Positions 1-58,043 of a DNA stretch of 58,043 bases are shown here, in pieces; positions within the stretch are counted from its first letter, which is position 1, and each line of letters begins with the position of its first letter. Position numbers and translations under genes: made by a program. Under the pieces are notes generated by a model. The model was not told the origin of the DNA, did no database searches, and saw nothing but the letters and a program-made list of their open reading frames with translations. The DNA is from Candidatus Woesearchaeota archaeon (lineage in GTDB: Archaea; Nanobdellota; Nanobdellia; Woesearchaeales; JACPBO01): positions 1 through 58,043 of the forward strand of contig JACPBO010000011.1 in the NCBI GenBank assembly GCA_016180285.1. The letters run 5' to 3'.

Positions 1-1318
1 ATCTTTGTTTTTCTTCTATTACCTGCAAAAAGGTTGTATAAAGCTTAGTAAGCATATCAATTGAGTTAATGAACATTCTTTCATTTTTTGATATGTCCGA
101 GCTAATCTCTGAAGTAGGAACAAGCCCTGTATAAAATAATCTGCCATAGTAAATTTTGCAAAATATCATGGCTGCCCGTTCAAATGTGGCATCATCTTGG
201 CTTAGATAGAGCTTTATAATACTGCCTGATTCGAGTGCAACTAAACTTGAGCCATACTGGTCATTAATTTTCCTTTCTTTTAAGCTGGTTCTAAGTGATT
301 TTTTTCTATAAGCTCCGCCTTTTTTAATAAACTTTTCACGCTTAAACAAGCTTTTCTCATCATCAGACATAGAAAAATTCAAAGGCCTAAGCATTTTTTG
401 TATTCTTTCATAATCAAACTTTGAGCCAAATCTTATATAAGCTTCCTGTTTATCAGGGCATACTACAATATACTCAAGATGTTCAGGCAGATTATTTTTA
501 TCAAATGCATATTTTTTATAATCTGCGTTTAATTTTGACAATCTAGTTTCCTTGAAATCCGGGTTTTCATGTAATTTTTTAGTTCTGACCAATTCCTGTA
601 TCTTTCTTAAAAAGTCTGTCATTCTATCTTCAAATAATTCAGGAAATATCAGCTTGAATATGGGCTGATATTGCGCAAAATAAACTTTTCTTATATCTCT
701 TCTAAAAAGAGCATCTTGGTGTATTCGTGTAACTAGCCCTATTGCAGCCTGCAACCCCTCTTTCAATCTTCCATTTTCTGCAAGATTGAAATAAGGCAAT
801 GAAATAGCATAGTCTTCAATTGTTAGCGCATGGGTATTGTCCAAATAAAGTTCAGTTATATCTGAACCTCTTTTAGTTTTTAGCGCTTTTAAACTTATTT
901 TCTGATGCAAATCAGCAGAATGCAGCAAGTCCACTATAGCTTCAGTATTCAAGGGGTCCTTAAAATAAAATAGCACATCTTCTTTTTTTATTGGCATGCA
1001 TTTGAGCAAGCTATAAGCTGGCAGATATGATGTAATTCCGTCTAAAAGCATTGTGCCTGTAAAGTTTGTGTTCTTGAGAAGTGTGGTTTTATGCGCAGGA
1101 TCAATGGAATGCAAAACATAATCCGCTATTGCTCCCAATGCGACATCTTCTAAAGCCCCAACATCATAATTTACTTCCTGCTTTTCTAATCGCATCGAAA
1201 TTGAACCATCCAAAGGTGCCGGTCCTCGAACAAAGATTCGATTTATTTCCCTGGTTTTTTTACTTTTTGCAAGTTTTTCGACTTCGGAAAGTACGTCCAC
1301 AAGCGTTTTTTCAGCCAT
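1..1318 (-). CDS. hypothetical protein, partial (3' end runs off the left window edge, at least 439 codons)
   Basis: Open minus-strand frame from ATG at 1318-1316 (MAEKTLVDVLSEVEKLAKSKK...) down to position 1. It is missing from the ORF track because the window truncates it. The plus-strand ORF 1081..1320 is its antisense shadow. No family recognised. Confidence 0.6.
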   Translation of the reverse strand, partial: MAEKTLVDVLSEVEKLAKSKKTREINRIFVRGPAPLDGSISMRLEKQEVNYDVGALEDVALGAIADYVLHSIDPAHKTTLLKNTNFTGTMLLDGITSYLPAYSLLKCMPIKKEDVLFYFKDPLNTEAIVDLLHSADLHQKISLKALKTKRGSDITELYLDNTHALTIEDYAISLPYFNLAENGRLKEGLQAAIGLVTRIHQDALFRRDIRKVYFAQYQPIFKLIFPELFEDRMTDFLRKIQELVRTKKLHENPDFKETRLSKLNADYKKYAFDKNNLPEHLEYIVVCPDKQEAYIRFGSKFDYERIQKMLRPLNFSMSDDEKSLFKREKFIKKGGAYRKKSLRTSLKERKINDQYGSSLVALESGSIIKLYLSQDDATFERAAMIFCKIYYGRLFYTGLVPTSEISSDISKNERMFINSIDMLTKLYTTFLQVIEEKQR

Positions 1319-1530
1319 AGTGTCTGTTAATACTATTGAATATATAAAATTTTCGTTTACTAATCATTTATAAGTGATTACAAATATAGAGTTAGTGGAT
1401 GTTAACCAGCAATGAAAAAATATCATTGAATTAACGCCAAAAACACAAAAACCAAAAGCCTTAAATAGAACCACTTACTTACCTTTTCTAAGCTTTTTGA
1501 TCTTAAAAATAAAATCAGGGGGGAAATAAA

Positions 1531-3165
1531 ATGGCAAACCAGCAGATACAGCCGATCTTTATTCTGCCTGAAGGCAGCCAGAGGACAACTGGAAGAAACG
1601 CGCAGAGGACAAACATAATGGCAGCCAAGTTAGTTGCTGAAACTGTAAGGACAACTCTCGGCCCGAAAGGAATGGACAAGATGCTTGTTGACAGCTTAGG
1701 GGATGTTGTCATAACAAATGACGGGGTTACAATTCTTGAAGAGATGCAGATAGAGCATCCTTCTGCAAAAATGCTTGTTGAAATCGCAAAAACACAGGAG
1801 AATGAAGTTGGCGACGGGACAACAACAGCAGTTGTTATCGCAGGAGAATTATTGAAGCAGGCTGAGGATCTGCTTGACCAGGAGATTCATCCTACGGTTA
1901 TTGCCCGCGGCTACAGGCTGGCTTCTGAGAAGGCAATAGCCATCCTGAACAATATTGCTGAAACAATTGATGAAAATGACGCTGAAACATTAAAGAAGAT
2001 CGCAATAACGGCCATGACTGGCAAAGGCGCTGAAACAGACAAGGAGCATTTATCAGACATTACTGTCAAAGCAGTGAAAGAAATTGCTGAGAAAGAAAAT
2101 GGCGATATAATAATAGACATTGAAAACGTAAAGCTTGAAAAGAAAGTCGGCGGAGCTGTTGAGGATACTGAGTTAATACAGGGTGTTGTCCTGGACAAGG
2201 AAAAGGTTCACTCAGGAATGCCGAGGCTGATTAAAAATGCAAAAATCGCTTTAGTTGATTCTGCATTGGAAATAAAAAATACCGAAATTGACGCCAAAAT
2301 TGAAATATCAGACCCTGAAAAAATGCAGGCATTCCTTGATATGGAAGAGAATATGCTCAGGAAGATGGTTGGCAAGATAGAAAGCTCCGGAGCAAATGTT
2401 GTATTCTGCCAGAAAGGCATTGATGACATGGCGCAGCATTTTTTATCCAAGAAAGGAATTTATGCTGCAAGAAGGATAAAGCAAAGCGACATGGAAGCTT
2501 TAGCGAGAGCAACTGGAGCTAAGATTGTCACGAATTTGGACGAGCTAAGCAATGATGATTTGGGAAATGCAGGGATAGTTGAAGAAAAAAAGATCGGAGA
2601 TGAAGATATGACCTATGTCAAAGACTGCAAGAATCCCAAGTCCGTAACTATTTTGATCAGAGGCGGAACAGAGCATGTTGTAGATGAAGTTAAAAGGGCA
2701 ATGGAAGATGCTATCGGCGACACAGCAGCTGTGCTGAGAAGCAAAAAGATTGTGGCAGGCGCAGGCGCAGTTGAGATAGAGCTTGCCCGTGAGTTAAGGA
2801 AATACGCCGAATCATTGTCCGGAAGGGAGCAGTTGGCTGTCAATGCATTTGCAAATGCTGTTGAAGTCATTCCTAGAACGCTGGCAGAGAATGCCGGGAT
2901 TGATCCAATTGACATTTTAACAGAGCTTAAGGCAGCTCATGACAAGAAGCAGAAATGGGCAGGAATTGATGTTTTCAAGGCAAAGGTTGTTGATGCCTTC
3001 GAGCAGGGCGTTATAGAGCCTTTGAAGATCAAAACACAGGCAATAAGCTCAGCTTCAGAAGTTGCAGTAATGATATTGAGGATCGACGATGTTATTGCTG
3101 CAGGCGGCGGATCTAAAGGGCCTTCAATGCCTCCTGGAATGGGCGGCGAGATGCCTGAATACTAG
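1531..3165 (+). CDS. thsA: thermosome subunit (group II chaperonin)
   Basis: 544 aa. Carries [19 protein letters not shown], the VGDGTTT nucleotide-binding loop and a Gly/Met-rich C-terminal tail ([12 protein letters not shown]). GGGGGG Shine-Dalgarno-like run 8 nt upstream of the ATG. Confidence 0.95.
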
Positions 3166-3219
3166 TTTTATTTTTTTACATTTTCTTTTTAAAAAATTAG
3201 ATGCAAATTTAAGAAATAA

Positions 3220-3627
3220 TCAACCTCTTTCCAGTATCCTCACCGTATCATCTATTGAATTCTCATCTATCCAGGAATTATCACCTGCTTCTTTTGCCAT
3301 CGACTCTTTTTTATATTGTTGCGGTGCTTTCCATGCTCTTCTTTGCGTTATATTGCTGCGCTTTTCAGCAACAAATTTCTTTGCAGCATCTAGCCCTTCA
3401 CTCAGGATTATTTCGATAATTTCCTTATCTGCTTCGCTAATCTCAATGTCCAAATCATCTAAAAAGCCGTTCCGACGGAAATATATGTTTATGTTATGCT
3501 TATAATTGACAATTATGCTCATTTCATGCGAGCATTTTTTTATTTCACCGTCAGTACAGTCATGTGGCGACGTCTTAGCGTGAAAAAAATATGTTGCCAG
3601 ATCCTTATTCGCATATGGTTCTTCCAT
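3220..3627 (-). CDS. hypothetical protein
   Basis: 135-aa ORF convergent with the thermosome gene. No recognisable motif. Confidence 0.4.
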   Translation of the reverse strand: MEEPYANKDLATYFFHAKTSPHDCTDGEIKKCSHEMSIIVNYKHNINIYFRRNGFLDDLDIEISEADKEIIEIILSEGLDAAKKFVAEKRSNITQRRAWKAPQQYKKESMAKEAGDNSWIDENSIDDTVRILERG

Positions 3628-3794
3628 GCGGGATTAGAAGCGAGGATATGCTTATATTCTTTTCTATTTTGACCATTTTGAAGTATTGCGTAGGAAGATT
3701 TTGTTCTATAAATCTCAAAACGAAATCTTTATATACATTTACCCCTTAATTCCACAATAATTAGATTTTATAATGTCAAAAAGAGGTGTTTAGC

Positions 3795-4325
3795 ATGGCT
3801 GAGGAAAATGAGGATTATGATCTTATGCCGCATCGCGAACTGATGAATCTTAAAAGGCAGGTTGATGAGATCAAGCAAAATCCGATTGTAAATGCTCCGT
3901 CAGGAAAGGAGCTGATGAATTCTGTGAATGACCTTAACAGGTCAGTTGGCGGCTTGCTGGAGCTTTTCAAGTCTGCAACAGATGAAATGAGGCTGGAAGA
4001 TAAAGACCAGGATCTTGCTGTAAGGAAGATCGACCCTATTCTGGAAAAGCTTGACAAGGTTATTGAGCAGAATAAATTGATTGCAGAAGGCCTGGTTTCA
4101 ATATCAGACATGATTGAGGATTTTATTTCAAAGCAAGGCGGATCTAAGCCTCAAGCGCCGCCGCCAATTCCAAGAATGAATATTGAATCAGAAGAACTGC
4201 CGGCTTTCAGCCCTTCACTTAGGGAAGCGCCGTTTGGAAGCCAGGCTCCAAGGCCAATGGACATTTCAAACCTTCCTCCACCGCCAAGTTTCGGGCAGCA
4301 AAAGAAAAGGCCATTTGGATTCTAA
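3795..4325 (+). CDS. hypothetical coiled-coil protein with Pro-rich C-terminus
   Basis: ATG at 3795 is preceded by AAGAGGTG; the track start at 3786 is GTG. Heptad-like charged N-terminal part and a PPPIP/PPPPS-rich tail. TATA-like CTTTATATA at 3727..3735. Confidence 0.5.
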   Translation: MAEENEDYDLMPHRELMNLKRQVDEIKQNPIVNAPSGKELMNSVNDLNRSVGGLLELFKSATDEMRLEDKDQDLAVRKIDPILEKLDKVIEQNKLIAEGLVSISDMIEDFISKQGGSKPQAPPPIPRMNIESEELPAFSPSLREAPFGSQAPRPMDISNLPPPPSFGQQKKRPFGF

Positions 4326-4326
4326 G

Positions 4327-4836
4327 ATGAATTCTGATGAAGCTATAAATGCAAGCATAAACAAAGCGAGAATAAAGCATTTTCTCAGGCATTTATATAA
4401 GGCAGGCGCTAAAATAAAGGAAAGGGAGAGGTCAAGAGAAGGCTTAAAAAGGCATATTTCAAAATTAAAAGCTGTGAAAGAAAAGCCAGTATTCTTGGCA
4501 GAATTAAAAAAACTTGAAAACAAAATATTTGATGTTGTTGAGAAGGAAAAGAGTGTTCTTTACAACCAGCAAAGGGAATCTGCTGTTGTAAACCAATTAA
4601 AAGACAGGATTGCTTATCTTGAAAATGAATTGAATCTGCATAAGGAAATTAAAGAAAGAAAAATATCTGCTGAAGAAGAGTTTGCCAAACAGGAAACTGC
4701 TGAATTAAGGTCATTGTTAAGGGCGCTTGAAAGAAATTACCATAAGATAAAGGGCAGGGAGAAGAGCAAGGAGAAATTAAATGCAATAAAAGCAAGGATT
4801 GAAGAAGTGAAAAAGAAGATAAAGTTTCTAGAGTGA
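4327..4836 (+). CDS. hypothetical Lys/Glu-rich coiled-coil protein
   Basis: ATG at 4327 lies 1 nt after the upstream stop (TAA 4323..4325). The track ORF 4183..4836 overlaps the preceding gene, so the internal ATG is the more plausible start. Confidence 0.5.
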   Translation: MNSDEAINASINKARIKHFLRHLYKAGAKIKERERSREGLKRHISKLKAVKEKPVFLAELKKLENKIFDVVEKEKSVLYNQQRESAVVNQLKDRIAYLENELNLHKEIKERKISAEEEFAKQETAELRSLLRALERNYHKIKGREKSKEKLNAIKARIEEVKKKIKFLE

Positions 4837-4906
4837 GTTTAATTTATTCTAGCACCTTTCTTTATGATATCATAATCTCTTATAAAATTAAACTTTAAAA
4901 ATAAAT

Positions 4907-5413
4907 TTAAACAGGCTGTAAATCATTAATCACCCATTTCCCATCTTTTTGAGACATGTGGCCTTTATCTAGACAATGCTGCCTGATATATGCGGAGATT
5001 GCCATATAGACCAAAGCACCAGTATATCCAGTTGTCATTGCAATGTCTCTTACTGTTCTGTCATTATCATAAAGAAACTTAATGAACCTGTTGTCTTCTG
5101 CAAGCTTGAATTGAAGCGTTGAGAATATTTGCTCATCAAATTGGTATTCGTCCTGTTCAGGAAATTGAATGTCTAAATAATCCCGGATATTTTCATCATC
5201 TTTTAAGAAATCATCAATTTTGCTCTGCATATGGCAAATTTTATTTCTGCCTTTTCTAGTTAAGCTGCACAAGCCACATCGTTCTTCCAAAACTTCATTT
5301 CCGACACCCTCGTTTAAAACTCCAACTATGTTGATGCTTGTCTTAAATCTAAAATGTTTTCTCATGATATCATTCCATATTTTAGGTCCTGGTGCACCTT
5401 CAGGCAGTTCCAT
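4907..5413 (-). CDS. hypothetical protein
   Basis: 168-aa ORF. GGAGGTGAT precedes the ATG on the minus strand. No family recognised. Confidence 0.45.
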   Translation of the reverse strand: MELPEGAPGPKIWNDIMRKHFRFKTSINIVGVLNEGVGNEVLEERCGLCSLTRKGRNKICHMQSKIDDFLKDDENIRDYLDIQFPEQDEYQFDEQIFSTLQFKLAEDNRFIKFLYDNDRTVRDIAMTTGYTGALVYMAISAYIRQHCLDKGHMSQKDGKWVINDLQPV

Positions 5414-5428
5414 TTAAATCACCTCCTA

Positions 5429-5638
5429 TTAAACATCCTTTGCCATCACAGTGTTGCGGCCATTGGCTCTTGCCCTTTTGCATGATTCTGTGATCAGCTG
5501 CTCGACCTTTGCGCTCAGCGCAGGGGCATAGTCAACTGATATGTTTATTATGGCTTTTTTAGCGCCTTCCTTCTGCATCTCCTTTGCGAACTTGTCAGCA
5601 ACTTCCTTTATTTTTGTTTTGACAACGATTTCAGTCAT
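5429..5638 (-). CDS. small histone-fold-like protein (DUF1931-like)
   Basis: 69 aa. The pattern VKTKIKEVADKF...ISVDYAPALSAKVEQLITESCKRARANGRNTVMAKDV resembles the DUF1931 / archaeal histone-fold family as I remember it (..ERAKANGRKTV..DL). Confidence 0.5.
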   Translation of the reverse strand: MTEIVVKTKIKEVADKFAKEMQKEGAKKAIINISVDYAPALSAKVEQLITESCKRARANGRNTVMAKDV

Positions 5639-5688
5639 TATTATTACCTTTTAATTTAACATACATCGTATGTTTAAATAGTTTCTTA

Positions 5689-5955
5689 TTATTGATGGTA
5701 AATATTATCATGATGGTCGAGCTCTTCAAATATGACTTTCTTTTCCTGCTCATTTACAGAAAATAAAAGAATGAAACTTTTGTCCATATGCACTCGCTTG
5801 AGATGCTGCATTGGCGCTTTAAGGTTTTTATAATGCTGCGGATTTTGAATTACTTCCTCGATTTTTTTATGTATTATTTCAAGCTGCTTGGGGTTTTTCT
5901 TAGAAATTTTGCTTAGTTTTTTGTCTAAGCTGTCTTTAATGTCAAAAGAGTACAT
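5689..5955 (-). CDS. relE: RelE/ParE-family type II toxin
   Basis: 88 aa. The pattern F..D...KKL.KI.KKNPKQ...I.KKIEEV..NP..YK.L...H.KRVH.DKSF.L.F resembles RelE/StbE toxins. Its start lies 1 nt downstream of the antitoxin ORF. Confidence 0.75.
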   Translation of the reverse strand: MYSFDIKDSLDKKLSKISKKNPKQLEIIHKKIEEVIQNPQHYKNLKAPMQHLKRVHMDKSFILLFSVNEQEKKVIFEELDHHDNIYHQ

Positions 5956-5956
5956 A

Positions 5957-6208
5957 TTAGCTCATGCCATATCTTTTTCTGAAATTCTCAAGAGTGCCAA
6001 TTTTTATGGTTTTCTCTTTTGCTACCCTTTTCATCCTTTCTATGAATTCGGGCCTTAGTTCAGGCTCTAAAAGTTCTCCCCCATAATCAGCTACAACCTT
6101 TTCTATAGCTTCAGATTTATCTTTAAGGTTATACCTCGCTTTTACAATATTCAGTATTTGGTTTACACTTTCCGAAATTTGGATCATTGCCTGCACCATA
6201 TACATCAC
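5957..6208 (-). CDS. antitoxin partner of RelE (DUF2683-like)
   Basis: 83 aa. MVQAMIQISESVNQILNIVKARYNLKDKSEAIEKV matches the archaeal DUF2683-type antitoxin pattern. Directly upstream of and co-directional with the toxin. Confidence 0.6.
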   Translation of the reverse strand: MMYMVQAMIQISESVNQILNIVKARYNLKDKSEAIEKVVADYGGELLEPELRPEFIERMKRVAKEKTIKIGTLENFRKRYGMS

Positions 6209-6255
6209 CTATATTTAATATATATGTTGAGTATATAAATGTTTTGCTTTTAGAA

Positions 6256-7947
6256 TCACTTGTGCGCAAACCAAAACACAAACTTGTCCTTTTCTTTTTT
6301 ATCCAGCCTGCAGAATGCAAACCTTTCAAACTGGACAATCGTGCCTTCGCCAAGATCATTTACTGATTTTTCTGCAAGCCCTTTTTTAATTGATCCGTCA
6401 TCCATAAGAATTTCTGCATTAACCAGATCTTTCCCGGCAGCCAGCCAGTGCATTATCCTCTCGCCTCTATCCTTGTATTTTTCGTATTCCAACGATTCAA
6501 AAACAAATCTATCTTTTACTTTTTTAAAATTAAGGCAGTCCATAAGCCTGTACAGCTTATTTTCCTTCAATTGCCTGAAATCATCATTCGCAATGTAAAA
6601 TTCAGTGTACGTGTTAAATTCCCTTGCGCCTCTCTCCTTGAAATCAGGATGCAGGTCAAGCTCGCAGACTTGTATCGGCGCTTTTTCTATTTTTATTTTC
6701 TTAGGGTCTTCCACAAAAAAGTACCTGTTCGCTTCTTTTTCAATCAGTTTCCTGTTTTCAGAATAAAGAATATCAACCGGAACTGTTATTTCACTCTGCG
6801 TCATGCCGAAGCTCAAAATAAAGTTTCTTATTGCTTCGGGCTTTATGCCCCTTCTTTTTAAAGACTGCAGGCTCCATGTTCTTGGGTCGTCCCATCCCCT
6901 GTATTCCCCGGACAAAACTTCCTTGCTGGACTTTGATTTGCTTATCTTCACCCCTTCCAATTTCAATAATCCAGTATGTATCAAAACAGGATGCTGCCAG
7001 CCAAAAATATCCCAGATAAACTTCTCCATTTCGCTTTCAATCATCAGCTCTTTTCCTCTTATAACATGAGTCACACCCAGAAGATGGTCATCAATGCCCC
7101 ACGACAGTTCAAGCATTGGCCAGACTTTGTATTTTTTTCCAACTTTAGGATGCTCTCTTTCAGAAATCCTGAACAAAACCCTGTCCCTGAATGCAGGATT
7201 TGGATGCTGCATTGAGGTTTTCAGCCTTAAAACTGCCTCTCCTTCTTTGTATTTTGCCAGCATGTTTTTCCATTCTTTAAGATTTTCCTGCGCAGATGCT
7301 TTTCTATGCGCGCATTCGTTGCTGTTTTCCCTGTTCTTCCTTAATTCTTCTGCCGGGCATAAGCAGACATATGCTTTGTCCTTTTTGATCAATTCCTCTG
7401 CATATTTGTAATAAATGCTTAATCTGTCTGACTTGTAGATTATGCTCGGCTCAAAATCAATGCCAAGCCATCTTAATCCTTCTGGAATAAGGTCAAATGC
7501 CTCTTTGATCAGCTGCTTTTCCTCTGAGCCGATTGTGTCGTCAATGATCATCAGTAATTTTCCTTCGTATTTTTTTACGTATTCATCATTAAGTATTGCC
7601 GGCCTTGCATTGCCAATGTGCAGCGGCCCGGACGGATAAGGCGCGAGGCGCATGACAACTTTGCCCATTTCTGCTTTTTCAAGGTCATGCAGCCCTTTTT
7701 TCACATTCTCTTTTTTCTCCAGCAATTCAGGAGCAAGGACTTCAAGCTCTTCTCTTATCTTATCCAAGCCCATTTTGCTGATCTTTTTTATAACTTCAGA
7801 AGTCTCCTTTGCTATTTCCTTGATCTTTGGCTTAAATGCAGGATGCTCTGCAAGAACTTTCCCAATAACTGCCCCCTGGCTTGCTTTTCCTTCGAATTTA
7901 AGGGCATTTTGAAGCGCGTATTTGTAGACTGATTGCTTTATATCCAT
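6256..7947 (-). CDS. gltX: glutamyl-tRNA synthetase (archaeal/eukaryotic type)
   Basis: 563 aa. HIGH-type motif PYPSGPLHIGNARPAILN and KMSKS-type motif VKISKSKS. Length and domain order are typical of archaeal GluRS. Confidence 0.93.
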   Translation of the reverse strand: MDIKQSVYKYALQNALKFEGKASQGAVIGKVLAEHPAFKPKIKEIAKETSEVIKKISKMGLDKIREELEVLAPELLEKKENVKKGLHDLEKAEMGKVVMRLAPYPSGPLHIGNARPAILNDEYVKKYEGKLLMIIDDTIGSEEKQLIKEAFDLIPEGLRWLGIDFEPSIIYKSDRLSIYYKYAEELIKKDKAYVCLCPAEELRKNRENSNECAHRKASAQENLKEWKNMLAKYKEGEAVLRLKTSMQHPNPAFRDRVLFRISEREHPKVGKKYKVWPMLELSWGIDDHLLGVTHVIRGKELMIESEMEKFIWDIFGWQHPVLIHTGLLKLEGVKISKSKSSKEVLSGEYRGWDDPRTWSLQSLKRRGIKPEAIRNFILSFGMTQSEITVPVDILYSENRKLIEKEANRYFFVEDPKKIKIEKAPIQVCELDLHPDFKERGAREFNTYTEFYIANDDFRQLKENKLYRLMDCLNFKKVKDRFVFESLEYEKYKDRGERIMHWLAAGKDLVNAEILMDDGSIKKGLAEKSVNDLGEGTIVQFERFAFCRLDKKEKDKFVFWFAHK

Positions 7948-8071
7948 AGTGTTTTTGTTTTTATGGATATATTTAAAGTTTGCTATAAATTGTTTATTTG
8001 TGGGTTTTGTTGATTTCTATTCTCAATATATTTTTAGTAAATCATTTATAGAAGTCTTATGTGGTTTTACT

Positions 8072-9346
8072 TCAGAAATTATTAATGTAATTTTGGTAGA
8101 TCTTATTGTTAAACAAGATGTCATAGGGATTTAGAGTTTTGTTATAAGATCCCTTATAATCTTTGTTATAATGCCCAGCAGATTTAATTACATCTTCTAG
8201 TGTACTACAGCTTCCAACAAAAGTTTCAGCACTAAATGATGTGTCTCTTAATGCTTTAAAAATCTCCAAGAATCTTCCAAAATCAATTGTATTTTTTACT
8301 CTTAAACGAGAGGTTCCTGCTCCATATCCACGTTCAAATCCTGCAATAAAAGCGTTTCTAAAGTGAGGATAAATTATATATTTTGTATTTTCGCCATCAT
8401 TTTCAAAAAGCGAAGATACTACCGTCCTTAAACTTATTGGCCCTTGCATTGCGCTATTTTTTATTGTTTCGTATTCTCTTTTTTGCAATTCTATTAGCTC
8501 TGATTCTGAAAAGTCATTAGCATCGCAAGAAGCATCAAAATCGCCAAATCCCAGCTTTACCTTGCCTGTTCCATTATAAAGGATCATGTTGCCAACGTGA
8601 GCATTGCTTCTTTCATTATCGCAGCTCCATGTTTGGCCGCTTCTATCCATGAGGCTTTTTAATTGTCCTACAATAAACCCCATATCAGAATATAAGTGTG
8701 TGATATTTATAACTGCTCTTTCTTTTTCTGAATTTCTCGAATATCTTCCATCAGGAAGCTTCTTGTTAAAAAGATTTTCAATTAAAAACATAAATTCATC
8801 TAATCTTGTATCGCCTTCCACCTTGATAATGGAAGCAGAGAAGCTCTCTCCCTTCACTTTTGTAGGATAATGCCAGTATCCTTCGCAGGTCATTAGAAGA
8901 TCAATGCCCTCATTTCGCAAGACTGTATTAAATCTGTCTGACATTTGCTTTTCAAATTCAGCTGACTGTGTCGGTTGGCCCCCAAAAACTTCAAACTCTC
9001 TCCTATTGAAATTTATAACTTTGGGATTTTTAGGGTCTAAAGAAACTCCTTTCAGTTTGTATAAAGTACCGCTATCATTAACTAAAACTGACCTCCGGCC
9101 ACTCCAGATTCCCGGTATAGTGTCATTAGGATTTCCGGGGTGTTTACTAAGATGTTCGTCTATTTCTTTGTAGTCAACCGAATCCGCAATAATTAAATCA
9201 TCATCGCCTCTTTGCTCAAATGCATAAACCGAGTCAGGCATAACTACTCTGGGGATCTTTAATTTTTTCGGTATATCGCTATCTGATTCTAATTTTCCAT
9301 TAGTTACTTTCAAAAAATTTCGGTCTCTCTTGATTAAAAGCTTCAT
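8072..9346 (-). CDS. hypothetical protein, possibly protein-kinase-like fold
   Basis: 424 aa. LYKLKG (beta3-Lys-like), SNAHVGNMIL (catalytic-loop-like HxxN) and GFGDFD (DFG-like) occur in the order expected for atypical kinases or phosphotransferases. This is motif-level evidence only. BRE/TATA GAAAGATTTATAAAT (minus sense) at 9369..9383. Confidence 0.4.
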   Translation of the reverse strand: MKLLIKRDRNFLKVTNGKLESDSDIPKKLKIPRVVMPDSVYAFEQRGDDDLIIADSVDYKEIDEHLSKHPGNPNDTIPGIWSGRRSVLVNDSGTLYKLKGVSLDPKNPKVINFNRREFEVFGGQPTQSAEFEKQMSDRFNTVLRNEGIDLLMTCEGYWHYPTKVKGESFSASIIKVEGDTRLDEFMFLIENLFNKKLPDGRYSRNSEKERAVINITHLYSDMGFIVGQLKSLMDRSGQTWSCDNERSNAHVGNMILYNGTGKVKLGFGDFDASCDANDFSESELIELQKREYETIKNSAMQGPISLRTVVSSLFENDGENTKYIIYPHFRNAFIAGFERGYGAGTSRLRVKNTIDFGRFLEIFKALRDTSFSAETFVGSCSTLEDVIKSAGHYNKDYKGSYNKTLNPYDILFNNKIYQNYINNF

Positions 9347-9428
9347 AAAATGATTTAAATAAGCGCATATTTATAAATCTTTCTATTTTTACCCTTAAAA
9401 AGTAGTTACAAAAGATATGCTGTCTTTA

Positions 9429-9582
9429 AAAATGTCAGAATTTTCCATCCAGTTTTTGACTGGTGGCAGAAAGCCAACTTTTGTTGTATGTAAAAAATTC
9501 TGAGCATGCTCAAAAACCACCTGATGTGATGGAATGTAGCTAAATGCCACCCCTCTATGGTGAGTGGTTTTTGACAGAAAAT
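9429..9582. repeat. 154-nt hairpin-rich repeat, copy A (intergenic)
   Basis: Hand alignment to 22385..22538: same length, 18 mismatches, no gaps. Internal complementary arms are TCAGAATTTT/AAAATTCTGA, the palindrome TGAGCATGCTCA, AAAAACCAC/GTGGTTTTT, and terminal TGTCA/TGACA. AAAAT is present at both ends. Confidence 0.85.
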
Positions 9583-9614
9583 TTATTAAATAACACTTCA
9601 TTTCCGGCATCAAA

Positions 9615-10511
9615 ATGGATTCTGAAGCTGCTGGGGAAAGTGAAAGACCTAGAGAAGAGAACCTTGCAGAGAGAATACTAAAAGAGCATCAGGTTCTTGA
9701 TCTCAATATTGGAAAAGGGATCAAAATAGAAGCCGGAGACCAATTCTTTGGCATAGCGCAGCCAATAATCCAGGATGGAAAGCTGGTTGAGCCAATGTGC
9801 GGCATCATCCCCAGGGGCATTTTAGAAAGCTACATGGACAAAAAAGGCATGACTTATGGCGTTTTTGAACTTTTAAAAAAAGGTAAAATCGGATTAGTGG
9901 ATTTGAAAGGTTTGCCGCCAAATATTTCTCTACATGATTTTGGCTTTGGCAGGTACAGATTTAAGATTACAGAAGTTTTAGAGGAAAAGATAGAAAAAAT
10001 AGGCCATGTATTCTGCGCCAGAGTTTTAAGCGAGGAAAAGACAGGCGTTAAGCATACGCACTATAAGAAAGAAGTTAAATTTTTAACAGAAGTCCCTGAA
10101 AAATTTAGAAAAATATGGCTTACTGCAAAAAAACCTGGAACAGATGATGTTTATTATGTTTTAAGGGGCAATGATGAAATTGAGTGGAAAGGGATTGAGA
10201 GAGGAGACAGCTTCAATGCAACATTAACGAATTACAATGGATCGGGCAAGCATGATTTTGAGATAAAACAATTCAATGAATTTGGCTATATTGGCCATGT
10301 AAAGCCAGAAGACAAAAATCATGAGTTTAAAACAAATTTTGATTACAAAATGCTGCGTACAAATCTTGTTTATAGATTTGTAACTGTTCATGTGATGCCT
10401 CCGGGAGAAAGATTGCTGCGCAAATTCTACTGCATTCCGCTGCATTTGGTAAAAGGCATTGATGCAGCTTATGCGAGATATGAGCCTGCTAAGCCTTGTT
10501 TTTTTCGATAA
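9615..10511 (+). CDS. hypothetical protein
   Basis: 298-aa ORF ending 31 nt upstream of the preferred ATG (10543) of the HerA-like ATPase, in the same direction. No family recognised and no NurA-like DGS motif seen. Confidence 0.5.
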   Translation: MDSEAAGESERPREENLAERILKEHQVLDLNIGKGIKIEAGDQFFGIAQPIIQDGKLVEPMCGIIPRGILESYMDKKGMTYGVFELLKKGKIGLVDLKGLPPNISLHDFGFGRYRFKITEVLEEKIEKIGHVFCARVLSEEKTGVKHTHYKKEVKFLTEVPEKFRKIWLTAKKPGTDDVYYVLRGNDEIEWKGIERGDSFNATLTNYNGSGKHDFEIKQFNEFGYIGHVKPEDKNHEFKTNFDYKMLRTNLVYRFVTVHVMPPGERLLRKFYCIPLHLVKGIDAAYARYEPAKPCFFR

Positions 10512-10542
10512 ATATTTATATTAAGGTTTTTTGAGTGTATAT

Positions 10543-11856
10543 ATGCCTTATGATGTTGTTCTTGGAAGAAGCGAGGAGGATAGAAAACACTTTGGTTTAA
10601 AGGGAACAGTATTTCTCGGAAAGCAATATGTCAAGATGGGCCAATTAACATCACTATCAAATCCAATTTATCTTGATGTTGCGAGGAGCCATGTTGTTTT
10701 TGTATGCGGCAAAAGAGGTTCCGGAAAGTCCTACTCGATGGGCGTTATCGCAGAAGGCATATCTGACATGCCTCAGGAAGTAAGGCAGAATCTGAGCATA
10801 ATAATGCTTGACACAATGGGCATTTACTGGACTATGAAATACCCAAATCAGCAGGATGAAGAATTATTGAAAGAGTGGGGTATTGAAGCAAAAAGCTTAG
10901 ATGTGCAGATTTTCACGCCAGTTGGCTTTTACAAGGAATATAAGGAAAAAGGAATTCCAACAGATGCTCCGTTTTCAATAAAGCCTTCTGAATTAAGCTC
11001 AGTTGACTGGTGCACTGTGTTTGATGTCAAGACAACAGACCCAATAGGAGTTGTAATAGAGCGCAATATAAATTTGCTTGCAAAGGAAAAAGAGAATTAT
11101 TCGCTGAAAGACATTACGCAGAAAATAAAAGAAGATGATGAAACTGACTTGAATGACAGGTATGCTGCGATGAACCGCTTTATGAATGCCGAAGAATGGG
11201 GATTGTTCAGCGAGGAAGGAACGCCTTTAAAAGATCTTGCAATTGCAGGCAGAGTAACAGTTCTTGATGTAAGCTGCTACGCAACAGTCCCAGGAAGCTG
11301 GAATATAAAATCATTGGTTATAGGGCTTGTTGCGCAGAATTTGTTCATACAGAGAATGACTTACAGAAGAGGCGAGGAGTACAAGTCAATACACAAAGCA
11401 ATGCATTTGTTCAGCGAGGAAGAGGAAAAAACAGAGATGCCGCTTGTATGGCTGGTCATTGATGAAGCGCATGAATTTTTGCCGAATAAAGGCAAGACAG
11501 TTGCAACTGACCCCTTAATTACAATATTAAGGGAAGGAAGACAGCCAGGCATTTCATTGATTCTGGCTTCTCAGCAGCCTGGAAAGATCCATACAGATGT
11601 GATGACACAGGCGGACATTATAATAAGCCACAGGGTAACTGCAAAGATTGATGTGGATGCCCTTGGAACATTGATGCAGAGCTATATGAGAGAAGGCCTG
11701 GACAAATTTCTTAATGACCTGCCCAGAGTGCAGGGGTCTGCCATTGTTGTTGACGACAGCAATGAGAGGATCTATCCTATGAAAATAAGGCCAAGGTTCA
11801 CGTGGCATGGCGGGTCTGCGCCGCAGGCGATAAAGGAAGAGAAAAAGATATTTTGA
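10543..11856 (+). CDS. HerA/DUF87-like P-loop ATPase
   Basis: Walker A VFVCGKRGSGKSY and Walker B LVWLVIDEAHEF. The N-terminal barrel-like region and ~440-aa size are typical of archaeal COG0433 ATPases. ATG at 10543 is preferred over the TTG at 10531. Confidence 0.8.
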   Translation: MPYDVVLGRSEEDRKHFGLKGTVFLGKQYVKMGQLTSLSNPIYLDVARSHVVFVCGKRGSGKSYSMGVIAEGISDMPQEVRQNLSIIMLDTMGIYWTMKYPNQQDEELLKEWGIEAKSLDVQIFTPVGFYKEYKEKGIPTDAPFSIKPSELSSVDWCTVFDVKTTDPIGVVIERNINLLAKEKENYSLKDITQKIKEDDETDLNDRYAAMNRFMNAEEWGLFSEEGTPLKDLAIAGRVTVLDVSCYATVPGSWNIKSLVIGLVAQNLFIQRMTYRRGEEYKSIHKAMHLFSEEEEKTEMPLVWLVIDEAHEFLPNKGKTVATDPLITILREGRQPGISLILASQQPGKIHTDVMTQADIIISHRVTAKIDVDALGTLMQSYMREGLDKFLNDLPRVQGSAIVVDDSNERIYPMKIRPRFTWHGGSAPQAIKEEKKIF

Positions 11857-11937
11857 TGATTTAAGGTGATTTTTATGGTGTTAATAAGTATTGGAAATGC
11901 AATTCAGAAGTCGGCTATTTTTTAGAAGGGGACTTAA

Positions 11938-12576
11938 TCACATAACTCTTTCTAACACAGATTCAAACCTTTTTGGATCTCTACTTGCTGTTGCTTTTCC
12001 GAGATTTAATGCATCATCAAGACTTAACCAACCAAGAACATCATCGCTATTTCCTTTCTCTTGAAGTCCAATTCCATCAAAGAGCGGTAGTGCTTCATAT
12101 AATTTATAATCTCCACCATATGAACCATCCCGTAAAACTATGCTTGTACTGAATGGGCTACATTCTCTGTAACCTCCTACATCTAATTGTACGCCTCCCC
12201 ATTGTGGATGTAACACAGCATATTCAGCCCAATTTGGATCCACTCTCTGAAGTTCTCTGATTGTATGTTTCCAATTTTCATATGTTTCATTAAGTCTTTC
12301 TTGGTTAAGTAATCTTTGAGCATGATTTGGTAATCCATATTGTTTCAAGGCATCAATAAAATTTAACATAAAGCCAATTCTATCTTCACTTTCATAATGT
12401 AAGTTATCTACTGCAGTTCGATACTCGCCATTTGTTTGTCTTCCTTTATGACTTATTGTTAATTGTTTATATGCTCCTTGAAGAAATCTACTTCTATCAT
12501 AGGTTTTTAATTTACTCATTCTATCACTAAGTTTTTCAACCAATTGATCTTTCATATTATCAATAATAATCAACAT
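11938..12576 (-). CDS. hypothetical protein
   Basis: 212-aa ORF. No motif recognised. Confidence 0.45.
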   Translation of the reverse strand: MLIIIDNMKDQLVEKLSDRMSKLKTYDRSRFLQGAYKQLTISHKGRQTNGEYRTAVDNLHYESEDRIGFMLNFIDALKQYGLPNHAQRLLNQERLNETYENWKHTIRELQRVDPNWAEYAVLHPQWGGVQLDVGGYRECSPFSTSIVLRDGSYGGDYKLYEALPLFDGIGLQEKGNSDDVLGWLSLDDALNLGKATASRDPKRFESVLERVM

Positions 12577-12603
12577 TATGTATATAAATGTTTTGGTTAT
12601 TTA

Positions 12604-12816
12604 TCACCCCCTGGTTAATAAACAAAAAGTCCCTTCCCTTGATTTAAATTCGTCGTTTGTTCTTTCTATTGGAAATGCCTTTAATTTTCTAATATAATCG
12701 CCAAAAGGACAAATAAACAAATTGCTTCCAACTCCTATTGCGGGTGCTTCAAAACCATTTTGGCGCAGTATAAGGCTGAGTATACAGTAATCCAAATGGC
12801 TTTTATGATTTGACAT
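12604..12816 (-). pseudogene. remnant of a glycerol-3-phosphate/lysophospholipid acyltransferase (PlsB/PlsC-like)
   Basis: The 70-aa ORF holds the acyltransferase H(x)4D block SNHKSHLDY and the following block GSNLF..PFGDYIRKLKAFPIER (compare PlsB [24 protein letters not shown]). Stop codons lie immediately upstream in frame, and the ORF ends ~60 aa after the motif. Confidence 0.5.
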
Positions 12817-12983
12817 GTAAATTATTCTAGATTATATAGCGGTGTATGAACCATTCTACCCTACCTTCTTGACTTGCATAAAAAGAATGGTCGTAATCAT
12901 CTGTCAATTTGCTTACATCAGCTTTATTGTCCGGCATCAAGGCAGAGAAATAAAGGCTGCTTTAAAATTTTTTCTATTGGCAG

Positions 12984-13223
12984 TTACTTTCGCCTGTCCA
13001 TCTTCAGTTCAGCTTCGCTCGGGCCGTAAGTCATGGAGATGATCGAAGCAATGAACATCAGTATGAATAACAGCAGGAATGTGAAGCTGAACGATTCTCC
13101 GATTGCATCTGCAATTGCCTCATAATAGAACACAACAATGAAAAACCCGATTATGCTCGCTGCCATGAACGTGCCGGATAACGGAGCAATAGGCCTCTGG
13201 ATCCATGATTTCTCTTCAACCAT
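12984..13223 (-). CDS. small membrane protein (two predicted TM helices)
   Basis: 79 aa with two hydrophobic stretches (FMAASIIGFFIVVFY and FTFLLLFILMFIASIISM). Confidence 0.4.
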   Translation of the reverse strand: MVEEKSWIQRPIAPLSGTFMAASIIGFFIVVFYYEAIADAIGESFSFTFLLLFILMFIASIISMTYGPSEAELKMDRRK

Positions 13224-13292
13224 AAAATCACCTCTTTATTTGGTTGTTTTTGGCTTTTTAGTATTTATATCTTTTGTTTATTTCAGAATTTG

Positions 13293-13712
13293 CTAACCGA
13301 TATTCTGACCTAAAAACTGCGGGTAATCTTTAATTAGAAAATCTACTTGCTCTTTGGTTATATAAAGATTATAATTCTCATCGGTTTTGTAGTGTGTTAA
13401 AAAAGAATTCAATTCAGAGCGCAGAGCAAATGCTTCTCTTGTTATTGGTTTTCCTAAATCGAAAGCTGAAAAAAACTTATCAATAGACATTGGTCCATCT
13501 GAATGTAGGATCTTCCCAACAAGAACTAATGGCCCTCCATCGATTACATCTTTGACAAACACGTCTGATTTATCTCCACCGTAAAAATGTGTTTTGCAAT
13601 ATCTCTCAGCAAGCCCTTTAAGCATTTCATTTTTTTCCCGAAGTGGCCTGAAAAATTCTTTCCAATCTATCTCATCCATTTTACCATACACCTTTTTATC
13701 CAAACTTGACAA
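13293..13712 (-). CDS. hypothetical protein
   Basis: 139-aa ORF whose start overlaps the 3' end of trpS by 17 nt, in the same direction. Confidence 0.45.
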   Translation of the reverse strand: MSSLDKKVYGKMDEIDWKEFFRPLREKNEMLKGLAERYCKTHFYGGDKSDVFVKDVIDGGPLVLVGKILHSDGPMSIDKFFSAFDLGKPITREAFALRSELNSFLTHYKTDENYNLYITKEQVDFLIKDYPQFLGQNIG

Positions 13713-14784
13713 ACTTCAAGCCATTAACCTGCTTTCTGGCTTTTTCAAGCTTTTTATTGAAATCATCCATGAATTCCGTCATCTTTTTGCATGCGATCTC
13801 TTTTATCTCGCCGCTCAGCATTTTCCCTGATTCATAGTCATCATGGATCTTTTTCAGCTCTTTATCATCTTCAACTAAATGATATTTCAGCAGCTCGAAA
13901 ACCATGTCTTTCTCTATAACCGCTCCAAGCCTTCTCTGCTCTTCCAAAGTATCTCTGCCGCCAGTCAATGCCTTCTTTATTTTACTGCATGCGGAACTTG
14001 CATCTTCAGGCAGTTCTATCATGCTGTCGGGATTGGATTTTGACATTTTTAGCGAGCCGTCTAATGCAGGCATAAACTTGTGATACAATGAAGATGGCGC
14101 AAAGAACTTCTTTTCCTTAACTCTTGCTACAATGTCTCTTGTCAGCCTTAAATGAGGATCCTGGTCAATGCCGACAGGAATTATGCCGGGCATTCTTTCA
14201 TTTATTTGCGGATAAAGAATATCTCCAACCTGCGTAACAGCAGACATTATCCTACCCGGGTCTGCATTCCCGTATATTGCTGTGAATTCATTCAATGTAA
14301 TTTTTTTTGCAAATTCATAAGCCAGATGAACAACATCCTTGTTTTCTGACTGGAAGTAAAATATTGTTTTTTTTGGGTCTAAGCCAAGGGCAATGTAAGC
14401 CGGAATGTGAAAATTCAATGCTCTTTTTTTGGCTTCTTCCAGAGGAACGCCTCTTGCAGCAGCTGATTCCAAATCTGCAACCAAGATGAATGTTTTTGCG
14501 CCGTGATCCTGGAAATACTTGATGTTCTCAACAACCATCTTTGTTCCGAGATGGATCTTCTCAGCTGTGGGCATTATGCCTGACAGGACATAAAATGGCT
14601 TTTTTTCCTTTATGCATTTGGAAATAATGTTAAGATCCCTGCCTGCAAAAACTATGCCTCTCCTCATCAGCCTGTTTGGATCTGGGAATAGACCTAGATC
14701 AAACGGCTCCAATCCGAAGTCTTTAACGATCTTCGAATAGTCTTCAGGGAGTTCGCTTCCGTAAACGTCTATGATTTTTGACAT
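13696..14784 (-). CDS. trpS: tryptophanyl-tRNA synthetase (archaeal/eukaryotic type)
   Basis: 362 aa, class I aaRS. HIGH-like EKIHLGTKM and KMSKS (LKMSKSNPDS). VGIDQDPHLRLTRDIVARV...SSLYHKFMPALDG resembles eukaryotic/archaeal TrpRS (AIDQDPYFRMTRDVA...FFPALQG). Confidence 0.88.
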   Translation of the reverse strand: MSKIIDVYGSELPEDYSKIVKDFGLEPFDLGLFPDPNRLMRRGIVFAGRDLNIISKCIKEKKPFYVLSGIMPTAEKIHLGTKMVVENIKYFQDHGAKTFILVADLESAAARGVPLEEAKKRALNFHIPAYIALGLDPKKTIFYFQSENKDVVHLAYEFAKKITLNEFTAIYGNADPGRIMSAVTQVGDILYPQINERMPGIIPVGIDQDPHLRLTRDIVARVKEKKFFAPSSLYHKFMPALDGSLKMSKSNPDSMIELPEDASSACSKIKKALTGGRDTLEEQRRLGAVIEKDMVFELLKYHLVEDDKELKKIHDDYESGKMLSGEIKEIACKKMTEFMDDFNKKLEKARKQVNGLKFVKFG

Positions 14785-14790
14785 TGGTGA

Positions 14791-15864
14791 TCACTTACAG
14801 GGCTTATTATTTAAAGTTTTCTTAAAATAGTCTGCTAAAACTTTTCCGCAAACTATTGATGATGTAAAAGGATAACCGGGGAACCTACCACCATTTCTTG
14901 AGCCATCTGCCTTGCACTCCCCAATTGCGAAAAGGTCTTTGCAACCTGTGGCTTCTCCCAAATTATCTGTTTTAATGCCCCCAGCAGTGTAATGTGCCGT
15001 AGGTGTGATCTTAATTTTTCCGTCAGTGCCTGCAAAATAAACTTCAGAGCCTCTTTTCATATAAGCAGTTATTTGTCTAAGGAGTTGATCAAAAATTTCA
15101 TGATACTTGTTGTTTCTGACCAAATCACGGGTTTCTTTGTCAAAAACAAAATTGCCTTCAGAGTCAATGAATTCACCCTCTCTGGTTTCGTTTCCAATCA
15201 AGATTTTTCTTCCTTCATTATATCCAAAAGGATGAATAAAAATGCAATCAGTGTTGATTATCTCGCTGCCATTCTTTCTGACAATATCAAAAATATTGTA
15301 ACTTTTGTATCTGAAATTATTGGTATATTCAAAAGTTCCTGCATACCCTCCTGTAGCCAAAACAAGGTATCTTGCTCTTAATTTGATATCTCTGTCTTTT
15401 TTTATGAAGTATACATCAAACAAGTCATTACTCTTGGCAAAATCCATTAGGTTTGCTTCTGTTTCAAATGAAGAAATGTGTTGCTGGAGTTTTTCTAAAA
15501 TCATTCTTCCGCCCTTTTTTCTACCTGAGGGAATTACCCCAAAACTTCTATGCTCAAAATTTATCTCAAGCTCTTTAAACAAACTTAAAACAAGATCTGC
15601 TCTGGAATAAATGAATCTCATTCTTTTTTCATCTTCGCCTAATTGTGTTGTGCTTTTTTCAATTATATCATCTAGTTCTTTATTTTTAGGCACTCTGCAA
15701 TGGCCAAAGCTCATTGACGACGTATTTGATAAGAGCGTCTTTTGTTCAGTACAAACAAGATATTTAATATGCTTCTTTTCCAGTTCAAAGGCCAAAACAC
15801 TTCCGGCAATACCGCTGCCAATAATTAAGACGTCATATAAACCATGCATGCCAGCGATAATCAC
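14791..15864 (-). CDS. FAD-dependent oxidoreductase (L-aspartate oxidase / succinate dehydrogenase flavoprotein-like, short form)
   Basis: N-terminal dinucleotide fold YDVLIIGSGIAGS, HYTAGGIKTD and C-terminal LFAIGEC..DGSRNGG. The start is uncertain: GTG at 15864 or ATG at 15849. Confidence 0.75.
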   Translation of the reverse strand: MIIAGMHGLYDVLIIGSGIAGSVLAFELEKKHIKYLVCTEQKTLLSNTSSMSFGHCRVPKNKELDDIIEKSTTQLGEDEKRMRFIYSRADLVLSLFKELEINFEHRSFGVIPSGRKKGGRMILEKLQQHISSFETEANLMDFAKSNDLFDVYFIKKDRDIKLRARYLVLATGGYAGTFEYTNNFRYKSYNIFDIVRKNGSEIINTDCIFIHPFGYNEGRKILIGNETREGEFIDSEGNFVFDKETRDLVRNNKYHEIFDQLLRQITAYMKRGSEVYFAGTDGKIKITPTAHYTAGGIKTDNLGEATGCKDLFAIGECKADGSRNGGRFPGYPFTSSIVCGKVLADYFKKTLNNKPCK

Positions 15865-16160
15865 CGCTTATGATTTTCATTCCCTTTTCCTCCATGTTTT
15901 AAGTCAGTATGACTGATTGAATTTAGATATTTTCGGCACATCCTGGCATAAAAAAGGGTGCAAATTGACTCACTCGGTTCATAAAAGAAATCCGCTGCAA
16001 TGCCTAAAAAAGAGCCATCTGCACCGCAATAATAGCTGGATGGATCCGGTACAGTCCAGGAAGAATCTCCTTTTGGTGGCTCAATCTTTATCAAAGGGCA
16101 TACTTTATCCTTCACTCTACGTTCCAATGTTTTCTTTTCGTTTTCGTTCATGATGTGCAT
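15861..16160 (-). CDS. hypothetical protein
   Basis: 99-aa ORF preceded by GGAGGAAAA. No family recognised. Confidence 0.4.
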   Translation of the reverse strand: MHIMNENEKKTLERRVKDKVCPLIKIEPPKGDSSWTVPDPSSYYCGADGSFLGIAADFFYEPSESICTLFYARMCRKYLNSISHTDLKHGGKGNENHKR

Positions 16161-16244
16161 TTTAATTTTCCTCCACGCTTTAAGTCCGTGCGACTTTGAT
16201 TTATTGTATATGGGGACTCCTAAATCCTGAGGATTTGTTAGCCT

Positions 16245-16532
16245 TCATCTCGGTGCAATATCAAAAACTAAACTGATTATTGCATGTTCTCCATAGCAGT
16301 TATCGTCTAAATGATTGTCCAATGCGCTTTTAACTTCTTGTTCTGATGAGTTAGGGCTTAACTTGTATCTTGTCAGTATGGCTTCAAGTTCTTTTTCTCT
16401 TGCATCATAAGTGCGTCCCCTTGCTACAACCATACCAATATCCCTTAGTTCATCTCCCAAAATGGGGTGTTCAATCTGATAAACTAAAACAGAGTACCTT
16501 TTTGGTTCATATTTCATTTTCTTTTCCTCCAT
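16245..16532 (-). CDS. hypothetical protein
   Basis: 95-aa ORF. The second ATG at 16517 follows the GGAGGAAAAG embedded in codons 1-5 and may be the true start. Confidence 0.45.
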   Translation of the reverse strand: MEEKKMKYEPKRYSVLVYQIEHPILGDELRDIGMVVARGRTYDAREKELEAILTRYKLSPNSSEQEVKSALDNHLDDNCYGEHAIISLVFDIAPR

Positions 16533-16542
16533 TGATTTTATA

Positions 16543-16616
16543 TGGGGACGTTGGGATTTGAACCCAAATTTACCGGTCTGGAGCCGGCAGTGATAGCCGA
16601 GTTATACTACGTCCCC
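16543..16616 (-). tRNA. tRNA-Trp (anticodon CCA)
   Basis: Minus-sense GGGGACG..CGTCCCC acceptor stem. Anticodon arm GCCGG-CUCCAGA-CCGGU, with one G-U pair. T arm UUGGG-UUCAAAU-CCCAA. 74 nt, no encoded CCA, and the D stem is weak by hand folding. Confidence 0.85.
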
Positions 16617-16793
16617 AAAAAGCAAACTCGGCATAAAGATCAGAAGAATTATCGCCAAAGCCAAGACTCAAAGAACATAGATCTGATTAACAGCTGATTT
16701 TTATTATAAATTTGTATAGTTTTATCTAAGAAAATGTCCTTAACTCCACCGACAATCACTTTTGTGAGTCATATGAATTGGAAATATGGGCTA

Positions 16794-17243
16794 CTATTTA
16801 AATATTTCTTTTATTACTGCCAACGAGTTCTCTTTTTTCTTCGGGAACACAGCAAGGCTGATCTTTATATGATAGCAGTTTCCTGAGTCAGTAATGCAAA
16901 ACTCGTCATTAAACAGCTTTTCCTTGTCCAGCCTTATGAAGAAATTAAGATCCTCATCTGTTCTCGAATCCGCCTGCTGCATTAAAAGCTCTTTTTGATC
17001 TTGCGTTAATTTAGAATTTAAAAATTCCAGAAATCCGTTAATATGCCTGTCTTTGATCAGTGTTACTTCAAATATTTTTATGATCCTCTCATTAAATCCA
17101 GCCGCATTCTGCTTGTTTAATGTTATTTTTTCTTCTTCAATTTTGAAGGGGATCAAAGAGATTAATTTACTCAGTATCTTTTCAGGATCCTCTCTTTCTT
17201 TTGCAAATACGCTGATTTTGACTGAGTTTGCGAGTTTCATCAA
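16794..17243 (-). CDS. UPF0201/COG1325-type predicted RNA-binding (exosome-associated) protein
   Basis: 149 aa. N-terminal VKISVFAKEREDPEKILSKLISLIP and FFIRLDKEKL...CYHIKISL resemble the archaeal DUF54/UPF0201 pattern (..PTED.EKV...RLDKQ..). Confidence 0.55.
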   Translation of the reverse strand: MMKLANSVKISVFAKEREDPEKILSKLISLIPFKIEEEKITLNKQNAAGFNERIIKIFEVTLIKDRHINGFLEFLNSKLTQDQKELLMQQADSRTDEDLNFFIRLDKEKLFNDEFCITDSGNCYHIKISLAVFPKKKENSLAVIKEIFK

Positions 17244-17291
17244 TAATAAAAAACAGCATATATTTAAATAACTTTATACTTTCCGCATCTT

Positions 17292-18188
17292 ATGAAGCAC
17301 AACCTTAAGATCACCTTATTGCTTGTCTTGTTTTTCTTCCTTGCCCAGATCATCGGCCTGGCAGTTACGAGCCAGTATGTTCATGTACAGCAGACCAGCT
17401 ATTTCAATGAAACGCTGAATGAAACTGTAATAATAAAAAACATAACTTACGCAGAGCTGCCTGCAGGCATTGAAAGGCCTGAAATTGAGCCGAGCGCATC
17501 AGTCATTTACATAGGCGCAGCAATCCTTGTTGGAACAATCATCCTGCTTGTCCTGATAAGATTCAAGAAAACAAACTGGTGGAAACTATGGTTTTTCTTT
17601 TCTGTACTGCTGACATTGACAGTTGCATTTGCCGCTTTCATAAATGCATGGCTGGCATTCTTATTAAGCCTTGTTTTGTCAATATTCAAGGTTTACAGGC
17701 CGAATATTTACATCCATAACCTGACAGAGCTTTTCATCTACGGCGGAATAGCTGCTATTTTTGTTCCGATAATGAACCTTTTTGCTGTTTTCATTCTGCT
17801 GATCCTCATCTCGCTCTATGACATGTTTGCAGTATGGCAGAGCAAGCACATGATAACAATGGCAAATTTCCAGACAGATTCGAAATTGTTTGCAGGATTG
17901 TCTATCCCTTACAAAAGAATCAAAGAAATAAAAGCTGAGAAAGCAAAAGGCGAAGCTAAAAAAGTAAAGATTGCAATTCTTGGAGGAGGCGATATTGCAT
18001 TTCCCTTGCTGTTCGCAGGCGTTTTACTGCAGCAATTTTCATTTTTTAAAGTTTTGATAATTCCTGTTGTTGTGTCAATAGCGTTATTCATGCTTTTTGT
18101 GTTTGCGAAAAAAGATAAGTTTTACCCGGCTATGCCTTTTTTGACAGCAGGATGCTTATTGGGATATCTGATTATGAGCATAATTTAA
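17292..18188 (+). CDS. presenilin / signal-peptide-peptidase family intramembrane aspartyl protease
   Basis: Multi-TM protein with the catalytic YD (LISLYDMFAVW), GxGD (LGGGDIAFPLLF) and PAL-like (YPAMPFL) motifs in canonical order. Confidence 0.85.
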   Translation: MKHNLKITLLLVLFFFLAQIIGLAVTSQYVHVQQTSYFNETLNETVIIKNITYAELPAGIERPEIEPSASVIYIGAAILVGTIILLVLIRFKKTNWWKLWFFFSVLLTLTVAFAAFINAWLAFLLSLVLSIFKVYRPNIYIHNLTELFIYGGIAAIFVPIMNLFAVFILLILISLYDMFAVWQSKHMITMANFQTDSKLFAGLSIPYKRIKEIKAEKAKGEAKKVKIAILGGGDIAFPLLFAGVLLQQFSFFKVLIIPVVVSIALFMLFVFAKKDKFYPAMPFLTAGCLLGYLIMSII

Positions 18189-18189
18189 G

Positions 18190-18795
18190 ATGATCAAAGC
18201 AATAATTTTCGATCTCGGCGGGGTTTATTTTTCTCCAGGCACAGAGATAGCTTATGAAAAACTGGTCAAGGAATTTCCTCATATCAATTCAGAGAAAGTG
18301 CGCCTCATAATGAGAGGTGGAAAGCTATCGAGAGGCTACAAATCAGGCAAATACTCTAAAAAAGAATTCTGGAAAAAAGCAAAGGAACTGGCTGGACTGA
18401 ATTTTGACGATAAAAAATTCTCAAAAATATGGAATTCTTCTTATACGTTAAATACAGATGTTAAAAATATAGTTATAAAGTTAAGAAAAAATTACAAAAT
18501 AGCCGTGCTTTCCGGAAACATAAGGGAGAGAATCAGATTCTTAAACAAAAAGCATGGTTTTAAAAAGAATTTTGATGTGATTGTGTTTTCTTACATGGTT
18601 GGCGCAAGCAAGCCAAAATTGAAGATTTACAATGAAGTTCTTAAAAGGCTTAAATCAAAGGCTGATGAGTGCATCTTTATTGATAACAGCAGGAAAATGC
18701 TGAAGCCTGCAGAAAAACTGGGAATGAGAACACTTCTTTTTAAAAATGCCAAACAGCTTAGGAAAGAACTGTGTTTTTTCGGCATTAAAATTTAA
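18190..18795 (+). CDS. HAD-superfamily hydrolase
   Basis: Motif I IIFDLGGVY at the N-terminus, ~200 aa, with later S/T and D-containing blocks (AVLSGN, FIDNS). Confidence 0.8.
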   Translation: MIKAIIFDLGGVYFSPGTEIAYEKLVKEFPHINSEKVRLIMRGGKLSRGYKSGKYSKKEFWKKAKELAGLNFDDKKFSKIWNSSYTLNTDVKNIVIKLRKNYKIAVLSGNIRERIRFLNKKHGFKKNFDVIVFSYMVGASKPKLKIYNEVLKRLKSKADECIFIDNSRKMLKPAEKLGMRTLLFKNAKQLRKELCFFGIKI

Positions 18796-19118
18796 TTTAT
18801 CTCCTTTGCATGCACTGGCTTTATGAGAATTCCCTCAGGCCTCTTTTCAAATGCTCCATAGTCTCCTGGCTCAATATGGTAATCCTTCAATAGCTGATCA
18901 GGAAATCTCATGATGGTTGAATCCCCTAAAACGCCAAATTTCCTGATCAATTTTCTTCTGCCAGCCTTTATGTCAAATTTTATTAATTCGCTGGATGTGA
19001 AATACTCTTCACCGCATTTAGGGCACTTCAGGCAGTTTAGTGCAATTCCTTCTTTTACGCATTTGGCCATCTTAACATCTGTTCCGCATTTATAGCACGT
19101 TTTCATAAACTTTCTCAT
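18792..19118 (-). CDS. zinc-ribbon plus AbrB/SpoVT-like DNA-binding protein (antitoxin-like)
   Basis: CxxC...CxxC (CYKCG...CPKCG) followed by a C-terminal STIMRFPDQLLKDYHIEPGD...GILIKP, which resembles the AbrB/MazE swapped-hairpin pattern. Confidence 0.6.
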   Translation of the reverse strand: MRKFMKTCYKCGTDVKMAKCVKEGIALNCLKCPKCGEEYFTSSELIKFDIKAGRRKLIRKFGVLGDSTIMRFPDQLLKDYHIEPGDYGAFEKRPEGILIKPVHAKEIN

Positions 19119-19163
19119 TTTCTTTTCGCCTCCGGTTTTTCAGTTGTTAGTTCTGAGAAAAGC

Positions 19164-19553
19164 TTACGCTTTTCTGGAACCCCCAGAAAACTTCGGTTTT
19201 CTGATGGGTTTTATATGAATCAAAATAATATTCTCGTGCTCAACATAAGATAAGCACAGGCATTTCCCTCTGAACGGGTAAAACACATTATACTTGTTCT
19301 GCTTCTTTGATACCAATATATGCTCTCCTTCGTCCAACACATCCAAAACAAATTCTATTGGCTTGTTTAAATTATCAAATTCTTCCTTAAAATGCCACGT
19401 AAATACCAGCAGCTTGCCTTTCCAGTATAAATCTTCTAATATTATCTTTATCACCCAATAGATATCTAAAGTAAAGAAAAGATATTTATAAACCTTTCGC
19501 TTTTTCTGACTTTTCTCCTTCTTAAAAGCCTCTTTTGTTTTAAATTCATGCAA
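19164..19553 (-). CDS. hypothetical protein, start uncertain (possible toxin partner of the AbrB-like gene)
   Basis: 129-aa track ORF. A BRE/TATA-like GAAAGGTTTATAAAT (minus sense) lies inside its 5' part near 19490..19504. A shorter product starting at the GTG (..VIKIILEDLYWKGK..) is therefore plausible. Confidence 0.35.
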   Translation of the reverse strand: MHEFKTKEAFKKEKSQKKRKVYKYLFFTLDIYWVIKIILEDLYWKGKLLVFTWHFKEEFDNLNKPIEFVLDVLDEGEHILVSKKQNKYNVFYPFRGKCLCLSYVEHENIILIHIKPIRKPKFSGGSRKA

Positions 19554-19801
19554 ATCCTCTTTTTATATGAATTTTCATTAAAAAATCGAACTCTGGGTTT
19601 AATATTTTTTATTTTTTTGAAATCCCTAAACCAATCTCTGAAACCATCTCGATAGTCAACCCACTCATCGTAATAATCATCAATAAACAGATTGTATCTT
19701 ATCAAATCTTTTGGAGAAATAGTTATGTGTGGAGTGACATAACCGCTATGCCTCCTGTCTTTTTTTGTTACCATCGGAATACCTCCGAACACCCTTCGCA
19801 T
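19466..19801 (-). CDS. hypothetical basic protein
   Basis: 111-aa ORF containing DDYYDEWVDYRDGFRDWFRDF. Its 3' end overlaps the 5' end of the 19164..19553 ORF in another frame. Confidence 0.35.
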   Translation of the reverse strand: MRRVFGGIPMVTKKDRRHSGYVTPHITISPKDLIRYNLFIDDYYDEWVDYRDGFRDWFRDFKKIKNIKPRVRFFNENSYKKRICMNLKQKRLLRRRKVRKSERFINIFSLL

Positions 19802-19954
19802 TGGCCACTTGCTAAGCAGACAAAGCGATTGCTTCCTATGGAAGCATAGAATGTTCTTATGATATCCGATGTTTCTGTTGATGAGTCATTTTATACCCTT
19901 TAGTTTAAGTGGTTGTGATTTAAATCTTCCTATTTTCTAGATTTAAGCCAATAA

Positions 19955-20767
19955 TCAGTACAAATTCAGCGTCTTCTGCCTGTTTGTAGCAGAATAAGAA
20001 ACAGGATCAACAGCCAGGCCGTCAGTCGCAGCTATGACCTGAACATTGGTTTTCCTCTGCATCTCCCTTGCCTCATACATTGGATCGGCCTTGATCATCT
20101 TTGCTCCAAAATGCGTTATTATAACCAATTTTGGCATGACTTTTTCAACTATCTTTACAGCGCCGTCTATGCTCAGCCTGCCAGGTTCCTCAACTCCTGA
20201 AGGATTCTGGACATTGATTATAAGCACATTTGAGCCTTTGCACTGCTCTATTATGTCTTTTGAGAATTCTGTATCTGAAATGTAAGACAATACAAATTTC
20301 GGGGTGAAGAACTTATATCCAAGAGCTTCAGGATCAGAATGCTTCAGCCTTATTGGCTTTATTTCAATATTTTCTATTGCAACTTTAGTTTCCCTCTCCA
20401 GTACAATGAACCTCTCAAGGCAGCTCTTATGAAATTCAGTAAGCGGAGTTGTTATCCCTTCTGCGCCATTAATTAAAGTTTTATTGCAGACCAGGACTCC
20501 TTTTTTGTCCAGTCCTGAATATGTCATTGCCGCTATTACTGCATTAATGTCATTGCAATGGTTAATATGGGCATGAGAAACAAGCACAGCCGTATTGTCC
20601 CTTACATTGATGCCGTACTGCGCTGCTGCCAGCAATGTTCCTGGCCCGGGATCAACATGGAACTGGAAATCATCTAACTGCAGTATTATGCCGCCGGATC
20701 CCCTGATCTGCTTTCCGTATACCAGGCTTTCGCCTGCTGTCCCGAGGAAAATTATGTTGTATGGCAT
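19955..20767 (-). CDS. MBL-fold metallo-hydrolase
   Basis: HxHxDH-type motif VLVSHAHINHCND and N-terminal IIFLGTAG. ATG at 20767 is preceded by GGGGGT; the track start at 20779 is TTG. Confidence 0.8.
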   Translation of the reverse strand: MPYNIIFLGTAGESLVYGKQIRGSGGIILQLDDFQFHVDPGPGTLLAAAQYGINVRDNTAVLVSHAHINHCNDINAVIAAMTYSGLDKKGVLVCNKTLINGAEGITTPLTEFHKSCLERFIVLERETKVAIENIEIKPIRLKHSDPEALGYKFFTPKFVLSYISDTEFSKDIIEQCKGSNVLIINVQNPSGVEEPGRLSIDGAVKIVEKVMPKLVIITHFGAKMIKADPMYEAREMQRKTNVQVIAATDGLAVDPVSYSATNRQKTLNLY

Positions 20768-20838
20768 TATTACCCCCAAACACAGCTAATAGGCAATAAG
20801 TTTATTAATTTTTCTATTGTTTTGGGCTTTAATGAGTT

Positions 20839-21636
20839 TTACTTATTTCTTTTTATTTCTTCGCCGTATAAATTCATAAAGCCATAATGAGATATTTCAT
20901 TAGGCAAATTTTCTTTATTTATTGGAACAAAGTTTTTAAATTCTTCTTCAAATGGTATGAACTTTTCTGCAAAGAATTTTCTATATTCTAAAAGTAGATG
21001 ATGCCCCTTTTCTAAAAGATTTATTTTTTTTGATTGGTGAATGCTATTAATATTCTCAAATATTCTCCAGTTATATCCTTCACAATTTACTCTAATCGGC
21101 GTTTCACCAAGATAAGATTGAATAAAGACCAGAGTCTTTCCGCTACATTTTATGCCATCCATTTTTAATAAGGATATATTTAGATCAAGAATACTTTCTT
21201 CAAGCATTTCCACAGAATCTTCTCGTTGAATTATTTTTTTGTTTGCCCTTATTTTTTTAAGCATCTCGTTCTCGTCATGTAATAAAATGGCATACCACTT
21301 ATTGTTTATATTTGACAAGAAACTATATCCAAAAGAACGATTATGAATTCTACCATTTTTATCAAGAAAGACATAATTTACATCTTCGAACTCTAAAACA
21401 GAACTTCTAGAATTTTTTTCTATAATGCCTGTTAAAACTGCAAAATTGTATTTAAACAGATCATCTGAAAACTGACACCCGCATTTTATTTTATCAACTA
21501 AGCCATCCTTTGATGAATTTTTTTCTACTCCGATCAAAACCATATATTCTTTTTCAGGTATAGCTCTGTCACTCTTTTCTTTGGGCAATACTTCCGGAGG
21601 AGCAGTTCTTTCTATTACTTCTGTCAATACAGGCAT
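20839..21636 (-). CDS. hypothetical protein
   Basis: 265-aa ORF divergent from the NTase/HEPN pair. No family recognised. Confidence 0.5.
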   Translation of the reverse strand: MPVLTEVIERTAPPEVLPKEKSDRAIPEKEYMVLIGVEKNSSKDGLVDKIKCGCQFSDDLFKYNFAVLTGIIEKNSRSSVLEFEDVNYVFLDKNGRIHNRSFGYSFLSNINNKWYAILLHDENEMLKKIRANKKIIQREDSVEMLEESILDLNISLLKMDGIKCSGKTLVFIQSYLGETPIRVNCEGYNWRIFENINSIHQSKKINLLEKGHHLLLEYRKFFAEKFIPFEEEFKNFVPINKENLPNEISHYGFMNLYGEEIKRNK

Positions 21637-21731
21637 ATTTAATGAGAATACGCTTAAATTTAAAAATCTTTCGAGAATTTCTCATAAATAAAACCGAAAG
21701 GTTTATATAAGTGTATGTTTTTAGCATACAT

Positions 21732-22340
21732 ATGGCTGTTAATAACATACAATTTACAAGGATCGAGATCAAGATAGCAAAATACATTTTTAAGCACTAT
21801 AAAGACAGGCGCAATGCCAGGCAATTGGCCAGAATCCTAAACATTAACCATGCTCATGCGAATAAGCTGTGCAACCTTCTTGCAGAAAAGCGGCTTTTGA
21901 TTAAGGAAGAAATAGGAAACTCAGCTTATTTTTCATTTAATTATGAAAATAAATTAGCTGTTAAATTCATGGAATATGTGTTAAGTTTGGAGGAAAAAGA
22001 GTTTCCAAAATGGCTTATTGTTGTTTTGCACAGCTTGAAAAAATTCATGCCTTATCTTGAGATGGGGCTCGTTTTTGGATCCTCAATAAAGACCCGTGAT
22101 TTTAATGATATTGATGTCTTGCTTGTGTATGACGAAAAAGAGTCTAAGAAAATCAGTAAAATTAAAGAAGAAATAAGAAAGTCCCAATTAGTGGAACAGC
22201 CAATAAGATATGCGGATGTAGCTGAAAAGGACATGCTTCTGAACAAAGGCGATAAGACCTTCTACAGCATTATGTCAGACAGCTTAATATTTCATAATCC
22301 TGAAAAATATGTTGAGGTGGTTAAAAAATGCCGCAAATAG
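21732..22340 (+). CDS. wHTH-fused nucleotidyltransferase (MNT-like antitoxin of an MNT/HEPN pair)
   Basis: N-terminal wHTH-like ARQLARILNINHAHANKLCNLLAEKRLL and the Pol-beta NTase motif GLVFGSSIKTRDFNDIDVLLVYD. ATG at 21732 is preferred over the GTG at 21711. Confidence 0.75.
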   Translation: MAVNNIQFTRIEIKIAKYIFKHYKDRRNARQLARILNINHAHANKLCNLLAEKRLLIKEEIGNSAYFSFNYENKLAVKFMEYVLSLEEKEFPKWLIVVLHSLKKFMPYLEMGLVFGSSIKTRDFNDIDVLLVYDEKESKKISKIKEEIRKSQLVEQPIRYADVAEKDMLLNKGDKTFYSIMSDSLIFHNPEKYVEVVKKCRK

Positions 22341-22387
22341 ACAATCATCTGAAATGGTGCCTAAAGGATCAGCGAAGGCTGATGAAA
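22328..22387 (+). other. 5' fragment of the HEPN gene (MPQIDNHLKWCLKDQRRLMK), separated from the rest by the repeat insertion
   Basis: ATG at 22328 overlaps the NTase stop by 13 nt; the second pair shows the same kind of overlap (14 nt). It is in the same frame as 22520..22954. The frame is closed by TAG at 22406..22408 inside the repeat. Confidence 0.6.
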
Positions 22388-22538
22388 ATGTCAGAATTTT
22401 CCATCTAGTCTTTGACTGGTGGCAGAAAGCCAACCTTTTTCATATGCGGAAAATTCTGAGCATGCTCAAAAACAACCTGATGCGATGGAACGTAGCTACA
22501 TGCCACTCATCTATGATGGGTGGTTTTTGACACAAAAT
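22385..22538. repeat. 154-nt hairpin-rich repeat, copy B (inside the HEPN gene)
   Basis: See copy A. Arms here are TCAGAATTTTCC/GGAAAATTCTGA (12 bp), TGAGCATGCTCA, and CCACTCATC-TAT-GATGGGTGG (9 bp with one G-U). The core between the two flanking AAAAT pentamers is 22390..22533, 144 nt. Confidence 0.85.
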
Positions 22539-22954
22539 CAGATTTGGATTTGGCGCAAAAACATTTGAAGAAATCAGAGTATAATTATGGTGTTTTGAAG
22601 ACTCTTGAGAACTTAAAGATATATGACTGGGCCTTGAATGTCGGTTTTTATGCGATTTATCATTGCTTTTTAGGGATACTGTCAAAATACGGCTACGCAT
22701 CACAGAATCAGGCATGCACGATAACGGTGCTTCTTAAGCTGATAGAAGAAAAAAAGCTAAATCTTGACAAAGACATTGTTATGCAATTTGACACGCTTGA
22801 TGTTGAGGAAAACTTGGCTGCTTCCACTGTAAGAATGGAACGGGAAATCTCAACTTATGGTGTAGAGACAAGCATTGATGTGAAACAATTAAAGAAAATG
22901 AAAGAACTGATTTTAAAATTACAAAGGGAAACAATCAGGATTTTGGCAGAATAA
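22520..22954 (+). CDS. HEPN-domain protein (toxin-like partner of the NTase), 3' portion downstream of the insertion
   Basis: All-helical ~140 aa. It is a paralog-level match to 54996..55529: the conserved YDWALNVGFYAIYHCFLGILSKYGY corresponds to YSWLWAIVTSYYAMYYIANAVLYKLGY. Lies directly downstream of the NTase. Confidence 0.65.
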   Translation: MVFDTKSDLDLAQKHLKKSEYNYGVLKTLENLKIYDWALNVGFYAIYHCFLGILSKYGYASQNQACTITVLLKLIEEKKLNLDKDIVMQFDTLDVEENLAASTVRMEREISTYGVETSIDVKQLKKMKELILKLQRETIRILAE

Positions 22955-23000
22955 TCTGCAAAACAAAAAACTATATAAAACATGAAATAATCTTTCTTTT

Positions 23001-23762
23001 ATGATCAGGAACAGCTTCATTTTTCTTCCAAGAATAAACAGCCAGAAAGAGGCATTGTTGTGGAAAGCGGGTATTAAAACATGGGATGACTTCCTGAATG
23101 CAAAAAGAGTTCCTGGCATCGCAGGCTATAAAAAGCCATATTTTGACAGGCAGCTGCTGAAGGCAAGGGCGAATCTTTACAATCTTAATTCAGTTTTTTT
23201 CGATGAAGCGCTGCCGAAAGCAGAGCATTGGCGGCTTTATGAGTTCTTTAAGGATGAAGCGTGCTTTCTTGATATCGAAACAACCGGATTGAGCAATTAC
23301 TCTCATTTAACTTTGATCGGATTATACGACGGAATAAACACAAAGACAATGATAAACGGAATAAATCTTGATGTTAACGGATTGAAAAATGAATTGAGAA
23401 AATACAAGCTTATTGTTACATTCAATGGAGCAACTTTTGACCTTCCTTTCATAAGAAAAAGATTTCCCGGATTAGTCCCCGCTATTCCCCATATCGATCT
23501 CAGGCACGCATGCAGCAGAATCGGCCTGAAAGGAGGCTTAAAGGAGATTGAAAGGCAGCTCGGCATTAAAAGAAAAAACCCAATTATTGAAAGGATCTGC
23601 GGCGGGGATGCGGCTATGCTGTGGAAGATGTTCAAAGCAACCGGAGACGATTATTATTTAAATCTTTTAGTGGAATATAATGAAGAAGACATAATAAATT
23701 TAAAGGCAATAGCGGATTATACGTACAGGAGGCTGAAGGAAAAATGCATGGAAAGCGCATAA
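23001..23762 (+). CDS. RNase H-like (YprB/DEDD-type) predicted exonuclease
   Basis: CFLDIETTGL (Exo I), TFNGATFDLPF (Exo II) and EYNEEDIINL (Exo III-like) occur in order. Confidence 0.7.
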   Translation: MIRNSFIFLPRINSQKEALLWKAGIKTWDDFLNAKRVPGIAGYKKPYFDRQLLKARANLYNLNSVFFDEALPKAEHWRLYEFFKDEACFLDIETTGLSNYSHLTLIGLYDGINTKTMINGINLDVNGLKNELRKYKLIVTFNGATFDLPFIRKRFPGLVPAIPHIDLRHACSRIGLKGGLKEIERQLGIKRKNPIIERICGGDAAMLWKMFKATGDDYYLNLLVEYNEEDIINLKAIADYTYRRLKEKCMESA

Positions 23763-24412
23763 TTAAAAGGTGTATTTTTATTTTTTTAATTGTGTCTTTC
23801 CCTGTTTTATTGATATTGTCTGCAACAATCAACACAATAAACAACAAAAGCTTTATTCTGAATGAATTCGAAAAGCACAGCATAGCTGTTGAAAACAAGG
23901 AGAAGATTGTCAGCCAGATTCTCAATTATTTCAAGAATGATAAAAGAGACCTTGATGTTTACGGCTTTGATTTGAATGAGATATCGCATATGAGAGATGT
24001 TAAGATGGTGATATTGAAAACAAGGTATTTCTTTTATGTTTTACTGGCGGTCAATATTTTATTGCTGTTTTTCAGTTATCTGTATTACGCAGAATATAAA
24101 AAGGAAAAAACAAGGATTATTCTAAAAAGATTCTTAAACTATCTTTTTTACGGCAGCATTTCAACAATGGCTTTGATTTTGCTGTTATTCTTATCCACTT
24201 TTATTAATTTTGAATTCTTATTTTCATTGTTCCACAAAACCTTTTTCCCGCAGGGAAATTATGCCTTTGCATCAGGGCTTTTGATAACATTGTTCCCTGA
24301 AGAATTCTGGGTCGATGCACTGGTCAGGATTATCAGCATCAGCTTCATTGTTTCTTTGGCTGTTTTTTTAGCGGTTTCTTTATTAAATCTTTTTGGCCGT
24401 TCAAAATTTTAG
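23744..24412 (+). CDS. integral membrane protein, DUF1461/TIGR01906-like
   Basis: N-terminal TM helix, EISHMRDVK block, several TM helices and FHKTFFPQGNYAF...LFPEEFW, as in the DUF1461 family. Overlaps the upstream gene by 19 nt. Confidence 0.6.
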   Translation: MHGKRIIKRCIFIFLIVSFPVLLILSATINTINNKSFILNEFEKHSIAVENKEKIVSQILNYFKNDKRDLDVYGFDLNEISHMRDVKMVILKTRYFFYVLLAVNILLLFFSYLYYAEYKKEKTRIILKRFLNYLFYGSISTMALILLLFLSTFINFEFLFSLFHKTFFPQGNYAFASGLLITLFPEEFWVDALVRIISISFIVSLAVFLAVSLLNLFGRSKF

Positions 24413-24944
24413 ATGCCTTGAATAAAAGAATTATCTCTAAAACATATGCCGGCATCATGGTTAAAAGCCCGATTGCTGATAAGATTATTGTCAAAAAACT
24501 TGCTCCCGTGATTATGTTTAAGATGCCCGTAGCTGTTGCTATCGAGCCAAGCCTGTCCTTTAGCTTTAATACGGCAATCCCGGCAAGCAGGCTTAAAACT
24601 CCGTAAATTAACAGATATAGCACTGAAACTAAAATTAAAAGCTTATCAAAAGACGGAAGCAGTGAAGCTAAAATAACATATCCATATAAAAATATCGAGG
24701 ATATTATCAGCAGATATGAACTGATTGTCAGTAAAGTGTTTTGTGTTTTCTCACCTATTACCTTGAAGCCCCATATGAACACAGCATATGATATTAGCGA
24801 AATTAAATAAGTCAGGATATATGCTGCAATCCAGCCGCTCGTGAGCATCTTTAGGCTTTTAAGAACTTCAAGTATCACCATTGGAATTGTCATGGCTATT
24901 GAAATAATGCCGGCAATTGCAGCGTACTTAATGGCTTTGTCCAT
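24345..24944 (-). CDS. multi-pass membrane protein with Lys-rich C-terminal tail
   Basis: 199 aa with five or six hydrophobic helices. No family recognised. Confidence 0.55.
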   Translation of the reverse strand: MDKAIKYAAIAGIISIAMTIPMVILEVLKSLKMLTSGWIAAYILTYLISLISYAVFIWGFKVIGEKTQNTLLTISSYLLIISSIFLYGYVILASLLPSFDKLLILVSVLYLLIYGVLSLLAGIAVLKLKDRLGSIATATGILNIITGASFLTIILSAIGLLTMMPAYVLEIILLFKASKILNGQKDLIKKPLKKQPKKQ

Positions 24945-24979
24945 GTTTTTGTTAAATTACATGCCTATTTAAATATTTA

Positions 24980-25084
24980 TTGAAAATTGTCGGTTTAATA
25001 TTAAGGCTTCAGCCTAACAATTTTCAATCCCGAAAACCGCAAGACAAATGCCTCTGGCTTTAGCCTAAAGATTGGCGGTTTTCG
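24980..25084. repeat. two-hairpin structured element, probable divergent relative of the 154-nt repeat
   Basis: TTGAAAATTGT (24980..24990) pairs with ACAATTTTCAA (25017..25027). CGAAAACCGC (25031..25040) pairs with GCGGTTTTCG (25075..25084). Landmarks occur in the same order as in the repeat: GGC-loop-GCC inside arm 1 and AAATGCC inside arm 2. Confidence 0.45.
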
Positions 25085-25486
25085 TTATCTCAGCTTAGAG
25101 CTCTTATAAATCTCTTCCTTATAAGGCTTCAGCCTTACAATATCCGCAAGAATTCCCCTTTTCTTTAATTCCTTTTTCAAGTCTTCAGTATAATAAAATT
25201 GATCATAGCCTAAAGCTATCACATCCGGCTTTATCTTCTCTATTATTTCGTATTTGTCATTTCCAAGGCCGCCTAAGATCGCTTCATCAACATAGGGCAG
25301 TTTTTTAATGTTCTTCAGCCTTCTTTCCTCATTGTTCTCAGGGAATCTTCCTTTCAGCTCTTTTACAGTAAGATCTCGCGACACAACAACAACTAATTTG
25401 TCAGCGTGCTTCTTTGCCTGCTTCAGGAAATTCATATGCCCGGGATGAATGATGTCGAATGTTCCGAAAGCAAGAGCTGTGGTCAT
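25085..25486 (-). CDS. ribL: FAD synthetase RibL (archaeal FMN adenylyltransferase, cytidylyltransferase fold)
   Basis: 133 aa. FGTFDIIHPGHMNFLKQAKK (HxGH nucleotidyltransferase motif), VVVVSRD and KPDVIALGYDQ match the MJ1179-type RibL layout. Confidence 0.78.
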   Translation of the reverse strand: MTTALAFGTFDIIHPGHMNFLKQAKKHADKLVVVVSRDLTVKELKGRFPENNEERRLKNIKKLPYVDEAILGGLGNDKYEIIEKIKPDVIALGYDQFYYTEDLKKELKKRGILADIVRLKPYKEEIYKSSKLR

Positions 25487-25507
25487 AAAGGCCTAATTTA
25501 TCTTTTA

Positions 25508-26206
25508 TTATTTATTCTTTTCCATATATTTTTCAATTTCCTTGATTACTGCGTTATGTATGGCGCCATTAGATGCAATGAAAGGGATTCCCCACTTAGA
25601 TGGTTTTTGTTTATAGTTAAGGGTGTTTCCATATAAATTTGTTACTTTACCGCCAGCTTCTTCTAAAATTATTTGTGGTGCACAAGTATCCCATTTAGAT
25701 GCTCGAGCATTTGAACTAATATGAAAATCAGCTTTGCATTCTGCGATTAAACCTAGCTTAATACCAACACTACTCTCCGGAATTTTTTCTTTTACTTCGA
25801 AAAAGTCAGTTAATTTATCATCTTCTCTTTTTTCACCATGAGGGATTCTTGTAACCATTATAGCATCTTTCAGATATTTTTTTGAACTTACGTTCAGTCT
25901 ATGGTCTTTTCCATCAATTCTTACATAAGATCCGTGACCTTTTTCAGAAAAATAAAGCAAGTTTTTCGCTGGTGCATACACCACCCCCAGAACGGGTTTT
26001 CCATCTTGGCATAATCCAATCATTATTGAAAAGCCAGTTCCTCCATTTTTGAAATCTTTTGTTCCATCTAATGGGTCAACCATCCAAATACGCGAAGTAT
26101 TGTTTTCTATCCTTCCTTTCTCTTCAGAAAGAATAGAATAGTTTGGGAAGTCTTTTGATAATCTTTTTAGAATATATTCTTCTGATTTTATGTCTGCTGA
26201 AGTCAC
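25508..26206 (-). CDS. inositol monophosphatase / CysQ-family phosphatase; the N-terminus is in another frame (frameshift, full gene would be 25508..26310)
   Basis: WMVDPLDGTKDF and WDTCAPQIILEEAGG motifs. The expected N-terminus MLEKIINIAIGAGKIVMKLREEGFKIKQK is encoded from ATG 26310 in a different frame. One extra A in the A6 run (T6 at 26223..26228 on the plus strand) joins them as ...KQKNDSFDFVTSAD... Confidence 0.8.
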   Translation of the reverse strand: MTSADIKSEEYILKRLSKDFPNYSILSEEKGRIENNTSRIWMVDPLDGTKDFKNGGTGFSIMIGLCQDGKPVLGVVYAPAKNLLYFSEKGHGSYVRIDGKDHRLNVSSKKYLKDAIMVTRIPHGEKREDDKLTDFFEVKEKIPESSVGIKLGLIAECKADFHISSNARASKWDTCAPQIILEEAGGKVTNLYGNTLNYKQKPSKWGIPFIASNGAIHNAVIKEIEKYMEKNK

Positions 26207-26362
26207 AAAATCAAACGAATCATTTTTTGTTTGATCTTAAATCCTTCTTCTCTGAGTTTCATCACTATTTTTCCTGCGCCAATCGCAATATTTATTATTT
26301 TTTCTAACATAATATGCTGAAACGTACTTCCTTTATTAAAGTTTTCTAGAAAACCTCTTTAT

Positions 26363-29300
26363 TCAAGCCCCTAGCTGCCCTTCTGTTAATCCTTTTCTTT
26401 CAATGATCTTCTTTATTATGATCGCCTGCAATTCTGCAGGAACAGGCTCGAACATTTGATCAATTAGAGAAGAAACTCCTCTTCCGCTTGTTGCGCTTCT
26501 TAAGTCAGATGCCCAGCCGAGCAATTCAGCTACCGGCATCTTTGCTTTTGCAACAAAACCCATTCCTTCCTGGTTCATCTCAAACAACTGGCCTCTTTTT
26601 CTTGAAACAAGCTTTGAAATCTCACCCATATACTCTGCAGGGCCTTCAATAAGCAGAACTTGCAATGGCTCAAGAAGAACAGGCTTGGCATACATCATTG
26701 CGCCTCTTATGCCCTCTCTTACAGCAGGATAAACCTGAGCAGGTCCTCTGTGAATAGCATCTTCATGCAGCTTTACATCAGTTAATGTCACTTTGATTTT
26801 GTTGCATGGCTCTCTGCATAAGGGTCCTGCTCTCATAACCTCTTCAAAAGCATCTATTATAAGCTCCATAACTTCCGGAAGATGAACCTCGCCCCTGGTT
26901 ATTTCTATCAACATGTTGTCTTTATAGATATCCTTGACTCTTCTTGAAGTTTTGCTGTCCATTCCCCTGATCTCCAGATTCTTCCACAGCTCTTCATCCT
27001 TTTTCCTTATTCTCATTTCAGGAAGAATTCCATCAACTGCTGCTTTGTAGATTTCATCATTAAGCGGCTCAACAACAAACATGAATTTATTGTGCTTATT
27101 GGGAGTTTTTCCCTCAATTTCAGGAGATTGTTTTGTGATAGACTCTCTGTAAACAACTATTGGCGGCGATGTCTTGACATCAACGCCTTTCTCTGTTTTT
27201 ATTCTTCCTTCTATAATTTCAAGATGAAGCTCACCCATTCCGGACATCAGATGCTCGCCGGTTTCTTCATTAATTTCTATTTTAATGGAAGGGTCTTCTT
27301 TTGCAACTTTCCTGAGAACTTCGACAAGCTTTGGAAGGTCCATTGGCTTTGCAGCCTCTATTGCTTTTGTGATTACCGGCTCAAATATGTGCTTTAACTC
27401 TGTGAAAGCCTGCTCCGGCTCAGCTGTTATTGTTTCGCCTGCATTTCCAACAACTCCTGCAATTGCCAGCACGTTCCCTGCTGTAACCTCTTCCATCTGC
27501 GCAACTTTTCCGTTTGGGTTGCAGCTTATAATATCTTTTCCAAATTCAGATTCAGGGTCGCCGTGCCATATTTTCGGGATTCTGTATTTTTGGGCCTCAA
27601 GCGGATCAGGAAGGTGCTTTATAACCATGTCAAGCACAACTTCATGCAAAGGCGCATTTTCCCATACCCATTTTTTTCTCTCCTCTCCGCTCAGCTCGTA
27701 AATCTTAAGAATGTCCTTGAAGCCTATGTTTTTCTTCTTCATAAACGGAACAGACATTGCCCAGTTGTCCCTTGCTGAGCCGAATGCAACGCTTCCATCC
27801 ATGATATCAACCTGAAATTTCTTCTTTAATTCAGGCTCTGCTATCTCATCTATTAAAACATTGAAATCCTTGAAAATCTTCATAAACCTTTCCTGCATCT
27901 GCTCCGGAGTAAACTGCAGCTCTTTTATCAGCCTGTCAACCTTATTAATAAAAAGAAGCGGCTTAACCCTTTCCCTTAATGCCTGTTTTATAACAGTTTC
28001 AGTCTGCGGCATTATGCCTTCGCAAGCGCAAACTAAGACGATTGTTCCGTCAATAGCTCGCATTGCCCTTGTAACATTTCCGCTGAAATCAATGTGCCCG
28101 GGAGTGTCAATCAAATTAATAAGATATTCCTTGCCTTCAAACTCATGCACCATTGAAACATTTGCAGCATCAACTGTAAGCAATCTGTCCTGCTCATCCT
28201 TGTGCTGCCACGTCTCCATTCCAGCATCTAAGCTTCCGGCATTTTTTTCAGCCATCAAGCCTGCAGCTGCAAGAAGGTTGTCTGTGAAAGCTGTATTATG
28301 AATGACCATGCCCTCTGCTACAAAATTGTGAGTTTCAGGAACAGTGAAATCATAAACCACTTCCTCAAATCCCTGCTCGATTGATTTTACTTCTATGAAC
28401 GCAAGGTCTTCATCGCCTTTATCTTTCAATAATTTATTGACGAGCATAAGTTTATTTCCGACTTTCACAGTATCACAAACAATGCTTCCAGAAACTGCGT
28501 TAACTAGAGTCTTTAATTTTTCAATTTTTTCTTTTAGTCCAAAGCCTATCTGTTTCTCAAAATTAATTGCGGATAATCCTGAGATGGTTAGGGCATTATC
28601 TTTTTCTTTTATGGCAATGCAGCCGAATCTCAAGAGCAATAAATGCAAATCATCAATCATTTTTTGGCTTGCAGAAGATAGCGTAACAGCGCTTCTAGAT
28701 TTTTCAACCCCCCCATCAGTATCAAAATAACCTTTTAATAATTGTGCAATGTACTTTTTATCAGAATTAAATACGAAATCCGATATTTTAATGTTGTGGG
28801 CTTTTTTCTTCAACGGATAATCAAATAGGCATTTTAACACATATGCAAGAGTCATGTTTGTAATAATCTCGGGTGTTTTTTCTTTCCATTGGACTTTTGT
28901 TGTTTTAATGCCTACTTTTCTGCATATTTCAATGACTTTATTTCCCAAATCATCTTTTCCAACAACAAATTTTTTTCCAGAACCATCTCCTAAAAATAAA
29001 CCTGCAAGGTAAAAGAGTTCTTCAAAATTTACAGGCAACTTTATTTTTAATGAATTTTGGCCCCTTTGCTTTCCAGTTCTGTAAAAAATGAAACTAATAT
29101 TGTCGTAAATCATTTCGATATCAAGATTGAAGAGATTACATATCTTGAGCAAATCATTTAAATTATGCCTGTTCTGCCATAGCCCATGATAAAAAGATTT
29201 GGGTTTAACAGAAATTGGCAGTTGCTTTAAATTCTTAATGCCATATTCCAGGATTTTTTTCTTCAATGATGAGCCAAAATCTGGTTTAAGATTGACATAA

Positions 29301-29827
29301 AAATTTTCAGTTGAAAGTTTTTCTAGAATTTTTCTTTTTGTATTCATAGTTGAGTTTGCATCCAACTTTCTTGCACATACAACCCTGTCGCCAAGCTTCA
29401 AGTCTTTAGCTTCAAGTTCTATAAAATTTCCATCCTTGGAAACAATATACTTGTGCTCTGGGGTTGTGGCGATCTCAAATCTGTTTCTTAATTTTATTTT
29501 AATTGTTTTTCCGCCTGTTAGCCTCCAGGCATATTGAATTTCTTTTTTCTCGAGTCTCCCTGTGTTTTTGTTAAGGGAAAAGACGGTTATTGATTTATTT
29601 GGAGAAAAAATAGTGCAATCTTCGTTTTCTTTGAAAACATTGCCGTTATTCGAAACTTCCTCATAGACTTCTTGTGCTGTTTTTATACGCCCATCAGCCA
29701 ATATCAACCTTGAATTGCCGGATATGCATTTTCCGTGATGTATGTGCGCAGAGGTGCAGATATTCCTGATCTGTGTCTGCGCCCTCATCAATCTCCTGAA
29801 TTTGTCTAGTTTTGTTTCTGCTGCCAT
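26363..29827 (-). CDS. fusA: translation elongation factor aEF-2 containing an intein
   Basis: G motifs AHIHHGK/T (split by the intein), DTPGH and NKVD. Diphthamide-site HEDAIHRGPAQV. C-terminal domains III-V are recognisable. Confidence 0.95.
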   Translation of the reverse strand: MAAETKLDKFRRLMRAQTQIRNICTSAHIHHGKCISGNSRLILADGRIKTAQEVYEEVSNNGNVFKENEDCTIFSPNKSITVFSLNKNTGRLEKKEIQYAWRLTGGKTIKIKLRNRFEIATTPEHKYIVSKDGNFIELEAKDLKLGDRVVCARKLDANSTMNTKRKILEKLSTENFYVNLKPDFGSSLKKKILEYGIKNLKQLPISVKPKSFYHGLWQNRHNLNDLLKICNLFNLDIEMIYDNISFIFYRTGKQRGQNSLKIKLPVNFEELFYLAGLFLGDGSGKKFVVGKDDLGNKVIEICRKVGIKTTKVQWKEKTPEIITNMTLAYVLKCLFDYPLKKKAHNIKISDFVFNSDKKYIAQLLKGYFDTDGGVEKSRSAVTLSSASQKMIDDLHLLLLRFGCIAIKEKDNALTISGLSAINFEKQIGFGLKEKIEKLKTLVNAVSGSIVCDTVKVGNKLMLVNKLLKDKGDEDLAFIEVKSIEQGFEEVVYDFTVPETHNFVAEGMVIHNTAFTDNLLAAAGLMAEKNAGSLDAGMETWQHKDEQDRLLTVDAANVSMVHEFEGKEYLINLIDTPGHIDFSGNVTRAMRAIDGTIVLVCACEGIMPQTETVIKQALRERVKPLLFINKVDRLIKELQFTPEQMQERFMKIFKDFNVLIDEIAEPELKKKFQVDIMDGSVAFGSARDNWAMSVPFMKKKNIGFKDILKIYELSGEERKKWVWENAPLHEVVLDMVIKHLPDPLEAQKYRIPKIWHGDPESEFGKDIISCNPNGKVAQMEEVTAGNVLAIAGVVGNAGETITAEPEQAFTELKHIFEPVITKAIEAAKPMDLPKLVEVLRKVAKEDPSIKIEINEETGEHLMSGMGELHLEIIEGRIKTEKGVDVKTSPPIVVYRESITKQSPEIEGKTPNKHNKFMFVVEPLNDEIYKAAVDGILPEMRIRKKDEELWKNLEIRGMDSKTSRRVKDIYKDNMLIEITRGEVHLPEVMELIIDAFEEVMRAGPLCREPCNKIKVTLTDVKLHEDAIHRGPAQVYPAVREGIRGAMMYAKPVLLEPLQVLLIEGPAEYMGEISKLVSRKRGQLFEMNQEGMGFVAKAKMPVAELLGWASDLRSATSGRGVSSLIDQMFEPVPAELQAIIIKKIIERKGLTEGQLGA
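28295..29728 (-). mobile_element. 478-aa intein with LAGLIDADG homing-endonuclease domain, inserted in the EF-2 P-loop (GK|T)
   Basis: Starts at Cys (CISGNSRLILADG). Block B TPEH, LAGLIDADG motifs LAGLFLGDGSG and LLKGYFDTDGG, and a C-terminal VYDFTVPETHNFVAEGMVIHN followed by +1 Thr (TAFTDNLL). Residues 34..511 of the ORF. Confidence 0.9.
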
Positions 29828-29830
29828 TTT

Positions 29831-30310
29831 TTAGAAAACATGAATTTCATGCACGGTTTTATAGCTGTGCAGCTCATTTTTATTGAACCACAGCTCTATC
29901 TCTTTTTTTGCCTCTTCTTTTGAAGATGACGCATGTATAAGGTTCTTTATCGAAATTCCTTTCCTGTCAGTGTACTCGTAAGAATGATGCGCAAAATCTC
30001 CCCTTATTGTTCCGGGCAGCGCAGTCCTTGGCTCTGTTGCTCCTACAAGCTTTCTTACAATCTCAACTGCATGCAGGCCTTCCATGACAATCGCAATTAC
30101 AGGGCCGGATGTGATAAAATCTTCCAGCCCTTTATAGAATGGCTTCTTAATATGGGCTTCATAATGCTTTTTTGAAAAATCCTTGCTCAGCCAAACCATT
30201 TTCATGCCAACTATCTTCAGCCCTGCATTTTCAAACCTGTCAATGATTTTGCCGCTGATGCTTCTTTGTACTGCATCAGGCTTCATCATTATAAATGTTC
30301 TCTCAATCAT
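29831..30310 (-). CDS. ndk: nucleoside diphosphate kinase
   Basis: 159 aa. ERTFIMMKPDAV, GTIRGDF and NLIHAS (active-site His). Confidence 0.93.
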   Translation of the reverse strand: MIERTFIMMKPDAVQRSISGKIIDRFENAGLKIVGMKMVWLSKDFSKKHYEAHIKKPFYKGLEDFITSGPVIAIVMEGLHAVEIVRKLVGATEPRTALPGTIRGDFAHHSYEYTDRKGISIKNLIHASSSKEEAKKEIELWFNKNELHSYKTVHEIHVF

Positions 30311-30492
30311 TTTTTACCCTCTTTCAACCTTTTATGCTCAGCTGTCCATTTTAATTTTCTTGGGCTTCTGTTTAAGTTGAGATTTCTCTCGCATTTTGAA
30401 GAGCAGAAATAAAGCATGCTGCCGTCATTCTTCACAAGCATTTTTCCTGTTCCCGGCTTCAGTAAATTGCTGCAAAATATGCATTTCGCCAT
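30307..30492 (-). CDS. rpl24e: 50S ribosomal protein L24e
   Basis: 61 aa. C..C....PGTGKMLVKNDGSMLYFCSSKCERN zinc-ribbon pattern, then RKLKWT. Confidence 0.9.
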   Translation of the reverse strand: MAKCIFCSNLLKPGTGKMLVKNDGSMLYFCSSKCERNLNLNRSPRKLKWTAEHKRLKEGKK

Positions 30493-30493
30493 T

Positions 30494-30817
30494 TTATTTC
30501 CTTCCGCTCTGCGTAAGCCTCTGGGCTTCTATCTCTGTTTCCCTTAGCATCAAAATATCCCCTATTCTTATCGGGCCTTTGACATTTCTTCTCAAGGTCT
30601 TGTTCTGGTCGCGGCCTTCAAGCACTTTGCACCTGATTTGTATCGCTTCCCCCCTTGTCCCTGTTCTTCCTATGACTTCTTCAACTCTTGCAGGAATTGC
30701 CTGCGTAAAGCTGATTACGCCTTTCTTTTCTTCCTCTGCTTTCTGGGGCCTTTGCTGTACTTCTTTCTTGCCGTCTGTTTTAAGGTGCTTTGTAACATCA
30801 GTTTGCGGTTTAGCCAT
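30494..30817 (-). CDS. rps28e: 30S ribosomal protein S28e with a ~35-aa Lys/Glu-rich N-terminal extension
   Basis: C-terminal 70 aa [57 protein letters not shown] match S28e. Confidence 0.9.
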
Positions 30818-30818
30818 T

Positions 30819-31007
30819 TTATCTTAAGCTGTTTGTTATCTCTTTTAATAAGTCTTTTGCTTCGCCTTCATTCACTATTGCAACGCTGACTGTCGGAACA
30901 TCCAGCCCGGCAGCTGCGCCAAGCTCTTCCCTTGATGTGACTTTAACGCATGCAATGTTCTTTTCCTTGCACACCTTTTCTATTGTTTCCTTTGATGCTT
31001 CAGCCAT
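30819..31007 (-). CDS. rpl7ae: L7Ae-family protein, C-terminal half only (62 aa)
   Basis: [51 protein letters not shown] aligns with the C-terminal half of archaeal L7Ae ([41 protein letters not shown]..). ATG at 31007 follows GGAGGT. It sits in the canonical L7Ae-S28e-L24e-ndk position, but the N-terminal K-turn-binding half is absent. Confidence 0.6.
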
Positions 31008-31642
31008 TTTAACCTCCAATTTTTCTTTTCTGGAGAACAATCAGAATTGTCTCCTCATTCGGGCAATGATGCCTTCATTAATCATTGGTTTATATTAATT
31101 TAGAGAAAAATGGGTTTGTTTATAAAGTTTGTTGTTTTTTGCAAATAATGCTTTTGCAGCTCTGCTCGTTATTTCTCTGCTTGAAATTTGCTTCTGATTT
31201 CATTAATCTTTTTTCTGATTTTTTAACTTCTCCAGCATAATATTCTCTGCCAAAATCATTCGTAAATAGTGGTAGGGCTTGCAGAGTGTTTTTAGTCATG
31301 CTTACTTTTTTATACATATGTATGATTAATAATACAGCCAATGTATGACTCTTACGGAAATCAATTTAAGACATCTTATTGTTCTTTTAGAAAAAGGGGT
31401 TTATTTATGAAGTTTTTTGGATTTTTGATGTTAAAGCAATTCTGCAAGATCTTTCATATCCCTGTCTGCAGCATGCATGTAGATCTAAGTTGTCTGAGGT
31501 TTGCATGGCAGCATATTCTATTTCCCGCAATAACTTCGAGAAATAGTTGTTGATGTTCAATCGGCAAATGGCGAATTAGTGGAAAGGGCAAAACTCCAAA
31601 GCCGAAAGATTTATATACTACTCTACAGTTATATCACATAAG

Positions 31643-32038
31643 ATGGAAAAAGATTTAGTATTAATTGCAACAACTGAAGAAGTTTTAAAATATGCCGATA
31701 AAGCTTGTGTTCAAGCAAGTGAAGAATTCAGAAGGGAATTCCAACTAGATAGTAGCCGACCATTTGTAAATTATTTCCTTCATATGATTCAAAATGGTAA
31801 TCGAAGAACATCTTATCATGATAATTTTAGTATATTAACTCTTGATAAATTTGATCCAAAACCTGATTTAGATGGTATGGTTGACAAATATTTGCATGTA
31901 GGAATTCCAGGCACTACTATTAGAATGGTCATGCCTCCATTAATTATTACAAATGCAGAAGCACGATCTGAAGTCTTGGAAGCTTTTAAGAAAGCTGGGT
32001 ATCATAGAACTGTAGATTTACTGAGAATGCAAAAATAA
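31643..32038 (+). CDS. hypothetical protein
   Basis: 131-aa ORF. BRE/TATA GAAAGATTTATATAC at 31604..31618, about 25-30 nt upstream of the ATG. Confidence 0.5.
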   Translation: MEKDLVLIATTEEVLKYADKACVQASEEFRREFQLDSSRPFVNYFLHMIQNGNRRTSYHDNFSILTLDKFDPKPDLDGMVDKYLHVGIPGTTIRMVMPPLIITNAEARSEVLEAFKKAGYHRTVDLLRMQK

Positions 32039-32226
32039 TTCTTGCCCTTTCTTCTTCTATTCTATTGAACTTCGTTCTTGATAGTATTTGCCATTTGCCG
32101 ACTTTTCGTACGAAATTTTCCCCCACTTTGTAGGATAAAAGAGTACAACGGCGATTTAAAGGAAAATTTGGTCGCTTACGCCAAATCGCCGCAACATTTT
32201 TATACCAATAATCAATTTAATCATAA

Positions 32227-32877
32227 ATGGAGCTCACTAAAGATCAATCAGATGCAATGCAGGAGAAGATCAGCAAGATGTCTCCAGAGGAGCTTAAGGA
32301 ATTCCAGAAGCAGCAGTGCGTATTCTGCCATATAATCTCCGGCAAAGTGCAGTCAAAGAAAGTTTATGAAGATGACAAGTGCATTGCAGTGCTTGACATC
32401 AATCCTGCCAATCCAGGGCATATGCTTGTTCTCCCAAAAGAGCATTATTCCATTATGCCGCAGATTCCGGAAGATGAAGTCGGCTATTATTTCAAGGTTG
32501 CCAAGGCGTTGTCGCAGGTAAGCCTGAAGGCATTGCAGAGCCATGGCACAACGATATTTGTTGCAAACGGCATTGCAGCAGGCCAGAAAGCGCAGCATTT
32601 TATGGTCCATGTTATCCCAAGAGTTGAAAATGATAATGTTGGATTGGAAATTCCTCATAATAGAATCAGCGAGGACGATCTGAACAAAGTAAGAAAGCTA
32701 TTGGCTGAAAAACTCGGAGCAGTGGAAGCGGAAATTGTAGAAGAGCCTAAGAAAGAGCTTGAAGAAAAAAAAGAAATCAAACCTGAAAAGAAAGCTAAAA
32801 AAGAAAAAACAGATAAAAAATCAGAAGAAAAAGTGGATCTTGATGACATTGCAAAATTATTGGGCGGCGGAAAATGA
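32227..32877 (+). CDS. HIT-family protein (variant motif HxMxH) with Lys/Glu-rich C-terminal tail
   Basis: CVFCHIISGK, NPANPGHMLVLPKEH and GQKAQHFMVHVIPR. Confidence 0.8.
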   Translation: MELTKDQSDAMQEKISKMSPEELKEFQKQQCVFCHIISGKVQSKKVYEDDKCIAVLDINPANPGHMLVLPKEHYSIMPQIPEDEVGYYFKVAKALSQVSLKALQSHGTTIFVANGIAAGQKAQHFMVHVIPRVENDNVGLEIPHNRISEDDLNKVRKLLAEKLGAVEAEIVEEPKKELEEKKEIKPEKKAKKEKTDKKSEEKVDLDDIAKLLGGGK

Positions 32878-33413
32878 TGGACAACTGCCCTTTCTGCGCA
32901 ATAATCGAGGGAAAAGCCGCTTCAAAGAAGATCTATGAAGATGAAAAAATAATCGCAATCCTTGATTTGAACCCTGCAAATGTGGGCCATGTCCTTGTCA
33001 TGCCGAAAGAGCATTACCCGATAATCGAGCAGGTTCCTGATCCTCTTGTTGATGCATTGTTTAAAATTGCAAACAGGATTTCCATGACTGTGTTTGAAAC
33101 ATTAAAGGCAGAAGGGACAAATATCATTGTTACGAACGGAATTGCAGCAGGCCAGAAAGCAGCGCACTTTATGGTGCATATCATCCCAAGAGCTCAAAAT
33201 GACAATATTAATTTCAACTGGAAGCCAAAGCAATTAAGCGAAGAAGAGATGTCAACAGTCGAGCTTAAGCTCAAGGAGCAGGCGAAAAAGATCGGAGAGT
33301 TTGAAAGGGAAAAGCCAAAGCCGATTGTGATCGAAGACAAGACTGAGAAGATCCCCGAGAAGATCGGGAAAGAGGAGAATTACCTGATAAAGCAGCTGGA
33401 GAGAATACCTTAG
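32874..33413 (+). CDS. HIT-family protein paralog (variant motif HxMxH)
   Basis: CPFCAIIEGK, NPANVGHVLVMPKEH and GQKAAHFMVHIIPR. Overlaps the upstream paralog by 4 nt (ATGA). Confidence 0.85.
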   Translation: MMDNCPFCAIIEGKAASKKIYEDEKIIAILDLNPANVGHVLVMPKEHYPIIEQVPDPLVDALFKIANRISMTVFETLKAEGTNIIVTNGIAAGQKAAHFMVHIIPRAQNDNINFNWKPKQLSEEEMSTVELKLKEQAKKIGEFEREKPKPIVIEDKTEKIPEKIGKEENYLIKQLERIP

Positions 33414-33416
33414 ATA

Positions 33417-34529
33417 ATGAAAAAGCACCCTAAATTCAGCATAGGCTTTATTATATTGTTGTTTGTTAGTTTTGTTTTTGGAGCAAATTCTCCTAGTGAA
33501 ATTTGGGATTTCAATTCCGATGCTAAAGAAATCTTAATAGGCAGTATAGTGAATATAGGCCTGCCTCCTGTCTCTTGGAATCTAACAGTTAATAAAGGCA
33601 TAGAAAACAAATATTTCGAATTAGGAATAATACAAGTCAGAAAAACCAGCAGTAATTTAACAGAAAGGAGAATTATAAAAATTCCTTTTTATCATTTTTT
33701 ATTGCCTGTTTCAGGAGGAAAAGAGGTGATAGTAGATAAAGGCGAATTGGTAAAGATTTATGCAAATCCAACAACCATAGATGAAGATGTTTTTGAGCTT
33801 GCGATCAGCGGAGACTCAATTATACGTTTAAAAAGCCTTAATGATTCAAGCATAGAAGAAGTTAGCAAAGATTGTTTTGTTTATAGGGGAAGTTTAGTAG
33901 TTCATTTTAAAGAAGGAACAACAGAAAAGCAGACGCATAATATTCTTTGGAAACCACATGTTGCTAGCCCATCAAGTCCACTTGACCCTTTAAATTTGAG
34001 CTATATGGTCTATTTTACAAGAAATTCAACTTATTCTGATATTAAAAAATATGCAGATGATTCCCAAAAAGAAGGTATTGTAGAAGATGTTAGATTACAA
34101 AACCATAATGTAAGTTGTTATCCTGATTATTCTGAAAATTTTGAAAAAATCCTAACTGAAGAAGTGAAATATGAGAGAATAGATGCAATTGGTACGATAC
34201 ATTGTTTAAAAGGTTGCATTTTTAGATACAGCAATACTTCCAATACAATTTTCTCATCTAATGATCAAATTAAGAGATTTGCAGAAAGCAATCAGACTGT
34301 AAGAATTACAGGGGAATTAACTGTAAGAGATTGGTGTGGGCAAGAAAGATGGGAAACAATGCAACAACCATGTAGGCAACACTTATTAGATATTTATTCT
34401 CTAATCCCGATAAGTTCTCCAGAAGAACCAGAAATTAAGGAAGAAAAACAAATTGATAAAATCTCCAAAGAGCCTGCTTCAAGCATATTTCAAAAAATTT
34501 GGAAGCACATTTTAAATTTATTTAAATAA
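33417..34529 (+). CDS. secreted or surface protein, hypothetical
   Basis: N-terminal signal-like MKKHPKFSIGFIILLFVSFVFGANS. Several N-x-S/T sequons and no TM helix afterwards. Confidence 0.55.
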   Translation: MKKHPKFSIGFIILLFVSFVFGANSPSEIWDFNSDAKEILIGSIVNIGLPPVSWNLTVNKGIENKYFELGIIQVRKTSSNLTERRIIKIPFYHFLLPVSGGKEVIVDKGELVKIYANPTTIDEDVFELAISGDSIIRLKSLNDSSIEEVSKDCFVYRGSLVVHFKEGTTEKQTHNILWKPHVASPSSPLDPLNLSYMVYFTRNSTYSDIKKYADDSQKEGIVEDVRLQNHNVSCYPDYSENFEKILTEEVKYERIDAIGTIHCLKGCIFRYSNTSNTIFSSNDQIKRFAESNQTVRITGELTVRDWCGQERWETMQQPCRQHLLDIYSLIPISSPEEPEIKEEKQIDKISKEPASSIFQKIWKHILNLFK

Positions 34530-34835
34530 CGATGGTCCTATCACATAAACCTTCATTCCTTTTTTACTTTCCCTATACCCCGCACTTGTCATATTGAACC
34601 TTTCACCACCGCAATCTCCGTCATAAAAAATCTCTCCGGTGTTTGGGTTTATTGCTTTTATAACAACTTGTTTATTATATATTTTTAATTGGTTGTAGAG
34701 CCTATTATATTCTACATTTTCAAATATTTCTTTTTCTTCATCTGTCAGCCTTTGCTCTGCTTTGGTGATTTCCCTGAACTTAAGCAAAAGTGCTTCTATT
34801 TTCTTATCCATTTTCTGCCTCTTTTGCAGCTCCAA
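34518..34835 (-). CDS. hypothetical protein
   Basis: 105-aa ORF. Its 5' part overlaps the 3' end of the PHP gene, so the true start may be the internal Met (MDKKIEALL). Confidence 0.4.
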   Translation of the reverse strand: MELQKRQKMDKKIEALLLKFREITKAEQRLTDEEKEIFENVEYNRLYNQLKIYNKQVVIKAINPNTGEIFYDGDCGGERFNMTSAGYRESKKGMKVYVIGPSLFK

Positions 34836-35754
34836 ATGAAAAGAATCCCAAAAATTCCTTTAGCTTCAAATAATTCAGATAAGTTTCAAAATTTCCTGAA
34901 GAAACTAGATTTTTAACAGCATCTGCATGGTTCATTCCGTTTTGCTTGAGCGCATTTTCATATGCTTTTTCATCAAAAGTTATTCCGCTTAAGCCATACA
35001 TGTATAACCTATGTGCGTCGCCGGAAGTTATAAGAGGAACGTTAAACTCCCCGGCATCCAGTTCTGCCCTTACCGGAGAATAAATCTGAACCAATGTTTC
35101 GGTTCCATTCTTTTCAATCGCAGCAGCGCCTTTATCAACAGCTTCTTCGATATTTTTTCTCCCATTAGCGCCAATGCCCTCCCAAAAATAGGGATGGTTG
35201 ATGACAACATAGCCTCCCATGTCAAACGCCCTGTCAATTGTTTCATCGAGGGGGATATTTTTATATGGCAGTCTGCCTTTATAGCAATGAATTCCTATTT
35301 CGCCCTTATCTGTCCAGTATTCAATTGACCTCAAAAGAACAAGCTGCCTGTCTTGGGAATGGATTACCATTGACCTTCCATCATTGTTCACTTCCAATTC
35401 GCACTTATTTTTGATGTTAAGCTTATATCTGCCTTCTTTTAACTGATCAAATGCCTCAGAATTTTCATGATCTGTAAGCGACCATATTGAAATCTCTTTC
35501 TCAAACAATAATTGGACTATCGCATTCAGATCATCGCCGTCAGAGAAACGTGAATGTGAATGATTTTCAAACCGCAAGCCAGCTTTGGGCTTTTGTGTTA
35601 TGCCAAACATTTGGCGGCCTAAGAATTTAACAACAAATTCCCTGGACAGAGAATAAGGATGATCAACGCCTTCTTTGGCAAAATTCTTTAAAACATAGCT
35701 GAGATGCTTGTTAGTTAGTATCCCTTTTACAGCGTCAATATTCATGATAACCAA
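34804..35754 (-). CDS. PHP-domain metal-dependent phosphoesterase
   Basis: FENHSHSRFSDG (HxH), SLTDHEN, VINHPY and SGDAHR motifs in PHP order. Confidence 0.7.
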   Translation of the reverse strand: MVIMNIDAVKGILTNKHLSYVLKNFAKEGVDHPYSLSREFVVKFLGRQMFGITQKPKAGLRFENHSHSRFSDGDDLNAIVQLLFEKEISIWSLTDHENSEAFDQLKEGRYKLNIKNKCELEVNNDGRSMVIHSQDRQLVLLRSIEYWTDKGEIGIHCYKGRLPYKNIPLDETIDRAFDMGGYVVINHPYFWEGIGANGRKNIEEAVDKGAAAIEKNGTETLVQIYSPVRAELDAGEFNVPLITSGDAHRLYMYGLSGITFDEKAYENALKQNGMNHADAVKNLVSSGNFETYLNYLKLKEFLGFFSFGAAKEAENG

Positions 35755-35868
35755 GAAACTATGCTTGTTTTTAAATCTTTCTATTTTTAACTACTATAAA
35801 GTAATTTAAATAGAAAAGCTTATATACTGATTCTTGCTACCGGGTAGTATGATTGTACTGTGGCAAAA

Positions 35869-36003
35869 ATGAAAATTAAATTAAGCATTTCAATGGATCA
35901 AACCTTAGTTAAGGAAGCAGAGAAAGTCATTGAAGAAGGCAGGTTCAGGAATAAATCCCATATTGTTGAATATGCACTAAAAACATTCTTAAAAAAGGAA
36001 TAA
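35869..36003 (+). CDS. ribbon-helix-helix (CopG/Arc-like) small DNA-binding protein, 44 aa
   Basis: Below the ORF-track size cut-off. MKIKLSISMDQTLVKEAEKVIEEGRFRNKSHIVEYALKTFLKKE follows the RHH pattern (beta strand, then ..S.SHIVE.AL..FL). The stop TAA is followed 1 nt later by the next gene's ATG (TAAAATG). Confidence 0.6.
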   Translation: MKIKLSISMDQTLVKEAEKVIEEGRFRNKSHIVEYALKTFLKKE

Positions 36004-36004
36004 A

Positions 36005-37072
36005 ATGGCATTAAATGCGGAAGTAATAAAGGAACTTGAATACCCTTTAGTCATGGATTGGAAGCTTGTAGAAAAATGGGCAGATAAGATTCCAATATTT
36101 AGCGAGAACGACCCAAAAAACCCAGAATGGAAAGCAACCCCGGTCAAGCAATTAGAAGGCTGCGAGAATGTTTTTGTAAAAGACGAATCAGACATTAGAA
36201 GCAACCCCACTCAAACTATAAAAGACAGGATGGCTTGGGAATTGACTGCTTTATTCAGGGATTATGCCAGAGGGCTGTACTTAAAAAAGAAATCGGGCTT
36301 AGTCAATGGAAATATTGGCTCATTAGTTGTTCCAAGATTGACTTATGTTACAGCAGGGAATGTTGGCAGATCTGTTTCAAATATGTTTGAAAAATTTGAG
36401 CTGCCGCCAATGAAGCTCTTAGTGGATTCTTATATACTTACTGAGAGGTTAGAGACATTAAAAGGATTGCATGCTGACATTTACAGGGCAGATTTAAGCA
36501 AAAAGCCCCTAACTGCTGGCGATATAAAAAGATTAACTAATAATGAAAATGGCATTGATATAACATCTGTGATGATTATAGAGCCTAATGCAGTTTTTTA
36601 CGATTGGCATGTGCATGAAGCATTCAATGAATGCCCTGATGAGATTTATGTTCCTTATGGATCTGGGAGATTAATGGAAAATTATCTCACATGGCAAACG
36701 AGAAATGCACGAAACAAAGATCCAAGATTAAAGATACCGCTTGAAAAGCTTACTGGAATAAGCATATTAGGGGCAGAGCCTGAACAAAAAAGAAGCATTG
36801 CAGACAAACTTACCAAAAATTATAATCCTTTCATCATATTTGACGACCAAGATTTTTTAGCTTTAAAAACATTGGAATTTACAGGAAAAAACACAGGCGT
36901 ATTTAAAGTATCAGAAGAAAGGATAAAACAAGCATATCAAATATTAAGCCAATATTGCAATACCGAACCATCAGCTGCTGCCGGGCTGGCATTATATTTG
37001 CAAAGATTTGACGAAGGCAAAATAAACCCAAGAAACAAGGCCCTGATAATTAACACAGGCAAAGGAATCTAA
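36005..37072 (+). CDS. PLP-dependent enzyme of the tryptophan-synthase-beta / threonine-synthase fold
   Basis: PLP-lysine block KDESDIRSNPTQTIKDRMAW, TAGNVGRS, PYGSG and EPSAAAGLALY. Confidence 0.65.
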   Translation: MALNAEVIKELEYPLVMDWKLVEKWADKIPIFSENDPKNPEWKATPVKQLEGCENVFVKDESDIRSNPTQTIKDRMAWELTALFRDYARGLYLKKKSGLVNGNIGSLVVPRLTYVTAGNVGRSVSNMFEKFELPPMKLLVDSYILTERLETLKGLHADIYRADLSKKPLTAGDIKRLTNNENGIDITSVMIIEPNAVFYDWHVHEAFNECPDEIYVPYGSGRLMENYLTWQTRNARNKDPRLKIPLEKLTGISILGAEPEQKRSIADKLTKNYNPFIIFDDQDFLALKTLEFTGKNTGVFKVSEERIKQAYQILSQYCNTEPSAAAGLALYLQRFDEGKINPRNKALIINTGKGI

Positions 37073-37154
37073 TTTGTTATATAAGTTATAAAAGTTATAA
37101 AAAACAGAAAAGCTTAAATATAGGTTCTGGCTTTCTTACTGAAGGTGATGTTAA

Positions 37155-37394
37155 ATGGATGTTTGCATAAAAAACATAAATGATGAAGACTGGCTGGCAT
37201 TTAAGTCGGAATCTGCAAGGCATGGCATGAAAATGGGTGAGTTTTTTTCAAAAATAGTTGACGAGCATCAGGAGATGTGCAGTAAATTCAATACGAAAGA
37301 ATTTCTGTTTGGAAAAAAGACATTGAGCGAAGAAGATGCAAAAAATATCAGAAAAGCAATGAAAGAATTCAGGAAGGGCTTCGAGTTCAGATAA
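37155..37394 (+). CDS. vapB: VapB-like antitoxin (RHH type)
   Basis: 79 aa. IKNINDEDWLAFKSESARHGMKMGEFFSKIV is the usual RHH antitoxin N-terminus. Lies 2 nt upstream of the PIN gene. Confidence 0.7.
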   Translation: MDVCIKNINDEDWLAFKSESARHGMKMGEFFSKIVDEHQEMCSKFNTKEFLFGKKTLSEEDAKNIRKAMKEFRKGFEFR

Positions 37395-37396
37395 AA

Positions 37397-37789
37397 ATGG
37401 CTTTTGTATTGGACACTAATGTTTACATTGAAGTGGAAAGAAACAACCAGAAGGTAATAGGCGAACTGCAAAAATTGATCATATCCGATATTATATTTAT
37501 CACAACAATGTCTTATTCTGAGATTTATTATGGGCTGTTGGTCGGTAAACAAGAAGAATTGAAAGAAAAAGCAGATATGCTGAATAAAATTCCCTTGCTA
37601 AACACAACCAAAAACAGCTCCAAATTGTTTTCTGAAATTAAATGCGGGTTAGAGAAGAAAGGAAAAATAATCCCTTTATTTGACATTCTTATAGCATCAA
37701 TCACTATTGATAGCGGAATGACCTTATTGACAACTGATGAGCATTTTAAGCAGATTCCTGAATTAAAAGTAATCATATTGAAACCCTAA
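37397..37789 (+). CDS. vapC: PIN-domain toxin VapC
   Basis: 130 aa. FVLDTNVYIE (Asp 1), SYSEIYYG (Glu), ILIASI and LLTTDEHF (Asp 3/4) match the PIN acidic quartet spacing. Confidence 0.88.
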   Translation: MAFVLDTNVYIEVERNNQKVIGELQKLIISDIIFITTMSYSEIYYGLLVGKQEELKEKADMLNKIPLLNTTKNSSKLFSEIKCGLEKKGKIIPLFDILIASITIDSGMTLLTTDEHFKQIPELKVIILKP

Positions 37790-38646
37790 ATAATCAGCAA
37801 AACCACATTCCCCCAGATCAAGGTTGCAATAAACGCGATCAGAAAGCTCGGCACAAATGGAATCCCGTCTTTAACCAATATCTTCCTGACTTTTCCTTTT
37901 TTATAAAGGCCAATCAGTTTCCTGATCTGATTTTTCTCAATTCCAAGGTCCTTGGGTCCGGCAACATACTTTCCATCAACATGAATGTCATTGACAATCC
38001 AGTCGCCTTCTGTAAGCTGCATAGGCGTTACATGCTTCAGCATAGCAACCTTTTCAACTGACTTGATGAAAGTAAAAAGATAGACAACAATTATCATTAC
38101 AAAGACAATCACAAGAATAAGCAGCTTCAATATCGGGTTAGGGGCAAAGAACACAGATACAAGCAGCACAAGCCCAATCACCAAAACAGCCCTTCTCCAA
38201 AGCATAAAGCTTTTTTCAAGCATAAATTCCTTGAACACTTTTACAAAGTTCTTCTTGTTCTTAAATGCAAGGATGCAGCTCCAAACAACGCCGTATAATG
38301 CGCCGATAAAAAGCATATTGACCAAAAAAGAGATCATAAATGTGTTCAGCTTGAAATCCAGGCCGATTAAAGCGCCTAAGCCAATAAGCATCTTGCTGTC
38401 CCCGCCGCCCCATTGGCCCGTATAAAACATCAGATACGCCAATGCGAGAAACACAAGAAATCCAAAAACGCCGTACAATAAAATCCAGATGTCCCATGCA
38501 GCTAATGCCCATATAAGCCTTATCCCGAGGCCTGCAGCAACAAGCGAGTAATTCAGCCAGTCAGGCACTTCCCTCGTCTTAATGTCAGTTATAGACCCTA
38601 TTAAAAGCGCTGCAATGCAGACTGCAATTATCAAAAAATAAGCCAT
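37786..38646 (-). CDS. A24-family prepilin/preflagellin peptidase with C-terminal extension
   Basis: Two catalytic Asp motifs, GSITDIKTREVPDW and WGGGDSKML, in a polytopic membrane protein. BRE/TATA AAAAGATTTATAAAC (minus sense) at 38668..38682. Confidence 0.8.
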   Translation of the reverse strand: MAYFLIIAVCIAALLIGSITDIKTREVPDWLNYSLVAAGLGIRLIWALAAWDIWILLYGVFGFLVFLALAYLMFYTGQWGGGDSKMLIGLGALIGLDFKLNTFMISFLVNMLFIGALYGVVWSCILAFKNKKNFVKVFKEFMLEKSFMLWRRAVLVIGLVLLVSVFFAPNPILKLLILVIVFVMIIVVYLFTFIKSVEKVAMLKHVTPMQLTEGDWIVNDIHVDGKYVAGPKDLGIEKNQIRKLIGLYKKGKVRKILVKDGIPFVPSFLIAFIATLIWGNVVLLII

Positions 38647-38689
38647 TTCTTGATTTTAAACAAAAATGTTTATAAATCTTTTCGTTTTT

Positions 38690-39385
38690 ATGATGGGAAT
38701 GTTTAATATCTTGGCAGGGATTAATAAAAACATTCCAAAACACATTGCAATAAGTATGGAAGATTCTGTAAAAGGCAAGACAATTGAAGAGCTTTATGGC
38801 TTAAAGCTAAAAAAAACAGAGGAGATAATAGCTCTTGCAGTAAAGCTGAATATTCCTGTAGCAACATTCTATCTGACGCCCCTGAGCATTGAGAAGCATG
38901 AGAGCTTTCCCTCAATAGTTGACGCGCTTGTTGATTTTTTTGGCTCTCTTTCAGAATATAAAGCCCTCTCCGAAAGCAAGATTAAGGTTTCTGTTATCGG
39001 AAAATGGTATGATCTCCCGGACAGGGCTGTTGAAAAAATCAAGAAGATAATGGACGATACCCGCGACTATGCTGATTTCTTTGTAAATTTCTGCGTGAAT
39101 TACGACGGCCAGCAGGAGATTGTTGATGCTGCGAGGATAATAGGCAGGATGATAAAGGCAGGAAGGCTTGATCCAGATGTCATAACAAAGCCGCTGATAA
39201 AGGAAAACATCTACAATTCCTATTTTGTGCCTCCTGAGCTGATCATCAAAAACGGAAGAAAAGAGCTTAACAGCTTCCTCCTGTGGGATTCCGCGCATTC
39301 CCTGGTTTATTTCACAGGAAAGTTTTTTCTCGGGCTGAGCAAGAATGACTTAATGGCTGCGATAAAATTTTATAAGGAAAACTAG
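38690..39385 (+). CDS. cis-prenyltransferase (UppS)-like protein with degenerate catalytic motifs
   Basis: UppS-like blocks PKHIAI, NYDGQQEIVDAAR and LLWDSAHSLVYF. DGNRR is replaced by EDSVK and the FS.EN block is absent. Start uncertain (ATG at 38690, 38693 or 38699). Confidence 0.55.
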   Translation: MMGMFNILAGINKNIPKHIAISMEDSVKGKTIEELYGLKLKKTEEIIALAVKLNIPVATFYLTPLSIEKHESFPSIVDALVDFFGSLSEYKALSESKIKVSVIGKWYDLPDRAVEKIKKIMDDTRDYADFFVNFCVNYDGQQEIVDAARIIGRMIKAGRLDPDVITKPLIKENIYNSYFVPPELIIKNGRKELNSFLLWDSAHSLVYFTGKFFLGLSKNDLMAAIKFYKEN

Positions 39386-39457
39386 ACAATTCCGCAAATT
39401 TTTGATGAACTGTTCTTGACAGAAAGCTTTTTAAATAAGCTTCTTTTCCTTGGCATT

Positions 39458-39751
39458 ATGACCAAAAGAATCGGCTCGTCAAGAAGAAAAACAAGGAATG
39501 AGTTCAAAAAAGGCTTTAGAGAGCAGGGAAAGATAAGCCTGACCAGATTTTTTGCTGATTTAAAGAATGGGGAGAAAGTTGTGCTTTTGCCTGAACCGGG
39601 TTACCAAAAAGGCCTTTTTTTCCCAAGGTTCATAGGGAAAGTAGGCACAATAACCGAGAAGATCAAGAACTGCTACAATGTGCTGATAAAAGACAGGGGA
39701 AAGAAAAAAGTTTTATTAGTGCATGCGATTCATCTTAAAAAGGTGGAATAA
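39458..39751 (+). CDS. rpl21e: 50S ribosomal protein L21e
   Basis: 97 aa from the ATG at 39458. SRRKTRNEFKK..., FPRFIGKVGTI...YNVLI.D..KKK.LLVHAIHLKK matches L21e. Followed by rpoF as in most archaea. Confidence 0.85.
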   Translation: MTKRIGSSRRKTRNEFKKGFREQGKISLTRFFADLKNGEKVVLLPEPGYQKGLFFPRFIGKVGTITEKIKNCYNVLIKDRGKKKVLLVHAIHLKKVE

Positions 39752-40092
39752 TGAAGCCAGTAATAATAAGCGAAACTCCAATGAGAATATCTGAGGTAAA
39801 GGAAGAGCTGAAGAGAATAAAGAAAAGGGACAGCGAGTTGAACTTCAGGGCGGCAAAAACCGAGGAATATTTGGAGCATTATGCCGGATTGGGCGAAGAA
39901 AAAAGCAGGGAATTGTTTGACAAAATCAGCAAGCTTAACATACCCAGGATGAAGGACGCCCATATCTGCAAGATAATTGACCTGATGCCTAAAAATGCTG
40001 AAGACCTGAAAACAGTTCTGCAGGGGTATACAATCACTGTAAAGGCCGAAAACATAAAAAAGATTTCAGACATTATCAAAGAATTTTCCTGA
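39751..40092 (+). CDS. rpoF: DNA-directed RNA polymerase subunit F (Rpo4)
   Basis: 113 aa. Sits in the conserved L21e-rpoF-DUF655 gene order, with a helical Rpb4-like pattern (ISEVKEELKRI..., KIIDLMPKNAEDLKTVL). Confidence 0.72.
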   Translation: MKPVIISETPMRISEVKEELKRIKKRDSELNFRAAKTEEYLEHYAGLGEEKSRELFDKISKLNIPRMKDAHICKIIDLMPKNAEDLKTVLQGYTITVKAENIKKISDIIKEFS

Positions 40093-40146
40093 TTTCTAAG
40101 TAAAGTTTATATATAAGGATAATCAAGATAAAAATAAGAGGGTGGA

Positions 40147-40710
40147 ATGGACCAGCAAAAAACAAAGGAAGAATGGGTAGTGGTGCTTGATTTCTTGCCG
40201 AATGGCTATCCTTTTGACACAAGGCCGAGCCATTTAAAGACTCCGATAGTTCAGGCAATAGGCAAAGAGCACTTCACTTTGCTGGAATTAGTGCCGAAAA
40301 AAGGCATTACATTGACTCCGAATGAAGAAGTTTATATCGGCGAAGCTAAAAGGGACAAGATCCACCACATACTTGGAAAGCTGTCCATGGCAAAGCTTAC
40401 AGGAACTGCAAAATCCGAGCTGGACTATTTTGTGCAGGAGATTGTGCATAAGAATGAAGCCAGATTTGTGGATTTCTTCAATAAGGCGCAGCCCCTGACA
40501 ACAAGAATGCACCAGCTTGAACTGCTGCCCGGACTTGGAAAGAAGCATATGTGGGAGATATTGGAGCAGAGAGATCAGGCTCCGTTTAAAGGCTTTGATG
40601 ACCTAAAGAAAAGGGTAAAGTTAATGCCGAACCCCGAAAGAGTTGTCATTAAAAGGATCCTTCTTGAGATGGAAGGCAATGAGAAGCATTATGTGTTTGT
40701 AGAGCGGTAA
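40147..40710 (+). CDS. DUF655-family RNA-binding protein
   Basis: WVVVLDFLPNGYP...PIVQAIGKEHFTLLELVPK is the DUF655 N-terminal signature, with a C-terminal HhH-like part. Conserved position after rpoF. Confidence 0.75.
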   Translation: MDQQKTKEEWVVVLDFLPNGYPFDTRPSHLKTPIVQAIGKEHFTLLELVPKKGITLTPNEEVYIGEAKRDKIHHILGKLSMAKLTGTAKSELDYFVQEIVHKNEARFVDFFNKAQPLTTRMHQLELLPGLGKKHMWEILEQRDQAPFKGFDDLKKRVKLMPNPERVVIKRILLEMEGNEKHYVFVER

Positions 40711-41324
40711 TTAGTTGCTTTGATTATTTCTTTTGCTATGGCAGAATAATGCTCCAGCCCGAATGTATCGCTATCATAAACAGCATGGGCTAATTCGCGT
40801 TCAGCATCAACTTCAACGTATGCATTTGTCTGTTTAATCTGTTCTTCAAGCAAAGATTTATTCTCAGGATCAATTCCCTTTCTGTTATGCAGCCTTCGCT
40901 GCACTTGAGTTTCAAATCTGCAATGCAAAGCCACGATATATAAGCCGCGCTCTTTGAGATATTTTATAGTTGAAGCTTTCACAGCATTATCAACTACATT
41001 TTGCACGCCTGGAATAACCGAACGTAAAATCAACTCAGGCCAGATAGTATCGCCATAAGCATTAAAAACTTTTTTGCCAATATCATCCATTTCCTGCCTT
41101 GAGAACTTTTTGCACTCTATATTCCCATTTTTAAAGATCGTTTCAATATAATCGGCTTTCGGCAATGAGATTAATCCAGAATCAGATGCAATTAAAGTCA
41201 GCGGAATGCCTGCGCCATACCTGTTCATATAGATTAGATTGATATTGGGATTCTCTTTCTTCAGAGCTGTTCCAAGTGTTGTTTTTCCAGATCCCATTCC
41301 GCCGATTAAGACTATGTTTTTCAT
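40689..41324 (-). CDS. P-loop kinase-like protein
   Basis: Walker A IVLIGGMGSGKTTLG at the N-terminus, ~210 aa, with the overall size and layout of nucleotide or dephospho-CoA kinases. Specificity unknown. Confidence 0.5.
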   Translation of the reverse strand: MKNIVLIGGMGSGKTTLGTALKKENPNINLIYMNRYGAGIPLTLIASDSGLISLPKADYIETIFKNGNIECKKFSRQEMDDIGKKVFNAYGDTIWPELILRSVIPGVQNVVDNAVKASTIKYLKERGLYIVALHCRFETQVQRRLHNRKGIDPENKSLLEEQIKQTNAYVEVDAERELAHAVYDSDTFGLEHYSAIAKEIIKATNYRSTNT

Positions 41325-41346
41325 TTTATCTTATGCGCTTGATTTT

Positions 41347-42072
41347 TTATTTTTCGTATTGCTTTAAATCAGTAGTTTCTTTTGTCCATGCTGGTTTTTC
41401 ATGATATCCCCACTTTAATCTTCCAAGCAACAAACATTCATTGTTCACATATGCGCCATTTTGTGCCTTAGACCATTCCATCTTTTCTGTTCTTTCGTTA
41501 ACTGCCTTTGCATACCTTGCTTCAGTATATTGTGCACAAGATGCAGCAATACAAACTGCCTGCCGTGCTTCCTTTGGCAGAACTTCACGATCTCTCCAAA
41601 AAGCAGAATTTGCATCATCTGTGATTAAAATCAATTCAGACAGCGTCATATCCTTAACTTCGGGCATTACGTCTGTGGTCGAATCATGCATTATAAAATA
41701 CCTCTGAACCCATGGCTGTTTTCTTTGACCATTCATATCATTAGATGAAATAATAAGTTTTTCTTGGAGGTAAAGCTTCTGTACGCAATCATTAGATAAA
41801 CCAATTAAGCTTAATCTTCTAGCATACTCTTGACCAAAAAGATCACTTAGTCTTTCGGATAAATAGACTAGCTCAGAAGTCATGGTGTTATCTACTGTGG
41901 GGATTGCTGTTTTTAATTCTCTCATTGCTTTTTCTTCTTCTTCATTTTTCAACATTTCTGTTAGTGCTACATCAACATCTAGTCCGGCATCTTTTAAAAT
42001 TCTTAAAGTCTCTTCTCCAACCCGTTCAGAAATAATTTTTTTCTTTTGTTCTATATCGCTCATTTTGATCAA
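41347..42072 (-). CDS. hypothetical protein
   Basis: 241-aa ORF directly upstream of the P-loop kinase-like gene. BRE/TATA GAAAGATTTATAAA (minus sense) at 42105..42118. Confidence 0.5.
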   Translation of the reverse strand: MIKMSDIEQKKKIISERVGEETLRILKDAGLDVDVALTEMLKNEEEEKAMRELKTAIPTVDNTMTSELVYLSERLSDLFGQEYARRLSLIGLSNDCVQKLYLQEKLIISSNDMNGQRKQPWVQRYFIMHDSTTDVMPEVKDMTLSELILITDDANSAFWRDREVLPKEARQAVCIAASCAQYTEARYAKAVNERTEKMEWSKAQNGAYVNNECLLLGRLKWGYHEKPAWTKETTDLKQYEK

Positions 42073-42148
42073 GTTTATTTTTCAATCCAAGAAATGAAAG
42101 TTCATTTATAAATCTTTCTTTTTTTAACCACTTTAAAGTAAAAAAGAA

Positions 42149-42748
42149 CTATCTGCTGCTGTCTGACTGCCTTTCGACTTCAAACTTCTTTGCTATCGCG
42201 CCGGAAGCCTGGTTTTTTTGGTATGCGAAGATGATCTCATCAGCAAGCGCGTCTATAATATGCTTCTTGGAATTGAATGATTTTTGAAATGCGCTCTGCG
42301 CCATGTAGCGCAGCGCAATGTCCACCCTTCTCTGAGGCGAGCAGTCTGTTGCTTTAGGATACCTTGCTCCGCCATACTCGATTGTTATGATCTCTTCGCG
42401 GGGAGCTGCATTTTCAACTGCCTTTACAAAAACCTTGAGAGGATTCTCCTTCAGTTTCCTTTCAACAATCTTGAACGCCTCTTTTACAATATGATATGCA
42501 TTGCTTGCCTTGCCGGTCATATGGTAGCTTGTCTTTAAATGCTTCTTGCTTTTATGGCCAGGAATCATCAACTTGTTTATCAGCCTTTCAACAATAAAAG
42601 TTTTTGACTTGTGGAATTTTTGGCCAACATAGCGCGCTCCTGTCTTAGGCACAATCTTTGGCTCAACTGTGATGTAATCAATCAGCCCAAGGTCTTCTAC
42701 TTTTATTCCCTCTGCGCCCCATATATTAAATGCTTTTATGACACTCAT
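42149..42748 (-). CDS. rps7: 30S ribosomal protein S7
   Basis: 199 aa. Archaeal S7/uS7 pattern ([31 protein letters not shown]) and the conserved S12-S7 order. Confidence 0.93.
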
Positions 42749-43182
42749 TTTCTGGCCTTCTCTATCTTGCCTTTAAGTAAGGCAATTAAGCTTTGATCAT
42801 TAACCTTGATAACTCTCCACCTGACTCCAGGGAGGTCTCCATAAGAACGGCCCATTCTGCCGCCTATGCATTCAATTATGACTTCATCATGCTCATCAAT
42901 CAATTTCTGGGCGCCGTCACCCGGCATAAATGCTGTTACCTGCCTTCCGTTTTTTATAAGCTGTACTCTGCAGCACTTCCTCATTGCTGAGTTTGGCTGC
43001 TTAGCCTCAAGCTGCACCTTTTCCAGAACTATTCCGCGCGCCTGTGAAGAGCCTTCCAGCGGGTCAGACTTCTCTTTAAGCTTAAGTATCCTTCTGACGT
43101 AAAGCCTCTGCTTCCATCTGCTTTTATGCCTTCTTCTCATCAGCTTTTTAGCAGAGTTTAACCCTTGTGACTTACTTGCCAT
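42745..43182 (-). CDS. rps12: 30S ribosomal protein S12
   Basis: 145 aa. [19 protein letters not shown] and [11 protein letters not shown] are archaeal uS12 signatures. Confidence 0.95.
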
Positions 43183-43362
43183 GTTTATAAAATAAGATTT
43201 TTGGTTTATTTATAAAGGTTTTTGTTTTAGGCCGTGTTGCGCAATTGCCGGATAAATGTCTGCTAGGAGATTTTTTGGGCAGGAGGAAATGGTTGTTATG
43301 CAAAATAATTTTCAAGGGCTAAATACAGAAGGGGACTTTGGCTTGAAGATTATTCTTGAGAA

Positions 43363-43617
43363 TCAAATAACATATTGATTAGGTAATCGATCTAATGCGG
43401 CTCTATGTCTTTTTATAGCATAATAGGTAAAAGGCCCCGTTATTCTCATACTTTCATAAGTACATTCAAAAATCCCTTTTATCCCAGAAGCAACGTCGGG
43501 TTTAGCCTCAATCTTTTTAGTTATGCGATCGATATTTTTAGCAAATCCATAGTCACAACTTAAATAACCTACAACTACACAAGTTCCGATTATAGCCGTT
43601 AAACTCATTTTAATCAC
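43363..43617 (-). CDS. small hypothetical protein with N-terminal hydrophobic segment
   Basis: 84-aa ORF lying between nusA and rps12, which are normally adjacent. Confidence 0.35.
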   Translation of the reverse strand: MIKMSLTAIIGTCVVVGYLSCDYGFAKNIDRITKKIEAKPDVASGIKGIFECTYESMRITGPFTYYAIKRHRAALDRLPNQYVI

Positions 43618-43723
43618 CAGTTAATTTATTATAAGAAATAAGGCGTAGTATATAAAACTTTCGTTTATGTAGCTACTATTAAGTGAATATCGAATCATAA
43701 CACAAAATATCTACTTCACCGAC

Positions 43724-44146
43724 CTAAATAACTTTGATCCCGTCAATCTCAAAATACCTTTTGACAACATTCTCATAAGCTCGCAGATTCTGGGCATCTC
43801 TTCCTATAAGCAGCCCCTTGGTTTTTCCATCCTGCCCGAATATTGTGACGATCTTGTTCTCTTCCTTTATTTCTTTCACAGCAAGAGGATATATCAGATT
43901 CCTGACAAAATGCAGCAGATCATTATTAAACTCAATTACCTTTATCCTCTTATTCAGCACATTTTCCAGCCTTTTTGCATTCACTCCGCTTTTGCCGATC
44001 GCCTTTCCGATCTCGCCTTCTTCAACAATGAATAAAAGCCTTCCTTCTTCGTTAACAACATCCTTTAATCTGGCTCCGGTTATAGTTTCGAACAGAGAAA
44101 TGAACTTCATCAGGCTAATATCGTATTTTATCCTATTCACTTTCAA
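43724..44146 (-). CDS. nusA: archaeal NusA-like protein (two KH domains)
   Basis: 140 aa. KH GxxG loops IGKAIGKSGVNAKRL and GLLIGRDAQNLR. Conserved position after L30e. Confidence 0.85.
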   Translation of the reverse strand: MKVNRIKYDISLMKFISLFETITGARLKDVVNEEGRLLFIVEEGEIGKAIGKSGVNAKRLENVLNKRIKVIEFNNDLLHFVRNLIYPLAVKEIKEENKIVTIFGQDGKTKGLLIGRDAQNLRAYENVVKRYFEIDGIKVI

Positions 44147-44409
44147 CCCTTAACAACGGAGGCAACAGCTACGGAGAAAGGCTTCTTGCATAGCGCGCCA
44201 AGCTCCTCGTTATTCTGCTTAAGATCGATGAAGTTTGCGCCTGAAAGGCTGCAGTATTTTTTAAGATCTTTTTTAATGCCATCCGGGCAGTTTGCAGATA
44301 TAAATATCTTTTCAGCCGTCTTATTCTTCAAAAGCTTGATGGCCCTCTCGCAGCCTATAATAAGCTTCTTGCTCTTTGCCAATTTTTTAATTTCTTCTTC
44401 TGTGTCCAT
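44143..44409 (-). CDS. rpl30e: 50S ribosomal protein L30e
   Basis: 88 aa. KKLIIGCERAIKLLKNKTAEKIFISANCP...ELGALCKKPFSVAVASV fits L30e. Conserved position after rpoA2. Confidence 0.85.
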   Translation of the reverse strand: MDTEEEIKKLAKSKKLIIGCERAIKLLKNKTAEKIFISANCPDGIKKDLKKYCSLSGANFIDLKQNNEELGALCKKPFSVAVASVVKG

Positions 44410-44418
44410 TTTAGCCCC

Positions 44419-45549
44419 TTATTTTGTTCTCGTTACCAATCCTGGCAGGCCGGTTCCAATCGGCACAGGCTGGTTCAGCATTACATTCTCAACAACAGAA
44501 TTAAGCTCGTCCACTTCCCCGCATACAGATGCGCCAATCATGTGCTTTATCGGAGTTTCGAATGACGCCCTTGCCAATACCGACGCCTTCTCTTTCACAA
44601 TTCCGTATCTTGTAATGCCTCTTATCTTGCCTGATGTGCACATTGTATCAGCAACAAGCATGATGTGCCTTATATCAATATCCAGCACCTGGCTCTCCAT
44701 GACCTTGAATACCTCGTTTATTATTGACTGCCTTGCAGCCTCTATTCCCAAGATCTCAGAAATCTCAAAAATATCATTCGATATTGTCTTTGTTTCATCA
44801 ACATAATTCAGCTCAAACACGTCTTTGAGGTTTGTGCCTGCTGTTATTATTATAAACTCATCTCCTCTTTTTACAGGAAGAACCTGTGAAATGCCCTTTA
44901 TGCCCTTTATATATACTTTCTTTAATTTTTCCTTAAGCTTATACAGGTCATTAAGGCTTTCTTCTTTCCCCTTTGGCTTTACAGCAACATCTTCACCCTT
45001 AACTTTAACGCTGTGGCCCTTGACAGATTCTATTGCTTTTGCAACAGCGCCGGCAGTTATGTCAATTTCATTCATCTTTTCTTTATCCAGCCTGACATCA
45101 AGCGACATATCGGCAATATTTATCGAAATCTCCTTTGTTATCTCCCATAATTCTGTTTCCTTTATTGACAAGGCAATCTTCCTTATATCCTTGCCTTTTG
45201 AATAAGGCTCTTTGAGGTGTATCTCCATCATCGGCGTTGAGATTTCTTTTCTTCCGTCAAAAATCTCAATTATCCTTGGCAGCCCCATTGTGACATTCAT
45301 CTCAGCAACTCCTGCAAAATGGAATGTGTTCAGCGTCATCTGAGTTCCTGGCTCTCCGATGCTTTCAGCGCTTATCAAGCCGACGCTGTCTCCCGGCTCC
45401 ACCTGGGCATTAATGTATTCATTATAAACAGATTCAACTATTTCTTTCATTTTCCCCTTGCCTAAGCCTTTCGGCATATTCTCTTTTATTTCTTCAAGTA
45501 TTTTTTTAGGCAGCTTATCTTCATATTCCTTCAACAAATCCTCAACCAT
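44419..45549 (-). CDS. rpoA2: DNA-directed RNA polymerase subunit A'' (Rpo1C)
   Basis: 376 aa. [18 protein letters not shown] trigger-loop region, immediately downstream of rpoA1. Confidence 0.93.
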
Positions 45550-45550
45550 T

Positions 45551-48223
45551 TTATTCTCCCATCAGCTCAATAATTTTTTTAACATTTATTATTCCTTTTT
45601 CAGATTTTGCAACATCAACATTATCCTCGCCATAGCTGAACTGTATTATCTTGCCTCCAGCATCCCTTACTGTGCCGTCATACTCTGCTTTCAGGTCCTG
45701 CATGGCATTTGCAAGCCTTCTGTAAAGGTAGCCTGATTTCGGAGTTCTCAGCGCAGTGTCCATCAGTGAATCTCTGCCAGTCATTGCTCCGAAAAAGAAT
45801 TCGCTCGGAGATAAGCCTGATTTAAAGCTGTTCTTGATGAAACCCCTGGCAGCAGGCCCATAATCATCCCTCTTAAAGCAGCTTAAAGTTCTTCCTATAT
45901 ATCCTTTTCCGATTCTTCTGCCGCGCATAGCCTGCTGTCCGACAATAGCAGCCATCTGCGCCATATTGATGATATTGCCTCTTGCTCCGGAAGCAGCCAT
46001 TATTGAAGTGTGGGCTTTCTTGTCTATAAACTCTGAAACTATTGTTCCGGCTGCGCTTCTTGTCCTGTTAAGCAGCTCAAGTATTTTCAATTCAAGGGTT
46101 TCAAGCATTGTTTTTCCAGGGAAGGTTTCGAGTTTTTGCTCGTGATACAGCTGTATAAGGTTCTGCACTTCCTCTTCTGAGCTGGCCAGAGTTTCCCTGA
46201 TTTTTTTCTTTGCTTCTTCTGGAAGATCAGTATCTGAAATCGCAGTTGAAAAGCCATAGCTAAGCAAAACTTCTATGCCGAGCCTGAACATCTTGCCCAG
46301 CAATTCAAGGGCATAATCAGCGCCATATTGCTTGTGCAGGTTTCTGAGCAATAAGCCGGATCCCTCGCCTAGATTTGCGCCATCCATGACGCCTTTTATA
46401 AGCTTGCCCTTTCTTATGAGGATATCCTTGTTGCCATCAACATCAGCAGCTTTTGACCTGCCAACATAATCAAAGTTATGGGGCAGCAAAACAGAGAATA
46501 TTTCCTTGCCGTCAACCTCGTTTTTGTCAGCCAGCCTTGAAAAATCAAAAACACCTGCGTTTGAAAGCAGATTAACAGCTTCATTTCTTTTTAATTTAAA
46601 TTCCCTTGTCAGCAGATAATTTCCTACTATTGCATCCTGTATGCAGCTTATTATGCTTAACCCGTTTCTGGGTGATATCAGCTGCGTCTGGACCTGCATC
46701 AGTATTTCAGCTTCAGCTCTTGCCTCTTCTGTCTGGGGAACATGCAGGTTCATTTCATCACCGTCAAAATCAGCATTATATGGAGCGCATACAGCAGGAT
46801 TCAGCCTGAAGGTTCTTCCACTCAGCACTTTTACCTTGTGGCACATCATGGACATTCTGTGCAGGCTTGGCTGCCTGTTGAAAATAGCAACATCTCCATC
46901 CATTAAATGCCTCTCAACAATATATCCCGGCTGCAGCTCTTCTACCAGCTGCTCCCTTGTCTCATCAGTTATTTTCTTCTTTTTTCCATCAGGCCTTACA
47001 ATGTAATTTGCGCCCGGGTATTTATTCGGGCCGTTTTGTACAAACTTCACAACATACTCCTTGTTCCAGTCCCTCAGTGTTTCAGGAACAGTGAGCTTCA
47101 TCGCAACAATCAAAGGAATTCCGACTTCATTGAGGTCAAGCATCGGATCCGGGCTTATAACTGTTCTTGACGAGAAATTAGTTCTCTTGCCGGCAAGGTT
47201 GTGCCTTATCCTTCCTTCCTTGCTTTTTATTCTCTCAGAAATTGTTTTCAAAGGCTGGCCGCTCCTATGCCTTGCAGGCGGCAGCTGCGCAACATCATTG
47301 TCAAAGAAAGTTGTGATGTGGTACTGGAGCAGATCCCATAAATCCTCTATTATTATTTCTGGCGCTCCGGCATTTATATTTTCAAACAGCCTTTGGTTGA
47401 TTCTCACAATATCGCCGAGCTTGTGCGTCAGGTCATCCTCGCTTCTCTCGCCGGATTCAAGTGTTATAGACGGCCTCATAGTGACTGGCGGAATTGACAG
47501 CACAGTGAGCACCATCCATTCAGGCCTTGCAAATTCAGGCTTTAAGCCAAATAATCTTATGTCTTCATCAGGTATTTTTTCCAGCCTTGTCCTGACCTCA
47601 ATAGGGCTCAGCCTTTTTTCTTCCTCAAGGAAAGTTGTTGGCTTTTCAACTATTATCTTTTTCCACTTGGCATTGCAGTGGGGGCATTTCTTAACGTTCT
47701 TCACGTATGTTACAATACTTTTTATCAGGGCTTTAGCCTCATATGTGCCTTTTTCTTTCTCTATTTTTTCAATCTCAGCAAGCGCCTTCTCAATTTTTGC
47801 TTTTGGAAGCATTATTCTGCCGCATTCCCTGCACGTTCCCCTAAGAATATCGGTTATATAGTTGACAAATTCTATATGGATCACAGGGCGCGCAAGCTCT
47901 ATATAGCCAAAATGCCCTGTGCATTCTTTCAGCTTTGAGCCGCAGGTCTTGCACCTTAACCCAGGGTCAATTACGCCGAGCCTTATGTCCATCAGGCCGC
48001 CGTCAACAGGATATCCTTCCTTATCATAAAGCTCAGGAGTCACAATCTTGACAGAAGCCATCTTTTTTATCATCTTGGGGCTCAGCATTCCGAATAATAT
48101 GTTCTTTACTTGCTTGTATACATAAATTTCCTGCTCTTCAATTATCACTTCTTTTTCAGCAGTTTTCTTTTCTGCCTCTTCAGCTATTCCAGCTTCCTTT
48201 TCCTTGTTTTTTTCTTCAGCCAT
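45551..48223 (-). CDS. rpoA1: DNA-directed RNA polymerase subunit A' (Rpo1N)
   Basis: 890 aa. Zinc motifs ([16 protein letters not shown]), catalytic [12 protein letters not shown], and a ~35-aa Lys/Glu-rich N-terminal extension. Confidence 0.96.
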
Positions 48224-48236
48224 TTTTGTTTTTTAT

Positions 48237-50042
48237 TCAATATTTATTTTTTAAAACCAATTTCGGATAAATTCCAAGCGACTTCATTTCATCCATCAGC
48301 AGCTTGAATGCATAGCTTAATTCTATAAAGCTGATTTCAGTGTTCTCCCCGCATATAGGGCAGAAGCTTTTATTCTTGTACTCGTCATGAATTGCCAGCA
48401 GTCCGCATTCCTCGCAGACCGGCACTATTGTTTTGTCAGAATCAAATCTCTCTTTCAGCAGCAATGATGCGCCGTGGGCAACAAAAGTGTCTTTCTCCAT
48501 TTCTCCCAATCTTAATCCGCCTTCTTTTGCCCTTCCTTCTGTAGGCTGCCTTGTAAGCAGCTGTATAGGCCCGCGAGCTCTTGCATGAAGCTTATTTGCC
48601 ACCATATGCTTAAGCTTCATATAATACATGTCTCCTATAAAAATCTTTGATTCGAATGCCTCTCCCGTTATTCCGTTGTACATAGTTTCAGTTCCATTCT
48701 CTCTGAAGCCGAGTGAAAGCAGCTCTTTTCTAAGATTATCCTCTGTTTCAACATTGAAGGTTGTTCCATTCACATAGCGGCCGCTTAAAGATCCGACTTT
48801 GCCGCCGATCATCTCAATTAAATGGCTTATTGTCATTCTTGACGGGATTCCGTGCGGGTTAAACAGCAGATCAGGAACAATTCCGGAAGCAGTGAAAGGC
48901 ATGTCCTCTACAGGAACAATCAGGCCGATAACTCCTTTTTGGCCGTGCCTGCTTGTAAATTTGTCGCCTATTTCAGGTATTCTCTGGTCGCGAAGCCTTA
49001 CCTGCACTAATTTGTTGCCTTCTTCATTTTCTGTTATCAATACAAAATCAACTGCGCCTTCCTCGCCATGCTTTAAGCTGACTGAGCTTTCTCTTCTTGT
49101 TGAGGAAGCGAGATTATATTCATCTAAGCTGCTTAAGAATCTTGGCGGCGAGGTTTTTCCAATCACAACATCGCCTTCCCTGATATAAGCTTCAGGGAAG
49201 ATTATGCCGTCTCCTTCTAAAAATCTGTAATCTTTCTCGCTTTTATAGCCTTTGACATCCTTGTCAGGGACAGAAACTTCATCAATTAAGCCGCCGCTGT
49301 ATCTCAGCTCTTCAGCAATTGCCGGCCTGAAATAAGTGCTTCTTCCCAAACCGCGCTCTATGGATGCCTTATTCATTACAATTGCATCTTCCATGTTATA
49401 GCCTTTGAAGCTTGATATTGCAACTACAAGATTTTGCCCGGAAGGATGCTCATCATAATTTGAAGCAGCATACATCATGGTTGTTACAACAGGCCTTTGG
49501 GCGCTGTGCAAAATATTGACATCCATATCTATTCTCAATGAAAAGTTTGCAGCATACATGCCAATTGCCTGCTTCTGGTTTTTTGAGCCCATGTTAAGCC
49601 TGGCTGAAGGGCAGAAATTGCCATACGGCACAAGAGCAGCTGCCAATCCAAGATCTGCCAAAGGCGAAATCTCCAGATGTGTATGCTCTTTTGTTATTTC
49701 ATTTTCAAAGAAAGCCACCAGTGAATTCTCTTCTTCAAGCGCATCAATATTTTCTATAATGCCCTGCTGCACAAGGTCGTTCCATGTTAATTCGTTTTTT
49801 TGCAGCTGCTGCACATGCTTTTCAGTCAGCAGAGGCTCGCCATTTCTTACAACAATCAGCGGCCTTCTTACTCTGCCGCGGTTATTTTCTATAAAGATAG
49901 ACTCGCTTCGCTTGTCATAATAAATATTAACATTGCTTGAAACCTTGCCTTTTCTTCTTTCGGTTTTTATCCTTTCTGTAAAGTCAGCTGCATTTTCAGC
50001 TGTTCCGAGGAACTTCCCGTTTAAATAAACTTCTCCTGCCAT
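48237..50042 (-). CDS. rpoB1: DNA-directed RNA polymerase subunit B' (C-terminal part of Rpo2)
   Basis: 601 aa. SRHGQKGV, GLRLGEMEKD and a C-terminal zinc ribbon CEECG...CPICG. Confidence 0.95.
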   Translation of the reverse strand: MAGEVYLNGKFLGTAENAADFTERIKTERRKGKVSSNVNIYYDKRSESIFIENNRGRVRRPLIVVRNGEPLLTEKHVQQLQKNELTWNDLVQQGIIENIDALEEENSLVAFFENEITKEHTHLEISPLADLGLAAALVPYGNFCPSARLNMGSKNQKQAIGMYAANFSLRIDMDVNILHSAQRPVVTTMMYAASNYDEHPSGQNLVVAISSFKGYNMEDAIVMNKASIERGLGRSTYFRPAIAEELRYSGGLIDEVSVPDKDVKGYKSEKDYRFLEGDGIIFPEAYIREGDVVIGKTSPPRFLSSLDEYNLASSTRRESSVSLKHGEEGAVDFVLITENEEGNKLVQVRLRDQRIPEIGDKFTSRHGQKGVIGLIVPVEDMPFTASGIVPDLLFNPHGIPSRMTISHLIEMIGGKVGSLSGRYVNGTTFNVETEDNLRKELLSLGFRENGTETMYNGITGEAFESKIFIGDMYYMKLKHMVANKLHARARGPIQLLTRQPTEGRAKEGGLRLGEMEKDTFVAHGASLLLKERFDSDKTIVPVCEECGLLAIHDEYKNKSFCPICGENTEISFIELSYAFKLLMDEMKSLGIYPKLVLKNKY

Positions 50043-50043
50043 T

Positions 50044-51537
50044 TTATCTCACGCCCTTCAGCCCAAATGACTTTAGCTGCTTCAAAAGCTCAGTTTCATC
50101 TTCATTTTTTGTAACGCTGGCAAGCAGCGCAAGATTTTTCCTTAACCCGATGTTTGTTCCTTCAGGTGTTTCAATCGGGCATAATCTTCCAAGATGAGTG
50201 CTGTGAAGCTCTCTTGCTTCAAAATTTTCCTGCGATGCGCTTAATGGGCTGACAACGCGCTGCAGATGGCTCATTGTATCAAGAAAATTTATTCTTTGTA
50301 TGCGCTGGCTTATTCCTTTTCTCGAGCCAATCCATGCTCCGGTAGCCATGCTGCTGTAAAGCCGCTGTGTCAGCAGCTTGTTTCTTATCAATGACCTTAG
50401 AGGAGGAAATTTGCCTCTCTTTACATGGCGGTGAAAATTGTAAAGAAGGTCGCTTATCAGCACTTTTAAATCAACCCTGAAAAGGTCTGCAAGCGAATCT
50501 CCGCTTAACTTTAATCTCTTATTTGAATAATGATCCTTGTCATCAAGGGAAAGTTCTCCAGTTGAAACCTGTATGAATTTTTTCAGCATCTTGCACAGGT
50601 TGTATGCCTTGTAAATCCTGTCTTCTCTTTTTGTCCCAAGATGCGGCAAAAAGAATTTATCAATTATCTCGTACATCCTTTCAAGCCTTATCTCTTTGGA
50701 CTGAGTGATGCCTATTTTCTTTGCAATATAATCAGCTGCATCCTCCTCTGTTTTTATGTCGACAAACTCATAAAGATTGATAAGCACGGGGTCATACTGC
50801 TTTTCCTGGCTCACAAATTTCACAATATCTTCATCTTTTGTAAGGCCCAGCGCTTTCATTATTATTATCAAAGGCACTCTCTTAACCCTGGTGAAGGTCA
50901 GATAAAAAATTCCATCTTTCAGATGCTCAAGCTTATGAGGAATCTTATACGAGCCGTACTCTGAAAACATTTTACCGACAAACTCACTGACTCCCAGCTC
51001 GTCTTCTTCAACCAGCAGTTTGTTGGCAGCCAAATCTTCCACCTTAATTATCACTTTTTCAGTGCCGTTTATAACAAAGTATCCTCCTGGATCATTTGGG
51101 TCTTCGCCTTTCTCAACAAGCTCATCCTTTGACAGCTTATGCAGGTTGCAGAATTTGCTTTTCAGCATTACAGGAATAGAAGCTATCTGCGTCGGGAAGT
51201 TTTCCCTCTGCACTCCGTTGATATGCGAGCTTATCTCTATAAAGCAGGGCGCTGCATAAGTCATGTTTCTCAGCCTTGCTTCCATCGGGAAGATTTTATT
51301 TGTGCTGCCGTCAGCCTCTGTTATCTTTGGCTTTTCAATCCATATCTTGTCAAGCCTTATCTTGTATTCCTCTACATTTGAAGGAATTATTGTAGGCTCG
51401 ATAAGCTTATTTTCCTCGATTATAACCTGCAGCTCTTTTTCCATAAAATTATCAAAGCTTTCAATATCAGAATCTATAAAACTCTGTTCTGAAAAATACC
51501 TGTTTATCAGCGCATCCCTATTCAGCATCTGCCACAC
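50044..51537 (-). CDS. rpoB2: DNA-directed RNA polymerase subunit B'' (N-terminal part of Rpo2)
   Basis: 497 aa. N-terminal Rpb2 domains (FVINGTEKVI, HLGRLCPIETPEG). Its stop lies 1 nt before the rpoB1 start. Confidence 0.95.
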   Translation of the reverse strand: MWQMLNRDALINRYFSEQSFIDSDIESFDNFMEKELQVIIEENKLIEPTIIPSNVEEYKIRLDKIWIEKPKITEADGSTNKIFPMEARLRNMTYAAPCFIEISSHINGVQRENFPTQIASIPVMLKSKFCNLHKLSKDELVEKGEDPNDPGGYFVINGTEKVIIKVEDLAANKLLVEEDELGVSEFVGKMFSEYGSYKIPHKLEHLKDGIFYLTFTRVKRVPLIIIMKALGLTKDEDIVKFVSQEKQYDPVLINLYEFVDIKTEEDAADYIAKKIGITQSKEIRLERMYEIIDKFFLPHLGTKREDRIYKAYNLCKMLKKFIQVSTGELSLDDKDHYSNKRLKLSGDSLADLFRVDLKVLISDLLYNFHRHVKRGKFPPLRSLIRNKLLTQRLYSSMATGAWIGSRKGISQRIQRINFLDTMSHLQRVVSPLSASQENFEARELHSTHLGRLCPIETPEGTNIGLRKNLALLASVTKNEDETELLKQLKSFGLKGVR

Positions 51538-51754
51538 CCCTGTAAAATATGGTTTCGCCTGTTGTTCCGCTTTCTCTCACAACAATTATAACATCGCCTG
51601 CTTTTGGATCTAAATGCTTTATAGCAGGGTCATTCTTCATTATTTTCGGCAGCTCTTTCATAGAAATGTTGTATTTCCTGAACAGCTCTTCTTTCTGCTT
51701 TTCACTAAGTTTAGAGTGTTTTGGAACTAATGCGTGCTTGGTCTCTTTGCTCAT
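51518..51754 (-). CDS. rpoH: DNA-directed RNA polymerase subunit H (Rpo5)
   Basis: 78 aa. LVPKHSKLSEKQKEELFRKYNI...LPKI...DPAIKHLDPKAGDVIIVVRES.TTGE..FYR matches RpoH. First gene of the RNAP operon. Confidence 0.9.
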   Translation of the reverse strand: MSKETKHALVPKHSKLSEKQKEELFRKYNISMKELPKIMKNDPAIKHLDPKAGDVIIVVRESGTTGETIFYRGVADAE

Positions 51755-51777
51755 TTTGAATAACTATTCCTCCTAAA

Positions 51778-51809
51778 TATGAACGGGCCGGACGAGATTC
51801 GAACTCGCG
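51778..51809 (-). repeat. orphan duplicate of the tRNA-Lys 3' end (T arm plus 3' acceptor strand plus 6 trailing nt)
   Basis: The 32-nt string TATGAACGGGCCGGACGAGATTCGAACTCGCG is identical at 51778..51809 and 51894..51925. No matching 5' acceptor strand (GGGCCGG, minus sense) is present for the first copy. Confidence 0.8.
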
Positions 51810-51899
51810 GAGATTTTTAGTAAAAATCTCGTAAAAACACATGGAGCATAAAGCTCCATGCCGCATTGCGGCACTGATTTTTCATCTGCATATTATGAA

Positions 51900-52029
51900 C
51901 GGGCCGGACGAGATTCGAACTCGCGACCACCGCATTTCTGCGTTGCTTAAAAGTGCGGTGCTCTAAATGCCCATGAGTGGCTTCCAATAAGGATGCCCAA
52001 CTCGCATTTCCAGGCTGAGCTACCGGCCC
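51900..52029 (-). tRNA. tRNA-Lys (anticodon UUU) with two introns (D-loop, 44 nt; anticodon loop, 12 nt)
   Basis: Minus sense: GGGCCGG-UA-GCUC-AGCCUGG[44-nt intron, 51966..52009]UA-GAGC-A-CCGCA-CUUUUA[12-nt intron, 51936..51947]A-UGCGG-UGGUC-GCGAG-UUCGAAU-CUCGU-CCGGCCC-G. The mature length is 74 nt with a canonical cloverleaf. Confidence 0.72.
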
Positions 52030-52032
52030 AAC

Positions 52033-52118
52033 CGCCCTGGCCGGGACTTTCAATCGCTTTTTGAACCCGGGTTATAGCCGTGACAGGGCTAAGTGCTAGG
52101 CCGCTGCACTACCAGGGC
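52033..52118 (-). tRNA. tRNA-Asp (anticodon GUC) with a 13-nt intron in the T-loop
   Basis: GCCCUGG-UA-GUGC-AGCGGCCUA-GCAC-U-UAGCC-CUGUCAC-GGCUA-UAAC-CCGGG-UUCAAA[AAGCGAUUGAAAG, 52047..52059]U-CCCGG-CCAGGGC-G. The mature length is 73 nt. Only 3 nt separate it from tRNA-Lys. Confidence 0.8.
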
Positions 52119-52140
52119 ATTAGCGTGAAACAAATCCTCC

Positions 52141-52146
52141 TATAAA
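52141..52146 (-). promoter_or_regulatory. TATA box for the tRNA-Asp/tRNA-Lys transcript
   Basis: Minus-sense GTTTATAGG lies 23-28 nt upstream of the tRNA-Asp 5' end (52118), the standard archaeal TATA spacing. Confidence 0.5.
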
Positions 52147-52291
52147 CATAGCTTACGCAAGTATAGCAACGTCTATAGAAAGATAAGTATTGTCATAATA
52201 CGGGGGAAAATGCAACCCTTTATAAAGCTTGCGGTTTTTAAGATTTTAAATTAATATCTGCACATACAAACTAAACTTAATTAAAATTAAA

Positions 52292-52443
52292 TCCCCACCG
52301 CCGGACTTGAATTTGCCAAGATTTCTCAATGAAATCTTACCAGCAACATCACGGTCACAGCTGGTCATAGATCATCTCAGCCAGTATGGCAAGTCAAATT
52401 ATGACATCTACAGCCGTGCACTCTGCCATTGAGTTAGGTGGGG
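52292..52443 (-). tRNA. tRNA-Tyr (anticodon GUA) with two introns (anticodon loop, 52 nt; T arm, 28 nt)
   Basis: CCCCACC-UA-ACUC-AAUGGCA-GAGU-G-CACGG-CUGUAG[52-nt intron, 52356..52407]A-CCGUG-AUGUU-GCUGG[28-nt intron, 52312..52339]UUCAAGU-CCGGC-GGUGGGG-A. The C1:G72 pair and A73 fit archaeal tRNA-Tyr identity. The mature length is 72 nt. Confidence 0.72.
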
Positions 52444-52468
52444 ATTAAGAAAAGTATTTTATTATTTC

Positions 52469-52476
52469 TTTATAAA
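52469..52476 (-). promoter_or_regulatory. TATA box for tRNA-Tyr
   Basis: CTTTATAAAG lies 26-33 nt upstream of the tRNA-Tyr 5' end (52443). The same 10-mer recurs at 52218..52227. Confidence 0.5.
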
Positions 52477-52545
52477 GATTATTGTTTTTAATTTTAAATT
52501 GCTTTAGAGACATAACAAAACATGAAGACTGGGCAAAGAAAGTAT

Positions 52546-53049
52546 CTACGTTTTTATTGCCTTTCCATTTTTGCGTTCGATATATTCTGCTATAATCCGG
52601 CTTATGCCTTTTGTATAATTTCCATCAATTAATGTCGGAGGGGTTCCGTTTTTCCAGCTTGCAGAATGGATCTTTAATGTTTCCAGTGTTGAGTGGCCTG
52701 TGTCACGGGTAATCCTTATCATAGATCCGCTTGTGCTACCCGCATTTTTTGAAAAGTCATAGCGCACAACTGTCTGATCTTCATGATTTATGCTGAACCA
52801 GCCTCCTTTGTTCATATTATCCATAAACTTTTCACGTGTTGAAGCAGAGTCTATATTGACGTCATTAAGGAGAAAATCAATGCTGAATCCCTCGAAGAAC
52901 TTTTTAAAAGGAATATTAATGTTGAAATTAAAATGACTATTGCCGCTATATGCTTCTTTATAATTATTTTTGACATATTCTGCGGGATCCACCACATCAA
53001 TGCCGTAAGGCCGCATCATATGGCTTGCACTTTCATAAAATCTTTTCAA
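52546..53049 (-). CDS. hypothetical protein; the N-terminal ~90 codons lie upstream in another frame (frameshift, full gene would be 52546..53327)
   Basis: The track ORF starts at a TTG, and the same frame stays open upstream to about 53230. An ATG-initiated ORF from 53327 (MPKKFDESGFNALLEKYKDELDTYAIFLVLNERDIAVVKK) overlaps it. One extra A in the A6 run (T6 at 53208..53213 on the plus strand) fuses them. Confidence 0.5.
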   Translation of the reverse strand: MKRFYESASHMMRPYGIDVVDPAEYVKNNYKEAYSGNSHFNFNINIPFKKFFEGFSIDFLLNDVNIDSASTREKFMDNMNKGGWFSINHEDQTVVRYDFSKNAGSTSGSMIRITRDTGHSTLETLKIHSASWKNGTPPTLIDGNYTKGISRIIAEYIERKNGKAIKT

Positions 53050-53359
53050 TTTACCCGGGCTTTTTTTTATTACTTTTTCTATTGTGCTTTTTAAGCTTTT
53101 TTCAGAAGGATTAACAAGACCTTTAAATTTTTCTTCATCAATTATTTTTATAATTTTTCTTTTTTCTGCATTCTTAAAAATCTCTGCGAGCCAAGGCGGA
53201 TCATATCTTTTTTGACCACAGCAATGTCTCTTTCATTAAGCACCAAAAAAATAGCGTAAGTGTCTAATTCATCTTTATATTTTTCAAGCAGGGCATTAAA
53301 TCCTGATTCATCAAATTTTTTCGGCATTTTCTATTAGAAATCATTTGCTGTTTAAAAAT

Positions 53360-54796
53360 TTATCCTATCGTCGCGCTGTTTGACCTTGTGAAATATTCTC
53401 TTCCGGATGTGTCCCTGAACTTCACAACAGCAGACTTTAAGCTGAAGCCTCCGATCACAGAAAGCTTTGATTTGATCTTGTAAGTTATAATTCTCTCCTC
53501 ATTTTTCTCAACTGTGTCAAGCTCCCATTTCAGCATCGTGCCCTTTTTAGCGTCATACAAAATCTTGCTCGGAGCCAATGTTCCCAGATAATGCTCTTTC
53601 ATCACTTCTGCAATATTCGATACTCGGTCAATAACCCTTACATCATCAAAAGTTTTGTTGCTCCTGTTCCTCACGCTTATTATAACTTTTAATTCTGAAA
53701 TCCCGCCTTCTTCTGTTGCAACAACAACCGCCCTCTTTCTGGCGTAAATAGGGCTTCTGAAGATGTAATATGCAATTATGGCGATCGTTATTAATATTAT
53801 GATGCTCCAGAAGGGCCTGTATGTTGTAACAACCCTTACTGATGCTTTTTCCTTAGGGGCTAAAGTCAGGCTCCATTCCAGATATTTAACTCCGTCTTCA
53901 CTTACAGCTTTTGCTTTCGGGCTCGTTGCAGTGAACAGCCAGTAGAAAAGATGGGTTTTAACCTTGAAGTTTTCTGTCTTCCCAATATTGCCTTCGTTTG
54001 TGACAGTGTAATAATCAATAGCCTTCAAAAATTGTTTTTTAGATTCTTTTTCAGGAGTGAAAGTTGAATATTCTATAATGTCATAAATTTGTTTCTGCAT
54101 TTCTATCTCAGCGCCCTTCCATATCAATGTAACTTTTAGCTCGTCTGTTTTTGGCGCGGTATAAGGGTCTATTGAAAATACATATTTCAGAGATCTCTGC
54201 TCAAGAGGATTCAATGTGATTATGTCCTCTTTTTTCATTGTATCAGATGTTATCTTTACAGTCAGATCAGAAAGGTTAAGCCTGTTCCTGTTTTTCAGGT
54301 TAATTGTAACAACAGCATTCTGAGTTGGATCAACATGCTTAGGCTCAATATTTATGTCAACAATGGAAACTGCCGGCATGTATTGGTCCTGCCTGCTGCT
54401 GCCTGAGCTCAGATAGATATAAGCTATCTCTTCTACAGATTCTTTTGTCTTGTCTGATGTTATCCTTAGCTTAATTGGATAAACCCAGCCAATTGGCAGA
54501 TCCCTGAACGGGCTTAAAGAGATGTTCACAGTTGCAGTCTGCTTTGCAGCCACATCAATGCCGCTGATCCAGTCTTTCGGAGGGTCAGTCATTGCATTCC
54601 ACGATTCAATGCTTGAAAACCTGTATGTGTCTGTTGTTTCGCCGAGATTTGTTATGTTTACAAGAAAATTAGCGCTTTCTTCTATAAGGATCCTGTTGTT
54701 GACAACAGCCATCTTTACAGTGAATGATGCAGCATACGCCAACGGCAGGCAGATCAATGCCAGAACAAACACCAAAAAGATTTTGCTGAGTTTCAT
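53360..54796 (-). CDS. cell-surface protein with signal peptide and C-proximal TM anchor
   Basis: ATG at 54796 follows GAGGA. Signal-like MKLSKIFLVFVLALICLPLAYAAS, beta-rich repeats with many N-x-S/T sequons, and a TM helix FWSIIILITIAIIAYYIF. Confidence 0.6.
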   Translation of the reverse strand: MKLSKIFLVFVLALICLPLAYAASFTVKMAVVNNRILIEESANFLVNITNLGETTDTYRFSSIESWNAMTDPPKDWISGIDVAAKQTATVNISLSPFRDLPIGWVYPIKLRITSDKTKESVEEIAYIYLSSGSSRQDQYMPAVSIVDINIEPKHVDPTQNAVVTINLKNRNRLNLSDLTVKITSDTMKKEDIITLNPLEQRSLKYVFSIDPYTAPKTDELKVTLIWKGAEIEMQKQIYDIIEYSTFTPEKESKKQFLKAIDYYTVTNEGNIGKTENFKVKTHLFYWLFTATSPKAKAVSEDGVKYLEWSLTLAPKEKASVRVVTTYRPFWSIIILITIAIIAYYIFRSPIYARKRAVVVATEEGGISELKVIISVRNRSNKTFDDVRVIDRVSNIAEVMKEHYLGTLAPSKILYDAKKGTMLKWELDTVEKNEERIITYKIKSKLSVIGGFSLKSAVVKFRDTSGREYFTRSNSATIG

Positions 54797-54887
54797 TTTT
54801 AATCCTCTTTTAACAAGCAATATCAATAAACAACACATGATTAATCTTTTTCATTCAAAACATATATATAAATATTTGCTTTTTAAG

Positions 54888-54960
54888 TGGGGCTGCCGTG
54901 ATTTGAACACGGGCCGCTACCACCCCAAGGTAGAATTCTACCAAGCTATACTACAGCCCC
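54888..54960 (-). tRNA. tRNA-Pro (anticodon GGG)
   Basis: GGGGCUG-UA-GUAU-AGCUUGGUA-GAAU-U-CUACC-UUGGGGU-GGUAG-CGGC-CCGUG-UUCAAAU-CACGG-CAGCCCC-A. 73 nt, no intron. Confidence 0.88.
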
Positions 54961-54995
54961 AAAAACCGCTAATTGCTCATTCGTCATAAACTGCC

Positions 54996-55529
54996 TCACT
55001 TGAATTCAGGCAATAACTTTTTCATCTCAATGACAAATTCTTTTGCGCGTTCAAGTGAAGTCTTTGCTTTTGCTTCCTTTGCGCTTTCATTTGTCCTGTA
55101 CTGGAATATGCTTCTCTTTTCCCTCTCATAATCAAAGGACTGTATAATCTCATCAACTTTTATTCCTGCAAGAGCCTCCTTTTGCATTTCTTCATACTCT
55201 TCCAGTAATGATGCTTTGAGCTTATCCCTGACAAGGGCAATAAGGCTGTCAGCAGTAACTTTATGCGAAATTTTCTCTCCGACCTTATAGCCCAGTTTAT
55301 ATAAAACTGCATTTGCAATATAATACATGGCATAATATGACGTTACTATAGCCCAAAGCCACGAATATTTTTCTTTATACAGGATTTCAGCAACATTAAG
55401 GCTCTCATTGGCGTTATTCTCCAGTATATTAAACACCTGCTTATCAAAACCCGCCTTCGATAAAAGCCCATCTGAAAGATACATCTTGACATTATCCCTT
55501 GCTTCCTTTATTCTTTCATCTGTTAGCAT
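54996..55529 (-). CDS. HEPN-domain protein (partner of the NTase 55516..56088)
   Basis: 177 aa, all-helical. Its start overlaps the NTase stop by 14 nt. Paralog of 22520..22954. Confidence 0.65.
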   Translation of the reverse strand: MLTDERIKEARDNVKMYLSDGLLSKAGFDKQVFNILENNANESLNVAEILYKEKYSWLWAIVTSYYAMYYIANAVLYKLGYKVGEKISHKVTADSLIALVRDKLKASLLEEYEEMQKEALAGIKVDEIIQSFDYEREKRSIFQYRTNESAKEAKAKTSLERAKEFVIEMKKLLPEFK

Positions 55530-56088
55530 TCTCCATCACCCGATAATATTCTTCTACACCAATAAAGATTATATTTCTTTTTATTGCCTCGCTTACAACT
55601 GTAAATTCCCTGCTTTTCAGCATCTCAATAAAATCCCTGTATCTTATATCAGTTGCGTGAATCTTTAAAGGAAAACGCGATAATACCTGCTCTATTGGCT
55701 TAAAGTCTTCTGTGATTACAAGCATGTCTATATCAGAATGCTTTGCCTGTTTGCCTTTAGCATAACTCCCAAACAAAAGTGCGATAAATGGCGCGTTTAC
55801 CCTGCACAAGTCATTGTAAATTACTAAAAAATTCTTGTCTCTTAAAAGCTCTTTTCTTCTTTCATATTCAACAATAAAAACAGAATCATTGAAAATTCTG
55901 TTAAAAGAACAAAGTGTAGTGTTTCCAGTATGCTTAAGTGCAGCTATGCCTTCCTTTTCCAGCTTTTTCAATGCGTAATATGCGGATTTATAGTTTATCT
56001 TTCTCAACCTGGAGATTTTCCTTATACTGAAGGATTCTTCCTGGTTTTCAATAAGTAATTTAAGTATATTCAGTTTTTCATTATCCAT
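55516..56088 (-). CDS. wHTH-fused nucleotidyltransferase (MNT-like)
   Basis: N-terminal wHTH-like IRKISRLRKINYKSAYYALKKLEKEGI and NTase motif ALLFGSYAKGKQAKHSDIDMLVIT. BRE/TATA CGAAAGATTTATATA (minus sense) at 56121..56135. Confidence 0.8.
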   Translation of the reverse strand: MDNEKLNILKLLIENQEESFSIRKISRLRKINYKSAYYALKKLEKEGIAALKHTGNTTLCSFNRIFNDSVFIVEYERRKELLRDKNFLVIYNDLCRVNAPFIALLFGSYAKGKQAKHSDIDMLVITEDFKPIEQVLSRFPLKIHATDIRYRDFIEMLKSREFTVVSEAIKRNIIFIGVEEYYRVMENANR

Positions 56089-56149
56089 CTTAGGTAATAG
56101 TATTATGGTTTTAAACCATATATATAAATCTTTCGCTTAAAAATTAATT

Positions 56150-56881
56150 TCAGCCTCCATATCCTGATTTAGCAATCTTCCACAGCAATTTAAAGAAGTT
56201 TATATTGCTCTTAACTGCTTCTTCGCTTTTTATCACAAAGCCAAATGGCTCTTCAAGCCAGACAATTGTAACAACTTTCTCTCCGTAAATCATGATTGTT
56301 GAAGGAAAATCATAAGTTTCAGGCAGGAATTTCATTTCAAGAAGCTTGAGATGCTCTTTTTTCTTTATCTCCCTTACTTTCTCATTATAAATCATCTTGA
56401 CTTTGATTCCTATTTTTGCCCTTTCGTCATTCCAGTGCTTTTGGTAAAATGGGAACATGTCCTTAAACCTGCTTTCTGCGCCATAAGCAAGCAGCTCTTT
56501 TTTTTCATCAAGAATATCCTCGAAAATAGATTTTATTCCTTTTTTGCCTCTGAAAACAGAAGCATCTCCCTGCTTCTGGCTTTTGCTATACCTTGCCTTT
56601 AATTCCTCTATTGTTTTTCCCAGTTTCTCCTGCTTATCTTTTAGAATTTCCTGAAGCCGTTGAGGATTTACTGCTTCAAAGACTCTTTTATTATTCTCTG
56701 AAACATAAGAAACAAGCCCTTTCTCAATTAATCTTTCTAAAGCATCATAAACATTAGTCCTGTTTACAGCAGATCTTTTAGTTATCTCTCCTGCCTTGCT
56801 CTTTCCAAGCTCAATCAAAGCTAAATATACTTTTGCTTCTGTGTTCGACAATCCAAATTCCTGCAGCTCTTCTGTATTCAT
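56150..56881 (-). CDS. TrmB-family transcriptional regulator
   Basis: FGLSNTEAKVYLALIELGKSKAGEITKRSAVNRTNVYDALERLIEKGLV is the TrmB wHTH signature. ~240 aa with a C-terminal effector-like domain. Confidence 0.85.
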   Translation of the reverse strand: MNTEELQEFGLSNTEAKVYLALIELGKSKAGEITKRSAVNRTNVYDALERLIEKGLVSYVSENNKRVFEAVNPQRLQEILKDKQEKLGKTIEELKARYSKSQKQGDASVFRGKKGIKSIFEDILDEKKELLAYGAESRFKDMFPFYQKHWNDERAKIGIKVKMIYNEKVREIKKKEHLKLLEMKFLPETYDFPSTIMIYGEKVVTIVWLEEPFGFVIKSEEAVKSNINFFKLLWKIAKSGYGG

Positions 56882-57019
56882 GAATAACAGAGAGTTTCGC
56901 TTATATTTAAATATTGCTATTTTGTTGCCATTGAGATTACAACAAAAATTTATAAAGTTAGCATATTTATCGTTATTAATAAGTGGTTAAACAAGACTGA
57001 TTCAAGGAGATAAAGAAAA

Positions 57020-57379
57020 ATGATAAAAATAAGAAACAAAATTGCTTGTCTTGAAGCAAAATTAGAGAAAGAAGAAAATGATGCAGACATAGTTAGAACT
57101 TTGTTATCTGCAGTTGGAAAAAAAGTAGACCTTGTGTTTAATAGAAAAACTTCTAAAAAAAGCTACATACAAACCCTCCACGGAAATGTTTGGGATTGCT
57201 CAACTATTTTATCCACTAAGATAATTTTGCAATATGTTCCTAATAGTCGGATCATTGCCTTGAAAGTCGGAAGATCTAAGACTACATATAGATCCTATGT
57301 ATATGAACAAGGATATAGCACTGAAAGAGCTGGTGTCGGAGGTTATTCAAAAAGAATACCCTTTGGAGATATGGCTTGA
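57020..57379 (+). CDS. hypothetical protein (in-frame TGA followed by 27 further sense codons to 57463)
   Basis: 119-aa ORF. The same frame continues after the TGA at 57377..57379 as LFGYLRKNHVKPSEVIARLKGYRGKSK, then a stop. Confidence 0.4.
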   Translation: MIKIRNKIACLEAKLEKEENDADIVRTLLSAVGKKVDLVFNRKTSKKSYIQTLHGNVWDCSTILSTKIILQYVPNSRIIALKVGRSKTTYRSYVYEQGYSTERAGVGGYSKRIPFGDMA

Positions 57380-57459
57380 TTGTTTGGTTATCTTAGAAAA
57401 AATCATGTAAAACCATCAGAAGTAATCGCTAGACTGAAAGGTTATAGAGGAAAATCAAA

Positions 57460-57897
57460 ATGACAAAAACACGAGAACAAATTATTAAGTTAGCCGAAAC
57501 ACAAATGAGAAAAAATGCTCCACAATATACATTCAAAGATAAAACAGCATTTCTCTATGCAGGTCAAGTTGAAGGCGATGGGAGATATATTGTTGGATTG
57601 CTGGAAACAGACCCTAAGGAAGGTTACCATTATTGTACTGCTCACGTAACTTCTGATGATAATTCTTTAGGTGTTATTGGCATAGGGTTAGACTTATTGG
57701 GATTACCAGGTTGCTCATTTGAACTTTGGAGTTATATTAATAAATTTAAGCCTTTAGATGATATTAGAATAGTGCCTGTAACTAGTGAACTAGAATCTGT
57801 TCTTGAAACATGCATAGAAAAACAATCAAGAATCAATGCCTATGAGAGAGGAATCTCTTATCTTAATGAACAAGTTAGAGGAGGAAAATCAAAATGA
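57460..57897 (+). CDS. hypothetical protein
   Basis: 145-aa ORF. The ATG is preceded by AGAGGAAAATCAAA. It ends ..RGGKSK with an ATGA overlap to the next ORF. Confidence 0.45.
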   Translation: MTKTREQIIKLAETQMRKNAPQYTFKDKTAFLYAGQVEGDGRYIVGLLETDPKEGYHYCTAHVTSDDNSLGVIGIGLDLLGLPGCSFELWSYINKFKPLDDIRIVPVTSELESVLETCIEKQSRINAYERGISYLNEQVRGGKSK

Positions 57898-58043
57898 CAA
57901 ATACAAAATATAATCAACAGATTGATGCTCTGAAAAGAGAAATCAGAATTATAACAAAAGCCCGGAAAGATGAAACAAGAGCAAGCAGAAGCAAGAAATT
58001 TAGCCATGCTTTAGAAAGATTGCGGGAAATAGGGCTGGAGGTT
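57894..58043 (+). CDS. hypothetical protein, partial (runs off the right window edge)
   Basis: ATG at 57894 (MTNTKYNQQIDALKREIRIITKARKD...), open to the window end. Preceded by GAGGAGGAAAATCAAA. Confidence 0.35.
   Translation, partial: MTNTKYNQQIDALKREIRIITKARKDETRASRSKKFSHALERLREIGLEV

Follow-up and report, generated by a model that had tools for sequence, protein, structure and literature searches.

Two segments of the window (the whole 58,043-nt stretch of DNA from a Candidatus Woesearchaeota archaeon that was analysed) are copies of a gene-less, hairpin-rich mobile DNA element, which is widespread and multi-copy in Woesearchaeota/Nanoarchaeota-type DPANN archaea. These archaea have cellular genomes that are among the smallest and most streamlined, and their mobile DNA is little known; the element occurs in 49 or more species-level MAGs and in numerous metagenomes, with many copies per genome, and is tolerated even in essential translation genes. 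As regards its mobility, the preferred reading, to which a probability of about 0.55 is given, is that of a non-autonomous element of the IS200/IS605-like (PATE/REPIN-like) type, which a Y1 HUH transposase would move in single-stranded form. An IS200/IS605-type palindrome-associated element was one of the candidates of the first-pass annotation of this DNA, and it is now favoured because target-site duplication is absent, only the 5' flank is conserved, the hairpins are of DNA type and Y1 transposases exist in the same lineages.

The segments, here called copies A (9429-9582) and B (22385-22538), had been described as having the same length, 18 differences, no gaps and unrelated flanks, all of which was reproduced: the ungapped alignment of 154 nt each contains exactly 18 mismatches (88.3% identity), and the 40-nt flanks share 11/40 and 6/40 positions on the two sides. 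Diagnostic 20- and 22-mers are found at two places in the window and nowhere else in it, where shuffles predict 0; two further 10-mer end matches (15137 and 39411) fall in unrelated sequence and are due to chance. The family-conserved unit, ATGTCAGAA...TTTTTGAC(A), is narrower than the 154-nt segments. Its borders were obtained from 54 full-length copies aligned with their flanks, together with 109 and 107 parsed copies, and the features of the two window copies are the following.

9432..9576, + strand: copy A, the family-conserved unit ATGTCAGAA...GTTTTTGACA, 145 nt.
22388..22532, + strand: copy B, the same 145-nt conserved unit.
9427..9431, + strand: TAAAA, the five bases 5' of copy A, where the family has its target-like motif TT[G/A/T]A[A/T] (flank logos, two independent sets).
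22383-22387, + strand: TGAAA, the counterpart 5' of copy B.
9577..9582, + strand: GAAAAT, 3' of copy A; its AAAAT repeats the AAAAT preceding GTCAG at the left.
22533-22538, + strand: CAAAAT, the counterpart 3' of copy B.
9435..9503, + strand: hairpin 1 of copy A, found by folding, with base stem TCAGAATTTT (9435-9444) / AAAATTCTGA (9494-9503) enclosing two branch hairpins.
22391-22459, + strand: hairpin 1 of copy B.
9445..9466, + strand: left subterminal branch hairpin of copy A, CCATCCAGT-TTTT-GACTGGTGG, whose loop is T-rich on the + strand; a candidate transposase-binding hairpin.
22401-22422, + strand: left subterminal branch hairpin of copy B.
9498..9517, + strand: central 20-mer TTCTGAGCATGCTCAAAAAC of copy A, which holds the 12-nt palindrome TGAGCATGCTCA (9501-9512) and joins the two hairpins.
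22454-22473, + strand: central 20-mer of copy B, identical to that of copy A.
9510..9574, + strand: hairpin 2 of copy A, with base stem TCAAAAACCAC (9510-9520) / GTGGTTTTTGA (9564-9574) enclosing a variable insert and the right branch hairpin.
22466-22530, + strand: hairpin 2 of copy B.
9547..9567, + strand: right subterminal branch hairpin of copy A, CCACCCCTC-TAT-GGTGAGTGG, 8 nt before the right end TTTTTGAC.
22503-22523, + strand: right subterminal branch hairpin of copy B, the 9-bp distal stem being perfect, as had been noted earlier.

Both window copies are noncoding, since the frame that opens with ATG TCA GAA holds 3-4 stops in each of them, in agreement with the earlier view of an RNA or DNA element rather than a gene. 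Copy A lies in a 268-nt divergent intergenic region between the ORFs 8072-9346 (-) and 9615-10511 (+), and its 424-aa neighbour has no Pfam match. Copy B lies 45 nt past the stop codon of the ORF 21711-22340 (+), which has a weak Pfam match to Pol-beta nucleotidyltransferases, and has the ORF 22520/22588-22954 (+), with a weak match to HEPN, on its other side. The AAAAT repeat, with which both segments were said to begin and end, is genuine at the borders of copies A and B; as an end mark or target-site duplication it fails across the family, because no offset from 0 to 5 nt gives a significant match between the flanks of 204 copies, and it is therefore not a family feature. Empty sites for the window copies were sought through identical proteins in other assemblies (SRR4343430, SRR4343428, SRR12113xxx), in all of which the site is either occupied or cut off by a contig break within the element. 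Contigs from the population of the window terminate there, which makes the element a practical marker for assembly breaks. The 21-mer GACTGGTGGCAGAAAGCCAAC, a probe for the window's subfamily, had 0 matches in metagenomes.

The search for further copies, made with the exact central 20-mer, found at least 120 matching stretches among species-representative genomes and no fewer than 120 among metagenomes; all copies having been gathered with this one key, the sample is biased to one branch of a broader family. Among the species-representative genomes, parsed copies are found in at least 49 MAGs, nearly all labelled Woesearchaeota, Nanoarchaeota or Pacearchaeota, the highest count for a single MAG, within the 8-kb tiles retrieved, being 11 copies among the matches listed. 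The sole Rickettsiales match among those listed (L107) is a chance match of the 20-mer within a gene. Near-identical bursts occur, for example 9 copies of 163 nt in the CAYNHV MAG and, in DATDSP, 8 of about 120 nt, and nested and head-to-tail copies are present at loci L007, L074 and L109. Most copies are intergenic, 6 of about 210 lying inside genes. The neighbouring genes (1709 ORFs from 120 loci, clustered) are housekeeping genes unrelated to one another; no family recurs among them, and no transposase adjoins a copy. Viral contigs gave 0 matches to the central 20-mer, and plasmid and phage collections no match to copy A. The literature on MITE, palindromic or in-frame elements of DPANN and Woesearchaeota yielded no description of the family, and nothing beyond a general census of MITEs in which a Woesearchaeal genome is mentioned.

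The conserved layout of the family is ATGTCAGAA..[hairpin 1]..TTCTGAGCATGCTCAAAAAC..[hairpin 2]..GTTTTTGAC(A), with a left end ATGTCAGAA..TTCTGAGCAT and a right end ATGCTCAAAAAC..GTTTTTGAC. Copies range from 51 to 261 nt, a 5-fold variation that stems from the tips of the hairpins, which are exchangeable modules, from triloops to 60-nt branched inserts. The double-hairpin core, ATG-TCAGAAAT..ATTTCTGA-GCATGC-TCAAAAAC..GTTTTTGA-CA, is near-invariant and constitutes an inverted duplication, half 1 resembling the reverse complement of half 2; the invariance of the central 20-mer among the collected copies is by construction, since it was the search key. The stems are maintained by compensatory change: cells of the stems are paired in 92.9% of cases, where shuffles give 85.0% and slid controls 35-48%; those changed on both sides number 110 against 38. 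Helix 1 is 97.4% paired, with 6 of 15 pairs changed on both sides; 5 of the 6 pairs of helix 2 are compensatory; helices 4-5 are 100% paired but invariant; and in helix 6 pairing reaches 89.6%, 3 pairs being compensatory.

Filled and empty versions of the same site were recovered for two genes (insertion borders are marked here by slashes). The GatA gene of locus L070 differs from its orthologs (86-88% nucleotide identity) by exactly 54 nt, reading GTTGAT/ATGTCAG..TTTTTGAC/AAATAT where they read GTTGAT/AGATAT, and the GatE gene of L091 carries a clean 54-nt insertion, CATGAG/ATGTCAG..TTGAC/AAGTTT versus CATGAG/AAATTC. Target-site duplication is absent from both pairs, with at most 1 nt of ambiguity, in these short copies as distinct from the window's 145-nt form; nor did about 210 flank pairs yield any signal of it. 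The flank directly before ATGTCAG follows the motif TT[A/G/T]A[A/T] in the logos of two independent sets, position -3 being A in 99/106 and 100/105 copies, and the 3' flank is unconserved in both. The motif bases belong to the host, according to the GatA and GatE empty sites. Moreover, the right end of the element, TTGAC, looks like the target motif, and it precedes 6 copies, which are head-to-tail insertions.

These traits are shared with PATEs, the non-autonomous relatives of IS200/IS605 elements, which are noncoding, carry subterminal hairpins at both ends, generate no target-site duplication, have a target-like right end, form head-to-tail copies and occur in lineages with Y1 HUH transposases. 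As in elements of this kind, the insertion point lies immediately 3' of a short specific motif, TT[G/A/T]A[A/T] in the present family and TTGAT in ISDra2. The host base at the left border covaries with an internal base beside the hairpin (A/T 36, T/A 25; 0 of 2000 permutations reach the observed value), which resembles the transposon-directed target choice of IS608, where a guide AAAG corresponds to a target TTAC (PMC5027513). The covariation may also indicate no more than that some subfamilies begin one base earlier.

The mechanism regarded as most likely is single-strand "peel-and-paste" transposition, as in IS200/IS605-type elements and in PATEs, to which REP/REPIN elements are related. A small Y1 HUH transposase acting in trans would attach to the subterminal hairpins of a single DNA strand; its left cut would fall just past the host motif TT[G/A/T]A[A/T], and its right cut just past TTGAC, which belongs to the element. 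Excised as a single-stranded circle, the element would be re-inserted 3' of another TTRAW-like site without duplicating it. From these parallels we infer the class of the enzyme, the single-stranded intermediate and the hairpins to which it binds. The strand-specific recognition of hairpins is expected to leave a signature on the + strand, and a mild one is seen: loops are T-rich on this strand in both halves (80 vs 37), the right hairpin loop, TNT, having the same orientation as the left one; G.T pairs outnumber A.C in the distal hairpins; and IS200-type hairpins (an 8-bp GC-rich stem with a TTYA loop) are about 60-fold enriched inside the elements, with TTYA on the + strand in 13 of 14. If both the enzyme and the target rule (TTRAW read by an internal guide) are as proposed, the minimal elements of 52-57 nt would be among the smallest defined transposable units.

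A candidate enzyme gene is present in the CAYNHV MAG, the one that carries the 163-nt burst. Its product is a Y1_Tnp protein (PF01797, E=1.7e-23) with more than 400 close homologs, several of them named Nanoarchaeota IS200/IS605 transposase, and two more Y1 transposase genes were found in metagenome loci; the 58-kb window itself encodes none. This insertion sequence appears to follow TTAAT/TTATT and to end in TT[A/G]AT, as judged by eye from 3-4 copies. The IS200 copies examined have different end hairpins (CCCCGACCTTTAGGTCGGGG), with ends CCCCGACCTTTAGGTCGGGG...GGTCAT, and adjoin no copy of the element; a partial likeness to IS200 ends is restricted to the TTYA-loop, GC-rich hairpin tips of some subfamilies.

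Several observations stand against the proposal. Neither a transposase gene bounded by the element's ends nor a parent IS with the same ends, such as PATEs have, was found in the approximately 1.6 Mb searched around the copies, where a screen for an autonomous element (left and right end motifs around a gene) returned only diverged, nested, partial copies or chance matches. The borders of minimal copies lie 1-3 nt from the hairpin feet, suggesting that recognition may work differently; those of IS608 are 19 and 10 nt from its hairpins. The core, an inverted duplication whose halves are joined by a conserved palindrome, differs from PATEs, as do the exchangeable tips, and in this it comes closer to REPINs or TIRs than to IS608, whose ends share one orientation. 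Finally, overall strand asymmetry is weak, the loops being T-rich in the same orientation, yet the base stems and their folding strand-symmetric. It is conceivable, if rather unlikely, that the double-hairpin core is recognised not by the resident IS200-type transposases but by some other DPANN enzyme which inserts hairpin modules without target duplication, the family then being a separate class of archaeal mobile elements; in that case its exchangeable tips and the in-frame peptide MSE..ISEHAQKP..VFD would contribute to protein and genome evolution in ultra-small archaea.

A further reading, considered unlikely, holds that the repeat is maintained by the host as a protein-binding site, terminator, insulator or mRNA stabiliser, REP-like, after being spread by a single domesticated RAYT-like Y1 enzyme. 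It overlaps with the IS200/IS605-like explanation and changes who benefits. In its favour, the core is strongly conserved across MAGs, in loci of about 35 to 49% GC, and intergenic copies are enriched on the promoter side (30 divergent vs 9 convergent); but that conservation is partly an artefact of the search key, and an A/T-rich target motif can explain the bias. The two inverted half-elements resemble REP doublets (REPINs), and the Y1 motif YIRNQAEHH resembles the YIKNQKEHH of the low-copy subclass 1.2 (PMC6006769). With the REP/BIME/REPIN and RAYT systems of bacteria the element shares short palindromes that form inverted doublets, an abundance of copies and a mostly intergenic position, as well as occasional in-frame gene insertions and "double-foot" forms, REPs and REPINs being thought to spread by a trans-acting Y1 HUH enzyme (PMC6006769). 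It differs from them in its archaeal host, its clear target preference, its sharp borders and its hairpin feet, which lack GT[AG]G and read ATG/TCAGAA and GC/TCAAAAAC (a slash marks the foot). Moreover, the flanks of five Y1 loci contained no copy of the element, and no REPtron (a Y1 gene bounded by the repeats) was found in these loci or next to the copies; and the bursts of identical copies, the nested copies and the insertions in genes look selfish.

It is distinctly improbable that the element is a classical MITE, that is, a deletion derivative of a DDE insertion sequence with terminal inverted repeats, moved by double-stranded cut-and-paste, which was also among the early candidates. The termini are indeed inverted, TGTCA...TGACA, and for about 30 bp the left end resembles the right end when the latter is reverse-complemented (TGTCAGAAttTTCCAtCCAgTC.. 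vs TGTCAAAAACCAcCCAtCA..). DDE transposases exist in these genomes (for instance ISL3, L087:5105-6319), and an automated survey reported that MITEs are dense in one Woesearchaeal genome (PMC11602168). Furthermore, the element shares with classical MITEs (Correia elements, Sulfolobus SM-type) its small size, lack of coding capacity, multiple foldable copies and subfamilies with bursts. Strict MITEs, however, carry at their termini the inverted repeats of their DDE-encoding parent IS, and their target-site duplication has a fixed length. No such parent was found, and the GatA and GatE pairs together with the flanks of about 210 copies contradict the duplication; the conservation of the 5' flank only is not predicted by symmetric cut-and-paste, and the loops of the two subterminal hairpins are in the same orientation, not inverted.

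A structured RNA had been suggested as well, and copies that are ncRNA genes or cis-regulatory RNAs (such as a guide-RNA-like scaffold or TnpB omega RNA), with a structure serving an RNA function, are very unlikely. The complementary arms listed in the first-pass annotation are genuine: each window copy forms two long hairpins per strand, more stable than dinucleotide shuffles (z -3.3 to -4.7), and many pairs are compensatory. Some tips have UUCG-type or T(U)-rich loops on one strand, and in the distal hairpins G.T exceeds A.C (53 vs 24, p=0.001), as G.U would in an RNA. In addition, guide-RNA scaffolds are known to be encoded at the right ends of IS200/IS605 elements (PMC8612924). Nevertheless, neither strand folds better than the other (mean difference 0.2 kcal/mol, p=0.89), and the base stems are 98% Watson-Crick (2358/2405) with no G.U excess, the symmetric count being 13 G.T to 20 A.C. 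Tandem intergenic copies are unbiased in orientation with respect to neighbouring genes (22 vs 17), others lie in frame within coding sequence, and size varies 5-fold. No conserved promoter or terminator and no TnpB-like gene was seen near the copies. The earlier failure to recognise an RNA family agrees with Rfam 15, in which only two tRNAs reach the gathering score over the whole window and no H/ACA, C/D or IS605-associated family matches; around copy A, at E<=10, the best matches score 11-18 bits with E>=1, none being relevant.

The copies inside genes survive in frame. Their hosts are GatA, GatE, an NFACT protein, a glycosyltransferase, DUF357 and DUF6541, and all six independent copies, mostly short forms of 54-114 nt, are a multiple of 3 nt, free of stops, oriented like the gene and all read in one frame (MSE...VFD), a property found in only 34 of the 200 other copies (Fisher p=3.9e-5). 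Such a filter is expected only if the insert is translated, which argues that the copies are not spliced out. The small mobile intron of the earlier list, or a bypass by the ribosome, would also leave essential genes such as GatA and GatE undamaged and could use the pairing of the ends read from the sequence (UGUCAGAAAU/GUUUUUGACA), but is hardly credible, since excision would restore the frame whatever the length of the insert and no bulge-helix-bulge motif is evident at the borders. Cases in which ORFs fused on deletion of the element in silico (25 border variants) came down to in-frame read-through or intergenic coincidence (L115, L104).

In this respect the family behaves much like the Rickettsia palindromic elements (RPEs), and would be new as a family rather than as a principle. 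RPEs are likewise small, palindromic, selfish repeats of reduced genomes, found between genes and in frame within unrelated, functional protein genes, to which they add a short peptide (PMC10969869). The likeness is functional only, RPEs being bacterial and of about 100-150 bp, whereas the present element is mostly intergenic and its in-gene copies are mostly short. Besides offering a natural system for single-strand, hairpin-guided transposition in archaea, the element is a source of gene-calling artefacts and adds short peptide insertions to conserved proteins.

The two copies in the window are confirmed by alignment as the first-pass annotation had described them, namely as gap-free segments of equal length (154 nt, exactly 18 differing positions) in unrelated surroundings, the 40-nt flanks matching at only 11/40 and 6/40 positions.

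Copies of the element in the window
9429-9582 (conserved unit 9432-9576): copy A, in a 268-nt divergent intergenic region
22385-22538 (conserved unit 22388-22532): copy B, flanked by two ORFs with weak matches, one nucleotidyltransferase-like and one HEPN-like

Each diagnostic 20- or 22-mer has exactly two occurrences in the window, compared with none in 100 shuffles; 10-mer end matches at 15137 and 39411 are isolated and were set aside as chance. The complementary arms listed earlier are present, and both strands of each copy form two long hairpins when folded (z-scores -3.3 to -4.7). The ATG-TCA-GAA frame holds several stop codons in both copies, so that neither is coding, in keeping with the earlier view of a nucleic-acid element and not a gene. 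The two are most alike each other (88%, versus 73-78% identity to full-length copies elsewhere). The AAAAT reported at both borders does lie directly 5' of GTCAG, and again one base past TGACA, in both window copies, but this exact arrangement recurs in no other copy and a family-wide repeat of that kind is absent.

Around copy B (21711-22954), the element splits a Pol-beta nucleotidyltransferase-like ORF (weak, E=0.003) from the HEPN-like ORF (weak, E=0.005), a pair that looks like an MNT-HEPN toxin-antitoxin system; since the listed GTG start of the latter (22520) falls within copy B, the ATG at 22588 is the more probable start. Downstream, from about 26400 onward (equivalent to 3410-3809 of the fetched contig L124), lies an elongation factor 2-like GTPase of 1209 aa, with precomputed Pfam matches to Intein_splicing and a LAGLIDADG homing endonuclease.

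The element is indeed multi-copy. The exact central 20-mer, TTCTGAGCATGCTCAAAAAC, used as search key, is found in at least 120 stretches of a one-genome-per-species collection and at least 120 further stretches of JGI metagenomes, with no match in viral contigs, plasmids or phages. The genome matches fall almost entirely in MAGs that bear the labels Woesearchaeota, Nanoarchaeota/Nanoarchaeia or Pacearchaeota, or in TPA bins with the label 'uncultured Methanosarcinales'; in four others (Flavobacterium, Arthrospiribacter, a Rickettsiales bin and a Methanomassiliicoccaceae bin) the 20-mer stands alone within unrelated sequence and was discarded as chance. Among the matches listed, 49 genomes have parsed copies, with up to 11, 10, 9 and 8 per genome counted in the fetched 8-kb tiles alone. 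Some form near-identical bursts (nine copies of 163 nt in the MAG CAYNHV, eight of about 120 nt in DATDSP), and JAGVXP carries many size classes side by side, from 54 to 254 nt. The window copies belong to a widespread family of small hairpin elements, non-autonomous and carried by DPANN archaea, which is previously uncharacterised as far as the searchable literature shows. In other assemblies of the window's population (L122, L123, L125-L128), short-read contigs with the window's genes start or end in or beside the element, so the repeat causes assemblies of this organism to break.

When 54 full-length copies were aligned together with their flanks, the ends proved sharp, ...(W)A|TGTCAGAA... 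on the left and ...GTTTTTGACA| on the right, with unrelated sequence outside. The core is visible in minimal copies of 52-57 nt, for example ATGTCAGAAATC-GGA-GATTTCTGAGCATGCTCAAAAACC-TTCG-GGTTTTTGACA in locus L009, and the shared plan is ATG-[TCAGAAAT...ATTTCTGA]-GCATGC-[TCAAAAAC...GTTTTTGA]-CA, the invariance of the centre being by construction, as copies were gathered with one exact 20-mer. The distal hairpin parts range from a triloop to branched inserts of at least 60 nt, for a total length of 51-261 nt. The window copies belong to the 144/145-nt class, in which each half has one branch hairpin that is 9-10 bp long, GC-richer and capped by a T-rich triloop.

Branch hairpins and related modules
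Left branch hairpin: CCAnCCAGTC-TNT-GACTGGTGG, 13 nt from the left border
Right branch hairpin: CCACCCATC-TNT-GATGGGTGG, 8 nt from the right border
L023:2877-3010, L112:5400-5510, L024:1139-1200, L053:186-300 and L074:888-1112: arrays or nested combinations of related modules

Half 1 of the core resembles the reverse complement of half 2, and the core is therefore an inverted duplication; despite this, both branch-hairpin loops have the same + strand reading. Diverged relatives at L023, L024, L053, L074 and L112 have the centre GCACAC with the end TTTTTGATGA, or other hairpin modules, and suggest a superfamily wider than the 20-mer sample. At these loci, three hairpins are linked by alternating GCATGC and CATG, TTTTTGATGA forms the right end of a sister family centred on GCACAC, and mini copies sit inserted in the centre or arm of larger ones.

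The structure of the element is under selection. Among 34 copies belonging to the same size class as those in the window, paired cells make up 92.9%, versus 85.0 +/- 0.5% in shuffles and 35-48% with slid partners; both-side changes number 110 cells against 38 in shuffles, with compensatory change at 16/41 pairs. The base-stem pairing is, moreover, of the DNA kind: 2358/2405 positions are Watson-Crick, and G.T (13) is not above A.C (20). We consider the element a mobile DNA repeat, with a probability of about 0.9, rather than a chance duplication, a regulatory motif or an RNA gene. Copies prefer promoter-side regions (30 divergent vs 9 convergent), a preference which an A/T-rich target motif can explain. 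The structured ncRNA put forward earlier finds no relevant match in Rfam; neither strand folds better than the other (mean difference 0.2 kcal/mol; 56 vs 43 copies; p=0.89), G.U fractions match between them (4.9% and 5.0%), and tandem intergenic copies are not biased in orientation (22 vs 17). A weaker strand-specific layer is present in the distal hairpins, where + strand loops are T-rich in both halves (80 vs 37, p about 1e-4) and G.T exceeds A.C (53 vs 24, p=0.001, from counts without phylogenetic independence). IS200-type hairpins (8-bp GC-rich stem with TTYA loop) are about 60-fold enriched within elements, with TTYA on the + strand in 13/14.

Insertion could be examined in two comparisons of filled with empty sites. 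In L070, GatA carries an 18-aa insert, MSEIQRISEHAQKPLVFD, missing in the solved A. aeolicus GatA and ten close orthologs. The two closest orthologs (86-88% DNA identity) read ...CCTGTTGAT|AGATATAC..., and the filled site ...CCTGTTGAT|ATGTCAGAA...GGTTTTTGAC|AAATATAC..., with exactly 54 bases more and at most one ambiguous A. In L091, GatE changes from CATGAG|AAATTC (orthologs) to CATGAG|ATGTCAG...TTTTTGAC|AAGTTT. Both pairs indicate insertion without target-site duplication, and none was found at any offset in the flanks of 204 distinct copies. The insert-bearing GatE ORF (L091:4768-6300) ends about 50 codons before the stop of the 96%-identical homolog P0241 (493 aa), pointing to a frameshift or an error of assembly towards the 3' end of the gene in this MAG.

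Six conserved genes each carry an independent copy: GatA, GatE, DUF357, a DUF6541 membrane protein, an NFACT-family protein and a GT4/GT1 glycosyltransferase. All six copies are on the gene's strand, have lengths that are multiples of 3 (54, 54, 90, 111, 114 and 57 nt) and are free of stops in the frame MSE...VFD, properties shared by only 34/200 other copies (Fisher p=3.9e-5). This is the signature of survival by translation as harmless peptide loops, and differs from that of introns; such in-frame behaviour has been described for Rickettsia palindromic elements (PMC10969869) and some REP sequences (PMC6006769).

Conservation is confined to the left flank, where T-T-[A/G/T]-A-[A/T] stands immediately 5' of ATGTCAG in two independent sets, the commonest 5-mers being TTGAA, TTAAT, TTAAA, TAAAA, TTTAA, TTGAC, TTTAT and TTGAT. 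Of these, TTGAC is also how the element itself ends on the right, and the six copies that it precedes are head-to-tail insertions (e.g. L109). Furthermore, the border host base covaries with the internal base three positions past GTCAGA(A) (A/T in 36 copies, T/A in 25, few exceptions), a complementarity reached by 0/2000 flank permutations. This would fit target choice directed by the transposon, as in IS608, where TTAC is the target read by an internal guide, AAAG (PMC5027513); alternatively, some subfamilies could begin one base earlier.

No recurrent gene accompanies the copies. When six-frame ORFs of all fetched loci were compared with an IS200 TnpA sequence serving only as a probe, one Y1_Tnp gene (PF01797, E=1.7e-23) was found at L087:6920-7330, in CAYNHV, the genome with the burst of nine identical copies, and two further Y1 transposases in metagenome loci. 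Close homologs of the L087 protein number more than 400; several carry the annotation Nanoarchaeota IS200/IS605 transposase, and most are located on very short contigs, a pattern expected of repeats. This type of IS appears to follow TTAAT/TTATT and to end near TT[A/G]AT (by eye, 3-4 copies); Y1 transposases with a compatible target motif are thus present in these lineages. Its ends are conserved and unlike those of the element (LE ...GGGGTTTAATTCCCCGACCTTTAGGTCG..., RE ...CCCCGACCTT[T/C]AGGTCGGGG..GGTCAT), and no element copy adjoins it. The hairpin tips of some element subfamilies are very like an IS200 hairpin (e.g. CTCCGCCC-TTTA-GGGCGGGG). From these observations we infer a partnership with a Y1 transposase, and slightly favour a single-strand mode of movement like that of IS200/IS605/REP elements, with a Y1 HUH transposase as the enzyme. 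Of the candidates proposed earlier, the IS200/IS605 type is the one favoured: the lack of duplication, the left-only flank conservation, the DNA-type hairpins and the Y1 transposases speak for it. The element works like PATE/REPIN. It differs from IS200/IS605 derivatives in one defining point, as the limited sequence searched holds no transposase-bearing parent with matching ends.

The IS itself forms a family with conserved ends on Nanoarchaeota contigs (L087:6700-7400 and L131-L135), with hairpins GGGGTTTAATTCCCC and GACCTTTAGGTC plus a structured leader at the left end and CCCCGACCTTYAGGTCGGGG..GGTCAT at the right. Contigs with TnpA homologs are mostly about 1 kb or less, broken at the IS ends, and in L087 it lies beside an ISL3-family transposase (5105-6319).

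Other short GC-rich hairpin repeats, such as CCGCAGGC-TTTA-GCCTGCGG and TGTCGGACTGAAGTCCGA, occur outside the element in various Nanoarchaeal contigs (L050:4125, L061:3336, L085:3617 and the L037/L081 flanks) and are probably further REP/PATE-like families. In the window, 51778-51972 (minus strand) contains a weak tRNA-like match (51900-51972; 20 bits, under the Rfam cut-off and missed by ARAGORN), whose last 32 nt, CGCGAGTTCGAATCTCGTCCGGCCCGTTCATA (T-arm and 3' end), recur as an exact copy 116 nt downstream (51778-51809 and 51894-51925). Small hairpins such as GGAGC-TTTA-TGCTCC lie in the intervening 84 nt, and the locus looks like either a tRNA with a small insertion at its 3' end and a duplicated attachment site, or a tRNA that has been disrupted. 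Finally, a 96-nt direct repeat of 80% identity within coding sequence (32545-32640 and 33114-33209, 569 nt apart) may represent two similar domains or tandem paralogs.

What the first reader, a model, noticed from the sequence alone, without database searches (positions are those of the whole stretch)
22328..22954. HEPN gene of an MNT/HEPN pair interrupted in frame by the 144-nt repeat core
An ATG at 22328 overlaps the nucleotidyltransferase stop by 13 nt, much like the second pair in this window (14-nt overlap at 55516..55529). It encodes MPQIDNHLKWCLKDQRRLMK, which resembles the N-terminus of the paralogous HEPN protein (..VKMYLSDGLLSK..). The frame then meets TAG at 22406..22408 inside the repeat and re-opens so that 22520..22954 is in the same frame (22328 and 22520 are both 2 mod 3). 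The core between the two flanking AAAAT pentamers (22390..22533) is 144 nt, which is 48 codons. Deleting it gives a continuous ORF ..RRLMKIKSDLDLAQKHLKKSE... Deleting the element plus one AAAAT (149 nt), as a simple target-site-duplication model would predict, leaves the gene out of frame. Three explanations remain open. The element may be removed at the RNA level, making it a protein-coding-gene intron of an unknown type. A mobile element may have inactivated or N-terminally truncated the toxin. Or the insertion may uncouple toxin translation from the antitoxin.
Basis: partly seen in the sequence, partly recalled or inferred. Interest (0 to 1): 0.8.

Follow-up and report, generated by a model that had tools for sequence, protein, structure and literature searches.

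The report
Hairpin transposon splits a HEPN gene
A 144-base mobile hairpin element, one of a large family spread through tiny DPANN archaea, has landed inside a HEPN (toxin-type) gene and broken it; it is a DNA insertion and not an intron, and the family appears to pick its landing sites by base pairing, as IS200/IS605 transposons do.

Summary
The insert is 22389..22532 (TGTCAGAA...TTTTTGACA, 144 nt), not 22390..22533. Hundreds of uninterrupted orthologues are exactly 160 aa, begin MPQIDNHLKWCLKD, and read K-T-K at the junction. Their DNA shows the empty site AAAA^CAAAA. There is therefore no target-site duplication, and the two 'AAAAT' flanks are native gene sequence.

The insert carries five in-frame stops. 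It belongs to a multicopy family (at least 120 loci in about 50 Woesearchaeota, Pacearchaeota and Nanoarchaeia MAGs; 54-260 nt; lengths not biased to multiples of 3). Family features:
- conserved ends;
- two covarying hairpin domains;
- both subterminal hairpins on the same strand;
- a left-flank target TTTTNAWA^ and no TSD;
- mostly intergenic copies, placed just after TATA-like boxes.

The base 5' of the left hairpin foot is Watson-Crick complementary to target position -2 (53 of 55 insertions, p=1.6e-13). This is the guide/target logic of IS200/IS605 (HUH/Y1) single-strand transposons.

Best reading: a non-autonomous IS200/IS605-like element disrupted the HEPN gene, and being in frame is a 1-in-3 accident. 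No intron signature was found (no BHB, no Rfam hit, second window copy intergenic). The cognate transposase is not identified. Whether a truncated HEPN is still made is open.

The parts
21732..22340 (+). MNT-type nucleotidyltransferase gene with an N-terminal wHTH (202 aa from ATG 21732; an alternative GTG lies at 21711). It is intact.
   Evidence: ORF list. Weak Pfam Polbeta hit, E=0.003. Colinear with the 202-aa genes upstream of uninterrupted HEPN genes in L126 and L127.
22328..22388 (+). 5' fragment of the HEPN gene: codons 1-20 plus the first base of codon 21. Its ATG overlaps the MNT stop by 13 nt.
   Evidence: Matches the N-terminus of orthologues that are exactly 160 aa long (112 of the 120 listed; 671 hits in all). 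Q3 I4 D5 H7 L8 K9 W10 C11 L12 K13 R17 L18 are nearly invariant in the aligned set.
22381..22388 (+). Target octamer GATGAAAA, left of the insertion point. The family consensus is TTTTNAWA^.
   Evidence: Left-flank logo from 81 oriented copies. The same bases are present in the empty sites of L126 and L127.
22389..22532 (+). The inserted element, copy B: 144 nt, TGTCAGAA...GGTTTTTGACA, no target-site duplication. It carries five stops in the HEPN frame (22406, 22457, 22478, 22493, 22514).
   Evidence: Filled versus empty site comparison. Family alignment. Translation. RNA fold -47.1 kcal/mol, z=-3.3.
22391..22459 (+). Left hairpin domain. Outer stem 22391-22402 pairs with 22448-22459. Subterminal hairpin CCATCTAGTC-TTT-GACTGGTGG spans 22401-22422. 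Candidate guide bases TTTT lie at 22397-22400; g1 = T22400 is complementary to target position -2 = A22387.
   Evidence: Covariation counts: helix 1 97.7% paired with 5 pairs changed on both sides; helix 2 89.8% paired with 5 such pairs. Guide/target association.
22457..22468 (+). Central perfect palindrome TGAGCATGCTCA, the junction of the two hairpin units. It is the most conserved part of the family.
   Evidence: Invariant in 42 aligned copies. The 20-mer around it found at least 120 loci.
22466..22530 (+). Right hairpin domain. Outer stem TCAAAAAC (22466-22473) pairs with GTTTTTGA (22523-22530). Subterminal hairpin CCACTCATC-TAT-GATGGGTGG spans 22503-22523.
   Evidence: helix 5 91.3% paired with 4 pairs changed on both sides. 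One compensatory A>G/T>C change in the outer stem in L035. Both inner hairpin loops read T-N-T on the + strand.
22533..22954 (+). 3' fragment of the HEPN gene: the rest of codon 21 through codon 160, plus the stop.
   Evidence: Colinear with the orthologues. Weak Pfam HEPN hit. HEPN fold seen in the orthologue model.
22520..22954 (+). Longest remaining ORF (144 aa). Its GTG start lies inside the element's right end (MVFD + residues 21-160). Expression is untested.
   Evidence: ORF list. Gene callers record this 144-aa product (P0010; 144-residue genes in L002, L003 and L005).
9433..9576 (+). Element copy A (144 nt, 88% identical to B). It is intergenic, placed directly after a TATA-like CTTTAAAAA and 38 nt upstream of the ATG of the co-oriented gene 9615..10511.
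54996..56088 (-). Paralogous, uninterrupted MNT (55516..56088) / HEPN (54996..55529) pair. It shows the normal overlapping arrangement.
   Evidence: Polbeta/NTP_transf_2 and HEPN above the Pfam cut-offs. Only 29% identical to the interrupted HEPN.

Best explanation
A 144-nt non-autonomous mobile DNA element inserted between the first and second base of codon 21 of a 160-codon HEPN (UPF0332-type) gene, which lies just downstream of its MNT partner. The element is a double hairpin with ends TGTCAGAA and TTTTTGACA.

Shown:
- The insertion added exactly the element and nothing else, with no target-site duplication. Its length, 144 = 3 x 48, keeps the two gene halves in frame by chance.
- The element has five stops in that frame. 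The coupled start at 22328 therefore yields only a 26-aa peptide, and the rest of the gene is cut off from its start and from translational coupling.

Inferred:
- The family moves as single-stranded DNA by an IS200/IS605-like HUH (Y1) transposase supplied in trans.
- The transposase would recognise the two same-strand subterminal hairpins.
- The target (TTTTNAWA^) would be read partly by base pairing with bases just 5' of the left hairpin foot.
- The element would join 3' of the target without duplication, so excision would reseal the gene exactly.

Not known:
- the cognate transposase;
- whether a truncated HEPN is made from GTG 22520;
- whether this HEPN is a toxin.
For: Gene interruption:
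- The reconstruction gives a 160-aa protein. There are 671 homologues, and 112 of the 120 listed are exactly 160 aa, 78-88% identical and cover 99-100% of the query.
- All aligned orthologues share the N-terminal 20 residues. The junction residue is Thr in 10 of the 12 aligned orthologues.
- Empty-site DNA in L126 and L127 reads ...GATAAAAA^CAAAAC.... The window reads ...GATGAAAA[144 nt]CAAAAT....
- A second filled/empty pair gives the same result. GatD in L096 is 467 aa against 431 aa in its closest relative. The filled site ttttgaaa[108 nt]acaaaaaaa matches the empty site ttttgaaa^acaaaaaaa in L128.

Mobile family:
- At least 120 loci in about 50 DPANN MAGs.
- 82 oriented full-length copies of 87-229 nt.
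- Nine copies 98-100% identical at different sites in one MAG.
- Nested and head-to-tail copies.

No TSD: flank matches equal the shuffle expectation for k=2-6.

Target: left-flank positions -8..-1 read T T T T N A W A (A in 77/81 at -1 and 76/81 at -3). The right flank is flat.

Structure: 94.7% of cells paired against 35-52% when partners are slid, 15 pairs with changes on both sides, and 0 of 500 shuffles reach the observed value. Both inner hairpin loops read T-N-T on the same strand.

Guide/target pairing: the base 5' of the left hairpin foot against target position -2 gives A:T in 23/23 and T:A in 30/32 (Fisher p=1.6e-13). Mutual information is 0.86 bits, against 0.35 bits or less for every other position pair. 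This rule matches the one described for IS608 (PMC5934647).

Transposase candidates: Y1 transposases (PF01797) are common in Nanoarchaeota. One lies in the MAG with the recent burst.

Against read-through: five in-frame stops.
Against: - No transposase carrying these ends was found. No protein family is enriched next to copies.
- The element's hairpin motif occurs almost only inside the elements (51 inside, 1 outside).
- The Nanoarchaeota IS200-like elements examined have different end hairpins, CCCCGACC-TTTA-GGTCGGGG.
- The element has an 8-nt terminal inverted repeat (TGTCAGAA / TGTCAAAA). That is typical of DDE-type MITEs and not of IS200/IS605.
- Only one guide/target position covaries.
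- The right-end counterpart of the rule (G before the right hairpin foot against C of GACA) fails in the 'CATT' variants visible in the alignment.
- A 1-nt duplication of 'A' cannot be told apart from no duplication.
- Both HEPN fragments are still open, and the window copy is not an outlier at conserved positions among 112 orthologues. Loss of function is therefore not demonstrated.
Confidence: 0.8

Rival explanations
1. The 144-nt element is removed from the mRNA and a full 160-aa HEPN is made. The removal would be by the archaeal splicing endonuclease at a bulge-helix-bulge motif, or by a new self-splicing activity.
For: - The length is an exact multiple of 3, and precise removal restores the conserved ORF.
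- Both gene halves are still intact.
- The element is highly structured.
Against: - Copy A and most family members are intergenic.
- Lengths run from 87 to 229 nt with no excess of multiples of 3 (26/35/21).
- Other copies in genes are either read through in frame as protein (GatD +36 aa and two others) or break the frame (L121, 130 nt).
- A BHB needs the first intron bases to pair with the first bases of the 3' exon. UGUC/GUCA/UCAG have no partner within CAAAAUCAG (direct reading).
- Covariation favours two separate domains. The ends are not brought together with the exons.
- No Rfam family matches, including ribozymes and introns, even at E<=10.
- The protein database of 5.8 billion clusters holds no 160-aa product identical to the spliced form.
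Confidence: 0.03
2. It is a classical MITE moved by a DDE transposase through its terminal inverted repeats. The duplication is either 1 nt ('A') or has been lost.
For: - 8-nt terminal inverted repeats with one mismatch.
- Small size and high copy number.
- A MITE census reports one Woesearchaea genome with 105 MITEs per Mb (PMC11602168).
- A 1-nt 'A' duplication is formally compatible with both filled/empty pairs.
Against: - No duplication of 2-6 nt above chance in 82 copies.
- Two exact filled/empty comparisons show none.
- Target information lies on one side only.
- Both hairpins have the same strand polarity.
- The internal base/target Watson-Crick rule has no place in DDE transposition.
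- No DDE gene with these ends was found in 950 kb around the copies.
Confidence: 0.07
3. The insertion does not kill the gene but remodels it. A 144-aa HEPN lacking the first 20 residues (MVFD + residues 21-160) is made from GTG 22520 in the element's right end. It is now expressed independently of the MNT partner.
For: - An open 144-aa ORF exists and gene callers call it.
- The solved UPF0332 HEPN AF0298 (126 aa) aligns only from query residue 32 on, so the core bundle lies downstream of the insertion point.
- The window sequence is not an outlier at conserved positions.
Against: - The missing 20 residues are among the best conserved in the family. They are modelled with confidence as helix 2-12 plus strand 18-20.
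- There is no Shine-Dalgarno-like sequence at a workable distance before GTG 22520 (reading).
- The GTG sits inside the stable right hairpin.
- The amino-acid-replacement to synonymous-change ratio on the window branch is raised for HEPN (12/19 against 7/28 and 4/26; Fisher p=0.024) but not for the MNT gene.
Confidence: 0.15

Closest known systems
Non-autonomous derivatives of IS200/IS605 (palindrome-associated transposable elements, PATEs) and the IS608 'peel and paste' mechanism
   Same: - Inserts 3' of a short specific sequence that stays in the left flank.
- Makes no target-site duplication.
- Has subterminal hairpins at both ends on the same strand, with a second small hairpin after the left one.
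- A base just 5' of the left hairpin foot is complementary to the target.
- The hairpin-to-end distances are about 12 nt on the left and 9 nt on the right. For comparison, IS608 is about 19 and 10 nt as I recall; this comparison was not checked here.
- The right end (TTTTGACA) resembles the target (TTTTNAWA), and head-to-tail arrays occur.
   Different: - No tnpA or tnpB with these ends was found.
- It has 8-nt terminal inverted repeats, and each end pairs with the centre of the element.
- The target is about 8 nt, A/T-rich and TATA-box-like, not 4-5 nt.
- Only one covarying guide position was seen.
- Minimal forms are only about 54 nt.
REP / REPIN elements mobilised by RAYT (TnpA-REP)
   Same: Short, abundant, mostly intergenic palindromes arranged as doublets. 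They are thought to be moved in trans by a single-copy Y1 HUH enzyme.
   Different: - REPs carry a conserved GTAG-type tetranucleotide.
- REP doublets are inverted; here the two hairpin units are direct and the element has a defined polarity.
- RAYTs are known from bacteria, and no REP-flanked Y1 gene was seen here.
Rickettsia palindromic elements (RPE) and the Methanocaldococcus jannaschii repeats with coding potential (Suyama et al., as cited in PMC2229807)
   Same: Palindromic elements of 100-150 nt found inside protein genes. In this family three copies are in frame, open and read through: GatD +36 aa, a DUF6541 membrane protein +37 aa, and a GATase +40 aa.
   Different: The copy in this finding has five stops and cannot be translated. 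Most copies of the family are intergenic. RPE target rules and mechanism are unknown.
Classical prokaryotic MITEs (Correia/NEMIS, RUP, Sulfolobus SM elements)
   Same: Small, non-coding, multicopy, with terminal inverted repeats. They fold into long stem-loops and can inactivate genes.
   Different: No target-site duplication, one-sided target recognition, and strand-specific hairpins.
Archaeal bulge-helix-bulge introns in protein genes (e.g. cbf5 of Crenarchaeota; from my own knowledge)
   Same: A short insert in a protein-coding gene whose exact removal restores the ORF.
   Different: No BHB can form at the junctions. The same sequence is dispersed through intergenic DNA and varies in length.

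Membership tests
IS200/IS605-type single-strand (HUH/Y1) transposon derivative | Insertion without target-site duplication | tested here: met
   Two filled/empty site pairs. No flank identity above the shuffle expectation in 82 copies. A 1-nt 'A' duplication cannot be excluded.
IS200/IS605-type single-strand (HUH/Y1) transposon derivative | Inserts 3' of a specific short sequence that remains in the left flank | tested here: met
   Left flank reads TTTTNAWA^ (A 77/81 at -1, A 76/81 at -3, T about 73% at -5/-6). The right flank is flat. The motif is native sequence in the empty sites. In nine 98-100% identical copies, position -4 varies while -6, -5, -3, -2 and -1 are kept.
IS200/IS605-type single-strand (HUH/Y1) transposon derivative | Subterminal imperfect palindromes at both ends, on the same strand | tested here: met
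   CCACYNRTC-TNT-GAYNRGTGG hairpins near both ends. They covary, and both loops read T-N-T on the + strand.
IS200/IS605-type single-strand (HUH/Y1) transposon derivative | Target or cleavage site read by base pairing with a guide 5' of the hairpin foot | tested here: met
   g1 against target -2: A:T 23/23, T:A 30/32, p=1.6e-13, MI 0.86 bits. Only one position is informative. The right-end counterpart is not uniformly met.
IS200/IS605-type single-strand (HUH/Y1) transposon derivative | A cognate TnpA (Y1) element sharing the same ends | tested here: inconclusive
   Y1 transposases are present in the clade and in the MAG with the recent burst. Their own end hairpins differ. None was found with the element's ends in about 950 kb.
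IS200/IS605-type single-strand (HUH/Y1) transposon derivative | Absence of terminal inverted repeats | tested here: not met
   The ends TGTCAGAA and TTTTGACA are inverted repeats with one mismatch. Covariation suggests instead that each end pairs with the centre.
Classical DDE-type MITE | Target-site duplication of 2-10 bp flanking the terminal inverted repeats | tested here: not met
Archaeal BHB intron | Bulge-helix-bulge formed by exon/intron junction sequences | tested here: not met
   Direct reading of 22375-22400 and 22520-22550: the intron 5' bases have no complement in the first bases of the 3' exon. The conserved fold is two separate domains.
Known self-splicing introns / ribozymes / RNA families | Match to a curated covariance model | tested here: not met
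   Rfam at gathering thresholds finds only two tRNAs in the window. Nothing meaningful at E<=10 over 22300-22620.
RPE-like translated in-frame palindromic insert | Insert is open in the host frame and read through as protein | tested here: not met
   This copy has five in-frame stops. The feature is met by other family copies in L096, L099 and L048.
MNT/HEPN (type VII) toxin-antitoxin pair | HEPN fold encoded next to, and overlapping, a minimal nucleotidyltransferase gene | tested here: met
   Pfam HEPN and Polbeta hits, weak for this pair and above the cut-offs for the paralogous pair. AF2 model of the orthologue matches HEPN structures 2HSB and 1UFB. 13-nt overlap between the genes.
MNT/HEPN (type VII) toxin-antitoxin pair | Rx4-6H RNase motif in the HEPN protein | tested here: not met
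   In the orthologue alignment the conserved segment is R121-x-x-R124-E-x-S-T-Y129-G, with no His 4-6 residues after either Arg. 'Toxin' is therefore an assumption.

The most novel reading that the evidence does not exclude
The family is a DNA-guided, trans-mobilised single-strand element. Because it leaves no duplication, it would excise seamlessly. Under this reading the HEPN gene is not dead but reversibly switched off, with the switch set by a transposase. The same family also supplies in-frame peptide inserts to essential proteins such as GatD, which would make it an archaeal counterpart of the Rickettsia RPEs. Its target choice would be programmable through the base next to the hairpin foot.
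Probability: 0.2. Interest if true: 0.6.

Novelty: new member of a known kind. Interest (0 to 1): 0.4.

Why it matters
For the finding itself, an apparent 'in-frame intron in an archaeal toxin gene' turns out to be an ordinary gene disruption by a mobile element. This removes a false lead.

The element family is the useful by-product. It is a very compact (54-260 nt) double-hairpin transposon spread across Woesearchaeota, Pacearchaeota and Nanoarchaeia. It breaks short-read assemblies and splits gene calls; here it produces a spurious 144-aa 'HEPN' ORF. It sits between TATA-like boxes and genes. In several cases it is translated inside essential proteins.

The one-base guide/target rule gives a concrete, testable handle on how it moves. 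It suggests that HUH-type single-strand transposition shapes the reduced genomes of DPANN archaea.

Tried and rejected
- Rfam at gathering and at E<=10 gave no relevant family.
- A search for a transposase found nothing usable.
  - All-against-all clustering of 2,166 ORFs around the copies found no enriched family.
  - No obvious transposase appeared among the 59 long ORFs of the window by inspection. Only eight of them were scanned against Pfam.
Its relatives have unrelated end hairpins.
- The conserved hairpin motif was sought outside the elements and found once.
- A viral-contig scan with the 20-mer gave 0 hits.
- Metagenome scans for the lineage-specific empty junction and filled junction both gave 0 hits. 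The lineage is absent from that collection, so the negative result is uninformative.
- Look-ups of the window's MNT protein with both possible starts were not on record.
- Logan contigs of the same population stop about 119 nt beyond the start codon of gene 20839..21636 on the left (near window position 21755). On the right they begin inside the element or, in one case, just after HEPN. No alternative allele could be read.
- Tests for decay of the HEPN gene were inconclusive. The three-taxon replacement/synonymous ratio is raised (p=0.024), but the window copy is not an outlier among 112 orthologues.
- My first anchored extraction of copies double-counted both strands, because the ends are near-palindromic. 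It was redone using the best nhmmer strand.
- Apparent in-gene copies in L057 and L011 were dropped. In L057 the SDR domain starts downstream of the element. In L011 only 47 codons are open on one side, which I judged to be chance.
Full report
**1. What is in the sequence.**

The region reads as the first-stage reader described.
- An MNT-type nucleotidyltransferase gene ends at 22340.
- An ATG at 22328 overlaps it by 13 nt. It opens MPQIDNHLKWCLKDQRRLMK and runs into TAG 22406.
- A 144-aa ORF (GTG 22520..22954) lies in the same frame.
- The intervening sequence is a repeat. A second copy, 88% identical, lies at 9433-9576 between two divergent genes.
- Translating 22328..22954 in one frame shows five stops inside the insert, at 22406, 22457, 22478, 22493 and 22514.
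- Neighbouring genes mark the organism as an archaeon: L7Ae, S28e, an EF-2 with an intein, RNA polymerase subunits and a thermosome.
- Database relatives carry Woesearchaeota or Nanoarchaeota names, which indicates a DPANN archaeon.

**2. The gene really is interrupted, and the exact insert can be defined.**

Removing 144 nt gives a 160-aa protein. A search of 5.8 billion protein clusters returned 671 homologues. Of the 120 listed, 112 are exactly 160 aa, 78-88% identical and cover 99-100% of the query. Some are named UPF0332 family.
- All aligned orthologues start MPQIDNHLKWCLKD.KRL.K. The upstream 20-codon peptide is therefore the true N-terminus, and it is one of the best conserved parts of the protein.
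- At the junction most orthologues read K-T-K. That fixes the insert as 22389..22532 (TGTCAGAA…TTTTTGACA).
- The DNA of two uninterrupted loci reads …GATAAAAA^CAAAACC… (L126) and …GGTTAAAA^CAAAACC… (L127). The window reads …GATGAAAA[144 nt]CAAAATC….
- Nothing is duplicated. The two 'AAAAT' pentamers are the gene's own A-rich codons plus the first T of the element.
- Being in frame has a prior of one in three. Within the family, lengths mod 3 are 26/35/21.

**3. The insert belongs to a large mobile family.**

The MAGs are labelled Woesearchaeota, Pacearchaeota, Nanoarchaeota or Nanoarchaeia, and several are labelled 'uncultured Methanosarcinales'. Up to 11 loci come from one MAG. Four isolated hits in bacteria and a Methanomassiliicoccaceae MAG share only the 20-mer.

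An iterated nhmmer search gave 142 distinct places and 82 oriented full-length copies of 87-229 nt.
- The minimal forms are about 54 nt. They consist of two short hairpins: TGTCAGAAAnn…nnTTTCTGAGCA followed by TGCTCAAAAACC…GGTTTTTGACA. Longer forms carry extra hairpins in each loop. Nested and head-to-tail copies occur.
- In one MAG, nine 163-nt copies are 98-100% identical but sit at unrelated sites. This indicates recent transposition.
- Most copies are intergenic.
- The gene to the right is co-oriented in 47 of 69 cases. It often starts 18-60 nt after the element.
- The window's copy A follows this pattern. It sits directly after CTTTAAAAA and 38 nt before the ATG of gene 9615.

**4. Anatomy and insertion rules.**
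- The ends are invariant (TGTCAGAA, GGTTTTTGACA), as is the central palindrome TGAGCATGCTCA.
- A two-domain fold is supported by covariation on 42 copies. 94.7% of cells are paired, against 35-52% when partners are slid. 15 pairs change on both sides, and none of 500 shuffles reaches the observed value. One compensatory change lies in the otherwise invariant right outer stem.
- Each domain holds a hairpin of consensus CCACYNRTC-TNT-GAYNRGTGG. Both loops read T-N-T on the same strand, so the element has a functional strand.
- The left flank is strongly constrained to T T T T N A W A, with A in 77/81 at -1 and 76/81 at -3. The right flank is not constrained.
- Flank-to-flank identity of 2-6 nt equals the shuffle expectation.
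- A second filled/empty pair confirms both the exactness and the target. GatD in L096 is 467 aa and its nearest relative is 431 aa. The DNA reads ttttgaaa[108 nt]acaaaaaaa against ttttgaaa^acaaaaaaa.
- The right end TTTTGACA resembles the target. This fits the head-to-tail arrays GACA|TGTCAG seen in L114 and L028.

**5. A guide/target rule.**

The base immediately 5' of the left hairpin foot (g1) is Watson-Crick complementary to target position -2.
- g1=A goes with T in 23 of 23 insertions. g1=T goes with A in 30 of 32. Fisher p=1.6e-13.
- Mutual information is 0.86 bits, against 0.35 bits or less for all other position pairs.
- Each state occurs in several subfamilies: TATACC, CTTACC and AATACC against TTTTCC, CTTTCC and AATTCC.
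- The flank bases are target and not element. They are native in the two empty sites. In the nine near-identical copies, position -4 varies while -6, -5, -3, -2 and -1 are kept.

These properties define IS200/IS605 transposition as described for IS608 (PMC5934647):
- insertion 3' of a short sequence that stays in the left flank;
- no duplication;
- same-strand subterminal hairpins;
- recognition of the target by base pairing with bases 5' of the hairpin foot;
- exact resealing of the donor on excision.

In the HEPN copy, g1 is T22400 and target position -2 is A22387.

**6. What could not be shown.**
- No transposase with these ends was found in the window.
- None was enriched among 2,166 ORFs around the copies.
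- None lay next to stray copies of the hairpin motif.
- Y1 transposases (PF01797) are common in Nanoarchaeota, and one lies in the MAG with the recent burst. Their own end hairpins (CCCCGACC-TTTA-GGTCGGGG) differ from the element's.
- The element also has 8-nt terminal inverted repeats, which IS200/IS605 elements normally lack.

I therefore call the mechanism IS200/IS605-like and do not claim membership. I give about 0.55 to that part, and more than 0.9 to 'mobile DNA insertion'.

**7. The intron idea.**

Nothing supports removal at the RNA level.
- The same element is mostly intergenic.
- Its length varies freely.
- Other in-gene copies are either translated through or break the frame. Translated copies are GatD +36 aa, a DUF6541 membrane protein +37 aa and a GATase +40 aa, all in the phase A|TG TCA GAA … GTT TTT GAC. 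The frame-breaking copy is a second, unrelated HEPN gene in L121 with a 130-nt insert on the opposite strand.
- A bulge-helix-bulge needs the first intron bases to pair with the first bases of the downstream exon. UGUCAG has no partner in CAAAAUCAG.
- Rfam has no match.
- No identical 160-aa product is on record.

Only transcript data can exclude splicing altogether. I put it at about 3%.

**8. Consequence for the HEPN gene.**

The translationally coupled start now gives a 26-aa peptide. The only long ORF left starts at a GTG inside the right hairpin.
- An AlphaFold model of the closest orthologue (pLDDT 83) places a helix (residues 2-12) and a strand (18-20) before the insertion point. The four-helix HEPN core lies after it.
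- The best structural matches are the UPF0332 HEPN proteins AF0298 (2HSB) and TT1696.
- The truncated ORF would therefore keep the core but lose a conserved, structured N-terminal unit.
- Tests for decay are inconclusive. The amino-acid-replacement to synonymous-change ratio is raised on the window branch for HEPN (12/19 against 7/28 and 4/26, p=0.024) but not for the MNT gene. Yet the window copy is not an outlier among 112 orthologues. The insertion is probably recent.
- This HEPN family lacks the Rx4-6H motif, so calling it a toxin is an assumption.

**9. Comparison and verdict.**

This is a gene disrupted by a small non-autonomous mobile element, which is a known kind of event. Reviews of prokaryotic MITEs describe both gene inactivation and in-frame fusions, including the Rickettsia RPEs and M. 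jannaschii repeats (PMC2229807, PMC10969869). A census noted a MITE-dense Woesearchaea genome (PMC11602168).

I found no description of this particular family in the papers searched, and it has unusual traits:
- a double hairpin;
- no duplication;
- a TATA-like 8-nt target;
- a one-base guide rule;
- translated copies in essential genes.

I rate it as a new member of a known kind. Interest is moderate, carried by the family and not by the 'in-frame' coincidence that prompted the finding.

Noticed in passing
L096:3882-3989 (GatD), L099 (locus 1974-3785, DUF6541 membrane protein), L048:5655-5774 (GATase): Three family copies of 108, 111 and 120 nt lie inside long ORFs, in frame and without stops. 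All read MSEIA…FLSMLKN…VFD. GatD with the insert is 467 aa, exactly 36 aa longer than its closest relative (431 aa; other GatD homologues about 411-456 aa). This is an RPE-like translated insertion in a gene expected to be essential.
   Followed up: partly
L121:4441-4570 (Pacearchaeota RBG_13_36_9): A second, independent HEPN/UPF0332-type gene is interrupted by a 130-nt copy of the same family. It sits at a different codon (about 52) and in the opposite orientation. The Pfam HEPN match runs across the repaired junction.
   Followed up: partly
window 9433-9576 and left flank 9424-9432: Copy A sits immediately after a TATA-box-like CTTTAAAAA and 38 nt upstream of the ATG of gene 9615..10511. It probably lies between that gene's TATA box and its transcription start. 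Across the family the right-hand gene is co-oriented in 47 of 69 cases.
   Followed up: partly
L092:6920-7330; L133:106-522; L135:1501-1929: A conserved IS200-group Y1 transposase family (PF01797; 428 close relatives; named hits are all Nanoarchaeota) has its own end hairpins CCCCGACC-TTTA-GGTCGGGG. Most of its contigs are only 0.6-1.3 kb, as expected for a multicopy IS that breaks assemblies.
   Followed up: partly
window near 21755 and 22444-22532 (L001-L005, L129-L132): Logan assemblies of the same population stop at the same point, about 119 nt beyond the start codon of gene 20839..21636 (near window position 21755). This is seen in runs SRR4343430, SRR4343428, SRR12113385 and SRR12113431. 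On the other side the contigs begin inside the element or just after HEPN. The MNT gene and the left half of the element are never assembled there. Possible causes are repeats or strain variation of the cassette.
   Followed up: no
window 26363-29827 (-): The EF-2 gene encodes 1154 aa in the window (called as 1209 aa in L001) and carries an intein with a LAGLIDADG homing endonuclease domain, according to the Pfam families listed for the identical Logan contig.
   Followed up: no
window 32227-32877 and 32874-33413 (+); direct repeat 32545-32640 / 33114-33209: Two adjacent, overlapping HIT-family genes are paralogues. The 96-nt, 80% direct repeat reported by the repeat finder is this tandem gene duplication.
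   Followed up: no
HEPN orthologue alignment (positions 121-134 of the 160-aa protein; window 22833-22874): The conserved motif is R-x-x-R-E-x-S-T-Y-G-V-E-T-S, with no His 4-6 residues after either Arg. The paralogue (54996..55529) also lacks Rx4-6H. These UPF0332-type HEPN proteins may not be RNase toxins.
   Followed up: partly
L006-L125 record titles: Many MAGs carrying this element family are titled 'uncultured Methanosarcinales archaeon' (binchicken/SRP co-assemblies). Their element-bearing contigs share the family with Woesearchaeota and Nanoarchaeia MAGs, so the titles look like taxonomic mislabels.
   Followed up: no
L049:2341-2543; L114:4226-4502; L028:2908-2949: Nested and tandem arrangements occur. 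A mini-element is inserted in the loop of a larger copy's right hairpin (L049). Head-to-tail copies are joined as …TTTTTGACA|TGTCGGAAA… (L114) or, in L028, through a degenerate right end (…TTTCCGACA|TGTCAGAAA…). This fits a right end that mimics the target.
   Followed up: partly
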